64,000 nucleotides of DNA from Tubulanus polymorphus (taxonomy: Eukaryota > Animalia > Nemertea). The first letter of the stretch is position 1. Every line of letters starts with the position of its first letter. Shown piece by piece: positions 1-64,000 of the stretch. Both the position numbers and the translations under genes were made by a program. The stretch lies in NCBI RefSeq assembly GCF_964204645.1, contig NC_134033.1, positions 3,742,131 to 3,806,130 on the forward strand, given 5' to 3'. Under the pieces are notes generated by a model. It had not been told where the DNA came from and ran no database searches. It saw only the letters and a program-made list of their open reading frames with translations.

Positions 1-249
1 ACCTGCGCACCGTGGCGTGGTTCGTGCCGTGGCTGAGGAGCTTCCGTAACTTTAATCTCGAATCATTTATTGAGCAATTAAGAACGGCTATTGACGTTGC
101 TTCATAAGGCACCACTACCTCTCTAGTCAACTCAAAAGCCCGATACGCTTTGTTAATAGTAACACAAATAGGGATTGACCCTGTTTTCTATTTGATTGGT
201 AGATTTTGTTTGATGTCTTGATTTGGTGTCCCTTACAAACCACACACCT

Positions 250-410
250 GGGCCACCTTCGGTTTTCTGAGTTAGTCGACTATAGTCAAACTAAACGAAA
301 CCGAATGTCCGATAGTCGGAACTATATTCCGGAAATAGTTCGAAAATCAAGCGCATTCGGTTATTAGTTCCGACCGCTAGTCGACTAGATGCGAAAACCG
401 AATTTGGCCC
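250..410. mobile_element. PIF/Harbinger-like MITE; a related partial copy lies at ~10557-10680
   Basis: TIR gggccaccttcggttttc / gaaaaccgaatttggccc. The same arm recurs in the ZRSR2/CDC123 spacer. Confidence 0.65.
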
Positions 411-727
411 CTGCTGCGAGCGAGAGGAGGTTTGATTTCGAAATCTTACTTCACTATTAACCAATCAGCCGCGCTGATCCGGTCTAGTCTAGTGCAGGGT
501 TTCGTACGGTGGCGAGTCTCAAAGCCATCAGGTTCGAATCCCTGATAAACAGGAGGATGTACTCGCGGACGCTTGCTGAAATACCTAGATATACCATATT
601 TCACACGGGAAATCCACACACGCAACAAATATTCAACCATAACTTTTTAATTCGAATCTGAATGAAAACGTTTACAAAAATATTTCAAACTCTTTCACGA
701 GTTACCTCACACGTGTCTTCACACGTG

Positions 728-3700
728 TCACTCACACGAAGATCTCTTCGATTTTTTATGATGTTTATGAGAGGATTTTTTCTTTTTATGTTTTTTATGC
801 TTCGAACGCGATTTTCGTCGCTCTTCACTCTCCTCCGGCTCCTGTGGCTGCTCTTCCTCCTCCTCGGAGCAAGGCGACCGAGGCCGTTTCGATGTCTCCT
901 CCGCGGGCGGCTCCGACCGGACGATATCTCGGTCCGACGCGCGTTCCGGAGACGGAGTATCCGACCGAACGATGATCGGAGGAGTTTTACAAACGCTGAG
1001 TTCGAATCCGTTTTCATCGGGATCGGGAATTTCTAATCCAGCGCTCTGATCTGGAGCGGTTATCGACCCACTCTGATGATCTGGAGGGGTAGTCGATCCA
1101 CTCCGATCTGAAGCGGTTATCGACCCAGTCTGATGATCTGGAGGGGTAGTCGATCCACTCCGATCTGAAGCGGTTATCGACCCAGTCTGATGATCTGGAG
1201 GGGTAGTCGATCCACTTCGATCTGGAGCGGTTATCGACCCACTCTGATGATCTGGAGGGGTAGTCGACCCACTCCGATCTGGAGCGGTTATAGACCCACT
1301 CTGATGATCTGGAGGGGAAGTCGATCCACTCCGATCTGGAGCGGTTATCGACGCACCCTGATGATCTGGAGGGGTAGCCGACCCACTCCAATCAGGAGGG
1401 GTAATTGATCCAATCTGAATGTCAAACTCCGACGATTTCGCACGTTGCGGAGCGGTGTTTAATCCATTCTCTTCGGCGGACGATTTCAATCCATTTTCCT
1501 TTCGATCCCAATTAGTTTTCGATCCAGTTTCAACCGAACGAGTTTCTGAACTGCGCGAGGTTTGTACGCGAGAGTTTTTCGACGACGCAGACGGACTCTC
1601 GTCGCATTTTTTCGACCGACGATCTGGCGAGCATTCTCTCGTCGTCGTCGTCGTCGATCGTTTCGTCGACGGACTTCTCGACCGCGATCTACGCCTCGAT
1701 CGCCTCGAGGGTGATCGCGAACGACGTCTGCTAGATGAGCAAGATGGTGATCGTCTGCTCGGTGACCGAGACCGTCTGCTCCGAGACGGAGAGCGTCTGC
1801 TCGGTGATGGAGACCGTCTGCTCCGATACGGAGACCGTCTGCTCGGTGATGGAGACCGTCTGCTCCGAGACGGAGAGCGTCTGCTCGGTGATGGAGACCG
1901 TCTGCTCCGAGACGGAGACCGTCTGCTCGGTGATGGAGATCGTCTGCTCCGAGACGGAGAGCGTCTGTTCGGTGATGGAGATCGTCTGCTCCTAATAGGA
2001 CTCCGTTTCCTGCGCGACGGTGACCGACTCCTCGACCGCCGCGACGACCGATAACTCGACCGTTCTCGCGACCTCGACCGCGAACGGCGGCTGCTGCGAT
2101 AATATGATCGGTCGCTGTTGTAACCCGACGGTCGAGTTCTGTCCGTTAGTCTGAATTCGTCGGTGGGATCGCGAAACACGTGCAGGAAATTGCAGTTCTT
2201 TCCTTTCGGACACTTTTTTCGGAAGTACAACCCTAAAACAAATGCATCAACCAATTGATATGGGGTCTATTTAAACTTTTGAGGACTACTTAAAGTTTCA
2301 GAATTTTCTCAATTACAGTTAAACTCAAGACCAAGTAGAGCAGTTGTGGCTTATGGCCGAAAGTAGTCTTCAATCTTTAGACTGGTCTTAAGTTGTTAGA
2401 TAAGCTATAGAACCAAAATGAGCTTAGACTGGTCTTAAGTTGTTAGATTGGTTATAGAACCATAATGAGCTTAAACTATTCTTTGGCTAAAGAATTAAGA
2501 TGGTCTTTTAGACTGGTATTAAGTTTTAAGCCATGACTGTGTAACTAGCCTCGAGTACCAGTCAAAGCTTGATAAATCCAAGACCAGTCTAGTTCTACAG
2601 CCATTCTAAAAACTCATGACCACTCTCGACATTCAAGAGACCATTTTTGGACTGAAGTTACGAAAGCGTGTCCAGATTTTAATTCCAATTCGATGGTATT
2701 GGCATTTTTTAAAGATCTTTTTCTCATTTTAATCGTGATGGCTTGGAAACTGGTTGAATAGATCATAATTTTAAAAACTTTTGAAAAACTTCTTTTTTTT
2801 CGTCTCGAACACGTACCACAAATAGCAGATCTCCAGTTACTGACAGGTGACAGTTGACAGCTAATCTGACGTCCTCCGTACCAACGTCCGTTGAACATCG
2901 CGAACACTTTCATCGTTTCCAGTTGACTGAAAAAAAAATGAAATTCGCAACGTTCGGATTTGATCATTCGACAGCGGAAAATCAATTCCTCGTAACTTTT
3001 AACAGAGCCGTGTTAACCAGGTTTCAAATCAATAAAACATAAATACTGATACATGTATTACTTAAGAGTTACTTAGATTAACCCTTTCATTGCTGACTAG
3101 TTATTACCTAAAATGCTGGAAAAACTTTGAAATTTTTTTAGAAATTCCACCTCAGTGTATTGTACGACGGACATTTCCAATTGCTAGTGGTCAGACATTA
3201 GACATTTTATCAGCACACTTTCAAAAACTGATCGTCCACACTTCACATGTGTTCAGTGCTTCGCCTGAGACATTTTCAATTGAAAATGAACTGCAAACAC
3301 CAGACTTAAACATTTTGTCAGCGCACTTTCAAAAACTGATCGTCCACACTTCACATGTTCAGTGCTTCACCTGAGACATTTATAATTGAAAACGAACTAC
3401 AAACATCAGGCATTAGACATTTTATCAGCACACTTTCAAAAACTGATCGTCCACACTTCACATGTGTTCAGTGCTTCGCCTGAGACATTTTCAATTGAAA
3501 ATGAACTACAAACACCAGACATTAGACATTTTATCAGCACACTTTCAAAAACTGATCGTCCACACTTCACATGTGTTCAGTGCTTCACCTGAGACATTTT
3601 CAATTGAAAATGAACTACTAACATTAGACATTTTATCAGCACACTTTCAAAAGCTGATCGTCCACACTTCACACAGCTACAGTGGAAGGGGTTCCGGACT

Positions 3701-6700
3701 GCAAGATTTGTCAAAAACCTGTGATATTTGGCTCGGTTTTTCCGAAAAAGTTTTTAATTACATGTACTTACTTGGACATCTGTATGTAAACGTTTCCTCG
3801 TAGATGTGACTCGTAATTACGACACACTTTAAACTGTAATATTCGACCGTGTTTACGAATTTCGGGCAAAACGTCGTTATAGAAATCGACGAAGTGTTTA
3901 TAGGTGTCGCTGTCTTCATATTCTAAGTCAATATCTGAAAATTTTATGATAGAATTTTACGTTAAAATTACTTTAAGAGTTTACAATTTACATCTAAGCA
4001 ACTGGAGAAATAAATCCCAAAATTAAACCCACATGACTGTAGGAATGGGTTCAGTCAAATTAAACCTACACAACTGTGGAACTGGATCCAGAGTCAAATT
4101 ACACCCACACAACTGTGTAACTGGATCCAGAGTCAAATCAAAACCACACAACTGTGCAACAGGGTTTAAGACTACTGTGGAACTGGGTCCTGAGTCAAAT
4201 TAAACCACACAATGTGGAACTGGATCCAGAGTCAAATTAAACCAACACAACTGTGGAACTGGTTCCAGAGTCAAATTAAACCAACACAACTGTGGAACTG
4301 GATCCAGAGTCAAATCAAACCAACACAACTGTGGAACTGGATCCAGAGTCAAATTAAACCCACACAACTGTGTAACTGGATCCAGAGTCAAATTAAAACC
4401 ATACAACTGTGGAACAGGGTTTAAGACTACTGTTCAACTGGGTCCCAAGTCAAATTAAAACCACACGACTGTAGAACTGGATCCAGAGTCAAATTAAACC
4501 AACACAACTGTGCAACTGGATTCGCAGTCAAATTAAACCCACACAACTGCAGAGTCCGATTGCCCGGGTTAAGGTTATCATTATCACTTGTCCACCGGGC
4601 TGGTATATTTTCATGTCTCAAAGCTTTTTTACCGGTACCAATCGATACAATGGATGAACTGCCTGTGTAGGGCAAGTTGACATTATTCCTTAGATCGGAC
4701 CCTGCAACTGTTGAACTGGATTTAGCACGTACCTGTATCATATTCATCTCGTAATGCTTGATCGAGACTGAAGTGCGAATACATGTTCGGGAACAGAATC
4801 GTGCAGCTGTCTTCAGGCGTGATGTGGGCTCGAGAACAACTGTAAGAAATAATCAATTACAACATTCCATAATCCGAATATCAGCCGAGGTGTCGGTCAG
4901 GGGATAGTAGCTTAAAATTCGGTTAAAAGCTAAACAGTGGATTGTTGCCAGGTTCATAGTGTCAATGACCAATCTATTTTAATGACTTTCAAGGACTTTT
5001 TTTACTCCGATTACACAAGTTATATCTACATACTTAAGCCAGGAATCCTGAAATCCATTTTCCAAGCATTCTTATAATCAGTTGATTTTAAGCGCCGTTA
5101 CAGTGAACTTGTACCTTCGTTCTGCAGATGATAACCAACGACCGATGCCATACAAGGACCATGACAGTGTTTTAAGCTTTTTAGAGCCAATTCCATGATA
5201 ACCAAGGCTTCGAATAGACCCGTTCCCATTTCAAAACTTTTAAGAAACTCCGATGAATGCCATGAACCCTGTGTACTATTTAGAGTCCATCGTTTCTTTG
5301 TAACTCTAAATCTTTCTGGCTTTATTTTCCCTGTCAACTTACTGATTGCGAAACCGACACGCTCCCGTTTTCATGAAGAACGGACACTGAACGATGTCTT
5401 TGTCGTAGGTGACCGGCGCTAATGGGTTGTGCCAACTTCCCGTCGATGAACCGTCATCTTGAACATCCTCCTGACAAAACAGTATTTAGATTGTGGTTGA
5501 AAAAATGGAATTGGAATCGTCAAAAGTTCAGAGAGTGGAGTGGAGTCTACTGTACCATCCAACTCAGATATCACTCTCAGGTCAAAAGATCCGACTTGAG
5601 CGGAAGTCTACTGTATCATCCAACTCAGATATCACGCGCAAGTCAAAAGATCAGATTTGAGCGGAGATTTTTAGCTTTTTTACAAAATTCTCTAACTATT
5701 CCCTGACTTTCTTTAAAGAAAAGAGATTTCTTGGACTTTTCCCTGATGGTAGTGGCCACCCTCAGTCCATGTGACTGTAGAAATGAATAGGTATCAAATT
5801 GATCTAATTTTTCTTACCGGTTTTGCATTTTTAGTCGCTTCTCGCAGCAAAGCCTCCTGTATATAGTAAATACACAACACATCTGATCAAAAAACAATTC
5901 TAACCAAAGAGAAAATCATCAGTTAAGTCAAACAAAAACAACCATTTCAAAACGAAACCTGAAATGGGCGAGGGGAATTTTACAGAATGGAACTTGAGCT
6001 AGTCAATGGGATTCCGGCTATGCCACCAGATGGCGACAGTAACAGACAGTTGCCAAAATTGGCCCAATTTCAATCAACTTTGGATTATCAAATGCCAAAG
6101 AGAAAAGTTAATTCGATTTTAATCAAAATGTAGATATGAAGGTGCAGAAGACTAACTACTAGCGACACCTGGTGGATCCTCACTTGCCACAAGCAGAATC
6201 CTATATAGCTGCAGTAGTTAATGTCCTACTGCACACTAGCGACACCTGGTGGATCCTCACTTGCCGCAAGTGGAATCCTCTATTGCTGCAGTAGTTAATG
6301 TCCTACTGCACACTAGTGACATCTGGTGGATCCACATATAGAATCCTCGATTGCCGAAGTAGCATTGCCCGTACCGCATTCTAGCGTCAATTTCGACTTT
6401 TGACAAAAATCACTTAAATTAGCAATTAAATAGTTGAATCGAGCCAAAGTTAAAATTACTCAAAATAACACTACAAACAAATCACTGGTAAATTTTGATT
6501 TTTCTTCATTATTATAAAAGATACAGTTTCGACACCAGTCCCCTGTGTGCGTGTGTGCCAGTGTACTCGCACACCTGTGAGAGTGCTGGGTCGGGCCGAG
6601 TTCACCCGAATAATGTGAAAAAATGTTAAGGAATTCGAATTCATTTCATTCAACTGCGCTATCATCCGGGATCCAGCCCCAGTGTTGTGAGTAAGAGTTA

Positions 6701-9700
6701 ACTCCCAGTTAAAATCAGTTCATTTTCAATGCGTCAAATCTTGCATCGAATCCGAAATGTGATCCAGGAACCAGTTCCAGTCACTCAAGATTAAAGAAGC
6801 ATCGTGAAATGAACTTATTCTGGCTCTAATTCGAGTCAAACCGAACCCACAACTGCGGACCCGTTATCCCACTTGGATCATCCTCCCCGCGCCAGGGATT
6901 TGAACCTGAAATGGCATCGAGACTGGCCACGGTACGAAAGCCGGCCACACTAGACCTAGCGCGCAGCTACGCGCGCAGCTTAGATGACGTCATTATTAGC
7001 CAATCAGAAATGTTCAGTTTTGTTCTACTCTCACCCGGGTTTTCCATTTGTACTTTAGCAGTTAAATTCGCCTCAGCGATTATACGAGCAATCCGATCGG
7101 CGCCGCAAGTTTGCGCGCGACAAAGCTGCGCACGTACCTGCGCACTCGGTCTAGTGTGGCAGGGGTTCGTGCCGTGGCTGAGTGAAGCGATGCCATCAGG
7201 TTCGAGTCCCTGCCGAGGGAGGTCGACTTTGACCCAGCAGTTATTCTGATAAACCGGATCAAGCACGTGACATAACGTATTCTATTTTCATTATATAATG
7301 GATATCTTCTGCGTTCGACGGCGAGTCTCGTTGTCGTCACCTGTTTTTCTTTCAGCTCTTTCTCTTCGCGTTCTTCGCGTAGTTTCTCCTCTCGTTCGAG
7401 TTGCTGCTGTTTTTCCCATTCCTCTTTGATTCGTCGCTTTGAAAAGAGAGCGAGAGAGAGAAAATGATAACTATTTGACAACAAGCTTTAAACCCTTTCA
7501 GTGCGTCTACACCACAGTGCGGTGTATAAATCGGTGATAGATTTTGCTAGTACACCGCACTGCGGTGTATTGAGATGTAATTAGTAATTATCTCTATTGA
7601 AAAATGGCAGCAACTGTCAAACATGGTGAAATACTAGTAACTAACGATACACTGCGCCGTGGTGTAGACGCACTGCAGTGGTATTCCCGTTATCCAACAC
7701 ACTAGGGTGGAATTTTTTAAAATTTTCAAATTACATCCAGCACTATAGGTTTTAATTAGTCAGCACTGAAAGGGTTAAATACGCGTGCGATCGTGGCTTC
7801 AATACCGAGCTTTTCAGAGCTTGCGGCGCGGAAAAAGTAGAATTGTTTTCTTTTTAGCGAATCGCGCTCGAGATAGACATCGTAAAGCCTACTGCTCATG
7901 ACACAGGAAAACACAGAAATAGGAGACAGAAACTTCTTTCCGAGCATTTACGAAACAAGCGATATGGTTTCGATGTAAACGTTTCCGCGATCAAATCAGA
8001 ATTTAGAAAAGCAGCGCCGAGAAGACTCGCTACAAAGCAGGGCCGAGTTTCACAAAAAGGTTAAACTCTTAACCCGATTCAATTTCTTTGTTTTAAAAAT
8101 TCAGTTTATCTTAAATTGATTTAGGCGTAAATCCTTTTCGTGAAACTGGCCCCAGGGGTCCAACTAGTGAATTTTGCTTGCTGCAAACTGGGGGCCTAAG
8201 TAACTAACCGCGCGCCCTGCGTGGCGGAACTTACTTCTTGTTCTTCGCGGTTTTTCCGTTCGATTTCGTCGCGTTCTTTCTTGCGTTTCCACTCGATATG
8301 CGCCAGTTTCTCGCGTAGCATCCACTGTTCGTTCTCGAATTTACTGTAAAAAAACGCAACGAATCTCGGGAATTAAGAACAATCGAAATCTAATCATTCC
8401 GGCATAGGCAATTTTCCGATTCATCTATTTTCCATTTCGTCAATGGCAGTAAGAGGCTTTTTCTCATTTATTGATCTTTTTTTTCTCTTTTTGGCAGAAA
8501 ATTGAAAAATAATAATAATAATAATAATTATTATTATTATTATTACTATTATTGTTATAATCATTATCATTATTATCATTATCATTAATCCTTTTTTTCA
8601 AGGGGCCTGAACGTCCTAGTGTTTGTACAGCCTTTAAGGCTCTGATCAGGACCCTATCATCACTCCTACTACGTTCGTTGTGCATTTCATTTGTGATTAT
8701 GTTAAATTGATGATGAAATAAATTACATTACACTACATCTAATCCGCGAAAACTCTACGAAACGACGAGGGACGAAAAGTGAATCTTATTCGGCGTTCGT
8801 TTGATAAAACTTGCCGAATCATGGGTTAGATTTATGACTATCTAAGTTCCGTAGCCAATCGAACGACTAAGGGCCACAGACCTAAACATTTTTAAAACAT
8901 TTTTGGACTTCGGTCATGACAGAGCGCAACCGGGAGTCTAAAAATCAGGTTCAAAGTAAAACTGACAGGCAGCCATGTCATCTGAGTGCTGGCGTAGTTA
9001 GTTACCAGAGGCCAGTTGCTCAAAAGTTGGTTAAAGATAACCGGCCGTTAAATACCATAGTAACAATGAAATTCTAATTGTCACCATATCAACTATCCAC
9101 TGGTTAACTCTAACAAACTTTTGAGCAACCGGCCCCAAATCGTTGGTGGTAAGCTTTTATAATCGGACAGATTTATACTTATTGTGTTTTAAGAAAACTT
9201 CCGATTGTGAAACAAAACTGCAGACAGATTACCGATTTTCGCTGGTGGTGTAGCTATATAAAATATACCTGATTTGATCTTGTTTGAAAGCCTCGTCTTT
9301 TTGTTGTCGTTCAAGCCGCGCCTCGTAATATTGAACGCTGGGCTCGTTTTCCATTTTGGCGTCTGCGAGAAAAACCAACCACCATAAAACGGAGTAAATA
9401 TTAACTGAAATTTATAGATCCTGGACAAGAACAATGTTTAACGCTTAAATTGATTTTTTTTTGTTCAGTTTATCTTGAATTATTCGAATTAGGACTTCTG
9501 GACCCAAGATCCAGTTCCGTACAAAATGAATGTTTTAAGCGCTGATCAATTTTTACCCAAAGATGCTTATGAGTATGATTTGAAAATTTTTGGAAAATTT
9601 CATCCCCTGTGCGTTATCACTATACTGCGTCTACCCCAGAGTGCGATGTATATCAATATACCGCCCGGCAGTGCGGAGTATAATGGCATATCACTATAGT

Positions 9701-10407
9701 GCCTCTACACAACAGTGCCGTGTAGTATAATGAGTATACTGCGTTTACCCCACAGTGCAGTGTATAACAAGTATATTGCATCTCATCCCGCAGTGCGATG
9801 TATTGTAAAATACTAGTATTTGACAAGTGCTGCCATCTATAACAGAGATTTTAACTATTAGAAATGATACACTGCGGTGCCATGTATTAGCAGTCTCTCT
9901 TCTTGTAGGCCCCTACACTGCGCTGAAGGGGTTAAACCCAAATTTTCAAACTTAACCGTTTTAAACTTTTTTTTATTGAACTGAACATAGCACCAACTGT
10001 GGTGGGCCTATGATTTATAATTAAGATGTCGATTTCAAGGATATTCACCCAACGCGTCTCTTATTTTCGCCTCTCGCTGCCGGCGTATTCGGCGTTTTTC
10101 TCTTTTCAACAAAGCCCTCCATTTCTTGTGGCTGAAATTAAGACATAAGTGAGGGGAGGGGTTTAGAGGAAAGTACGATAAAGTAGCCATGCGTGGATGT
10201 AACTCAGAGAGCATCAATCATTCTTCATTCAGAACGAATAAAGATTGAGTATCTTATTGACATTTTATTGTCCTGAAAATTCAATAATTACCTGAGTTTT
10301 TGAGTTGTTTTTAGATTCACCGCAAGTTTTTCGATGAATTTTCCGCCTCTGATATTATTCCTGTCACCCGGCTCGTCATGCCCGTGTTGTATCGCGTTAT
10401 CTGTCAT
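728..10407 (-). CDS. ZRSR2: U2AF35-related splicing factor ZRSR2/URP, 11 coding exons, ~849 aa
   Basis: Exons assembled by hand: 10407-10292, 10131-10049, 9362-9269, 8343-8235, 7436-7341, 5856-5818, 5470-5343, 4839-4733, 3934-3772, 2926-2817, 2232-728. All GT-AG, phases consistent, 2550 nt total. Motifs: SHKKWRALLKREKRR; CCCH finger CPFFMKTGACRFRNHCSRAH; UHM FYNDVLPE..FKVCRNYESHLRGNVY..FNGRWYGGRQ; second finger CPKGKNCNFLH; RS tail. Confidence 0.95.
1045..1412 (-). repeat. Coding 57-bp tandem repeat (~6 x 19 aa, GSTTPPDHQSGSITAPDRS) in ZRSR2 last exon
   Basis: Visible in the DNA (gatgatctggaggggtagtcga...) and in ORF 728..2254. Confidence 0.9.
1745..1992 (-). repeat. Coding 21/42-bp repeat encoding (SRRSPSP/SRRSPSR)n RS domain
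   Basis: gtctgctcggtgatggagaccgtctgctccgagacggaga repeated in frame in ZRSR2. Confidence 0.9.
3190..3673. repeat. ~109-bp tandem satellite in a ZRSR2 intron; same family at 35603-36160
   Basis: Unit cagacattagacattttatcagcacactttcaaaaactgatcgtccacacttcacatgtg..., ~4.5 copies. Confidence 0.9.
4020..4550. repeat. 39-bp minisatellite (cacaactgtggaactggatccagagtcaaattaaaccca); same family at 47400-47860
   Basis: Direct tandem periodicity; source of the spurious FNLTLDPV ORFs. Confidence 0.9.
6159..6335. repeat. 77-bp tandem repeat containing a CTCF-like motif
   Basis: ctagcgacacctggtggatcc at 6159 and 6236, variant at ~6313. Confidence 0.75.
6879..7226. mobile_element. ~340-bp inverted-repeat element with tRNA-like A/B boxes (family also at 1-40, ~445-560, 29770-30103, 51554-51890)
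   Basis: Ends catcctc..gggatttgaacc / ggttcgagtccctgccg..ggagg; shared internal sequence across copies. Confidence 0.8.
7493..7774. mobile_element. piggyBac-like MITE
   Basis: TIR ccctttcagtgc / gcactgaaaggg followed by TTAA. Same family at 36456-36741 and 39504-39795; related pieces at ~3082-3190 and ~9600-9935. Confidence 0.8.
8040..8152. mobile_element. Short PIF/Harbinger-like MITE
   Basis: gggccgagtttcacaaaaagg ... ccttttcgtgaaactggccc. Similar GGGCC-ended MITEs at ~9009-9136 and ~39009-39166. Confidence 0.6.
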
Positions 10408-10844
10408 TATTTACCGCATTTTCGATCGCAAAATAAATTTCTATGATCAATTCAATTCAATGCGCTTCCGACCCGAAATGTACAATGTCGACGGAAAGAA
10501 GGCTCAAACAAAATCAACGCAAATATTCTATATTGAAGCTAAAAGGTCGATTGCAAGGGCCAAATTCGGTTTTCGTATCTAGACGGCTGTTGGTCAGTAC
10601 TGATAACCGAATGCGCTTGATTTTCAGACTATTTGCGGAATATAGTTCCGACTAATGGACATTCGGTTTCGTTTTGAATGGGACAGGCAACAAGTCTATA
10701 AAATGAAGTTGAAATATATCCTTCTTACCGAATTTCTCATTCCTCAAGGTCGTCGAGCAGTTCCACTCCAAAAGCGGCCGATTCTTGCATCATCGGCCTT
10801 TTAATCGCTACGGGACGGGCCGAATTTAGTTTTTAATCGCCAGA
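10408..10844. promoter_or_regulatory. Putative bidirectional promoter for ZRSR2 and CDC123
   Basis: Only 437 bp separate the divergent start codons. Confidence 0.7.
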
Positions 10845-11870
10845 ATGAAAGTCGAACAAGTGAAGAATTGTATTTTCTCCGAGTGGTACCAGACGTTTTC
10901 GGCGGTGACCGTAAAAAGCGTCGCCATTCCCCTGCCCCAGGACGTGGTGCGTTACCTGCTGGCGGACGGCATCGTTCTGCCCGAGGGCTCCGACCACGGC
11001 TGCTGCAACAACAACAAAAACTGCCATTCAGATTCAGACGACGATGAAATAAATTGGGACAACAACGCGACGAGCGGCCGCACGGCGCTCGTTCCGAAAT
11101 TCAGCCCCGAATTCGAAAACCGGGTCGAATCGGCGCTGAAAAAACTCGGCGGCGCCGTCTTCCCGAAACTGAACTGGAGCGCGCCGAAAGACGCTGCCTG
11201 GGTCGCTACTGGTAACACGCTGCAATGCCGGTCGCTCGGCGATATTTTGCTATTGTTGAAATCGTCGGATTTCGTCGCGCACGATCTGACCGTTCCGTTC
11301 GAGCGCTGCACTGACATCGGCGAGGACCTGAACGACGACCGGACCGCGGCCCGATACGAACTCGTGTTGCGTAAATGGACAACAATCGCGCAGTCGTCCG
11401 AATTCCGATGTTTCGTCAAAAATGGGAAAATAATCGCGATTTCGCAGCGTTACTTCGCGGTCTATTTTCCGTTTTTGCTCGCCGACAAAACGCGCATCGT
11501 TGACGATATCGTGAAATTCCACCGGGCGGCGATCGGCGGTCGTTTCCGCGACGACGCGTACGCGATGGACGTTTATCGCCGCGACGACGGCTCGGTGCGT
11601 CTGCTCGATTTCAACCCATTCGGCGAAACGACCGATTCGTTGTTGTTCGACTGGACGGAGCTTCGCGAATCGGACGCGGACTCGGAACCGGAATTCCGGT
11701 GCGTCGAACGCGAGAGCGGCGTCCAACCGAACGAGTTTCACCCGTACGCCGTGCCGAAGGATTTCGTCGATTTGTCGCGCGGCGAGGACCCGTTTAAATT
11801 GATGGATTTGATGAAATTGCGCGAGGCGTCTGCCGAGGCGTCCGATAGTTCGTCCGACGAAGAAGAATGA
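10845..11870 (+). CDS. CDC123: Cell division cycle protein 123 (D123 family ATP-grasp, eIF2 assembly factor), coding region intronless
   Basis: 341 aa; CIFSEWY, YLLADGIVLP, VFPKLNWSAPKDAAW, LLLKSSDFVAHDL, LVLRKW, EFRCFVK..IAISQR, LDFNPF..TDSLLFDW; AATAAA at ~11913. Confidence 0.97.
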   Translation: MKVEQVKNCIFSEWYQTFSAVTVKSVAIPLPQDVVRYLLADGIVLPEGSDHGCCNNNKNCHSDSDDDEINWDNNATSGRTALVPKFSPEFENRVESALKKLGGAVFPKLNWSAPKDAAWVATGNTLQCRSLGDILLLLKSSDFVAHDLTVPFERCTDIGEDLNDDRTAARYELVLRKWTTIAQSSEFRCFVKNGKIIAISQRYFAVYFPFLLADKTRIVDDIVKFHRAAIGGRFRDDAYAMDVYRRDDGSVRLLDFNPFGETTDSLLFDWTELRESDADSEPEFRCVERESGVQPNEFHPYAVPKDFVDLSRGEDPFKLMDLMKLREASAEASDSSSDEEE

Positions 11871-12762
11871 TACAAAATTCCGACTTACGATTGAAAATAT
11901 TCGTTTATTTTGAATAAAATATCGCGGTATTGTTTTAAAAAGGTTGATTTCGTAGCAATTTTTTTTAAATTTGGGGCCTGGTTTCATAGTTCTGATTCTA
12001 ACCCGTACTTTTTGGCAAGGCCATGTTATCGATCTCCCTGTTAGGCCGAGGTCATAATCTTGATGCCTAAACAAAAATTAGACGGGCAAGATAAAATTAA
12101 AAAGGCGCAAGCCGTATCGTGAACTTGTCCATCAGGGATGCCAGTCTGAATACAGTCGTCGTTACCGGTTGTTTGTGGAACGGCGACTATATACTAGACT
12201 AGGATGCCAGTCTGCTTTTCAGAGAGCTACTTCTTCAAACATTTTGAATAGTTTCACATGAAGTTCTGGTCCTATTTAACAGTTTTTAATCCTGTGGTTT
12301 TATATTACTTTTTTTATTATTCCGGCCAGAATAAATCGCATTTTTAAATTTTGCCGTCATAGACGTTGTTCTAAGTGCACTAAAACTAAAAGTAACCAAA
12401 AATGCAGGGTAATTCATCTTAAAGCTTAATCTAAATTTATCAGACGATTTCTTGATCTTAAATGATATCGGTTAATATCGAATGGAATTCAGTTAATTTT
12501 TGTTCAATCTATTTTAAATTGGATTGCATTTGTTAGCGTGTACCGTTCGGTGCTGCCATCTTTGTTTACTATCTTTTCCGGGTTTCCTGGGTTTCCCCCA
12601 CAGTTTGACAGTTCGAAGTATGGGGAAATTTTATAGATTGTAGAGACGATGAGTAGGTCATTTACGACTAGTAGTAGACCTGTAGGGGTAACCCGAGCGG
12701 GCCGAGGACGAGGGGCAGGTACTATTGAGACAAAAAAACCAGCAAATCGTCAAAATAGAACG

Positions 12763-15597
12763 ATGAATTATCCAGCTGGTGGGGGTTACGGCGGTAGACC
12801 AGCCGGAGCTGGACAGTCAGGGCCAGCAAGTCGAGGCGGAATCGTGGGGACAGGGATGCCCCGAGACCCGAATACCAACATTCCACAAAACCAGCAACAA
12901 AATAATGAACGAAAGCTTGAGTAGTAAGTATTGTATTAATTATCCATGGCGGTAGTTCATCTATTCAGCAGACCCCCCTCTTCGTCTAATTTTACTAATA
13001 TCTCTTCACTACAACGGGCACTTGTCATGCTTGCTTGAGGTTCAGAACCAAAGATTCGATACAGTTGTATCCTTGGAGTTTTTTTTTCTATTTTTGACAG
13101 CTGGCTATCGCAAACCCCTGTGCGAGGGCCCGGATTTTGATTAAGTAAGATATAAATTTATGGTTAAAGCCTAAAATGGTTGAATGAATTGAAGATTTCA
13201 GCTCATTTACGCCGACAAACAATTTGGATGATTTTTGAAAAAAATTGCGTCACACTTTTCTAAGTCAATGGAAGTCTAAGCCATGGCTATATGGAACTTA
13301 CCCTGAATGCCAGACGTTGTTACGATCCCGTACAACGTTGGGCTAGATACTAGAGACTATATGGAACTGGTCCTTGGAGACTAGCTGTAATCGGAGGATT
13401 TTCAAACTTTAAGTGCCTGCCATGTAAATCACTTATTGATCGTCGATATGGCGTGTAGCCAAGTTGAATAAAACCTTGCAGCTGCAATACTATAGGTCTG
13501 TAGTAGGCCCGATGGTTTTCTTGTATTAATTCAAGCGAAAACTATCCTGGTCAATGTTCTGTTTTCAGTCGAGGAGGTTATTCGATGATGGCTCCCGACG
13601 AAAAGAAACGATCGCAAATCGAAAGACGTAAGAAAAATACAAGAAAAAACAGTGATTTTGCCAATAAACTCACCTCGCTCGAGGCCTTAAATTTTTTTAT
13701 CTTTTCTTCAGAGGCGCAAAAAGAAGCCGATAACTACGAGAGATATAAAGACAACAACCGCGTACAACACGTGAACTACGTAGGAACGGTCGGTGAGTGT
13801 GAAAATTTCAAATGTTCTCGGTTCCTGAACCTCGATAAGTCAGGGCTGAGGGTATTTCAAACATTTTTTCCCTCAACCTACTCGGGGCATTATTAGCGGA
13901 TTTGAGGTTTCTTTTCCCCCTCAACCCGCGGAGCACCGTTCAGGGCATTATTAGCAGATTTGAGATTTATTTTCTCCTAAACCTGCTGAGCACTACGACT
14001 CGGGGCATTATAAGCGGATTTGATGGTTTTTCCCTCAATCCACCGAGCGCCATTCAGGGCATTATTAGCGGATTTGAGGTTTATTTTCCTGTAAACCCAC
14101 TGAGCATTGCTCAGGGCATTATTAGCGGATTTGAGGATTGTTTCCCTCAACCCGCTGAGTGCCAATCTTTTTGCCTTCTATGCTGAAAACAGAAGCCAGC
14201 AAAAAATGGATTGACGGTTTGGGTCACTCGTGACCACTGCGTTCTGATCCGATGTCCGAATGCGAATTTCAGGCGGTGGAGAATTAACAGAAGTCGAGGC
14301 CAGACAGAAAACTTTGCAGAGTCAACTCAACCGGAGACAAATCGCTGTAAGTTTTTTTCTAAGATTCATCGTAGAGGAGCCTGGTGTTAACCGGGTTTAG
14401 AATGTATTACAAGACTAGCAGTACTATATAGGTTAACTATTTATTAGACGCACGAGCTTTCGCTACTAATGTATAGAATCTTTATCAGGTGATTGAGTCA
14501 TTCACCTGATGAAGCTTCTATACGTTAGTAGCGAAACATCGTGCATCGAATCTTTAGCGACAAAAAGTTTGTCGCTAAAGATTCGATTATTGTTGAATTT
14601 CACCGGTTCGTTCTACTTCTTGGTTCAGGAGAAATCGCGGCAATACCGAGCGGAGACGCGACGTCGAGAGGAGCAAGAGAATGAAATGCGCAAAGCAGAC
14701 GGACGACGCAAGGTCAGTGGAGAAAATATCAATTGACAACAAATTTTGTAAATTGATAGATTGTAGATTGATGGGAATTAATTGGTTATATAGTCATTTT
14801 GATCATAAGTTGTGTTAGAACATTCTTTTGCCTGACGATTTTCCAGGCAGATGATAATAAAATACGGGAACAGCAAAGACAGGACTCTTTAAAGAACGAC
14901 CATGAAAGGTAAATAACGATCATGTGAATTTTTGCCTAAAAGAGTTGTAGGACAAAATTTACAGGAATTACGGAACAAAACTTAAAGTAGCTACGGTAGG
15001 ACAAAACTTGGAGGAGTTGTAGGACAAAGTAAAAAGGAGATTTTGGGCAAAACTTACAGGAATTATGGAGCAAAATTAAAAGCAGTTATAGGGCAAAACT
15101 TGGGGGAGTTGTAGGACTAAGTTAAGATGAGATTTTGGGCAAAACTTACAGAAATTATAGAACAAAACTTAAAGCAGCTATAAGACAAAACTTGGAGGAG
15201 TTGTAGTAGGACAAAGTAAAAAGGAGATTTTGGGCAAAACTTACAGAAATTATGGAGCAAAATTAAAAGCAGTTATAGGGCAAAACTTGGAGGAGTTGTA
15301 GGACTAAGTTAAGAGGAGATTTTGGGCAAAACTTACAGAAATTATAGAACAAAACATAAAGCAGCTATAGGACAAAACTTGGAGGAGTTGTAGGAAGTTT
15401 AGATGAGTTTTAGGGCAAAATTTAAAGAAAAGTTGAAGGGTTGTTACTTGTAGATGTTGACGCTACTGTATGTGTCTAAAACTCTTCTTTCTTACCCATC
15501 CCGGTGTAAACAATTCATAAGAAGTTTTGCGTATTTTTTTATTAGGAAAAACGAAGCCTTTCTGCGGCGACTGGAACAACAGCAAAACAGGAGATAG
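12763..15597 (+). CDS. EPSTI1: Epithelial-stromal interaction protein 1-like coiled-coil protein, 7 exons, ~190 aa (upstream in-frame ATG at 12649 possible)
   Basis: Exons 12763-12923, 13569-13627, 13712-13792, 14273-14346, 14629-14712, 14847-14908, 15546-15597 (573 nt, GT-AG, in phase). GGYSMMAPDEKKR..AQKE..YK..GGGELTEVEARQK..KNEAFLRRL recalls EPSTI1 (GAYTLIAPNESRR..GGSQSETEVRQK..AEFL). Confidence 0.8.
13860..14160. repeat. ~57-bp intronic minisatellite
   Basis: gggcattattagcggatttgagg recurs five times. Confidence 0.85.
14940..15425. repeat. 21-bp-subunit intronic minisatellite with higher-order structure
   Basis: agttgtaggacaaaa.. / ttttgggcaaaacttacag units. Confidence 0.85.
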
Positions 15598-15881
15598 ATA
15601 CGAAGTAACATCCCATACAGCTGCTTACATACAGCTGATAATTGAGATTTAGTGACAGGTGACAGGATGACTGAGGTTCCTTTAAAAACATAATCACGTT
15701 TGATCGAATGATTTTATTGTAAATAAACACGTTTTAAGATATAAATATATATATCTAAAATAATAATTTATTGACATTTTTTGTGTTTAATGATTTATTT
15801 ATGGTGAGTGGTTGCTCGAGTTCGAAAATGGTTTTAAAAATGTTGGTGTTCATGTGAATTTTGAATGTAACATCCATCGGA

Positions 15882-16648
15882 ATGATTGTTACTATACCGG
15901 CGTATATTGTGGGTGACTATCGCGGTAAAATTTTTGACTTTATTTCCGTTCATTATGCGCCTAAACTGGTTAAACGTAATCTTCACCTACAATACTTTAT
16001 TTTCGAGCCGAAATGTTCGCAGGCACTTAACTTGGGATGCTATTTGTGCGCCGAAAACGGCCACGTGACGAGCAGGTTTCCGTTGAAGGTAGTAAGAAAT
16101 AAAAAAATATGCTTCGTGTGTTTGCTACGGAAGCCCCTAGGTGACATACAAGATAATTTTGTCACATTTTTAACTAATTATGTCGAAATTCGAGTTTTTT
16201 TTTTTCATATTGAATTTCGACTTAATTATGACGAATTTTGTGTTATTTTCATGTAGACTTATTATCTCGAAATTCGACGTATTAACTCGAATTTCGACAT
16301 TAAGTATCGAATAAGTCGAATTTCGATACAATTAACTCCAAATTCGACTTATTATGTCGAATTTCGAGATAATAAGCCGAAATTCGACATAATAAGTCGA
16401 AATTGTGAAAAATATCTCGTATGTCACCTAGGGGCTTGCGGAGTTTGCTCCCCGGTCATGGGAGTGCGAATTGCCGTTCGAGGGGCTGCACAATATGTAA
16501 CAGAAAGCATCATGTTGCGCTACATCGAGAAATGAAGAAATCGCGAAAAAGCACAATCATATCGGACGCGGTGTCCGGTGTCGCAGTCCGGGGCGTAAAG
16601 TTGAGAAAGGTATTTGGTAATGCCCGCTACTGCACACTCGTGGAGTGA
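15882..16648 (+). pseudogene. BEL/Pao-type gag zinc-knuckle ORF interrupted by a MITE
   Basis: Removing the MITE and one TTTG copy joins ORFs 15861.. and 16421.. in frame: CYLCAENGH..KKICFVCL|LPGHGSANCRSRGCTICNRKHHVALH, the BEL/Pao triple Cys-His signature. Confidence 0.75.
16125..16443. mobile_element. MITE with CTACGGAAGCCCCTAGGTGACATAC TIR and internal 22-bp palindromic repeats
   Basis: TIRs at both ends; 4-bp TSD TTTG (16121-16124 / 16444-16447). Confidence 0.9.
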
Positions 16649-16651
16649 AGT

Positions 16652-19228
16652 CAATCTTAAGAATCAGCAGAACATGGCGTCACAAGCCCCGGGGCTTGTC
16701 ACGCCATATCTGACATGGCGTCACAAGCCCCGAGTAAAATGCAGACTATATATAATTCACGCGGAACGAAGATATATGTTCGCGTCGAACGGACCACGTT
16801 TTTAAGTCCGATACGACGTGTAAAACCTGAATGAGATAATTTCAAGTACCGGTATGTCAATGTGTAATGAATTTCTATTTTTTCTTAACTTATTGTCTAA
16901 ATATATACTTACTAAATATTGTCTAAATATAATAACGTTATATTGTAGTATTCCGTTCAGTGCAACCACTTTGAAAGAAAATTATATCCCGTTTTTACTT
17001 CATAACTATATTCAGATGCATATATATCGAAAGATTTTTATGTAAAATTCTTCGAATATGTTTTTTACAGGTTTCCGTTATGGTGCGAGACGATCAGGAG
17101 ATCATCAGCTACATTTACATAAGCGATTTTGTATATTTTTACATATGAACAAAATAGAAACAACGATTTATAAACCTATTTCTAAGACTTAATGATTATT
17201 GTACTAATTCAAGATAATCAGTCACAATTTTTCATTTATTTCTACGGAAAACTGATCGGGTCCTCTCACGCCATGTAAATTGAAGCTATATTCTGTAGAC
17301 CGTTTGGGGCCTGACACGCCATATAGAAGACAAATCGCGATTTTTCTAGCAGTATTTGTTTTTTTTTCTTAGACTTTATGATTATGAACAATATATAACT
17401 AATTGAAACTAAAGATATGATTAGTGACAATTAATTGCTTCTATAGAAAACTGATCGCGTACTCTCACGCCATATTGGCGGCATAACACTTTGGGGCCTG
17501 ACACGCCATGTAGAAGACAGCGTGGTTTTAGGAGCTTTTTGTAACAGTATTTGCTTTTTTTTCTAAGACTAAATAATTGACAAATCATATAGAAGGATTA
17601 ATCTTTGAACATTTAAGACAATTAGTGACAATTATTCATTTGTTTGTACGGAAAAATCGTTCGGGTCTTCTCACGCCATGTCTCAATTGAAGCTATTCGG
17701 CAGACCGTTTGGGGCCTGACACGCCATGTAGAAGACAGCGTGATTTTAGGAGCTTTTTGAAACAATATTTGCCTTTTGTTCTGAGTCTAAATGATTGACA
17801 ATCCACGTAGAATGATAAATCTTTGAATATTTATGATAATCAATGACAATTATTCATTTGTTTGTACGGAAAATCGTTCGGGTCCTCTCACGCCATGTCT
17901 CAATTGAAGTTATTCTGCAGACCGTTTGGGGCTTGACACGCCATGTAGAAGACAGCGTGATTTTAGGAGCTTTTTGAAACAATATTTGCCTTTTTTCTAA
18001 GTCTAAATGATTGACAAACCATGTAGAATGATAAATCTTTGAATATTTATGATAATTAGTGACAATTATTCATTTGTTTGTACGGAAAATCGTTCGGGTC
18101 CTCTCACGCCATATCTCAATTGAAGCTATTCTGCAGACCGTTTGGGGCCTGACACGCCATATTGGTTGCAGACCGTTTGGGGCCTGACACGCCATGTAGA
18201 AGACAGCGTGATTTGAGGAGCTATTTTTGAAACAATATTTGCTTTCTTTCTAAGTCTAAATGATTGACAAACCATGTAGAATGATAAATCTTTGAATATT
18301 TATGATAATCAGTGACAATTATAGGAAAACTGATCGGGTCCTCTCACGCCATGTTTCAATTGAAGCTATTCTGCAGACCATTTGGGGCCTGACACGCCAT
18401 ATTGGCTGCAGAACATTCGGGGCTTGACACGCCATATAGAAGACAAATCGCGGTTTTTCTAGCAGTATTTGTTTTGTGATTATCAAATCATGAACAATAT
18501 ATAACTAATTGAAACTAAAGATATAATTTAATTGCTTCCATAGAAAACCGTTCGACAAACCATGTTTCAATTATTGAAGCTATTCTGCAGACAATTTGGG
18601 GCTTGACACGCCATATTGGCTGCAGAACATTTGGGGCCTGACACGCCATGTAGAAGGCTTAGCGATTTTAGGAGCCATATGACTGCAGATCACACTAGAT
18701 TGGAGCCTGGCTCACCATATATGTTTTTCTAACATTATCCATGTTCTTCTAAGACTAATTGATCAACAAATCATGTAAAATAGATGAATGATTCATTGAA
18801 ATGTAAGATAGTTAATTAAAATCTTTATTCTGTAAACTCATTCAGTAGATATATATGTAATGTTTTTGTATTTTTCATATGCTGGCGAAATATATGATTG
18901 TTTAAATTGTGTTTCAAAATGTGTGTACACTGCATTAGATTAACAAACAACGATCAATTTCTATTCTGTAAAACTCATTTTAGTGTAAATGCGATGTAAT
19001 ATGTAGTTCTTATTATGTATATATAATACGTTGTAAATCATCTAAGACAAATTAATATCCAACCGAATATTTCAACTTCGGAAGAAAAACCGCGAGACTT
19101 AGTCGACGTTTCATCTCATGCATAGGATTTGATTTTCATTTTACGTTTACCACATGGCGTGTCAAGCCCCAATATGGCGTGACAAGCCTCGGGGCTTGTG
19201 ACGCCATATGCAGCAGGTCTTAAGATTG
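16652..19228. mobile_element. 2.6-kb non-autonomous TIR element with internal ~220-bp tandem array (17240-18660)
   Basis: Left caatcttaagaatcagcagaacatggcgtcacaagcccc pairs with right ggggcttgtgacgccatatgcagcaggtcttaagattg. The ggggc(c/t)tgacacgccat motif is repeated internally. Superfamily unresolved: TTAA-flanked Kolobok-like, or a slightly longer TIR. Confidence 0.75.
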
Positions 19229-19347
19229 CCCTAGATGCCTAAATTTACCGTAGTTTTCATTACGGGAGTGCATCGTGAGTGGATCGGAACCATGATGGCG
19301 GGATTCAGGGCAACCTAAGTGCTAGTCAGACTTCATCGGCTGGCAAC

Positions 19348-20241
19348 ATGAACGAACTTGAATACAGCAACGCTTACCGCTCATTCCGATGCTTCGCTAG
19401 TAATTCGATTTCAGGACCTATAAGACTGGCCGAGGCATTGCGTATATGCGATACCGATATACCTAGAGGCGATCCCGTTAGTGGATTGAGGGTGTTGGCG
19501 ATCGGCGCGGGTCACGGAAATCTACTAGAAGAAACTCTAGGCGCGGTCGGCGATGAAGTAAAGGTAGATCGTTTGGACTGTGTGGAACCGAACAGTGTTA
19601 TGATGATAGAACTGCAGACTCGTATGAGTTTACTCGCTAGTAAGTACAACTTCGAGTATAAACTGTATCAACGACCGTTTACCAGAGAAAGCGCGGCGTC
19701 TTTTCTACCGAACGATTTCTACGATTTGTTGATATTTTCGCACGTATTTTATTATTTCGACGATCCAGCTAGCGAGTTGGAATTCGGTATGTATCGATTA
19801 ACCCGCAAACACGGGCGCGCGTTCGTCCATATGGACACTGAGAACACGATAGCCAAAATAACGCGGGACATCAATCGATGCTTAGGACGCACTGAACGTG
19901 ATATTCCCCATGTAAAATTCGACGTACCTAAAATGGACCTGGACGAAATTCTAACCGCGGCTAAAACGAAGACGGTTTTCAATTCGACGGATTCGGTATC
20001 GGTTGCGGTCCATCTCGCTCTCAAACCAGCTCGACCTCGTCTGAATAAATACGACGAAGAAATACGTGAAATAAACGACCAGTTGTTGTCGTTCGTGGCG
20101 CAAAGAAACGTCGCCGATTTGCCCGAAAATACGCGAGTTCAAATACAGGATATTATTCGCAAACATACCGTGGAAAGCCACGGGTTTCAGTTCATATCGG
20201 GTAAATTGGATAGTCTTTTAGTGATCAGAAACGAAGACTGA
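19348..20241 (+). CDS. Class I SAM-dependent methyltransferase, HNMT-like, copy 1 (297 aa, intronless CDS)
   Basis: Motif [12 protein letters not shown], acidic [21 protein letters not shown] (cf. HNMT ILSIGGG / VVEPS / FIHMIQMLYYVKD). ATG 19348 aligns with the starts of copies 2 and 3. Confidence 0.85.
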   Translation: MNELEYSNAYRSFRCFASNSISGPIRLAEALRICDTDIPRGDPVSGLRVLAIGAGHGNLLEETLGAVGDEVKVDRLDCVEPNSVMMIELQTRMSLLASKYNFEYKLYQRPFTRESAASFLPNDFYDLLIFSHVFYYFDDPASELEFGMYRLTRKHGRAFVHMDTENTIAKITRDINRCLGRTERDIPHVKFDVPKMDLDEILTAAKTKTVFNSTDSVSVAVHLALKPARPRLNKYDEEIREINDQLLSFVAQRNVADLPENTRVQIQDIIRKHTVESHGFQFISGKLDSLLVIRNED

Positions 20242-22084
20242 TTTGAGGTCAAAGTTCGGCACGAAAGCAGCCAGTCGTCCAGAAAGCTGCTACAAGTTTA
20301 AAGACTAAAGTGTATTGCATGATGTGCTTCACAAACTACGATTCATTCAACATATACAGATAAATTAATCAACTTCATGATTTTATAGTGATTCATAGTG
20401 TATATACGTACATATGCAATGTTTATCCATGTAGTTACTTGTTGCGCAGACGGTATGCTTTGGACCGAGTCAGGAACAATCAGGGTCTGGCGTCGGTTGC
20501 ACACTCATGGCTAACATTGGCTGACCAGTTAAAGACCAACTTAGTTCTCCAATCTAACAACTGAAATGATCAGTCTTGATATCTAAGGACACTATGGAAC
20601 TGGCCGTAGTGTCCAGTTCCAAAGACTCGAGACCTATGAACCGGCCATCTGTATGACGCATCAATACCAATCAGCATAACAGTACAGTACCAGGACTCAG
20701 GCCTTTCGACAAATATTTTCCTGAGTTGGTGTAAACAACTAATAATTGACCATAGAAAACATTTGCTATCTTCATTTTGAACATTTATTACTGCTTTTGT
20801 TGTAAATGGTAATTAAATATAAGATGATGCTTTAATATCCTTTTCTGTTGAAAATTTTGTGATTCGAGGTGTCTTTTATGATTCCTTTATGCTATAAATT
20901 CATTACAAACATTACATTTAATTTCATCGTTTTTCACATTTGAAATTGTTCTTTTCTTTCATTTGAATTTTCTGGTGTCTCAAAATCTATAACATTTTTT
21001 TTTAATGATTTGCAGTTTTTTCGTGTCGAGATTTTATAGATTTATCGATGTACTTTTTACAATATGGACAATAATTTTGATTTTTATTAACATCAATTTT
21101 TTCTGTCTCGTACTCACTGTCTCCCATTTATAAGGAAAAAAAAATACTAGTGGTGATGAGTGATGTGCCGACCTCTCGACCTCTGATCTGAAAGCCCACT
21201 TTTCCAATTACTTATGTATACGCACACGCAATGGGAATGATTTTTCGTAATATTTTTTTACGTAACTCCATTCCCGAAATATTGAGTGGTTATTTTACAG
21301 AGGAGAACCTCCCTAGCCCATGCATGGGTTTCAATCCACAGCCGGAACCACCCTCTTTTAAGACATTCAACATGGCTGTTAGTCAGTTTTTGAAGAATAG
21401 GTTAATTCAATCTTTAACTTTAAGATAGGCCGCCTATCTTTTAAACTTTTCCAGGCAAAATCTTATCAAAATCCATATAGAACGTTATCAATTTTCTGAA
21501 TGTAATTGATTGAACGCAAGTGACGTTTAAAAATCAATAAAATATAAGTGGCTAAAACATTTTGAAGGTATCTTTTTAAACGTGTTCTTATGTGTAAAAA
21601 AATCTTGCGCTGCGCGGACTGTTGTCTTATTAGGAAAAGGTGCCCTGAGAAATATTGCGGTTGTATTTTCAAAAGGGCGCAGGGAAATTGCGATCTAGAC
21701 GGGAGCACGTGCTGTCTTTTTCCTTCGCCTTTTCCAAAGATAATCCTTTCCTAAGACAAGTAGACCAAGAAAGTTAACTTTATCTTGATTTTCCACTAAC
21801 TTGAAAACAAATCATATCATTGTAATAAAAATGGATTATAATTGATATGTAAATAAGGATTTCAATATAATGTTAAAATCTGCAAAAGCTCTCTGCAAAC
21901 GGCTTAACACTGAAAATCCACAGTCGTCTATGGAACTGGGCGTGATAGTTCCTGACTCCGCCCAAGCATGCTATTCGGTAGGGCCCATTCTTCAGGTCCT
22001 CACAACGGGAAGTAACAATACGTCGATAAACAATATAGAATATGAACTAAATGACTTTCAAACATAGAAATGAACGATTCCCAG

Positions 22085-24595
22085 TTTGAAGCACATCATG
22101 CAAATACACTTATGTCTCTCCGCTTTCGAGCCGATCTTTGACCTCTTTGACCTCAGTCTTCGTTTCTGATCACTAAAAAACTTTCCAATTTTCCTTGTAT
22201 GAACTGAAACCCGTGGCTTACCACGGTATGTTCGCCAATGATATCCTGTAATTGAGCTCGCGTATTTTCGGGCAAATCGGCGACGTTTCTTTGCGCCACG
22301 AACGACAACAACTGGTCGTTTGTTTCACGTATTTCTTCGTCGTATTTACTCACACGAGGTCGAGCTGGTTTGAGAGCGAGATGGATCGCAACCGATGCCG
22401 AATCCGCCCAATAGAAAACCGTCTTCGTTTTAGCCGCGGTTACAATTTCGCCGAGATCAAATCGACGGACGTGGAAATTAGCATGAGGAATGTCACGATC
22501 GGTGCTTTCTAAGCATCGATTGATGTCCCGCGTTATTTTGGCTATCGAACCATTGGTTTCCATAACAACAAACGCGCGCCCGTGTTTGCGGGTTAATCGA
22601 TACAGACCGAATTCCAACTCGCTAGCCGGATCTTCGAAATAATAAAGTACGTGCGAAAATATCAACAAATCGTAGAAATCGTTCGGTAGAAAAGACGCGG
22701 CGCTTTCTCTGGTAAACGGTCGTTGATACAGGTTATACTCGAAGTTGTACTTACTAGCGAGTAAACTCATACGAGTCCGCAGTTCTATCATCATAACACT
22801 GTTCGGTTCCACACAGTCCAAACGATCTACCTTTACTTCATCGCCGACTGCGCTTAAAGTTTCTTCTAGTAGATTTCCGTGAGCCGCGCCGATCGCCAAC
22901 ACCCTCAATCCTCGTACGGGATCGCCTCTACGTATATCGGTATCGCATATACGCAATGCCTCGGCCAGTCTTATAGGTCCTGAAATCGAATTGCTAGCGA
23001 AACTTCGTAACGAGCGGTAAGCGTTGCTGTATGCTAGTTCATTCATGTTGCCAGCTCAAGCAAGACTTAGTTGACCTTTTTGATAAGACTGACTCGAATC
23101 ATGTAGAAATGAAAAGTATAATCGGCTTGATTCCTTTTTTTTAAATTCTCATTCTCCAACGTTACCGATTTGCGTTCAATCCATTTCGTTCAGCAGATTA
23201 GCTTTCTTCGGTTTTTGTTCGACTTCGCGACCCATTATTTGAAAAGTTTAGAATTCAAGATATACCTTTGAAGACCCTGATCTTTTTATTTCTGATTTTT
23301 AAACGTCAGCCATATTTACCCTCGATAAATTTCATTCGGCAAATTGACAACGATCAATAATGGATTTTACTTATATGACCTATACTTTTACTTGTATGAC
23401 CTATAAATAACTTTTAAAAAAAATCTAGTGAAATTAAATTGACCTAAATATCGAAAACTGATTTTGTCAGGAATATCGAATGTCTGAAAGAAGGGTGGTT
23501 CCGGCTGTGGATTGATACCTATACATTGGTGCATTTGTTGAGGGAAGCGGGAATGGAGTTACCGATTTCTAGCAAGCGAGACCCATGACACCGTATCTTG
23601 AGAAAATTGATAAAATCTAGTCGAAGCGAAAAATTAGTCCCATAATAAAATCCTATATAATTCATTTGATTCATAATAAGATTTGTACATACACAAAATA
23701 GTTACCACGTATTAACGCTAATTCCGACGGATAGAACATTTAGAATCTACACAACGAACACCAAAATTTTCACCAAAAATATTCCATCGTCAGGTCGACA
23801 GTAGAACCTCCTAACAAACCTTGAATTTCATTGCATATATTATTCTAATACTGGGTATAACTGGGTATATCAGTTAACAAATGGATTTTCTGGTTGCCTA
23901 AAGTTCCTTGTAACGAGAGGCTCTGCTGTAGCTGGCAATGCGCGTAGATAACCTCCTGAAAAAGATGTCTACCTCCGGAAAGAACCCCCTACGACATCAT
24001 CGAATCGATGAGATTTATGTAGGCAGCATTCTTTTCTGGTAATTAAGGAAAATGAAATCATTATTTTTTGAGACAATAATTTAGAATATACGTAGACAAT
24101 ATGGAATGCATCCGGAGACCTTTTCAAAAAAGATGGCTACCCTCAAAATTCTCCGTTTGACTCCACCAATAGGGGAGCCCCCTATAGTGATGATGTCATA
24201 GGGAGATTTTGTGAAGGTGAGGCAGCCATTTTTTCTGGGAGGACAGCAAACCTTGCCTACCTCAGACATGTCCAACTTTTGACTGATTCGGACAAAACGA
24301 AGTCATTTTCTGATCTCCTAACATATTTTGCGATCCTTAAGTCAGACTTTCAGGCTTAAATCGGACCGTTTTTCGTTGGACCAAGTTTGTCCGAGTCGGG
24401 CGAGGTTGACTAGTAAAATGAAATAGCCTACACAGTCGTATAGTTACTTGTTTTTAGCGTGACGTCGAGTCACATTTCGTTGGCACCGAAAACAATTAAC
24501 TAAGATATAGATAGAAAGAAAATTTAATCACATAAATATTTACAAAACAATTCCGAGAATATGATTCTGGAATTTGTAGCGAGGATGGTTTGAAT
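22085..24595. repeat. Segmental duplication unit (MTase plus ~1.5 kb upstream), paralogous to ~28415-31646
   Basis: Near-identical block gacatgtccaacttttgactgattcgg...ggatggtttgaat at ~24265-24595 and ~31312-31646; colinear homology throughout. Confidence 0.9.
22153..23046 (-). CDS. HNMT-like SAM methyltransferase, copy 2 (297 aa)
   Basis: Full-length colinear paralog; motif I reads IGAAHG. Confidence 0.85.
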   Translation of the reverse strand: MNELAYSNAYRSLRSFASNSISGPIRLAEALRICDTDIRRGDPVRGLRVLAIGAAHGNLLEETLSAVGDEVKVDRLDCVEPNSVMMIELRTRMSLLASKYNFEYNLYQRPFTRESAASFLPNDFYDLLIFSHVLYYFEDPASELEFGLYRLTRKHGRAFVVMETNGSIAKITRDINRCLESTDRDIPHANFHVRRFDLGEIVTAAKTKTVFYWADSASVAIHLALKPARPRVSKYDEEIRETNDQLLSFVAQRNVADLPENTRAQLQDIIGEHTVVSHGFQFIQGKLESFLVIRNED

Positions 24596-27500
24596 ACCAG
24601 TGCCAGGGTACAAGTACATTATGAGCAAAAGGGTTAAGTTAAACATTAACAAGTTATAAATTCGGCGTAAACCAGACATAAATTTAGAAATGTTACATGA
24701 TGGTTGGGTTTATATGAAATGGCTAACAGAGCAGATACTGTACATATGTAGGAGTCTATTGTTGGAATTGTTGGTAGTTACTGAGAAAAATGTTAAGTAG
24801 GAAGTTTATCTTATTGGTTTCAGTGCGATTTGAGATGTAATCAGTTATTTTATTGTCGAATGAGGAAAACAAAGCGTCGATTTTTGTTTTGTGGCCAAGT
24901 GAAACAATAACGACACCATCCCCCAAAAATGATAGGTCCAATGACATTGGGATAAAAGCGTAAATCTCGAAACTATAATACGAGGATGAAACTAAACAAC
25001 TTATTTGATACGTTAAGATGGAGCCACTCGATAGAATTGGATATACACCCACCATTGTAGTGCCTTCAAATTCATAAGTAATAGTTTCGCATGCGGACTG
25101 AATCGAACAAACGTAGAAATATCTCGTAGTACTAGAATACTTAAAACCGAATTTTTTTAGCAGTTATGAGTTTCTAATAAAATGGCCAAGTACGCCTTGG
25201 CGTATAGGTCATATTTAGGAAAAAGTATTATGATTTTGATCATCATTTTCAACTTTTCGAAGTACATGGCGAGTTCTAATTTACGTTTAAAGCAGGTAAA
25301 AAACGCTAGCAACAACCTTGACTCTTTTTCTGTGTTGGGGAGAGGACTCAGAAAACCCCAAACGGTATTAACCCAACAATTAGCCCTTTTTTCCAGACGA
25401 GAGAGGATTAACTCCCGGGTTATTTCTGTGCTGGAGGAACTACTCCATTGGAAAAGCAAAGAGTGTTAACCAAATATAGTTATGCAAAGGCTAGCATTTG
25501 ATCTAGTGCACAGTGCACACTTTGTTAGTCTCCGAGACATCAGGACTGGACATCTGTGCCGGACAACAGGTTTCGATACAGGTTTGTAGATGTCTCTCCA
25601 TCGGATGTGTGCGTTCTTGTAACTACAGGCTTGTGGACGATTCGTCATGATCTGCGCCTTTGGTTATTCGACATTGGGCTTACCACCTATGTGAACGCAG
25701 GTGGGGCCAGCAATGTCTTGTCGTTACTTTCATCTTGGAGTATTCAAATGACTACTCCAAGCTTTCATATCTACAGTCCATCTCGCAGTGAGTCTGACAA
25801 AGGCCAGCTTGGTGCAGTAACTTCTTTAGATCAAGTTGATGACTTCTTGCGATTTTTCATCGCTGTCTCCGGTGTAAACAATGTGGAGTTGTAGCCGATA
25901 CGTCTGGAAGAACTTGTTTGTGGAAGAGGCCTCGTATTCGAAAATCGCATTGTGGGCACTTGGCGTCTGTGGTTTCCTCGGAGACTATCGAGGGTGTGAC
26001 TTCTAACGGAGCTGTAACATCGACCTGGGACTATATCGCATACGAGTCATTTACATAAGCTATAGATCAAATTGATATTACTACCTCCATGCTTTCCCAT
26101 AATAAACGCGAAAATGGATGATACCGATATTAGTTAGAAAAGATAGCTAGCTTAATGATAGCGTAAAGCAAAAAACACCTAAGCTGTTGCACTTGCAAAA
26201 GAACGTTTTGGATTAGACAAAATAACACTATTCTCTCATAAAATTTGGTTATAGAATTTGAAAAATATGCGTTGTTTGGTAAAAGGATATCTCTGAGCTA
26301 GACGTTGTTGAAGAACCACTGTCGTCGACATTAATGTATGTATACATAATATCTTGATATAAAATGATTCACAATGTGCAATTAAGGGAAAGAAAATAGT
26401 TTGTGCAAGTTAAAGTGTCGTTACTGACGGTTAGTGCAATCATTTTTCCATCCGGAAAAGCTAGGTAAAAAAGTATGTGTCGAAATTACAAAGTATGATA
26501 TTTTTCATTCGAATGTACCGAAGACCAAGAAACGTGTTTGGTCGTGTTTATTGATTAATTGTGGAGCACTTGACCTTATCGTCAAAACGTATCTATGTAT
26601 GATCACTACGTTTGACTCAAAGATAAGGAGAGCCCCTTTGCTTTTACCATTATTAGAATATAAAGTGCGAAAGATTCAAAACTACATTACAAACTGCCTA
26701 TTGAATCCATCATCGATTATTCCTGGCTGTGATCGGGGATGTAAAAATCAAATTCATTGTGTACTTTGTAATAATATATGACATTATAGGGCCTACTGAT
26801 ATTATATCCCGAAATCAGTTGACCACGCATCGGTCACACTACCCATCTTTGATGGATTCGACCTCGAATCTGAACTTGGCAAAAATAACTTTTTTTTCTA
26901 ACAGCTACTGCAGACAAAACAACCTGAAATTCCTTTATGTTTGAAATTGAAAATACGTTTCATTACTTAAGTGATCAATGTGATCTACATATACGTCATG
27001 AAAACCGCCTTCATCAAAGGGAATAAAAACTATTACTACATTATTACATATACCATCTCTGCACTATTTTTTCAAGAGCTTCACTTTGACTTAATTATGC
27101 TCTGTGTTCACAACTTAGCGTGCTTTTCTTTTAAAAATCTTCATGGAACTATGTCCATTTTATGAAGTGGAGCCCAGAGGAAAATTAACAGATTTAAGAA
27201 CCTCAGCCGCAGTCAAACTTATTTTTCTAAATAAATCGTCATGTGAACGATATGTGAAAGACAAAAAATACTTGGGCTGGCAGGGGAACGATCCCTATGC
27301 GAATATGCAAGCCTGCTCCAGGTTCTCCAAATAATTTAGCCATGGCAACTCCAGAAAACAATCTCATTAATAAAGAAACATAAATAGGTTGCTTCAACTT
27401 TACAGTAATACGGAAAACATAATTTCGTCAGTTAAATATGTATCGTTTTTTTACAAATACCAGCGAAAAATAAACAGACATTTCGCGAGATCAGTCGATA

Positions 27501-28171
27501 GGCGATATGCAGACATATCATATTCCTGCATGTTCATCATTTTTAGTACACAATGAATGCAAACGGCTTTAGATTATCGACGCCATAGGCGTGGGGTGGT
27601 TCTGGCTTGGAGTAATCATTTTCAAATGATTACACCAAGGTTCTGGTTAGGGAGATAGGGGATTGTGAATGCTGTATGGGAGTTGTCTCCACTACAATCA
27701 ACGATTGTAGGCTCTCCGGAGGAGATACAACTCCCTGGACATTCACCATTAAAAAACACATGGGGAAATTTATAGAGCACTCGCGCGAGGTACAGCGAGA
27801 TTAGTGTGAAATGAGAAAAAAAATCAAAATCCCATTATACACTTACCGAAACCGTGGCTCTCCACCAATGATACCGGGTTCCGGTTCAGATGTTATGAAA
27901 TGATTGAACGCAAGAGTGTAAATTATACGTTGACTTTATTAGGCGTTGAGAGAGAGCGGATGAGAGAGAGCAAGAAAGTAGAATACATGTGCTTAAATAG
28001 CGACTGATAAGACACTGGCCAGTTCAGCGCTGATAAAAGGTCAAGTACCTTAAATGGACTGACCAGTGTTCTGTTGTAAATATCAAAATATTAAATTAGT
28101 TACTACACACATATATTCATAATAATAATAATGATAGTAATCCTAATAGCAAATTTTACATCCTTCCTCTG

Positions 28172-28399
<228 letters not shown>

Positions 28400-28514
28400 A
28401 ATGATTCGCATTTTATGAAGCACATCACGCAAATACACTTTACAGTTTATACTTATTTCTTGTGGCAGCTTTAACGGACGACTGGTCGCTGTCGAGCCGA
28501 TCTTTGACCTCAAA

Positions 28515-29408
28515 TCAGTTTTCGTTTCTGATCACTAAAAAACTTTCCAATTTGCCCGGTATGAACGGAAACCCGTGGCTTTCCACGGTATGTTCGCGAA
28601 CGATATCCTGTATTTGAGCTCGCGTATTTTCGGGCAAATCGGCGACGTTTCTTTGCGCCACGAACGACAACAACTGGTCGTTTATTTCACGTATTAATTC
28701 GTCGTATTTACTCACACGAGGTCGAGCTGGTTTGAGAGCGAGATGGACCGAAACCGATTGCAGATCCGCCCAATAGAAAACCGTCTTCGTTTTAGCCGCG
28801 GTTACAATTTCGCCGAGATCAAATCGACGGACGTGGAAATTAGCATGAGGAATGTCACGATCGGTTCTTTCTAAGCATCGATTGATGTCCCGCGTTATTT
28901 TGGCTATCGAACCATTGGTTTCCGTAACAACAAACGCGCGCCCGTGTTTGCGGGTTAATCGATACAGACCGAATTCCAACTCGCTTGCCGGATCGTCGAA
29001 ATAATAAAGTACGTGCGAAAATATCAACAAATCGTAGAAATCGTTCGGTAGAAAAGACGCGGCGCTTTCTCTGGTAAACCGTCGCTGATAGAGTTTATAC
29101 TCGAAGTTGTACTTACTAGCGAGTAAACTCATACGAGTTTGCAGTTCCATCATCATAACACTGTTCGGTTCCACACAGTCCAAACGATCTACATTTATTT
29201 CATCGCCGACTGCGCCCAAAGTTTCTTCTAGTAGATTTCCGTGAGCCGCGCCGATCGCCAACACCCTCAATCCTCTCACGGGATCGCCTCTAGGTATATC
29301 GGTATTACATATCCGCAATGCCTCGGCCAGCGTTTTGCTTCCTAAAGTCGAATTACTTTGGAAACTTCGAAATGAGCGGTAAGCGTTGCTGTATTCTAGT
29401 TCATTCAT
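28515..29408 (-). CDS. HNMT-like SAM methyltransferase, copy 3 (297 aa)
   Basis: Full-length colinear paralog; motif I reads IGAAHG. Confidence 0.85.
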
Positions 29409-29769
29409 GTCAGCTCAAGACTTTAAGCCGTTAAGTATCGAGACGTTGTTTTGTGACAACATGCGTGATAACGTTTGGATTGACCCATTCGAATCATTTA
29501 AGAATATACCTGCTAAGAAAGTATAATCGGCTTGATTCTTTTTTCTTTATTTCTTATTCTTCAACGTTACCCATTTACGTGTAATCAATTTCGTTCAGCA
29601 GATTGATATCTTTGTTTGATTTTTGTAAGACTTTGACCCATTAGAAACGTTTAAAAATAACTTTGAATGAAATTGAATTGAGGTAAACTTCAAAAACTGA
29701 TTTTCAGAAATGCTGAATGTATTACGTAAGAGGATGGCTCCGACTGTGGATTGATACCTACATGGATGC

Positions 29770-30103
29770 CAGCCTACCCCAGTAGGAATTCGAACCCGAT
29801 GGCATCGAGACTCGCTACGGTACGAAACCCTGCCACACTAGACCGAGTGCGCAGCTTAGATGATGTCATTATTAGCCAATCAGATATCCCGTTTTATTTT
29901 AGCTCGGGTTTTCCCATCTATAGTTCTTCCGTGAAATTTGCCTCAGCGATTATACAACGAGCAATCTGATTGGCGCCGCATGTTTTCGCGCGGCAAAGCT
30001 GCGCATGTACCTGCGCACCCGGTCTACTGTGGCAGGGGTTCGTGCCGTGGCTGAGTGTAGCGATGCCATCAGGTTCGAATCCCTGCCGAAGGAGGGAGGA
30101 TGC
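29770..30103. mobile_element. A/B-box inverted-repeat element upstream of MTase copy 3
   Basis: Same family as 6879-7226; absent from the homologous site upstream of copy 2 (~23520). Confidence 0.8.
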
Positions 30104-30494
30104 GTCGAGGGAAGTTCTTTGGCCCTGGATGCGCCGGGTAGTTAACATTAACCTTAATTTAAGGCAGTATTGTTTTCTGAAATGGAATAATATTTGATCG
30201 AGTTTATGGTCAATGGCGAGCGCAGTAGCCCGCGGTATTACATCAGTTCATAGAAATCACGCTAGGGGACCGTACGGTGCTGCCACCAATGCATTGGTGT
30301 ATGTATTAAAAAATCCAACTTAAAATATGGCTAAATTCATCAAAATAGGTCTAGATGTATATAAATCCCTCCGGCAGTATATGTATTGTAAATATATGTA
30401 TTGTAAATATATGTATTGTAAATATATGTATTGTAAATAGTATATTATGTACCAGTTAATTAAGTTTTGTAGTTTTTATTACTGTTAATGTAAT

Positions 30495-30571
30495 TATTGT
30501 AAATACTGTTTTTCCTCCATATACCATGGAAATGGTTGGAGTGTAAATAAATATTCGTATTCGTATTCGTA
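30495..30571 (+). mobile_element. LINE/SINE 3' end (hairpin, AATAAA, (TATTCG)n tail); inverted copy at ~48985-49055
   Basis: ctccatataccatggaaatggttggag-tgtaaataaa-tattcgtattcgtattcg, reverse-complemented at 48985. Confidence 0.6.
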
Positions 30572-31779
30572 GTTCTCTGTAAAATATCCACTTCATTACG
30601 GGAATGGAGTTAACAATTTCTAGCAAGCTTGACCCACATGATCCCTGATAACTGCGTGGAAAATATCTTGAGAAAATTGGTAAAATAAGTCGAGGCGAAA
30701 AATCATTCCCATAATAAAATACTATATAATTTATTTGATTCATAAGATTTGTACATACACAAAATAGTTACCACGTATTAACACTAATTCCAACGCATAG
30801 AACATTTAGAATAAACATCAAAATTTTCACCAAAAGTATTCCACCAACGGATCGACAGTAGAACCTCCTTGCGAACTTAGAATTTCGTTGCAAATAGGAC
30901 AATCTTGCACTGGATACAACGAAGTCTATCATATCAGTTAACGAACGGATATTCTGGTCGCCTAAAGTTCGTTGTAACGAGGTTCAGCTGTAGCTGGAAA
31001 TGCGCATATATATAGAGAACCTCCTGAAAAAAAGATGGCTACCTCGAAACAATCCCTCTATGACATCATCGAATCGATGCGAAAAGGGAGAAATAAAGTT
31101 AATTGAAATCATTATTTTTTGAGACAGTGATTTAGAATATAGACAACATGAAATGCATCCGGAGACCTTTTCAAAAAAAATGGCTACCCTCACAAATTTT
31201 CCATTTGACCTCACCAATAGGGGAGCCCCTGTATTGATGATGTCATAGGGACATTTTGTGAAGGTGAGGCATCCAACTTTTCTAGGAGGACAGTAAACCT
31301 TGCCTACCTCGGACATGTCCAACTTTTGACTGATTCGGACAAAACGAAGTCATTTTCTGATCTCCTAACATATTTTGCGATCCTTAAGTTAGACTTTCAG
31401 GCTTAAATCGGACCGTTTTTCGTTGGACCAAGTTTGTCCGAGTCGGGCGAGGTTGACTAGTAAAATGAAATAGCCTACACAGTCGTATAGTTACTTGTTT
31501 TTAGCGTGACGTCGAGTCACATTTCGTTGGCACCGAAAACAATTTACTAAGATATAAAGAGAAAGAAAATCTAATCACATAAATATTATTCACAAAAATA
31601 ATTCCGAGAATATGATTCTGGAATTTGTAGCGAGGATGGTTTGAATCGCTTTGTTTGAACACGTTTTACAACAGCCAGTGTACGCGTGTGTACCATAAAT
31701 GCTTTTGGTGCAGATACATTTCGATAGAATAGAACCTATAGGCTAGAATGCCGCCATAAAAGACGTCTACTGCTTCTAC

Positions 31780-32290
31780 TAATCCCCCTATTACGTCATC
31801 ACCAAATTTCCTGCTTGTGATTTGATATATTTCCTGATCCCCCTATGACATCCTCAAAATGGCTCCTGGTTTGACTAGTTTTCTAATCCCCCTATCACAT
31901 TGTCAAAATGGCTAATAGTGATTTGATATATTTCCTAATCCCCCTATGACATCATCAAAATGGCTACTAGTGATTTGATATATTTCCTAATCCCCCTATG
32001 ACATCATCAAAATGGCTACTGGTGGTTTGACAAACTTCCTAATCCCCCTATGACATCATCAAAATGGCTACTAGTGATTTGATATATTTCCTAATCCCCC
32101 TATGAGGTCATCAAAATGGTTATTGGTGGTTTGACCAACTTCCTAATCCCCCTATGACATCATCAAAATGGCTACTAGTGATTTGATATATTTCCTAATC
32201 CCCCTATGACATCATCAAAATGGCCACTGGTGGTTTGACCAATTTCCTAATCCCCCTATGACATCATGAAAATGGTCACTAGTGATTGGC
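31780..32290. repeat. 52-bp minisatellite with two alternating variants
   Basis: ttcctaatccccctatgacatcatcaaaatggc.. every 52 bp; one inverted copy at ~32330-32357. Confidence 0.9.
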
Positions 32291-32857
32291 TGTTTAGACT
32301 CTTCTGGAAACGGATCTGATCATTGGTATACCATTTGATGACATCATAGGGGGATTTAAGACACATTCATTTTTCAGTGGGGTCTAAAAGGATATTCTTT
32401 TGACTACAACACAGACATGGACAATTCAAGAAAACATGCCCCCGACCATATACCCCTATGACATCACAGATTAACTAATCAATAGACATTTTTTAACGTT
32501 TTGTATTCTGTAAAAAAAAATTAACTGAAACCTTTGTTTAAAATCAACTTTACCCTATGATTACTGATCACAAGCTGGACAGATTAGAATAAAATTTCTT
32601 AGACTTTAACACAGCTTGCGCATAAATTCTGAGCCCCGCGGTATTACGACATAGAAAGGGGTTCAAAATATTTTGACGGACACTTTTCTTGGAATTTTTC
32701 ACGCATTTTCATGATATTTCACAAGACATTTCGAATTCTGTACATGTGTTCACAATTCTTTTAAGCAGACGTCAATTTTCCACGTTAATCTGACCAGCGT
32801 TACGGATCGGGGAGCCCGGTCTAGTGATACTTTAGTAAATCGAGTGTCGCAGTTTTA

Positions 32858-35800
32858 TCACCAAAACAAGAACGGCGACCACATCATGCTGGTCAACGCG
32901 GCGCCGGCCACGACGCCCATCGCCAGGTCGGTTCCGTCGTCGCGATAGTAGCGCCGTCTGTCGTCGACGTAGATCACGTTAGTGGCGCCAGGAACGGTTT
33001 GATAAACTGAAACGATACACAACACAATCATCGAACTGTTATCAGAAGTACTCGATGCGCCCAAATACACGAATTGTCTAGTTTCACTGTCTGCGTCGCT
33101 TCCCGGGTCTGAAACTTAGTATATTCGCACTATAGAGGGCGCCCTTTAACCGGTCGAGATTTTTGGTCCCTATGTCTGACCAATCAAAAGTTATCAAACT
33201 TATAAAATTGTCTTCTTCTATAATCCTAAATCCCCGTATACAAGTCTTATCTTACTTGGGTCCAAATGCCGAAAAGGCATATACAACGTCTCCTAGGACC
33301 GAGGTACTACATGTAGTTCTTGAAATTTTGAGGTCCCTTCCTACAACTGCTTTTAGAATGGTACCCGAACCAAAATTCAGAAAATAATTCGAAGTTAAAT
33401 AAAATCCGGGATTCGGTTCACAGTTGTAAGTTAGTCAACTCATGAGTTCAAATCAGTTCATTCTCGATGAATCAACTCTTTAGTCAAATCAGAACTCCGG
33501 GAGTGCCCTTTCCACAGTAAAACTGCCCGATTTACCATATTTTGGATGAAAGCGCCCTTTTTTCGACGAATTTGAATGTCGAGGGTTTTAAGACATGGCC
33601 TCGCAGTTTACTGTAGATCGCGAATTCATCAGTATTGAATAATTTGAAACCGACAAAGATGAGATGAAAGGTAAAATCCAGCAATAGCTGAATGACTAAA
33701 CAGTCCATTCAAAATACAAATTTCAGATTGCTTCTATCACTCTTCTTCGGTCTGATACGGTCGTAGGAACCACCCAAAATATTTCAACGGGGTGGCCACT
33801 TTTATTTGCCACGCGTTCCCCGACTATTCCCTGACATGCAGGTTTTTTCCCCGACTCGATCTGCTAAGAATCCAATCAGTAAACACAGTCAAATACGCAC
33901 ACAGACATACGGACAGAAACTGTTTGATTTTACGCGTGATCTAGCATTCCCAACATGTTTTCCTCACTTTTACCTCATTTTCAGCTCGTTTACAAAATTC
34001 ACTAACTTATCCCTGACTTTTTCTAAAAGCAAGCAAAAGTGGCCACCTTTCAGCATTTTAGATAAACTTTTTAGGTATTTTGAAAGTAACGAAAACTACC
34101 TCTAATAACCCGGGAGCGTTCAGTTGCATAAAGTTGATACTTTTTTCAAACACTTGGCTCTTAAAGATAGTCAATAGGGGTTTGGGTGTTTTAGGGTCGA
34201 GAAGGGTGGAGGGGTTGCTACCACCAGGCTAATTAGTTCCCTTCGGTTTACTCACCCCCGACGCCTAGGAACACTTATATACTCAGTTACTACTACCGTT
34301 CCTGAACAACCAAAACAATAGTAAGATGAATCATCACTTGATTTAGAAATATTGTCATTTTCTACTCGAGGCAAAAATCGAAAATACTGCAATACATGTG
34401 TAATACATGATTATGTATTGATCTGTCACATCAACAGGTTTCAGAAAGCTATAATGTGATTGAAGTTCATCGGTGTCTTTGAGACTTGCGAACGGTTGAC
34501 ATTTAGTAACCAATCATAATTTTACTGAATCATTGAAGTCATTGAGAATGATGTAGTCATTAGTAACTTATCATAATTTTACTGAATCCTTGAACGTATT
34601 AAGAATGAAAACTAATCATAATTTTGCTGAATAAATGAAGTCATCGAGAATGAGAAGGTCGTCATATTCATAAATAACTTATCATCATTTTACTACATTG
34701 TTACAGTCATTGAGAATGAGAAACAATTCATAATTTTGCTGAATTGTTGAAGTCATTGAGAATGATGTAGTCATTAGTAACTAATCATAATTTTACTGAA
34801 TCCTTGAACGTATTAAGAATATGAAAACTAATCATAATTTTGCTGAATTGTTGAAGTCATTGAGAATGAGAAGGTCGTCATATTCATAAATAACTCATCA
34901 TAATAATTTGCTGAATTGTTATATAGTCATCGAGAATGAGAAGGTCTTCGTCATTAGAACTAATCATAATTTTATTGAATCGTTGAATGTACTAAGAATG
35001 TGAAACTAATCATAATTTTACTGAATAGTTAAAACAAGTTTTTGAGAATAGGAAGGGAAGGTCATCATAAAGTATTAGCCTAATAATAATTTCACTGTAT
35101 TGTTTAGTTGGAAAGAAAATGAAAAACTGAATCATTTAAATCATTTTGAGAACTAATTATAATTTTACTGAATCGTTGAAGTCATCGAGACTGAGAAAAC
35201 GATTTACCCTGTTGTCCGTAGGCCGGCGGCTGGGCGTTGTAGACGACTTGAGGATAGCCAACTTGTTGATACTGCTGCCGCGGGTACGCACATTGTTGAT
35301 TATCGCCATGGCGATTCGGCGTCTGGTACGGGGGCGGCAGATTTGACGGGTAAATGATACGCGCTTGTTCGAGCGAGAATTGCCAGGCGCTGGAAAAAAT
35401 GCGACCGATAGTGAATAAAAGTTTTTTTTGCATGTGAATAATTTTCGAAGAATTTGGACCGGTACCTCATGTCGTCGAGGCTATCAGCGCACAGGTTCAT
35501 ATTCCCGTCATCTTTACACGTTATTTGTATCAGCGAGTCTTTATTCTGACCTTCGGGCGGCGTCACATTCTGAATCTAGAAAATAATCGGCAAATTTTCA
35601 ATAACTGATCGTCCACACTTCACATGTGTTCAGTGCTTCACCTGAGAGATTTTTAATCGAAAATGAACTACAAACACCAGATATTAGACATTTTATCAGC
35701 ACACTTTCAAAAACTGATCGTCCACACTTCACATGTGTTCAGTGCTTCACCCGAGACATTTTTAATTGAAAATGAACTACAAACACCAGATATTAGACAT

Positions 35801-36804
35801 TTTATCAGCACACTTTCAAAAACTGATCCTCCACACTTCACATGTGTTCAGTGCTTCACCTGAGAGATTTTTAATCGAAAATGAACTACAAACACCAGAT
35901 ATTAGACATTTTATCAGCACACTTTCAAAAACTGATCGTCCACACTTCACATGTGTTCAGTGCTTCACCCGAGACATTTTTAATTGAAAATGAACTACAA
36001 ACACCAGATATTAGACATTTTATCAGCACACTTTCAAAAACTGATCGTCCACACTTCACATGTGTTCAGTACTTCACCCGAGAAATTTTTATTGAAAACG
36101 AACTACAAACACCAGATATTAGACATTTTATCAGCACACTTTCAAAAACTGATAGTCCACCATTTAGACTACAGTAGGGTGAACTAAGGTTTCAATCCAA
36201 CACTGCAATGTTTAATTGATTACCTGTAATCCTGTTTTGATGTTGATCACGTCGACCGTCATTAAAATCGTCTCCTCCGATTCGTATTCATTCTGATCCT
36301 CGAAATATCTCAATTCGCCGTTCCCGTACAGAACGAACCATTTACGCTTCCAACGTTTCAAAATAGAACCTGAAAATAGAACGCGTGAGAAGAACCATCA
36401 TCACAATCGAGTTCAATCGTGGTCTTAGAATTCCAAGACTCTGCAGGTCTTTATCCCTCTCAGCGCGTCTACACCGCAGTGCAGTGTATAAATCGGTGAT
36501 GGATTTTGCTAGTACACGCACAGCGGTGTATTGATGTAATTAGTAATTAGTTTTTATCTCTATTGAAAGATGCTAGCACCTGTCAAACATAGTGAAATAT
36601 TAGTAACTAACGATTTACCACGCCAGGGTGTAGACGCACTAGTGGTTTCCCTGTTATTGAACACACTAGGGTGGAATTTTTAAAAATTTAAAAAAATTAT
36701 CTCCAGCACTATAGGGTATTGATTAGTCAGCACTGAAAGGGTTAAGTGTAATGCTTACTCTGTCTGTAGAGCCAATCGGCCTTCACAATTTCAAAGTTAG
36801 ACAT
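32858..36804 (-). CDS. PLEKHB2: PH-domain tail-anchored protein, PLEKHB/evectin family, 5 coding exons, ~210 aa
   Basis: Exons 36804-36759, 36369-36224, 35575-35466, 35389-35208, 33006-32858 (633 nt, in phase). VKADWLYRQSSILKRWKRKWF, PPEGQNKDSLIQITC, LCADSLDD..AW, PPPY, RYYRDDGTDLAMGVVAGAA..FLFW. Probable non-coding first exon ends at ~37011. Confidence 0.92.
34510..35195. repeat. Degenerate intronic tandem repeat (aactaatcataattttactgaat / gtcattgagaatgag)
   Basis: Motif recurs many times with variable spacing. Confidence 0.8.
35603..36160. repeat. 109-bp tandem satellite in a PLEKHB2 intron
   Basis: ~5 near-identical units of the same family as 3190-3673. Confidence 0.92.
36456..36741. 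mobile_element. piggyBac-like MITE
   Basis: ccctctcagcgc ... gcactgaaaggg|ttaa. Confidence 0.8.
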
Positions 36805-37079
36805 CGCCTGAAAATGAAAGCAGCGAAAGTGAAACAAACCCGCGCCGACAAATGACTCACGATCACCTGCAAAATCTGTCAATAATAGTCATCTTCCATC
36901 ATTCGAAAAGTGCTGACGATTAAAATATAGCATAACAGCGCCTTATAAATATATCTTGAGAATCGTCATCGCTTAATCTTTGATTTGAATATCGAATTGT
37001 TAAAAATTACCGTTTATTTTGACCGTTTTTGATGAATTTTAGCAGCGAAACGTCGTCGAATTTCGATGTGTAGATTCGA

Positions 37080-37110
37080 CACTTCCGTGTTTATGTCAAA
37101 AATGACGTCA
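37080..37110 (-). promoter_or_regulatory. Putative PLEKHB2 proximal promoter: ETS-like ACTTCCG and perfect CRE TGACGTCA (37103-37110)
   Basis: Motifs lie just upstream of the inferred non-coding first exon. Confidence 0.5.
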
Positions 37111-37257
37111 TTGCTATTTACAGGCTATTCGCGCACGCGCACTAGCTAGGATATCCCTACTAGCTAGGATATCCCTAAGGAATTCCGATGCATACGTCGC
37201 ACGCACTGACTTACCCCAGGATATTCCGAAACGCGTCACGCGCACTGACTAGGATAA

Positions 37258-37802
37258 CTACGGAAGCCCCTAGGTGACATACGAGAAATTTTTTCCACAA
37301 TTTCGACTTATTAAGTCGAATTTTGACATAATAAGTCGAATTTCAACTTAATCATTCGAATTTCGACTTAATAAGTCGAATTTCAACTTAATGAGTCGAA
37401 TTTCGACATAATAAGTCGAATTTCGTGTTAATTAAGTCGAAATTCGACATGAAAATAATACTCGAAATTCGACTTAGTTAACACGAAATTCGACTTATTA
37501 TGTCGAAATTCGACATAATAAGTCGAATTTCGACATAATAAGTCGAATTTCGTGTTAATTAAGTCGAATTTCGACTTAATAAGTCGAAATTCGACATGAA
37601 AATAACTCGAAATTCGACTTAATTAACACGAAATTCGACTTATTATGTCGAAATTCGACTTATTTTCATGTCGAAATTCGACTTATTATGTCGAAATTCG
37701 ACTTATTTTCATGTCGAAATTCGACTTATTATGTCGAAATTCGACTTAATAAGTCGAAATTGTGAAAAAAATTTCTCGTATGTCACCTAGGGGCTTCCGT
37801 AG
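37258..37802. mobile_element. MITE of the CTACGGAAG family, near-perfect long palindrome with 22-bp internal repeats
   Basis: Perfect TIR ctacggaagcccctaggtgacatacgagaaa; 4-bp TSD ATAA (37254-37257 / 37803-37806). Confidence 0.93.
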
Positions 37803-39252
37803 ATAACCCTAAGGAAGCCCGTCATACGTCACGCTACTGACCAAGGAATCCCGAGAACGTTGAAATCAACCCTGGGAAATCCAGGAATTACCAAACAAGA
37901 TCACCGTGTCGACCAATCAGCGTCGTTGAATTATGTTCACGTGCGTCCCAGTTATAATCAAAACATTGTTGTTTTCAGTTTAGTGCAGTAGTACTGTTAC
38001 TTACACGGCGTGCTGTTGTTTATCTGTTACAGAGAGAGAGAGAGGGAGATAGAGAGAGATCATAGAGAGAGGCTTGTCAGCGTGAAAGGAAAATACACTA
38101 CCATTTTCCGTGTATTCGTGACACCACAAGTCAGGTGTGAGGTTATAATAGAGTCAAGACAGACATTATTGCGTGAGGTAAGAAGAAACTTCAAATACAT
38201 TTTTACTAACCAACCTGACCATATGCGCTAAACTCACTGAAAAATTCCAAAACTTCAATTTTTGAAGTACATGTACTGTAGAGGCCTAAACAGTTTATTT
38301 TTTCCTATCGGTTGTTGGCGGTGGTGTAGGCCTATTTTGGGGTGGTAAGTGTGGGGGTGAGGATGTGTGTGTGTGGGCCAGGGGGGGGGGGGGGTAAGTG
38401 TGGTTGGGAATAGGCCAGAGGCCTTTTCGAAACGGTCTCTTCTTACCTTTTCTTCTTTTGGTGGGACACAATCAAAGAAAGGTGACAAACTACCACGATC
38501 CGCAGTGGATACTGGGACGTATCACTACAGATTACAGATAGGCCTACAGATTTAATTTAAGATCTGTCAAAGCCGAGGTTCGTACTTTGGGAAATGAACT
38601 CCAGGCTTAGTTAGAACTTACCTAATCGTGGTGGTAAGCTTATAATATAAGCTTATTTAATCGGATGGGCTTTTTGTGAAAATATCCGATCGGGCCTACT
38701 AGCCTACCAGTCGATCCTCGCTTGCAAGGGTTTCATTGCTTCGCGCTGAAGTTCGTGTCAACGTAAACACTGGCTGCGGACCCTTCACCGGTCTATTACA
38801 CCGTCCAAAATTTTTGGGGCTTAATAGACAAATTAGAGACTGCGGCCAGGGTTTACAAAAAGCTTCAACAGTCGGCAATCTGACTACTGCCCTACAAGGG
38901 TCGTTATTGGCTTCCGAAACTGTGGGACCAGGTATTATCATTAAGAGCCAAGGGGGGGGGGGTAAATTTCATTTTTGGCGGGCGATGAATTAAGGCCTAT
39001 AGAAACCTGGGCTTGGTTTCACGGACTGGTATCAAACTTATCCCTAGGGGTAACTCCTAAATCTGAGTAACAACCACAGTAACAACGAGAAACCATGGTT
39101 AAAAACTGACAAATTTCGAAATGTTCCCAGGGACTAGTTGGCTTCGGCATCTATGAAACCGAGTCCTGATGACGTGTTCCTCTCTGTCTTCCTCTCCCGA
39201 GAGAAATGGTAATCTTCGAATTATGACATTTTTCCGTTTCAGATGTTAAAAC

Positions 39253-42200
39253 ATGGCTAGGCGTGAATCGATTACGATGATGATTACCGCTATTGTTGTC
39301 GTCGCCGCGGCGATGACGGTCGGTCGGGTGACGGGCGCGTGCCCGGCGGCGTGTTCGTGCGACCCCGCGACGGGACTCTACGACTGCCGCGACGCGAACC
39401 TACGGGGAATTCCGACCAGACTGCCGAACCCGGGCAGCGTCAAACAGCTTCTACTGAGCGGAAATAAAATCGAGGTACGAAATATGGATTGGTTGGACTT
39501 TAACCCTTTCAGCGCGTCTACACCGCAGTGCGGTGTATAAATCAGTGATAGATTTTTGCTAGTACACCGCAGTGCAAAAATCGATGAAGTATTGATGTAA
39601 TTAGTAATTATTTCTATTGGAAGATGGCAGCACCTGTTAAACATAGTATAATACTAGTAACTAACGATACATCGCACCGCGGTGTAGACGCACTATAGAG
39701 GTATTCCCGTTATTCAACACACTAGGCTGGAATTTTTGAAAATTTTCAAATTATCTTCAGCACTATAGGGTATTAATTAGCCAGCACTGAAAGGGTTAAC
39801 CTGGGACAGATTGCATGAACGCGGCTGCAGTGCGAAAATGGTCCTATCCTAAACCTTGAGATAGATTTTTGCTAGTACACCGCAGTGCAAAAATCGATGA
39901 AGTATTGATGTAATTAGTAATTATTTCTATTGGAAGATGGCAGCACCTGTTAAACATAGTATAATACTAGTAACTAACGATACATCGCACCGCGGTGTAG
40001 ACGCACTATAGAGGTATTCCCGTTATTCAACACACTAGGCTGGAATTTTTGAAAATTTTCAAATTATCTTCAGCACTATAGGGTATTAATTAGCCAGCAC
40101 TGAAAGGGTTAACCTGGGACAGATTGCATGAACGCGGCTGCAGTGCAAAAATGGTCCTATCCTAAACCTTGAGACTGTGCTTAACTAAAGAACTAAGATG
40201 GCCTTAGATTGGTCTTAAATCTAAGCGATGACTATGGGACTGGATCCTAAAATCCCAGTTGACTGTCAGTCATGACTTATAGTTGTGGTGATCCTAAATT
40301 TTATGACTTGTCTTAAGTTGTTGAGATTTGCGTGTTTTCTGCAAGGTTTCAACAATCAACGTAGATGAGTTCATATACGACTGAATATTCCATATCATTT
40401 AGTAAAAAAATGCAAAGAATATATCTTTTCTAGAGAAGCTTTCTGTACTAGGGGTATTTTGTTGGTTATTGAACCAAAATTTGAAAAATTAGCATCTAGA
40501 CTGGTATTAAGTTGTCAGATTGGCTAAAGAACCAAAATTCGCTATAGAACCTGGGGCCGGTTGCATAGTCATGGCTTATAGGCCTACTTAAGACCAGTCT
40601 AAAACCAACTTAGTTCTATAGCCAATCTAACAAGTTAAGACCAGTCTTAAGATTGAAGACCACTTTTGGACTTAAGTCACGACTGTGCAACTGTCCCCAG
40701 AGTTTCGACTGGTCTTAGGTTGATAGGTTATAAAACCGAAATGAGCTCTTAGACTGACTGATCTTCAAAATTGTTTGATTTGCTGAGAAACCGATGCGGT
40801 CGAACCAAAAGATTTCTCCATATTCGCCTGTAGCAGATTCTCTCTGGGAATTTTGTGTTACACATAGGCCTACTATAACATGGAAAAAGACCGGGGAAAA
40901 CTCGTGGAATTTGTAAATGGCGGATAGTGGCAGCGCCCTCTAGGCCTACGGGACCTAGTTTCTCTAAGAATGATTTAATTCAGGGAATACAAAGGGTCCA
41001 ATTTAGATTTCTTCATTACTTCAGTTTACGTTAATTCCATTAAACCCTTTTCTTGAGCAATCGGGACCGTTTTATGGAAAACCTTTTCGATGAATTATTT
41101 CACATTCTTTCGACAGATTTATTGATATTTAATGTGTCATTGTTCCTAGAATTCGGGAACAAAAGAAAAACCGGCCAGGGTCGAAAAATGGTTGGAATAG
41201 AAATCGCGCTATTTTCGGCGACCCGGTTTTAAAAGGACACCGATGACCCACTCGTCCACGAAACCGTGAACAAAACTATCACGACTCTTGCACACGCGGC
41301 CCCCACGCGCGCAAATCTTATTGTTGTTTTGAAGAAATCATTTTCGAGCAATTCATGACTGTTCTATTCATTAAAAGGCAATTGACCCGAAATCGCGTTC
41401 GATATTGTTTAACTTTCAATGGAAAAAGACCTTCGTAATTGAAACGTGTCTTTTGAAGAAATATAAGATGAGCAAAATTTTCAGTTTGGAAAGATCTCGC
41501 CAGGTCTTTTCCGTGTCAGGGTCTCTCGAAACGCGTGATCTAATCTCTGAAAGCTAATTTGTCGCGTTCTTTGTTAAAAACACCACCGGTTCCACACTAA
41601 AAAGAGATTTGTTGAAATGTGTTCGTTTTCATTTACTGTTAGTATTAATGTTTGTCATATTAACCCGTGTGAACTTGAAGGAACAAAAACCATCAAATTC
41701 TGAGTTTTAGCCGTTTGCCTCAAACGTACCGCTCAAATTCTGAAAAAGTGCTTTCGAAAATCTTTTTAATCACATATTTCCTTTCTGAAGAACAATTCAT
41801 TTCATAACGCTACGATTTTCACAACAAGGTGACGATTCCGATTTCATGGGTTCACCCAGCTTCAAACAATCCTAGATCCGTCCTTGTATTTTATCCAGCA
41901 TTTTAGAAACAATGACTTGAAGTTTATAGTCCATCTTAAAATCTTAAAAACCCTCGAATTTTGATGGTTATGTCATAATAATGATAATTATTAGTGTTAT
42001 TTATGTAGCGCAGGTATCTCAACCAGGAGTGAAGTGAAGTTTATTTAGACACAAAAGTACAGAGGAGAATACAAATACGCAAAAATATAAATCAGTCATT
42101 AATGTACAGAAATGTGTCAAGGATTCATCCCAAGCCAAACAAGGCTGCACTCAGAAAGGGGATGAACCCTGAAAACTAATAATGAGAAAAAAAAGAAAAA

Positions 42201-44176
42201 TTATATAGATGATGATATATACATAATTTTGATAAATCAGATCCTTACAATGATGATAATTGAGTCCGTCTGTTTAAATGCGCTGCAAATTTGGTATTAA
42301 TTACCCCCAACCCATAACTCTATTCTTGTATCAGTCATCTCTGCCTGGGTAGAAGTAACATCTGAACAGCTGCTAGACGCTTTGGAGTCGTCTATCAGAC
42401 CAGGTACTCATTTACTTCTGGGGCCTTTTGCAGAGTGATGGCTTAGACTTAAGACCAGTCTAAGACCAACTTAGTTTTATAGCCAATCTAACAACTTAAG
42501 ACCAGTCTTAAGATTTAAGACCACTTTTGGACTTACGGTAAGTCACAACTGTGCAACTGGCCCCTGGGTGGGCTGAGGCAATTAGGAGCCTATAGACCGG
42601 GGACATTATTGTAATATACGGGGATCGAACCCATGACCTGGCTTCCCATGAACGCTCTACCACTCGGCCACACCGCTCGTTATATACCCCCAAAGCCCCT
42701 CGAATACCCCTAGAATACCCCTCGAATTCCGAAATCATTGATCTGTACGAGAATTTTTCGATATATTTTCAGGTGGTCGCGTCGTTGGACATGTACCGCA
42801 ACTTGGTGCACCTCGATCTGGCGAACAACCGGTTAGAAGTGATCGAAGCGGGCGCGTTCGCCGGCGCCGCCGACCTGCGCATGCTGTCGCTAGCCAACAA
42901 CCGCATATCGGTCGTCGACCGGCGCATGTTCCGCGGTTTGAAGAGTCTCGAGATCGTCGACCTGTCGAATAACGATATCGCGGAAATCAGCGACGAGGCG
43001 TTCGCCGATTGCGCCGGCTTGCTGAATCTCGACGCGTCGGGCAACGCGATCAAACGCGTCGCGCGCGCGGCGTTCGTCGGTCTCGACTCGTCGTTGAGCT
43101 ACCTCGACTTGTCGCGCAACCGGCTGACGGAGATTCCGACGAAATCGTTCGCCGAGTTGCGCATGTTGCGCGCGCTTCTACTCGAAAACAACGCCGTCCA
43201 GGTCGTGCGTTCGAACTCGTTCGACGGACTGGCGAAGTTGCGTAAATTGAGCCTGACGGGCAACGCGATCGTGACGATATCGGACGGCGCGTTTGCCGGC
43301 GCCAAGGCCCCCGTCGACCTGCGTTATCTGTCGCTGAAGGAGAATAAGTTGGCGCGAGTACCGACGACGGCGTTGGCGTCCGTACCGGCGCTGGAAGAGT
43401 TGGATCTGAGCGGTAACGCGTTCGAGGTCGTCGACCCCGATTCGTTCAAACCGTTCGATCGTCTGCGTCTGCTCCGCGCGAACGACTGCCCGCGTTTGAA
43501 GGTCGTGCGGAACTACGCGTTCTCCGAGTTGATACTGCTCGAGGAGTTGCAGCTCGGCGGTAACCGCGCGTTGGACACGTTGGAACCGCACGCGTTACTC
43601 GCGACGCCCTCGCTGAAGCGTTTGTTCCTCGCGCGCAACAAATTGTCGTCGGTGCCCGAGGAGCTGGCCGACTGGCGCCGATTGGACGTTCTCGACTTGC
43701 GGTACAACCCGTGGCGATGCGAGTGCGCGTCGCGCTGGATGGCCGACATGTTAAAATACGTGGCGCGTAACGCGACGCGGTTCTACGCCGACGAGGTCTA
43801 CTGCGTCGACGTCGGCGGGCAACACCGACGGATCGTCGACGCGCTTCCGCGGGATTTCGGCTGCCCGTTGTCGGCGGCGCAGCGGAACGATGACGCCGCC
43901 GCGGCCGCCAAAGACGAGTTCGACCATCGCATAATGTTCGGCATAATCGGCGCTACGAGTCTGGCGTTGGTCGTCGCATTTTTCGTCATTCTCTATAAAT
44001 TCAAAATCGACGTTTTCAAACGGTGTCGCGGACAGATGCGGTATAGACGACAGTCGAATCTGGAAACGGTCGTCACGATGACGTCAGCGGCCGCCGCCGC
44101 GACGGCGGCGGACTCGGAGCAGACGCCGATGAAAGTTCAAAACGGTATTTCGTCGTCCGGTGAGATTACGTCCTGA
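39253..44176 (+). CDS. Type I LRR transmembrane protein, tartan/capricious-like, 2 coding exons, ~541 aa
   Basis: Exon 39253-39474 (signal peptide, LRRNT CPAACSC..C, GAG|gtacga) joins 42773-44176 (ttttcag|, ~13 LRRs, LRRCT NPWRCEC, TM IMFGIIG..ILY, short tail). Upstream acceptor at 39242 implies a 5' UTR exon. Confidence 0.88.
39504..39795. mobile_element. piggyBac-like MITE with TTAA TSD; its right part plus flank is tandemly duplicated (39547-39859 / 39860-40172)
   Basis: TTAA|ccctttcagcgc...gcactgaaaggg|TTAA; 313-bp near-identical direct repeat. Confidence 0.88.
40553..40698. mobile_element. PIF/Harbinger-like MITE (ttagttctatagccaatctaacaac core); copies near 2340-2550, 20500-20610, 42421-42563, 45680-45820
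   Basis: GGGCC..TTGCA termini; CTG TSD clear at 42418-42420 / 42564-42566. Confidence 0.75.
41976..42678 (-). mobile_element. tRNA-derived SINE with a nested MITE and a probable LINE-tail insertion
   Basis: Minus strand: A-box GTGGCCGAGTGG, B-box GGTTCGATCCCC (42617-42678), core cacccag|aagtaaatgagtacc split by MITE 42421-42563, tail gcgctacataaat..(att)n. Confidence 0.6.
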
Positions 44177-46020
44177 GATACTGATCATCGGTTTACGACG
44201 CGAGTATTTCTTCTCATTTCGGCCGCTTTCTCTCTCCGTCGAAATCGAGACCCTGGAAGCCTTCGATCTTCATTGTATATATTGAATATTACTTTTAAAC
44301 ATTAAGGGATACTGGCAGCGCTCACCCGCTGCAGCAGTATCAGGGCAGGGCCGCTAACAGGGGAAGCCCCCACAAATGTTGGAAAAGTGCCCTTTTTGCA
44401 AAATACTGTTTTATTTTATAGAACTATTCTTTTTCGGAAACCTTTGCCCCCTCCCCCCTCAAAAAAAGAAGAATTCAAATGCGAGGTATGGCTCTGCAGG
44501 GGCGGATCGAAGAAAATTGCAAGGTGGGGGTTCAACCCTGACTTAAACGAGAAAACTTAAGTTTAAAGTTTATCGGCGCCTTGAAAAAGTTAAGTAACTC
44601 ATGAGCGGCACTCGAGATCGTTTCGAAATATTCGATGGTTTTTCGCGCCATGCTCGTACTACTACTTTTACTACTGCTAGTTATTTATTGTCCCATGTTT
44701 GTCTATTTGTCAGGCAGACATTGGCAGACGTGCCGGTACTAGACGAGCGATATTATGATTTATTGCCTTGTTTTCGTACTTTTTAAACGCGCGAGCAGCT
44801 GATGACATTGTAACCCGTTTTCAATGTCGTATTTTCATACTTAACTATGTATTAATTATGTAATTTCGTGGCACCGCGAGGTCAAGGTCGGCGCTAATTA
44901 TGTATTTAATCGTCAACAGGATGTACGTCCTAAAACTGTCATTTCTCAAAGGCTGCTCGGGCGCAAAAATGTTCCTGAAATTTAAGCCTATTAACTTAAA
45001 AATGAAACAGATAAATTCTTTTCATTCTCATGAGAGGAGATTTCTTGGAATTTCGAAATATGTTTACTCTACTACTGATTTCTGGTGTTGTTCAAAACCG
45101 GTGTAAATCTTTGAGGTTGGAATTATGTTTACATAAAATGCGGATATTTTTCTAACTAACCGATTCGAATTGTACAGTAATGTTTTAGCGCCAACAATGT
45201 TTAACGTTGATTACAAACAATACGTGCTGGTTTTCAAGACAAGACGAAATTTGTCTTTTTCCATTACGGTAACAATTGTTTATGTTTTTAGTTCTTCGTC
45301 GATGGATGTTTTAAACTTAGAATGAATGTATGAAATGACCTATTTTTGTTTCGTGAAATGCTCAATATGTTGGTTAAAAAATGTCAAATGTGGCAGTTGT
45401 TTGTTCAAGTTAGGAACATGACTGCATTTATAATCGATAAAAATAGCAAGTTTGTGGTATGAAGAGAATTTACCTGATCAGTCAAAATGTGGAGAGTGTA
45501 GAGGGGTTTTTACCCAATTAGTTAAACGTAGTCAGTAGAGGCGTTTGCTTTGGAATCTCGTGGGACCCCTAGAGTACACAAATTCCAAGGTAGTCGAAGC
45601 AGGGATGGGTCATTGTTCGGGTCACGTGCTTCGTAGCAAGTCTCTCTGATATTAGCGCTACTCGGAGCTTCTTTGCGGAAAAGCCGGTTCCATAGTAAGG
45701 GCTTAGAATTAAGACCAGTATGAAGCCAACTTAGTTCTATAACCAATCTAACAACTTAAGACCAGTCTTAGAATTCAAGACCAGTTTCGTTCTTAAGTCC
45801 TGACCATGGAACCGCCCCACCCCTGATTTAGGCTAACAATGACATGATAAAGCGGTCAGTTACAACGTCTATCAAGGGCACATCTCGCTAAAAGGTGCTG
45901 AAAAGTTCAAACCATGTTACAAACCAAAATTATTATTTCTTTATGCTGATTTTCAACACGGGTCCCCTCAATGCTATATAAACCATCACAGGGCGTTGAA
46001 AATGAGCCACTTGTTACTTA

Positions 46021-46508
46021 AGGGGTCATTCATTTATTACGTACGCATTAGGGGAGGGGAAGGCGAACGTGCAATTGCGTACTGTAATGTTGAATGTATA
46101 TGAAAAAATGGTCGATTTTTTTATTCAAATTCTATGCGTACGTAATAAACGAATGATCCCTTATGAATGGCCCTCTGCTCAGGTTTTGCAGCACGTGTGA
46201 CATATCCTATGCCTTCCATGTATTATATATATTTGGTATATTCCACTAAACGGTTGACATTTTTTTATTGTCAAATAAGTATTATTTATTTCATTATGTC
46301 GCCATTACAGTATTATAAATTAGGTGCGATAGACTCCTCCTAAGGGATCTTTCATTTATTACGTATGCGTTAGGGGAGGGGGAGCGGTCAGTGCAATTGC
46401 GTACTGTAATGCTTAATGTACATATATGAAAAAGATGGCTGATTTTGTGTGCGGGCGGGGGTTTAAAAATTCAAATTTTATGTCTACGTAATAAATGAAT
46501 GCTCCCTA
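46021..46508. mobile_element. Two adjacent MITEs (~46021-46162, ~46341-46508), TIR ggg.tc.ttcatttattacgta
   Basis: Inverted termini tacgtaataaa(c/t)gaatg..ccc in both copies. Confidence 0.7.
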
Positions 46509-46768
46509 CATAACTGGAATCAACTGGAACCAAGGATTTGTGTTTTACGCAGTGAAATTCGTTGTGATGGCTTTAAAATTTGCGTTCGATTTTAGGAGAT
46601 AATTTGACTTGAGAGCGTTTGAATCTAGTGGAGGGTGCAGTCGACAAAAACCTAAGATCCAGTGAGATTCGATATCATATCAAGTTCCATTGTGAATTAA
46701 CTGATTTGTGAATTTCTGGTGTGTTCTTAGTCCACTTGGGACTACAGTGCCAGTTGGGTAGGAAACAT

Positions 46769-47105
46769 CCCTCACTGAGGATATCTTATAATTCAATCAG
46801 GGAATTTGAATTTTTGGTGTCATGTTGTTCTTGCTGGTGACGAGTGACACAAGGAACCTCTTGATAAGAAACAGCCTTCACTGAGGATATCTTATAATTT
46901 AATCAGGGAATTTGAATTTTTGGTGTCATGTTGTTCTTGCTAGTGACGAGTGACACAAGGAACCTCATGATAAGAAACAGCCCTCACCGAGGATATCTTA
47001 TAATTTAATCAAGGAATTTGAATTTTTGGTGTCATGTTGTTCTTGCTGGTGACAACTGACACAAGGAACCGCTTGATAATAAACAGCCCTCACTGAGGAT
47101 ATGTC
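46769..47105. repeat. 106-bp tandem repeat, ~3.2 copies
   Basis: cc(c/t)tcac(t/c)gaggatat at ~46769, 46875, 46981, 47087. Confidence 0.9.
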
Positions 47106-47399
47106 GTAGGCCTAATTTAATCAGAGGGAATTTTGGTAAGTGTTTGGGGAAATATATCAGGCTGATATATTTTCCCGACCTCTGACCTGTATCCTGAGGA
47201 AAAGTGTAAAAATGTCAATTTTTGGCGAAAAAAATATGTTACAGTGTTAGTAATGTAGCATGTTTTTCACGGAAATCCAAAAGGTTTTGCATACACAGCT
47301 GGTCAGGCCTTCTGTGTCTATAGTTGTGGATTTCATGTCAACTTTTTTACAGCGGATATTGAAATAATTTTACTGAGGGATAAACAATTTCGAATTTGA

Positions 47400-47860
47400 C
47401 CCGCACAACACTGTGGGCCTGGGTCCAGAGTCAAATTAAACCCACACAACTGTGGAACTGGATCCGGAGTCGAATTAAGCCCACATAACTGTGGAACTGG
47501 ATCCAGAGTCATATTAAACCCGAACAACCGTGGAACTGGGTCTAGAGTCAAATTAAAGCCAAACAACTGTAGAACTGGATCCAGAGTCATATTAAACCCA
47601 CACAATTATTGGATTTTGATTTTTTTTCATATTTCTACGACATTCCCCTTTTTTTGGTAGAGCCTTTAGGCTTGGGGATGTCCTTTCAGGACCAGTGGAC
47701 ATCAAAGCAACATTTATAAAAAATCTTTTACATACATTGATAAACAAATATATTATTACAAGGCACAACTGTGAAACTGGATCCAGAGTCAAATTAAACC
47801 CACGTAACTGTGGAACTGGATCCAGAGTCAAATTAAACCCACGCAACTGCGGAACTGGAA
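47400..47860. repeat. 39-bp minisatellite interrupted by a ~150-bp insertion
   Basis: Same unit as 4020-4550. Confidence 0.88.
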
Positions 47861-48245
47861 ATTAAGAGCTCTCAGATAAATGTACACTGTATGTCACAGA
47901 ATATGATAATACCGGTTGGATAGAAATATTTTTTTATGAAAAAAAAAATTACGTGACGTGTGTTGTTTGAACTATGATGAATGAATGAATGAATATTGTC
48001 TCTTTGCGCGCAGCTGTGCTGTTAGTACAGTGTTCTGATAATGTGTACAGTCGGATTTTCAATAAACGTTCTGTGCTATTCAACACGCTAAAACTACGTA
48101 TAACTATGTCGATCCTAGATAGACACAGCAAACCCCGCTTTATTCGGATATCAGTTTCATTAAGTCCGATTTAGTTCTAATCCCCTATATTATTGTTTTA
48201 AGATCCATCTTTGAAAAAATGAAATAAACGGTTGTTAAGTACGTA

Positions 48246-48375
48246 CAGCGGAACCTCGTTATAACGAATTCGGATACGACGAGAGTCGATATAACAAATA
48301 TATAGAATAAGAGTCCGTGGTTATAACGAACATATTTTCTGGTCCCGTGAAGTTCGTTGTAACGAGGTTCCACAG
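48246..48375. mobile_element. Tc1/mariner (Tigger/pogo-like) MITE with TA TSD, nested in an older IR element (~48123-48458)
   Basis: TA|cagcggaacctcgttataacgaa...ttcgttgtaacgaggttccacag|TA. Decayed relatives at ~23797-23930 and ~30855-30992. Confidence 0.8.
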
Positions 48376-50319
48376 TACGTGTATGATGTTTAATTCGGAT
48401 TTCTAGGAAACCGGATGGATTTCGTCTGTCCCGCAAGTGATTCGAATTAAGCGGGTTCTAACAACAAATCCGGGGTCCTAATTTCAAAAACTGCGTGGAA
48501 TTGTTGATTCCACAGCGATGATCGTCTTTCTGCGAGTTTTCGAAAACTGCTGGCATCGATTCTCTGATCGAGTTTTAAGGTGTAGCCTATTGTAGTGAAA
48601 ATTATATTTATTTTTGTAAATATTGTAAATTTATACGGAGTTTTGATGACGCGGGCATTTTGCTGTAAATATAAATATGAAATGATAACTCAGTAAGAAC
48701 CAAGCCGTGTTTTGTAAGTTCATTCTGGGAAACTCTGATGTCCAAGGTTTTCACCCTGTATATACTCTTGGATCGATATCGCTAGTGGACTACACAGGCG
48801 AAGGAGGTTGTGGTGATTGGAGCTGGTCCGGGATGCTGACTCGGGGTCATAGCACCCTGTCCTGATATGGGAATGTGCGTCACCACGTTCTGTTGCAATT
48901 TGAAGCTTCTGGTCATTTCATTTTTTTCAAGGCCTATGGATCTGGTCCTTTTACGTAAATTGGAAATCTTATGAACTATTCAGTACGAATACGAATATTT
49001 ATTACACTCCAACCATTTCCATGGTATATGGAGGAAAAACAGTATTTACAATCATTTACAAAAACAGGCAATAATAGTATTTAAAACATAACAAACGTTA
49101 TTTAAAACATACTATTAAATTTCCAACACTAGCGCCATCTACCAGTGTTTTGGCACTGAGGAAGAGGGACAGAGACAGGACGGGAAGGAGAGGGCCAGGA
49201 CGGGAGGGAGAGGGAGAGGCTGAGGAAGAGAGCATCTGATAGACTGGTTGCCGGTCTCTACCTTCTGACTGCGAATGCGCATGCGGGCATCTTCACCCAA
49301 GGGATTCGAACCCACTACGCTAAAGCTGTTCCCCGAACCCCGTGACCTCACGATACGTTGGAGTCGTTACTAGACGACCAGAATCCGGTCGTACCAATCA
49401 CAGCGCTTGTAACAAACCGTCAGTAGACTTCTGTTGGTTTTCCCGTTAAATTAACCAATCAGCGAACGTTTTACCGAACAAGGAAGTATTTCGCAAATCG
49501 ATATATGACGTCACGCGCAACAGCGCCAGTAATGAAATCACGCTTCGTGAGGCCAGGGGGCTGGTGGAAGCGAGTTCGTGAGTGATACCGGACCCCTGGC
49601 AAGCGAGGATGGCATGCGGGTGGCACAGATTTGGACAGGCAACCAGTCTACGCGCCTAATACATAGACTGGTGGCCGCTTTCAATTCAAAGCGATTGCAC
49701 GATTGGAAATGATCTTCGTCCATAACAGATGATGCATGGAATTTGAACGTGAAATGATAATAGAAAAGAAAATAACATTGATGACGTAAGTCACCAGATT
49801 TGATATTTCATCGAAGAAGAGGGTGAATGTGCTTAGATATTCAAGGCCTTAATTTAAACCCTTTGCCCTACAAATATGATGTTCACAATTCCCAGTTTAG
49901 GATTGCCGCTTGATGCTTGCATTCGTATTTCAACACTGACTGAAGCCTATCAATGTGATAGAGGTTTCTTTTTTTGGTAGGTACGTATAATAAAGACAAT
50001 TTTCAAGTAACGGCGATGTACCGTACTAAAATGCAACTTATATCAACAAAGGGTTTCGTTTTGTGTATATAGTTTAATATACGTGTTGCCTATCCAAGAT
50101 TCTCCTCCTTGGCAAATGGGAAGATTCTAAATGCGAAGATTGCTTGAAAAATGTTTCCATCGTGTGTTGTACAACAAAATTGCACACATAGATGATAATG
50201 AGTTAGTGATATCCTGTGGTGACTAGAAAGTGATTTGTCATGCGATCGAAGACGAATGCGACAATTTAGACAAAATAAAGTTAACAATCGGAGGCTGGCA
50301 GCAGACGGCTTCAGTGAGA

Positions 50320-50405
50320 TCCACGTCAAGTCACACGGCTTCAGACCCGCGTCGAGTCAGACGGCTTCAGACCCGCGTCGAGTCAGACGGCTTCAGACCC
50401 GCGTC
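50320..50405. repeat. 26-bp tandem repeat x3 just upstream of the GPCR ATG
   Basis: tcagacccgcgtc at 50341, 50367, 50393. Confidence 0.85.
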
Positions 50406-50449
50406 ACGGTCACCGTTGTAGCAACTGTAACGATAGGAAATTCTGACAA

Positions 50450-51454
50450 ATGAGCAAGATGGCGCCGGCGAACGGAACTGACGTCACCGAATGCTCGTAT
50501 CTATCGAAGAATAACGTCTGGTTGACCGTGTTGTTGTACGTATCGACGCCGATCTGCTTGACCGGGTTCGTTTTGAACGCTATCAGTTTCGTGATTTTAC
50601 GCAAGCACAGTTCGCGTTCGAATTCTTTCCACCTGTTGCAGATTTTGGCCGTCGTCGATAACTGTTTTCTGTTAGTGTCGGTGTCGTTGGTGAACGTGCG
50701 TCGGTTTTTCTCCTATTTGACGTACGGACGGAGGTTTTTCTATCTATCGGACGCCTTCATCGGGCCGCGATTCCTCGTCTACCTAGCTCCGCCGCATCTT
50801 ATCATGCGTATGATAAGAAACTGGCTTATCGTGCTGATAAGTCTAGACCGGGTTATTCATATCGTTTTCCCTTTGAAATCGATCGTTTTATGCACTAAAT
50901 TCAAACTAAATTTATCATTCGCGTTTATAGTCGTATTCAGCGCTGGGTTGCAAGGTTTCAAATTTTGTTGTTTGAGGTTTTCCCACCAGATTCCCAAATG
51001 CCCAGCAGTCAATATTCCGTTACTGCGATTTCATGCTGAATTCCCAGGCGGTGTGGATGAATTGACTATTGTCACCTCGATCATAATTTTGCCATTTGTA
51101 ATTCTATGCGTGACCAACACCATATTATCCGTGCACTTGTACAAAGCACGTGCCAAGCGACAGACGATGGCGACGTCTGGCGGCACACACGGGAAAGACC
51201 AAGAATTGCAGGCGACGCTGCTCGCTTTAGGTATCGTGGCGACGTTTCTAGTTTGCGAGAGCCCGAATAGCGTGGAGCGAATCGTCGAAATCGTCTTCTA
51301 CAACGGCAGACGATTGCGCACGCATCCTATGATGCAGGTTTCCATTCAAATGGATTCATGCGTCAATTTTCTAGTTTATTGTCTGTCGAGTAAAAAATTC
51401 CGGACGCTGACGGCGCAGATGTTGGCGATAAGAGAGCACTTAATCAAAGTCTGA
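50450..51454 (+). CDS. Intronless rhodopsin-family GPCR, FMRFamide/sex-peptide-receptor-like (orphan peptide or chemoreceptor clade), 334 aa
   Basis: Seven hydrophobic segments; N-glycosylation NGT, GFVLN, LAVVD, NWLIVLISLDRVIHIVFP, FLVCESP, DSCVNFLVYCLSSKKFR. Confidence 0.9.
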   Translation: MSKMAPANGTDVTECSYLSKNNVWLTVLLYVSTPICLTGFVLNAISFVILRKHSSRSNSFHLLQILAVVDNCFLLVSVSLVNVRRFFSYLTYGRRFFYLSDAFIGPRFLVYLAPPHLIMRMIRNWLIVLISLDRVIHIVFPLKSIVLCTKFKLNLSFAFIVVFSAGLQGFKFCCLRFSHQIPKCPAVNIPLLRFHAEFPGGVDELTIVTSIIILPFVILCVTNTILSVHLYKARAKRQTMATSGGTHGKDQELQATLLALGIVATFLVCESPNSVERIVEIVFYNGRRLRTHPMMQVSIQMDSCVNFLVYCLSSKKFRTLTAQMLAIREHLIKV

Positions 51455-51553
51455 ATCAACCTTATCCCCATTTTAGGCAGGTTTCGATTGGTCTCTATAC
51501 GGATTTTGGACTGACTTTCTGGCCGGTAAGTTTCGACCAAAATACCTGTAGAA

Positions 51554-51890
51554 GCATCCTCTTCCGGCAGGGATTCGAACCAGATTGAATCGAGATTGCC
51601 ACGGTACGAAACTCTGCCACACTAGACTGAGTGCACAGCTTCACGCGTAGATGATGTCATCATCAGCCAATCAGATATCCCGTTTTATTTTAGCTTGGGT
51701 TTTCCCATTTATAGTTCTTCTGTGAAATTTACCTCCGCGATTATACAACGAGCAATCTGATTGGTGCCGCAAGTTTTCGTGCGGCAAAGCTGCGCATGTA
51801 CCTGCGCACCCGGTCTACTGATGCAGGGGTTCGTGCCGTGGCTGAGTGTAGCGATGCCATCAAGTTCGAATCCCTGCCGCGGGAGGATGC
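51554..51890. mobile_element. Best-preserved copy of the A/B-box inverted-repeat element
   Basis: GCATCCTC...GAGGATGC flanked by a perfect 7-bp direct repeat TGTAGAA (51547-51553 / 51891-51897). Confidence 0.85.
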
Positions 51891-54800
51891 TGTAGAAACA
51901 GCCGGTGGAGAGTTTGTAAGATTTCGATTGGCGTTTACCCGAATCTCTTCTGTCGCGTTTGATTTGACTAGACTATAACATCTCAATCCGGAATGGTAGA
52001 ATCTGTAAACCTGACCTCGTCGACCGGTGGAGCGTTTGTCAGGTTTCGGTTGGTCTTTACCGATTCCAGAATGTAATCTTGATATATGCGGGCCGGTAGA
52101 GAATTTGTAATCCGCGAATTACTAGGCCCCTATTTGTAAAACGAATACGTTGGATCAAAACCTGCTTTTATTGGTGAATAATACAATACAGTGAATAATC
52201 TAATGCTTGCTGTGGTTATATGATTAGGATAATCCAATTAGCCAGAATGTTTAGTTTAATTGCTGTCAATGTCAATTCATATTTTCAACAAGGACAACAA
52301 TTCACCGTTTAATTCAGTTAAAACGGTTAGGTAAGGGTTATATGGTAATAATACATGATAATAAAAATGATATTGTATAATGAATTTCTTTCCCAGGAAG
52401 TACAAAACACAAATACAGTCATTGTTATTACATAAAAGAAAACGAAAAAGAAATATAGCTGCAAAGCAGCGATTATGGGTTTTCGGCAGAAAAGCACGAG
52501 ATGCATTTGAACCGATGAATAGAAATTGAAAAAAATAAATTGGCGGGCATTCGAAGATGACACAACTGAAGAAAATGTAAAGATTCAGCAATCCTCGAAG
52601 CAACCCTCTTCTTGCGTATCATCGGGTAGAATGGATGTTCCATCACCGTAGGTATGCGGGAGTACAGGATACCTGAAGGGACATGCTGATTGCTAGTTGT
52701 CGATGCGAGTTGCGGTACTAGATTTCCGCCGGTGTTTGTCGTCTGACAAATAGTCGGAGGTCAGAATTTTAGGTTTAGAATATGATGGACAGTACATACA
52801 CAAGAATCTGTTTAGTTCAGAATGACTGTTATAATTCTACCAGAATACAACATTTCATTTAGAAACAGTTAGTTGTCGAATCTGATAGATGAATTTCATG
52901 TACGAAAAATGCGGAAAATGAATAATAATAATAATAATCAACAGAATTACAAAAACTAATTACTTCGATACTGAAAAAGCGTAGGAAAGAAAACAGAGAA
53001 AACAGGACAAAATGAGATCCCGAGGGGTATATTTTAAGAAAAAGCCAATGCCCTGGTGGAATGAGAATTGGACAGGAAAAACAATTTTGGGATTGAAATT
53101 GATAGCATTTCACTTAAACCGCATAAACATCGCCAAAAAGATGCGAACCAAGATGAGGTGAACGTAGAGAGGGGGTATGACGATATGAATTTCAATTTTG
53201 TAATATGTTTTTATAGAATATTGATTTCGACATCAAAATCGCTGACGTTGCAGAATAAAAAATAGAATATATTTTTTGCACTGAACTCACTGAAAAACAC
53301 ACGAATGAAGATTAGTTGAATGTTTAAAGGGGGTATGACGATAGGGATTTCAATTTTGTAACATATTTCTATAGAACATTGATTTCAACATCAAAATCTC
53401 TGACGTTGCACAATATGAAATAGCATATATTTTTGCAGCGAACTTCGATATTTTATCACCTGCTCTGCTTGGGATTCGAATGCTCGTAATTAACAATGGT
53501 AAAAACTCTTTGAAGCTATATTTGGTTACCGGTCGACTAGGTCTTTGACGAAATAACGTTATTATATTTGCACCCAAACAGTCTGTTAAAATACGCAACG
53601 TTATTTACAGACGGCCTATTTTGTATATAACCACAAGCATCAGATGCGCAGACGACATCGAACACACAGCGACGTGAACAGTCATCAAACCGTAAGTAAT
53701 GTATTCGGGGGAAAAGTTTGCAGAAAATTGTTCAAGCGAATGATTTGGTTTGATTCGTTTCTTTCGGTGACTTCGTGTTTCCAATGAAGACCACAACAAT
53801 ATTCCAACACCCCCGTTTTTGCGCATATAAAGGCTTTTCTAGAACCTGGGCACTGTTTTGGGTTCGTCACAAAGAAGAATTGTGAATGAGTTAGGGAGCA
53901 TCTCAGCATTTCGATCGTTTTTTCAATTACTCGTCAAAGGGGACGGGGGAGGGGTTTAAGGCCAACCCCGGTATGATCAGGACTACCGATCATAACTATG
54001 GGATTCGAACATTAACATTCGAACATCAAAAAAGACGTTTGTTTGAGAAAACATGCACCCGTTACGGGAAATTTGTTCATAAAATCTCTTAGAGTTTAGG
54101 TTTTGACAATTTTTTTCCATAATTTTTCCATTCAATTTTCAATAAAAGTTGTGATCAAAATACATTCGTGACAACTTATCAGTGTCTAATCAATGGGTCG
54201 GTCGAGGGGTAAAAGAAGAATAATAAATCATTTTAATTGACACAACTATTGAGATTTTGCTGCCTTGTCGATTGGTTCGCGCGCGATGGACGGGGTCACT
54301 GGAGACTGGGATTGGCTACGAATTTCGTGACTCTGATATTCACGGATCCAGCCCTTTTGTGTGCGAAAATTATATTTAATTACTGGGTCGATCGGTGACG
54401 TCTAATTCAGTAACTGTTATATGGGTAAATATCATTATGGAGAAAAGTGAGGCCGTAATAAGTGGGGCCGTATTGCCGAGCTTTTTCAAAAAGTGCGGTT
54501 TTTCACCACGAATAAATGTCACTTTCCTATTGAAGAACCAAGGAGAGGTCTTTGATATGATTTTTTGGGTACTCGAATAAATCATTTGACAATGGATTGA
54601 TTTTCATTTTCCATAATAAAACATGAAAATTGTATCCACTCGACGAAAAAGATCTTTTTGAAGGGGACTTTGAGAATTTTAGGGGGTCGTTCGCTAACCC
54701 TGTACCCCTCGGTACGGGCCCGATACACGAAACACCCGTGTTACGGGTACTTCAGGAAAACGGTATTTTCTATACGTGTGAACCATCCTCCTTTGCCAGG

Positions 54801-55469
54801 GTTTGATTGCCTGCCGGCTAAGGGGCCATCAATCTATGGATTAAGCCAATGATATGCGTTGGTTTTCAACGGTAGATTCGTTACGCATCCCTGATTGGCT
54901 AGTATATAGAATGGTGGCCGCTGAGCAGCAACCTGTCCGCGCAAGAAACTTGGGCAATCTAATAGCAATGCGTGTGAACTAACGTGCAGACCATAGGCTT
55001 ACCGGGCGCTTCGAGTGTTTCTGGCTAGCAAGAGCGCACTTTTAATGATAATAACGATTAATGCATATCCCAGTTACATTTTGGTTATTAATAAATGCCA
55101 AAACACCGAAGTGGTACCTGCAGCGAGTGAGGTTGACATCTACTAGTACGCCCATTTCGCTTTTTTTTATGTGACAATCGATTGATTGATCCGACCGACG
55201 AATTTCAGTGGTTTAAGACATCGGAAAACTTATGAAATATCCAAACGTCTTATTTTACAATATTTCGTACTATAATTCGTGAACAAAACATTATTATCCT
55301 TGTAAAATATCGAAATCACCTTTGCGGCCGGTCACATGCGTATTCATCATAAGAATCGGTCCTTAAACAGGGTGAATGCAGGTTGCCGTAGAATTCGCCA
55401 GGTATTTTCTTTATGATTCATATAGGTGTCATTTGATTCACTAGAAAGTTACTGAACGCTATCACCACG

Positions 55470-56382
55470 ATGAAGACGATCATTGCATTATTATGTAAGA
55501 ATCCGTTATAATATTGTAATTCCATGAGTAACTCACGACTTTTGCACGATATACAATGGATGGATTTTCCCTAATTTTATGTATGTTTTTCAAGTCGTAG
55601 CGGTTGTTGGTGTCGCATTTGCACGTTACACGGCCGAACAGTACCAAACAATGTGTAGTCAACATTGCGATGGAGAATCGGGAATGGCGGACCCGACTGA
55701 GAGAGCAAGGCTTTTACCAATTTGTAAAAGGTAAGTTAAATTTTCTAGTCATCAGTAAAATATTCTTGCCGTATAAACGCTCAGCGTGTTCATCCTACGA
55801 GAACAACATACCCTCGCTTGCCAGGGTTTGGTTGCCGCCCGCTGAATTTCAAGCAAACCTTTCATTCGTCGATTCGGGCATGGTTTGTGTTGGTATGAGA
55901 TTCGGCGGGCGGCAACCAAACCCTGGCAAGCGAGGGTATGTTGTGTATAGATCCACTAGCAAAATAATGTCCAGATATCGTTTGGAATCTCGTCCAGGTT
56001 CACAAAATTACGTCACTGAAAAACAATTGTTTGTGCCTAGTTCTGCCGCTAGGTGGCGAATGGGGCCATTCAAGTTTCATCGAGATCCACACACCATAAA
56101 CGAAGCTAAGCATCCGAAGGACAGACACAGACGAACGAACGATACCGAGAACCAATAACGCGTCTTTTGATATCTAGCTCTAGCTTAAACCTATATTTGG
56201 GGGGAGGGACACAAGCTGTAGAGGATGTTTGAATGATAGAGATAACTAATCTTTGCATTTTCATTTTCAGACGTTGTGAGATTACCGCAATGTGTTTAAG
56301 ATCAAAATGCGGCGGATCGATTCAATCTGCAGAGAATATGTGTTTTGTGAACTGCCAGCGTGCTGCTGCGCAAGCTTGTTAA
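55470..56382 (+). CDS. Secreted 9-Cys peptide precursor, copy A (90 aa, 3 coding exons)
   Basis: Exons 55470-55494, 55595-55730, 56271-56382; GT-AG, in phase; AATAAA at 56394. MKTIIALLFVAVVGVAFA-RYTAEQYQTMCSQHCDGESGMADPTERARLLPICKRRCEITAMCLRSKCGGSIQSAENMCFVNCQRAAAQAC*. Confidence 0.85.
55803..55944. mobile_element. Palindromic MITE in intron 2 of peptide copy A (left arm missing in copy B)
   Basis: acaacataccctcgcttgccagggtttggttgccgccc / gggcggcaaccaaaccctggcaagcgagggtatgttgt. Confidence 0.8.
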
Positions 56383-57440
56383 ATGGCTTCGTGAATAAAC
56401 GTATTCTGCAAATCTAACACAATTGACAGCCTGTTTCTCGTATATTTTGACTAGGGATGAATTTATGTTTTGTACTCCAACAGTAATTCGGAATGTTAGG
56501 AATGAATTGTTTCATCTGCCCGAAGTTGAGGGCTCCGCTGGGTCCGCATGGTTGGATTTTCTTTCACCAATATCAAACACGCTGATATACTTACCTTTAA
56601 CTCCGGGTTAAAAGGTAAAAAACAAAACATAACAACATAACCTTGTACTTACATTTTAAGTTTGACAATTGCATACGATCAATGATAGGTTTACCTATAC
56701 CTAAAGGAATTCTCAACTCAACAGTTGTTATTTTGTGTAGTTGTTATTAGTGTAAAAGTGTTTCTTTTTTTTATAAACTGATAGAATATGGTTCATGGTC
56801 GCTCCAAACAATTTTCAGCTTCATTCCAAAGTATCGTACTGGTTTACTGATTTACAAGTGCGACTGAGCCAGAATTGTTCGCAATAAAGATACTCTAATT
56901 TACACTTGTCGCTGATTTGACTAGGATGACACAACTTCACGCGAGATATGACACCAAAAAAAAACATTGTTAAAATACTCAAAAGGTTTTTCTAAATTTT
57001 TTTGGCATACTTCCGGAAAGAAATCCCCCGGAAATCCGATCCCCGACCAGAAATATTCCCGAAATAAATCCGACGGAAATTTCCGGCACGATTCCGGAGA
57101 AAAATCTTCTGGAAGTTACTGACTTTCTGTTCTGCGTAATTTCTGGGCACGAATGACGCGAAGAAACCGAGCCTTTACTTGGGAATTGGTCTGAAATGCT
57201 CGACGGTCTGACAACGTCAATATTGTACGCCCCCTGGTGAACAGGTAAGTAATCAATGAGCTAAACTCGCCACTAACATATTGCTTTGAGATGGAATTTG
57301 CATATAGAATATGCATTTTTTTCCAAAATCAGAAACACATTTCGAAATCTACCTTCGTAATCAAACCAACACCAAAATACGGAAACTTCCCTATTGGGAA
57401 AAAGAAATATCGGACGCATTAAAATTGCCCTGCGTGATGG

Positions 57441-57930
57441 TTATTTGACTGGATTTCTACAGCCGATTTTCATACAGAAATATTCACGAATTTCTCGTCC
57501 CAGTAAAAGATATATGTAGAAATTGACCACGAAGTTGCCGACTAAAAACTGCATGAATATGTCGTGTAGGAAATCTCTCTGTTTCGGCGAAATTGGTAAC
57601 AGCGAAATAACTGCTGATGGGAGCAAAAATATCGCAAACGCGAGCAAAACTGTTACGAGCATTATTGTCGTACGTTTTGATTTCGTAGTTTTCTGATCGG
57701 ACGAAACCATTTTTGAACCTCTGAATAACTGAACTGTTCATAGCCGAAATTGATGTTCGGTGCGATATGAATGTGGACGACTGTTACGATGAAAACGATC
57801 ATTCAGTAGTTGAATTCGTAGAAAACATCCGATGAACCTGTCGGAAACGAACATCGACAAAATAGACGTGAGGTATAGGACCAGTATATTCACTGCAATA
57901 ATCATGAATATAATAAATCTAGCGAATCTA
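57441..57930 (-). pseudogene. Frameshifted/truncated rhodopsin-family GPCR relic (TM6-TM7-helix 8 intact)
   Basis: KRTTIMLVTVLLAFAIFLLPSAV...NFVVNFYIYLLLGREIR. Upstream hydrophobic segments are out of frame; 5' boundary approximate. Confidence 0.7.
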
Positions 57931-60900
57931 AGGTGTAAATATCAAACGAGATGTGAACGGCAAGATATGATCTCTTCCCAATATATAACCCTCACGAATT
58001 TCATTGAATAATAGTTAACCATTCAAGCTGCAGGTCCAAAAATGACGCATTTCGGTCTCAGAAAGGTCATTATCCGATTTTTCTTATGATACTAGGGGCC
58101 TTTAAGCGATACATATAATAATAATACTATTAATAGTAATAATAATTTATTCAGCATAAAATCCATTTTAAATATGCTCATTGGCTTTACATCATATATA
58201 AAAAGAGAACATAGAAACAGAGAAAACTAAAACGAATTTAGTTAAAAAGCTTTCGATGAACAAATGGGTTTTGAATTAAGATTTAACATCGATTGAAGGA
58301 CTAGATTCAATTGGTCTTGATGGCCGTTTACAGAGACATTGTAGCAATCACAACTGAAAAATAATACCGATATACAACTTAAGTTAAAACTATGGCCATT
58401 TATAGAATTATGTTACTAATTTGTAGTCAGTGCGGAACGTTTGGTTTTGGAACAATAATGAGGGGTGGTAGGTAAGTCATGATTTACCACATGTTACTTC
58501 CGTGTTGATGAAAATCTCGCGAGAATGGCGCAACATTGAAACCTGGCTTATCATACATATTTCTTGTACATATTCACAATTTATCCGCTATAAAGGCTCG
58601 ATAAACAATTGCATGCTTACGATCAGTATGATTAGCGCTGGCGGCGATGGTTGTCCGAAACGCGATTTCACGAGAGAGTTACCGCCATCTTGTTTGCACT
58701 GCGCATGCTCCTCCCCATTCTGTTTGTAAACACAGTCCACACATGAGCACTACACTCGCTGCGTGAGCGTATCACTCTCAAAACAAAACAAATAGCACCA
58801 GAACCCGCCAACCTGGGCACCTTTTCAAACGATTTTACATCTACACGATTAAATCTATTTCTGACAGCGTTTTTGCTTCTTATTCGTTTATCTAGTGTTT
58901 CAACGAGTTTATCAGCACCGGACGACCTCCAGGGGTTAAGATGGATCTTTGAACAAATGAACAATTTTCAAATAGTGATTTTTTCCCACGTATGTTATTC
59001 ATTTATTTCAACTCAAAAACCTTTGGAGAATTTAATTAAAGAAATAGTCGCAAATCCTTCGAATGATCGCACGTGCGATCGCGGCCGCCCCGCTCGTGCT
59101 TGAAATGGAAAATTAGTATCTCGTACGATGATGAGTGATCGAAAATAAAAGATGAAATCTAAATCATTCGATGCTTTCAGAGAAATGCATTGGAAAATGT
59201 GGTTTGGAAATAAACTGAATGTGTTATTACCTCATTTCACATGTTGCCTCCCTCCTGGACGTATTAACTACGCTAAACTATGATCGTTGTGACCTTTGTG
59301 CTGGCCACAAATGCACGCACATCACACTACACTACCAATTCGACACCCAACTACCCACAGCTTTGATATAACCATCCTATTATCTAGTGTGTTTCTCCCT
59401 GAGTTCAATTGAACTAGGTATAACAGAGTACTGAGGCAGAGTACACATCTAAATATGAACCATTGAGGAAACTTGATCGATGCAACTTCGAAATTTCCCT
59501 TGAAAACTTATAAATGTATGAAAAGTCCAGATTTCTGGGTGCAACGTGGCCAACAGAAATGCATCGTCAAGTTCGCGTCGATTTAACGTGACATTTAACA
59601 TACTATATTCGAAGAATGTATTGATTCGTGTTATCGCATTTATGATATCATATTACGGCTATTATTTCGTTGACAATTTAAGGAAATTTATCGCAGATCA
59701 ACTGTATCAACTGGTCCTATATATAAACTGAATATCAAGACAATCCACCAAAGCGTCTACAAAACTTCCCAAATTGACTGGATTCCGTCTACAGATGAAC
59801 AAACAGTAACGAAAAGTGAACGCAATTTCCCGCTTGGACTTAAGTCCCTAATGGACTAAAAAGCGATGTATTTAATTTTGAACTCCTTCCACCCTCTTCG
59901 CTCGCATCTCCCCCTTTAAACAGCATAAAGATCGCCAAAAACACACGAATGAAGATTAGCTGAATGTTGAAAGGGGGTATGACGATAGGGATTTAAATTT
60001 TGTAACATATTTCTATAGAACATTGATTTCAACATCAAAATCTCTGACGTTGCACAATATGAAATAGCATATATTCTTGCACCGATTTTCGATATTTCAT
60101 CACCTGCTCTGCTTGGGATTCGAATTCTCGGAATTAACAATGGTAAAAACTCTCGGAAGCTATATTTGATTACCGGGTCTCGGTCGACTAGGTCTTTGAT
60201 GAAATAACGTTATTATATTTGCACCCAAACAGTCTGTTAAAATACGCAACGTTATTTACAGATGGTCCATTTTGTATATAGCCACACGCATCAGAGGCGC
60301 AGACGACATCGAATCAACAGCGACGTGAACAGTCATCAAACCGTAAGTAATGAATCAGGGAGGAAAAGTTTGCAGAAAATTGTTCAAGCGAATGATTTTG
60401 TTTGATTCATTTCTTTCGGTGATTTCGTGTGTCCAATGAAGACCACAACAATATTCCAAGACCATAACCGTTCTTTTTGCGCATATTAAAGCTTTTCTAG
60501 AATCTGGGCACTGTTGAGCTCGTCACAAAAAATAATTGAGAATGATTTAGAGAGCATCTCGACATTTCGATAGTTTTTTTTCAATTAGAATAACTCGCGG
60601 AGGGGGTTGGGATGGGGGGTTAAGGTATACCGCGGTATGATCACGACTACCGAATATCGATCATTACTATTTGTTTTGAGTATTAATCAAAAAGCTGCTT
60701 GTTCGGAAAAACATGCACTCTTTGTAAGCTCTTTGTTCACTTAGTAAAACATGCACTCTTTACGAGAAATTTGTAGAGGCGTTTTTGTTTATTAAGTCTC
60801 TTAGAGTTTAAAAGCTTTTAACAGATTTCTTTCATGATTTTTTAATTAAAAGTTGTGATCAAGATACATTCGTCAGAGCTTCTCTTTGAATGTGGTCTTG

Positions 60901-62122
60901 GGCATGTGTCTGATCAAAGTGGGTTGGGGGTAAAACGAATAAAGACAGTTATTCTAATTGATGCGTCAACTATTGAAATCTTGGGAGACTGCCATAGTCG
61001 ATTGGGTTGGTGCGCGAGCTAATACGGGGTCACTGGAGACTGGGATTGGCTACGAATGTCGTGATTGTGTAATTCACGGAGCCTCCCCTGTTGCGTGAAA
61101 TCATCGATATGTGGTCGGTGAGATCGAATTCAGTAACTGATTTGGGAAAATACCATTATGTAGAAAAAGAAGGACCGTTTTGAGGCCGCACCGAGCTTTA
61201 TTGAGGGGGAGTTCTATTTCATGAAAAAGGCACTTTTTCACCAGGAAAAATAACACTTACCTTAATACCATAAGCGGAGATCTTGAAACGATTTTCTGAG
61301 TACGAATAAATCATTTGTGAATGGATTCTTTTCATTTTTTTTTTCATTTTCCAAAATAAAACGTGAAAATTGTAAACAAATTTTGACGAAAAAGATCTTG
61401 ACCCGAATTTTTTTTCACACTGACTTTTGAAGGGCACAATGAAAATTTTAGGGTTCGTTCACTACCACTGAACACCCTCGATACACGGGAAACACCCGTA
61501 ACACGGTCTCTTCTCTACGTCTAAACCATCCTCGCTTGCCAGGGTTTGATTGCCTCACGGCTAAGGGGCCACCAGTATTGAATTAACCCAATGATATGCG
61601 ATGGTTTTCACCGGCAGATTCCCTACGCATCCCTGATTGGGTACATAGACTGGTGGCCGCTTAGCGGTTCGACGGTTCCTGGCTGACAAGAGCGCACTTT
61701 TAATAATAATAACGATTTCACGCGGGGACAATACATATCTCAATTATCTGTCGTTTGTTGATAAATGCCAAAACACCGAAGTGGTACCTGCAGCGAGTGA
61801 GGGTGACATCTGACGCCCATTTCATTTTTTTCATGTGATAGATTATTCAATGATTCGACTGGCGTGTTTCAGTGGGTTTAGGCATCGGAAAACTAATGAA
61901 ATATCCAAACGTCTGATTTTACAATATTTTGTATTTATGAACATCATTATCATTATTAAGTATCTTAATCGCCTTTGCGGCCGATCACATGTGCGCTCAT
62001 CATAGGAATCGGGCCTTAAACAGGGTGAATATAGGTTGCCGTAGAATTCGCCAGGTATTTTCTTTATGATTCATATAGGTGTCATTTGATTCACTAGAAA
62101 GTTACTGAACGCTATCACCACG

Positions 62123-62967
62123 ATGAAGACGATCATTGCATTATTATGTAAGTAATTCGTTATAATACTGTAATTCCATGAGTAACTCACGACTTTTTCA
62201 CGATATACAATGGATGGATTTTCCCTAATTTTATGTATGTTTTTCAAGTCGTAGCGATTGTTGGTGTCGCATTTGCGCGTTACACGGTCGAACAGTACCA
62301 GACAATGTGTAGTCAACATTGCGATCGACAATCGGGAAGGGTCACCGACCTGACTGAGAGAGCAAAGCTTTTACAAACTTGTAAAAGGTAAGTTAAATTT
62401 TCTAGTGATCAGTAAAATATTCTTGCCGTATAATCACTCAGCGTGTTCATCCTACGTACGCGGGCGGCAACCAAACCCCGGCAAGCGAGGGTATGTTGTA
62501 CCTAGAGGTACGTATAGATCCAATAGCTAAATGATGTCCAGATATCGTTTTGAATCTCGTCCAGGTTCAGTAGGTCATTTTCACAAAATCACGTCACTGA
62601 AAAAAAAATTGTAAGTGCTTAGTTCTGCCGCTAGGTGGCGAATGGGGCCATTCAAGTTTCATCGAGATCCACACACCATAAACGAAGCTAAGCATCCGAA
62701 GGACAGACACAGACGAACGAACGATACCGAGAACCAATAACGCGTCTTTTGATATCTAGCTCTAGCTTAAACCTATATTTGGGGGGAGGGACACAAGTTT
62801 TAGAGGATGTTTGAATGATAGAGATAACTAATCTTTGCATTTTCATTTTCAGACGTTGTGAGATTACCGCAATGTGTATAAGATCAAAGTGCGGCGGATC
62901 GATTCAATCTGTGGAGAATAGTATGTGTTTTGTGAACTGCCAGCGTGCTGCTGCGCAAGCTTGTTAA
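62123..62967 (+). CDS. Secreted 9-Cys peptide precursor, copy B (92 aa, 3 coding exons)
   Basis: Exons 62123-62147, 62249-62387, 62853-62967; same splice sites; AATAAA at ~62979. MKTIIALLFVAIVGVAFA-RYTVEQYQTMCSQHCDRQSGRVTDLTERAKLLQTCKRRCEITAMCIRSKCGGSIQSVENSMCFVNCQRAAAQAC*. Confidence 0.85.
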
Positions 62968-64000
62968 ATGGCTTCGCGAATAAACGTATTCTGCAAATCT
63001 AACACAATTGACAGCCTGTTTCTCGTATATTTTGACTAGGGATGAATCTATGTTTTGTACTCCAACAGTAATTCGGAATGTTAGGAATGAATTGTTTCAT
63101 CTGCCCGAAGTTGAGGGCTCCGCTGGGTCCGCATGGTTGGATTTTCTTTCACCAATATCAAACACGCTGATATACTTACCTTTAACTCCGGGTTAAAAGG
63201 TAAAAAACAAAACATAACAACATAACCTTGTACTTACGTTTTAAGTTTGACAATTGCATACGATCAATGATAGGTTTACCTATACCTAAAGGAATTCTCA
63301 ACTCAACAGTTGTTATTTTGTGTAGTTGTTATAGTGTAAAAGTGTTTCTTTTTTTACAAACTGATAGAATATGGTTCTTGGTCGCTCCAAACAATTTTCA
63401 GCTTCATTCCAAAGTATCGTACTGGTTTACTGATTTACAAGTGCGACTGAGCCAGAATTGTTCGCAATAAAGATACTCTAATTTACACTTGTCGCTGATT
63501 TGACTAGGATGACACAACTTCACGCGAGATATGACACAAAAAAAACATTGTTAAAATACTCAAACGGTTTTTCTAAATTTTTTTGGCATACTTCCGGAAA
63601 GAAATCCCCCGGAAATCCGATCCCCGACCAGAAATATTCCCGAAATAAATTCGACGGAAATTTCCGGCACGATTCCGGAGAAAAATCTTCTGGAAGTTAC
63701 TGACTTTCTGTTCTGCGTAATTTCTGGGCACGAATGACGCGAAGAAACCGAGCCTTTACTTGGGAATTGGTCTGAAATGCTCGACGGTCTGACAACGTCA
63801 ATATTGTACGCCCCCTGGTGAACAGGTAAGTAATCAATGAGCTAAACTCGCCACTAACATATTGCTTTGAGATGGAATTTGCTTATAGAATATGCATTTT
63901 TTCCAAAATCAGAAACACATTTCGAAATCTACCTTCGTAATCAAACCAACACCAAAATACGGAAACTTCCCTATTGGGAAAAAGAAATATCGGACGCATT

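Follow-up and report, generated by a model that had tools for sequence, protein, structure and literature searches.

Based on a site-by-site comparison of two neighbouring peptide genes, here called copies A and B, in a stretch of 64,000 nucleotides of Tubulanus polymorphus DNA (the window), the contrast between their differing coding sequences and their nearly identical downstream DNA is probably the product of exchange between members of a tandem array, through recombination or gene conversion, with a breakpoint in intron 2 and weak constraint on one loop of the peptide, and not of selection for change. The pattern is an ordinary one, namely a mosaic formed by tandem paralogs whose peptide family is lineage-restricted and uncharacterised. 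An earlier reading of the same DNA had taken the contrast as a sign of diversifying selection, typical of toxins and recognition ligands; most of its individual observations were reproduced, and the selective interpretation was not.

Copies A and B are three-exon genes on the + strand, one in each of two head-to-tail repeat units, and their start codons lie 6653 bases apart, which gives a tandem unit of about 6.65 kb. The features of the two units are as follows.

about 53114-57420: repeat unit A, head-to-tail with unit B
about 59916-64000: repeat unit B, truncated by the end of the window
55470-56382, + strand: copy A, whole gene, product of 90 amino acids
55470-55494, + strand: copy A exon 1, start codon and first 8 leader codons, followed by GTAAG
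55595-55730, + strand: copy A exon 2, remainder of the leader, Cys1 to Cys3 and the C2-C3 segment, with AG before and GTAAGT after
about 55669-55722, + strand: C2-C3 segment of copy A, inside exon 2
56271-56382, + strand: copy A exon 3, Cys4 to Cys9 and the stop codon
62123-62967, + strand: copy B, whole gene, product of 92 amino acids
62123-62147, + strand: copy B exon 1
62249-62387, + strand: copy B exon 2, translated as 62251-62388
62323-62379, + strand: C2-C3 segment (the loop) of copy B, codons 34-52
62853-62967, + strand: copy B exon 3, with the stop codon

Every intron of both copies is of the GT..AG type and both reading frames are open. The first residues of each product form a hydrophobic leader that terminates in AFA, and the about 72-74 residues after it contain nine cysteines; both peptides are predicted to be secreted after cleavage of the leader. 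The gene model, for which frame-preserving indels had been put forward as independent support, holds: both coding indels are 3 nt long, against seven of nine non-coding indels that are not multiples of three, these nine being drawn from blocks that also contain the A/B coding indels. The model is further backed by the paralog LOC141914569, which matches A and B in the leader, the residues at the exon junctions and the cysteine framework.

The codon counts behind the original prediction were exact: 12 codons differ by replacement and 3 by silent change only, two in-frame indels of 3 nt are present, and all nine cysteines (9/9) are shared by the two copies. Exon 1 is identical between A and B (25/25), and exon 2 and exon 3 carry 12/136 mismatches (8.8%) and 4/112 mismatches plus one 3-nt indel, respectively. 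Both quoted strings of the C2-C3 loop match the DNA exactly, and the loop of copy B is indeed the more basic, with a net charge of +1 compared with -2 in A. The changes also cluster in this loop as had been claimed, since 8/12 replacements and one indel fall within 19 of 92 codons; counted by sites, about 8.5 non-synonymous differences occur at 40.5 sites in the loop versus 3.0 at 130.7 sites in the remaining mature peptide (Fisher p about 5e-4).

A codon ratio of 12:3 does not, however, amount to a dN/dS above 1, because replacement sites are about 3.6 times as numerous as silent sites (211.7 vs 58.3) and because part of the silent change is hidden. Three of the 12 replacement codons hold two changes each and conceal silent steps, so that the raw silent count understates the synonymous differences; the site-corrected counts for A vs B are Sd 5.5 and Nd 12.5 (Nei-Gojobori). 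Omega is thus 0.61 over the whole coding sequence (Nei-Gojobori NG86; dS 0.101, dN 0.062), 0.85 in exon 2 and 0.25 in exon 3 (both Nei-Gojobori), and the dN/dS comparison that had been set beforehand gave values not above 1 for either the gene or exon 2. Within the loop (codons 34-52), omega is 2.05, a value from two DNA sequences with Nd 8.5 and Sd 1.5 (one-sided Fisher p 0.49), and in the mature peptide without the loop it is 0.23 (Nei-Gojobori). The proposed constrained scaffold with a variable C2-C3 segment was therefore borne out by these two values and by the difference in replacement density, and the scaffold is under purifying selection. The further step to diversifying selection is unsupported by any of the tests; the loop value rests on 8.5 versus 1.5 changes.

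The A and B units were aligned and divided by a mismatch profile in 100-column bins and by BIC segmentation, which was run on a 10-nt grid with a minimum segment of 30 nt, so that a short exon island could vanish into a larger block. Identity along the paralogous units changes in abrupt steps, with mismatch levels of 21.8%, 5.8% and 1.0%, and the last change-point falls inside intron 2 (A 56037/56038, B 62619/62620).

A 53302-53811, B 59946-60469: 5' end of the repeat unit, 6.1% mismatches (31/510)
A 53812-55345, B 60470-61998: old unhomogenised block, upstream intergenic DNA, 21.8% (298/1370)
A 55346-56037, B 61999-62619: intermediate block, 5.8% (34/590), from the promoter through exon 1, intron 1 and exon 2 to two thirds of the way into intron 2
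A 56038-57420, B 62620-64000 (window end): young block, 1.0% (14/1378), with the distal part of intron 2, exon 3 and over 1 kb of the 3' flank
55803-55944: palindromic insertion of 142 nt in intron 2 of copy A, with 56-nt arms that are 91% complementary

The BLAST identity of the young block is 96.2% over 1546 columns when gaps are counted. The original prediction had described the non-coding DNA next to the exons as nearly identical, which is true of distal intron 2 and the 3' flank (2/233 and 8/1033 mismatches) but not of proximal intron 2, where 15 mismatches occur in 205 aligned bases (7.3%), or of the DNA upstream (21.8%). The contrast between exon 2 and "identical" DNA thus sets two blocks with different histories against each other. 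Of the palindromic insertion in copy A, copy B has the right arm only, and reads from an independent individual run into the insertion (loose end at 62456). A motif of about 40 nt related to the palindrome was also observed upstream of both copies, at about 54790-54830 and 61530-61570, where contig depth is raised. The palindrome and the motif together point to a repeat of MITE-like type, located at the block boundary or close to it.

When each exon was compared with the non-coding DNA of its own block, the excess that the selective reading had expected in exon 2 was not significant. Exon 2 does not significantly exceed intron 1 (p 0.10), which with 3/100 mismatches is nominally less diverged, or proximal intron 2 (p 0.68), and against all non-coding DNA of the intermediate block it stands at 12/136 vs 22/429 (p 0.145). 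The loop is the densest 54-nt window in the block, and 32% of permutations gave a window equally dense, so that as a separate island of divergence it reaches a scan p of 0.32, or 0.77 once neighbouring mismatches are counted as single events. Exon 3 lies nominally above its own block (4/112 vs 10/1266, p 0.022), and in a test stratified over both blocks the divergence of the exons is about 2.2 times that of the local non-coding DNA (odds ratio 2.2, p 0.019). This excess is carried by synonymous sites at least as much as by replacement sites, with 2/23 synonymous sites changed in exon 3 compared with 10/1266 (p 0.018). Because selection on amino acids does not predict an excess in which synonymous sites are raised equally, the excess fits an older ancestry of the exon patches better than amino-acid selection; selection that keeps exon differences against homogenisation could also yield a nominal excess of this kind.

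Evidence for exchange between array members is provided by a third paralog, C (LOC141914569; XP_074661903, P0001), a Tubulanus polymorphus protein listed in RefSeq as "uncharacterized protein" and distinct from both A and B. The translation of exon 2 of copy B matched this protein, and only this protein, in a collection of 5.8 billion sequences (96% identity, E 5.2e-21). At the protein level, exon 2 sites group B and C against A in 9 cases, A and C against B in 2 and A and B against C in 0, versus 1, 2 and 9 columns (7 events), respectively, for exon 3; with C alone as the third sequence, the conflict between the two protein-level patterns has a Fisher p of 1.2e-4, or 4.1e-4 when counted by events with the 3-residue C-terminal extension as one. 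Paralog C differs from A and B by four changes at the start of its exon 3 part and by this extension. Since A is the outlier in exon 2 and A and B are sisters in exon 3, exchange between paralogs within intron 2 is indicated, and the inferred site of exchange coincides with the jump in DNA identity. Contigs from three other runs, which span introns and intergenic DNA and behave as DNA, carry variants on exon 3 of A that recreate the C-terminal 16 residues of paralog C, extension included.

From one independent individual, 245 raw genomic reads could be placed on 62090-62470 at a likeness of at least 85%; their depth is about 69, compared with about 5.4x expected for a single-copy locus. The expectation was derived from 1934 Mb read and a haploid genome of 358 Mb, the flow-cytometry value given in PMC8468679. 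From these depths, roughly 13 array members at a likeness of at least 85% can be estimated, on the assumption that every read is of worm origin and that the genome size measured by flow cytometry is applicable here. Variable sites in the reads were found at 6/25 positions in exon 1, 8/101 in intron 1, 16/139 in exon 2 and 5/83 in proximal intron 2. When the two introns are pooled, exon 2 does not stand out from them (p 0.17). The read variants of exon 2 comprise 11 replacement and 6 silent changes (about 0.5 per site), those of the loop 9 and 3 (about 1.0 per site), and those of exon 2 outside the loop 2 and 3. At least four exon 2 haplotypes are present. The A-type loop variants all occur in 28-39% of reads, and from this uniform share they move as one block; the other loops (B, C and further B-like ones) are B-like and lie one to three residues apart. 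Loop variation thus consists of two old classes and is not continuing diversification. The most variable spot of the family in this individual's reads is 62326-62329 (B codons 35-36), with CGA, AGA and GGA at codon 35, a G>A change also at the second base of that codon, and CAA or GAA at codon 36.

The most likely history of the array can be proposed from these results. Its members, probably about a dozen, would evolve in concert and exchange DNA, and one breakpoint of this exchange would lie near the centre of intron 2. The 3' halves of A and B were probably homogenised recently by unequal crossing-over or conversion and the middle block earlier, and the DNA upstream retains old divergence. 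The segment connecting helix 1 and helix 2 of the peptide, in which the loop lies, would be weakly constrained. The nucleotide divergence of the loop (8-10/54) equals that of the unhomogenised intergenic block, and from this match the A-type loop is probably an old lineage that escaped homogenisation instead of a fast-evolving one.

The main competing explanation is positive selection on an exposed C2-C3 segment after duplication, for example during the retargeting of a toxin or ligand, with the loop classes kept distinct despite conversion. The loop omega of 2.05, the concentration of replacements in the loop compared with the scaffold, the charge shift of +3 and the excess divergence of the exons all agree with it, as does the co-existence of two loop classes in the independent individual, and tandem duplication with positive selection is described for other nemertean toxin families in PMC10674772. 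However, the value above 1 is not significant and the gene as a whole lies at 0.61; the reads lower the loop ratio to about 1.0 per site and that of exon 2 to about 0.5, the synonymous sites of the exons are raised too, and the cluster in the loop is no denser than chance allows within its block. In addition, the B, C and B-like loops differ by so few residues that they form one of two old classes, and a divergence at the intergenic level is what neutral old divergence would give. Positive selection is therefore regarded as unlikely, although it is the alternative to be taken most seriously. A related and slightly less credible scenario is a hitherto undescribed, Tubulanus-restricted family of disulfide-stapled three-helix toxins or defence peptides in an array of about a dozen copies, in which the deeply diverged acidic A-type and basic B-type loops would be kept separate by selection during conversion of the DNA around them and the loop would serve as a surface for target recognition.

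The replacements could also be neutral drift in one or two decaying copies, under relaxed constraint or as young pseudogenes. A and B are absent as annotated proteins from the searched collections, in which paralog C is present, and a loop omega of about 1-2 would be expected of such copies; on the other hand, the frames, splice sites and all nine cysteines are intact, both coding indels keep the frame, omega is 0.23 outside the loop, and the stretch with promoter, 5' UTR and exon 1 (B 62033-62156) has zero mismatches, so that decay appears quite improbable. Still less probable, to the point of being nearly dismissed, is an assembly artefact in which a single locus is represented twice, its alleles or haplotypes having been misplaced in tandem as A and B. 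The third paralog lies on a 106-kb record, which may signal a region that is hard to assemble, and a contig joins A 56525 to B 63120, which are homologous places; the upstream divergence of 21.8% with its many indels far exceeds allelic levels, however, and the read depth, some 13 times that expected of one copy, and the presence of at least four exon 2 haplotypes also argue against a single locus. The junction in the 3' flank (56525/63120) was observed in one contig in each of two runs of the same sample, and it may represent an additional copy, a haplotype formed by recombination or ambiguous mapping. The array mosaic is accordingly preferred to these explanations.

Searches and structural models used single-exon translations and paralog C as a stand-in for full-length A and B. 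When 1.84 billion representatives were searched exhaustively with HMMER, 3 proteins were returned at E <=0.001, with one true relative beyond LOC141914569; the third protein, P0003, a repetitive metagenome ORF of 617 amino acids, was rejected as a spurious match of 29 residues in 8 repeats. The more distant relative, LOC141904625 (XP_074649348, P0004), is also from T. polymorphus, is likewise listed as "uncharacterized protein", lies on another record of 27 Mb and shows 33% identity to C (E 1.4e-4). Word-based searches returned only LOC141914569 (1/15 and 1/6 candidates) and then this protein together with LOC141904625 (2/30). The translations and alignments all contain the leader up to AFA and the framework CxxxC ... 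CxxxCx5Cx3-4C ... CxxxC. Eight cysteines are common to all members, and the ninth, C-terminal one occurs in A, B and LOC141914569 only; LOC141904625 shares the leader and the eight cysteines without it. Judged from these matches, Tubulanus is the only genus in which this uncharacterised family has been observed to date.

Pfam gave nothing above noise for the four exon translations, LOC141914569, LOC141904625 and P0005, and a sequence search of the PDB with LOC141914569 at E up to 10 gave one chance match, the unrelated aminotransferase 3get (E 1.1). Foldseek found 0 matches to the PDB at E <=0.001 with the model of paralog C, and among 48,161 chains compared by VIA-align the highest Z was 7.0, with generic helical arrangements throughout. 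Two candidates from such comparisons were discarded. A fire-ant venom allergen (VIA-align Z 6.2) was tied with unrelated chains, and eclosion hormone (PF04736), whose ESM Atlas feature score of 0.75 was the best obtained and yet below the noise level of the tool, had no Pfam match at E up to 10 with the exon translations, LOC141914569 or LOC141904625. The term "Eclosion hormone" occurs 0 times in the nemertean neuropeptide paper PMC8557429, and a 13-residue motif of the family is absent from the papers searched; a transcript of this kind may yet be listed in the supplementary toxin tables of PMC9415933 (Table S4, on T. polymorphus).

AlphaFold models of LOC141914569 contain three helices at residues 22-37, 43-67/68 and 78-92/93, with a mean pLDDT of 76-77 and, in a two-sequence run, 85-90 over the mature part. 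The C2-C3 segment in this model of the paralog spans the end of helix 1, a turn and the start of helix 2, and both coding indels fall in predicted connections between helices. The product may thus be an exported, disulfide-stapled three-helix peptide. A toxin-like or defence role, for example in mucus or the proboscis, is a low-confidence guess made from the organism.

Several other features of the window were observed. The spacer between units A and B (57332-60067) is high-copy repeat DNA, with a summed contig depth of about 10^2 to 10^4.5 over three runs (in the deepest of them, the majority of bins reach the thousands), compared with tens to a few hundred in the flanks. Minus-strand ORFs lie at 53537-53731 (-) and 60188-60406 (-), in the less-diverged 5' end of each unit, and their motif CxRRC..C..CG weakly resembles the region of the exon 2/3 junction of the peptide (tblastn E 0.08-0.2); given the in-frame stop in the unit B copy, the resemblance probably reflects chance or a relic. 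An intronless ORF of 335 amino acids at 50447-51454 (+), some 4 kb upstream of copy A, has weak matches to rhodopsin-type 7TM and Srx chemoreceptor proteins (E about 1e-6), and a connection with the peptides would be purely speculative. Weak matches to methyltransferase domains were obtained for three paralogous ORFs of about 300 amino acids, at 19279-20241 (+), 22153-23055 (-) and 28515-29414 (-); their DNA is 87-91% alike, and one is inverted relative to the other two. An intronless homolog of D123 (CDC123) at 10830-11870 (+) (E 2e-95) and an ORF for a leucine-rich-repeat protein at 42596-44176 (+) are ordinary gene content around the array.

To our knowledge, nemertean peptide toxins are poorly known and the peptides of palaeonemerteans have barely been studied. 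The present case shows how a comparison of two copies can mislead, as a raw 12:3 ratio set against an "identical" flank mimics toxin-style diversifying selection, and site-corrected rates, block-wise divergence and a third paralog point instead to an ordinary mosaic of a tandem array. Should secretion of the peptides in mucus or the proboscis be established, the array would be useful for studying concerted evolution versus diversification.

Among characterised nemertean peptides, B-IV of Cerebratulus lacteus is a helical hairpin of 55 residues with four disulfides (PDB 1VIB; PMC6410017). The B-neurotoxins (B-II/B-IV) and nemertides beta are likewise small, secreted, disulfide-rich and all-helical, properties that the Tubulanus peptide shares by prediction, with 8-9 cysteines arranged as CxxxC pairs and a fold predicted to be all-helical. 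In contrast to this general likeness, no sequence similarity to the B-neurotoxins was detectable in the PDB search at E up to 10 with paralog C as the query, and 1VIB is not among the structural matches listed for the model of paralog C. The mature Tubulanus peptide is also longer (about 72-74 residues), with three predicted helices, and comes from a palaeonemertean, whereas the B-toxins are from heteronemerteans.

At the level of gene organisation, section 2.7 of PMC10674772 describes five Cytotoxin-A loci in tandem in Lineus longissimus. The Tubulanus array resembles this one in consisting of lineage-restricted, tandemly multiplied peptide genes, secretion being predicted in the present case, and differs in that the family is unrelated in sequence and known here from genes alone.

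Conotoxin and snake phospholipase A2 genes show accelerated evolution of exons, with dN/dS clearly above 1. The Tubulanus genes have in common with them a conserved leader and cysteine scaffold, variable segments between cysteines and introns that are more alike than exons; unlike those genes, A and B have a dN/dS of 0.61 overall, and their synonymous sites are raised too. Tandem families, on the other hand, evolve in concert through unequal crossing-over and gene conversion, and it is this behaviour that the A and B units follow, with stepwise blocks of identity and conflicting genealogies of adjacent segments, and nothing unusual among them.
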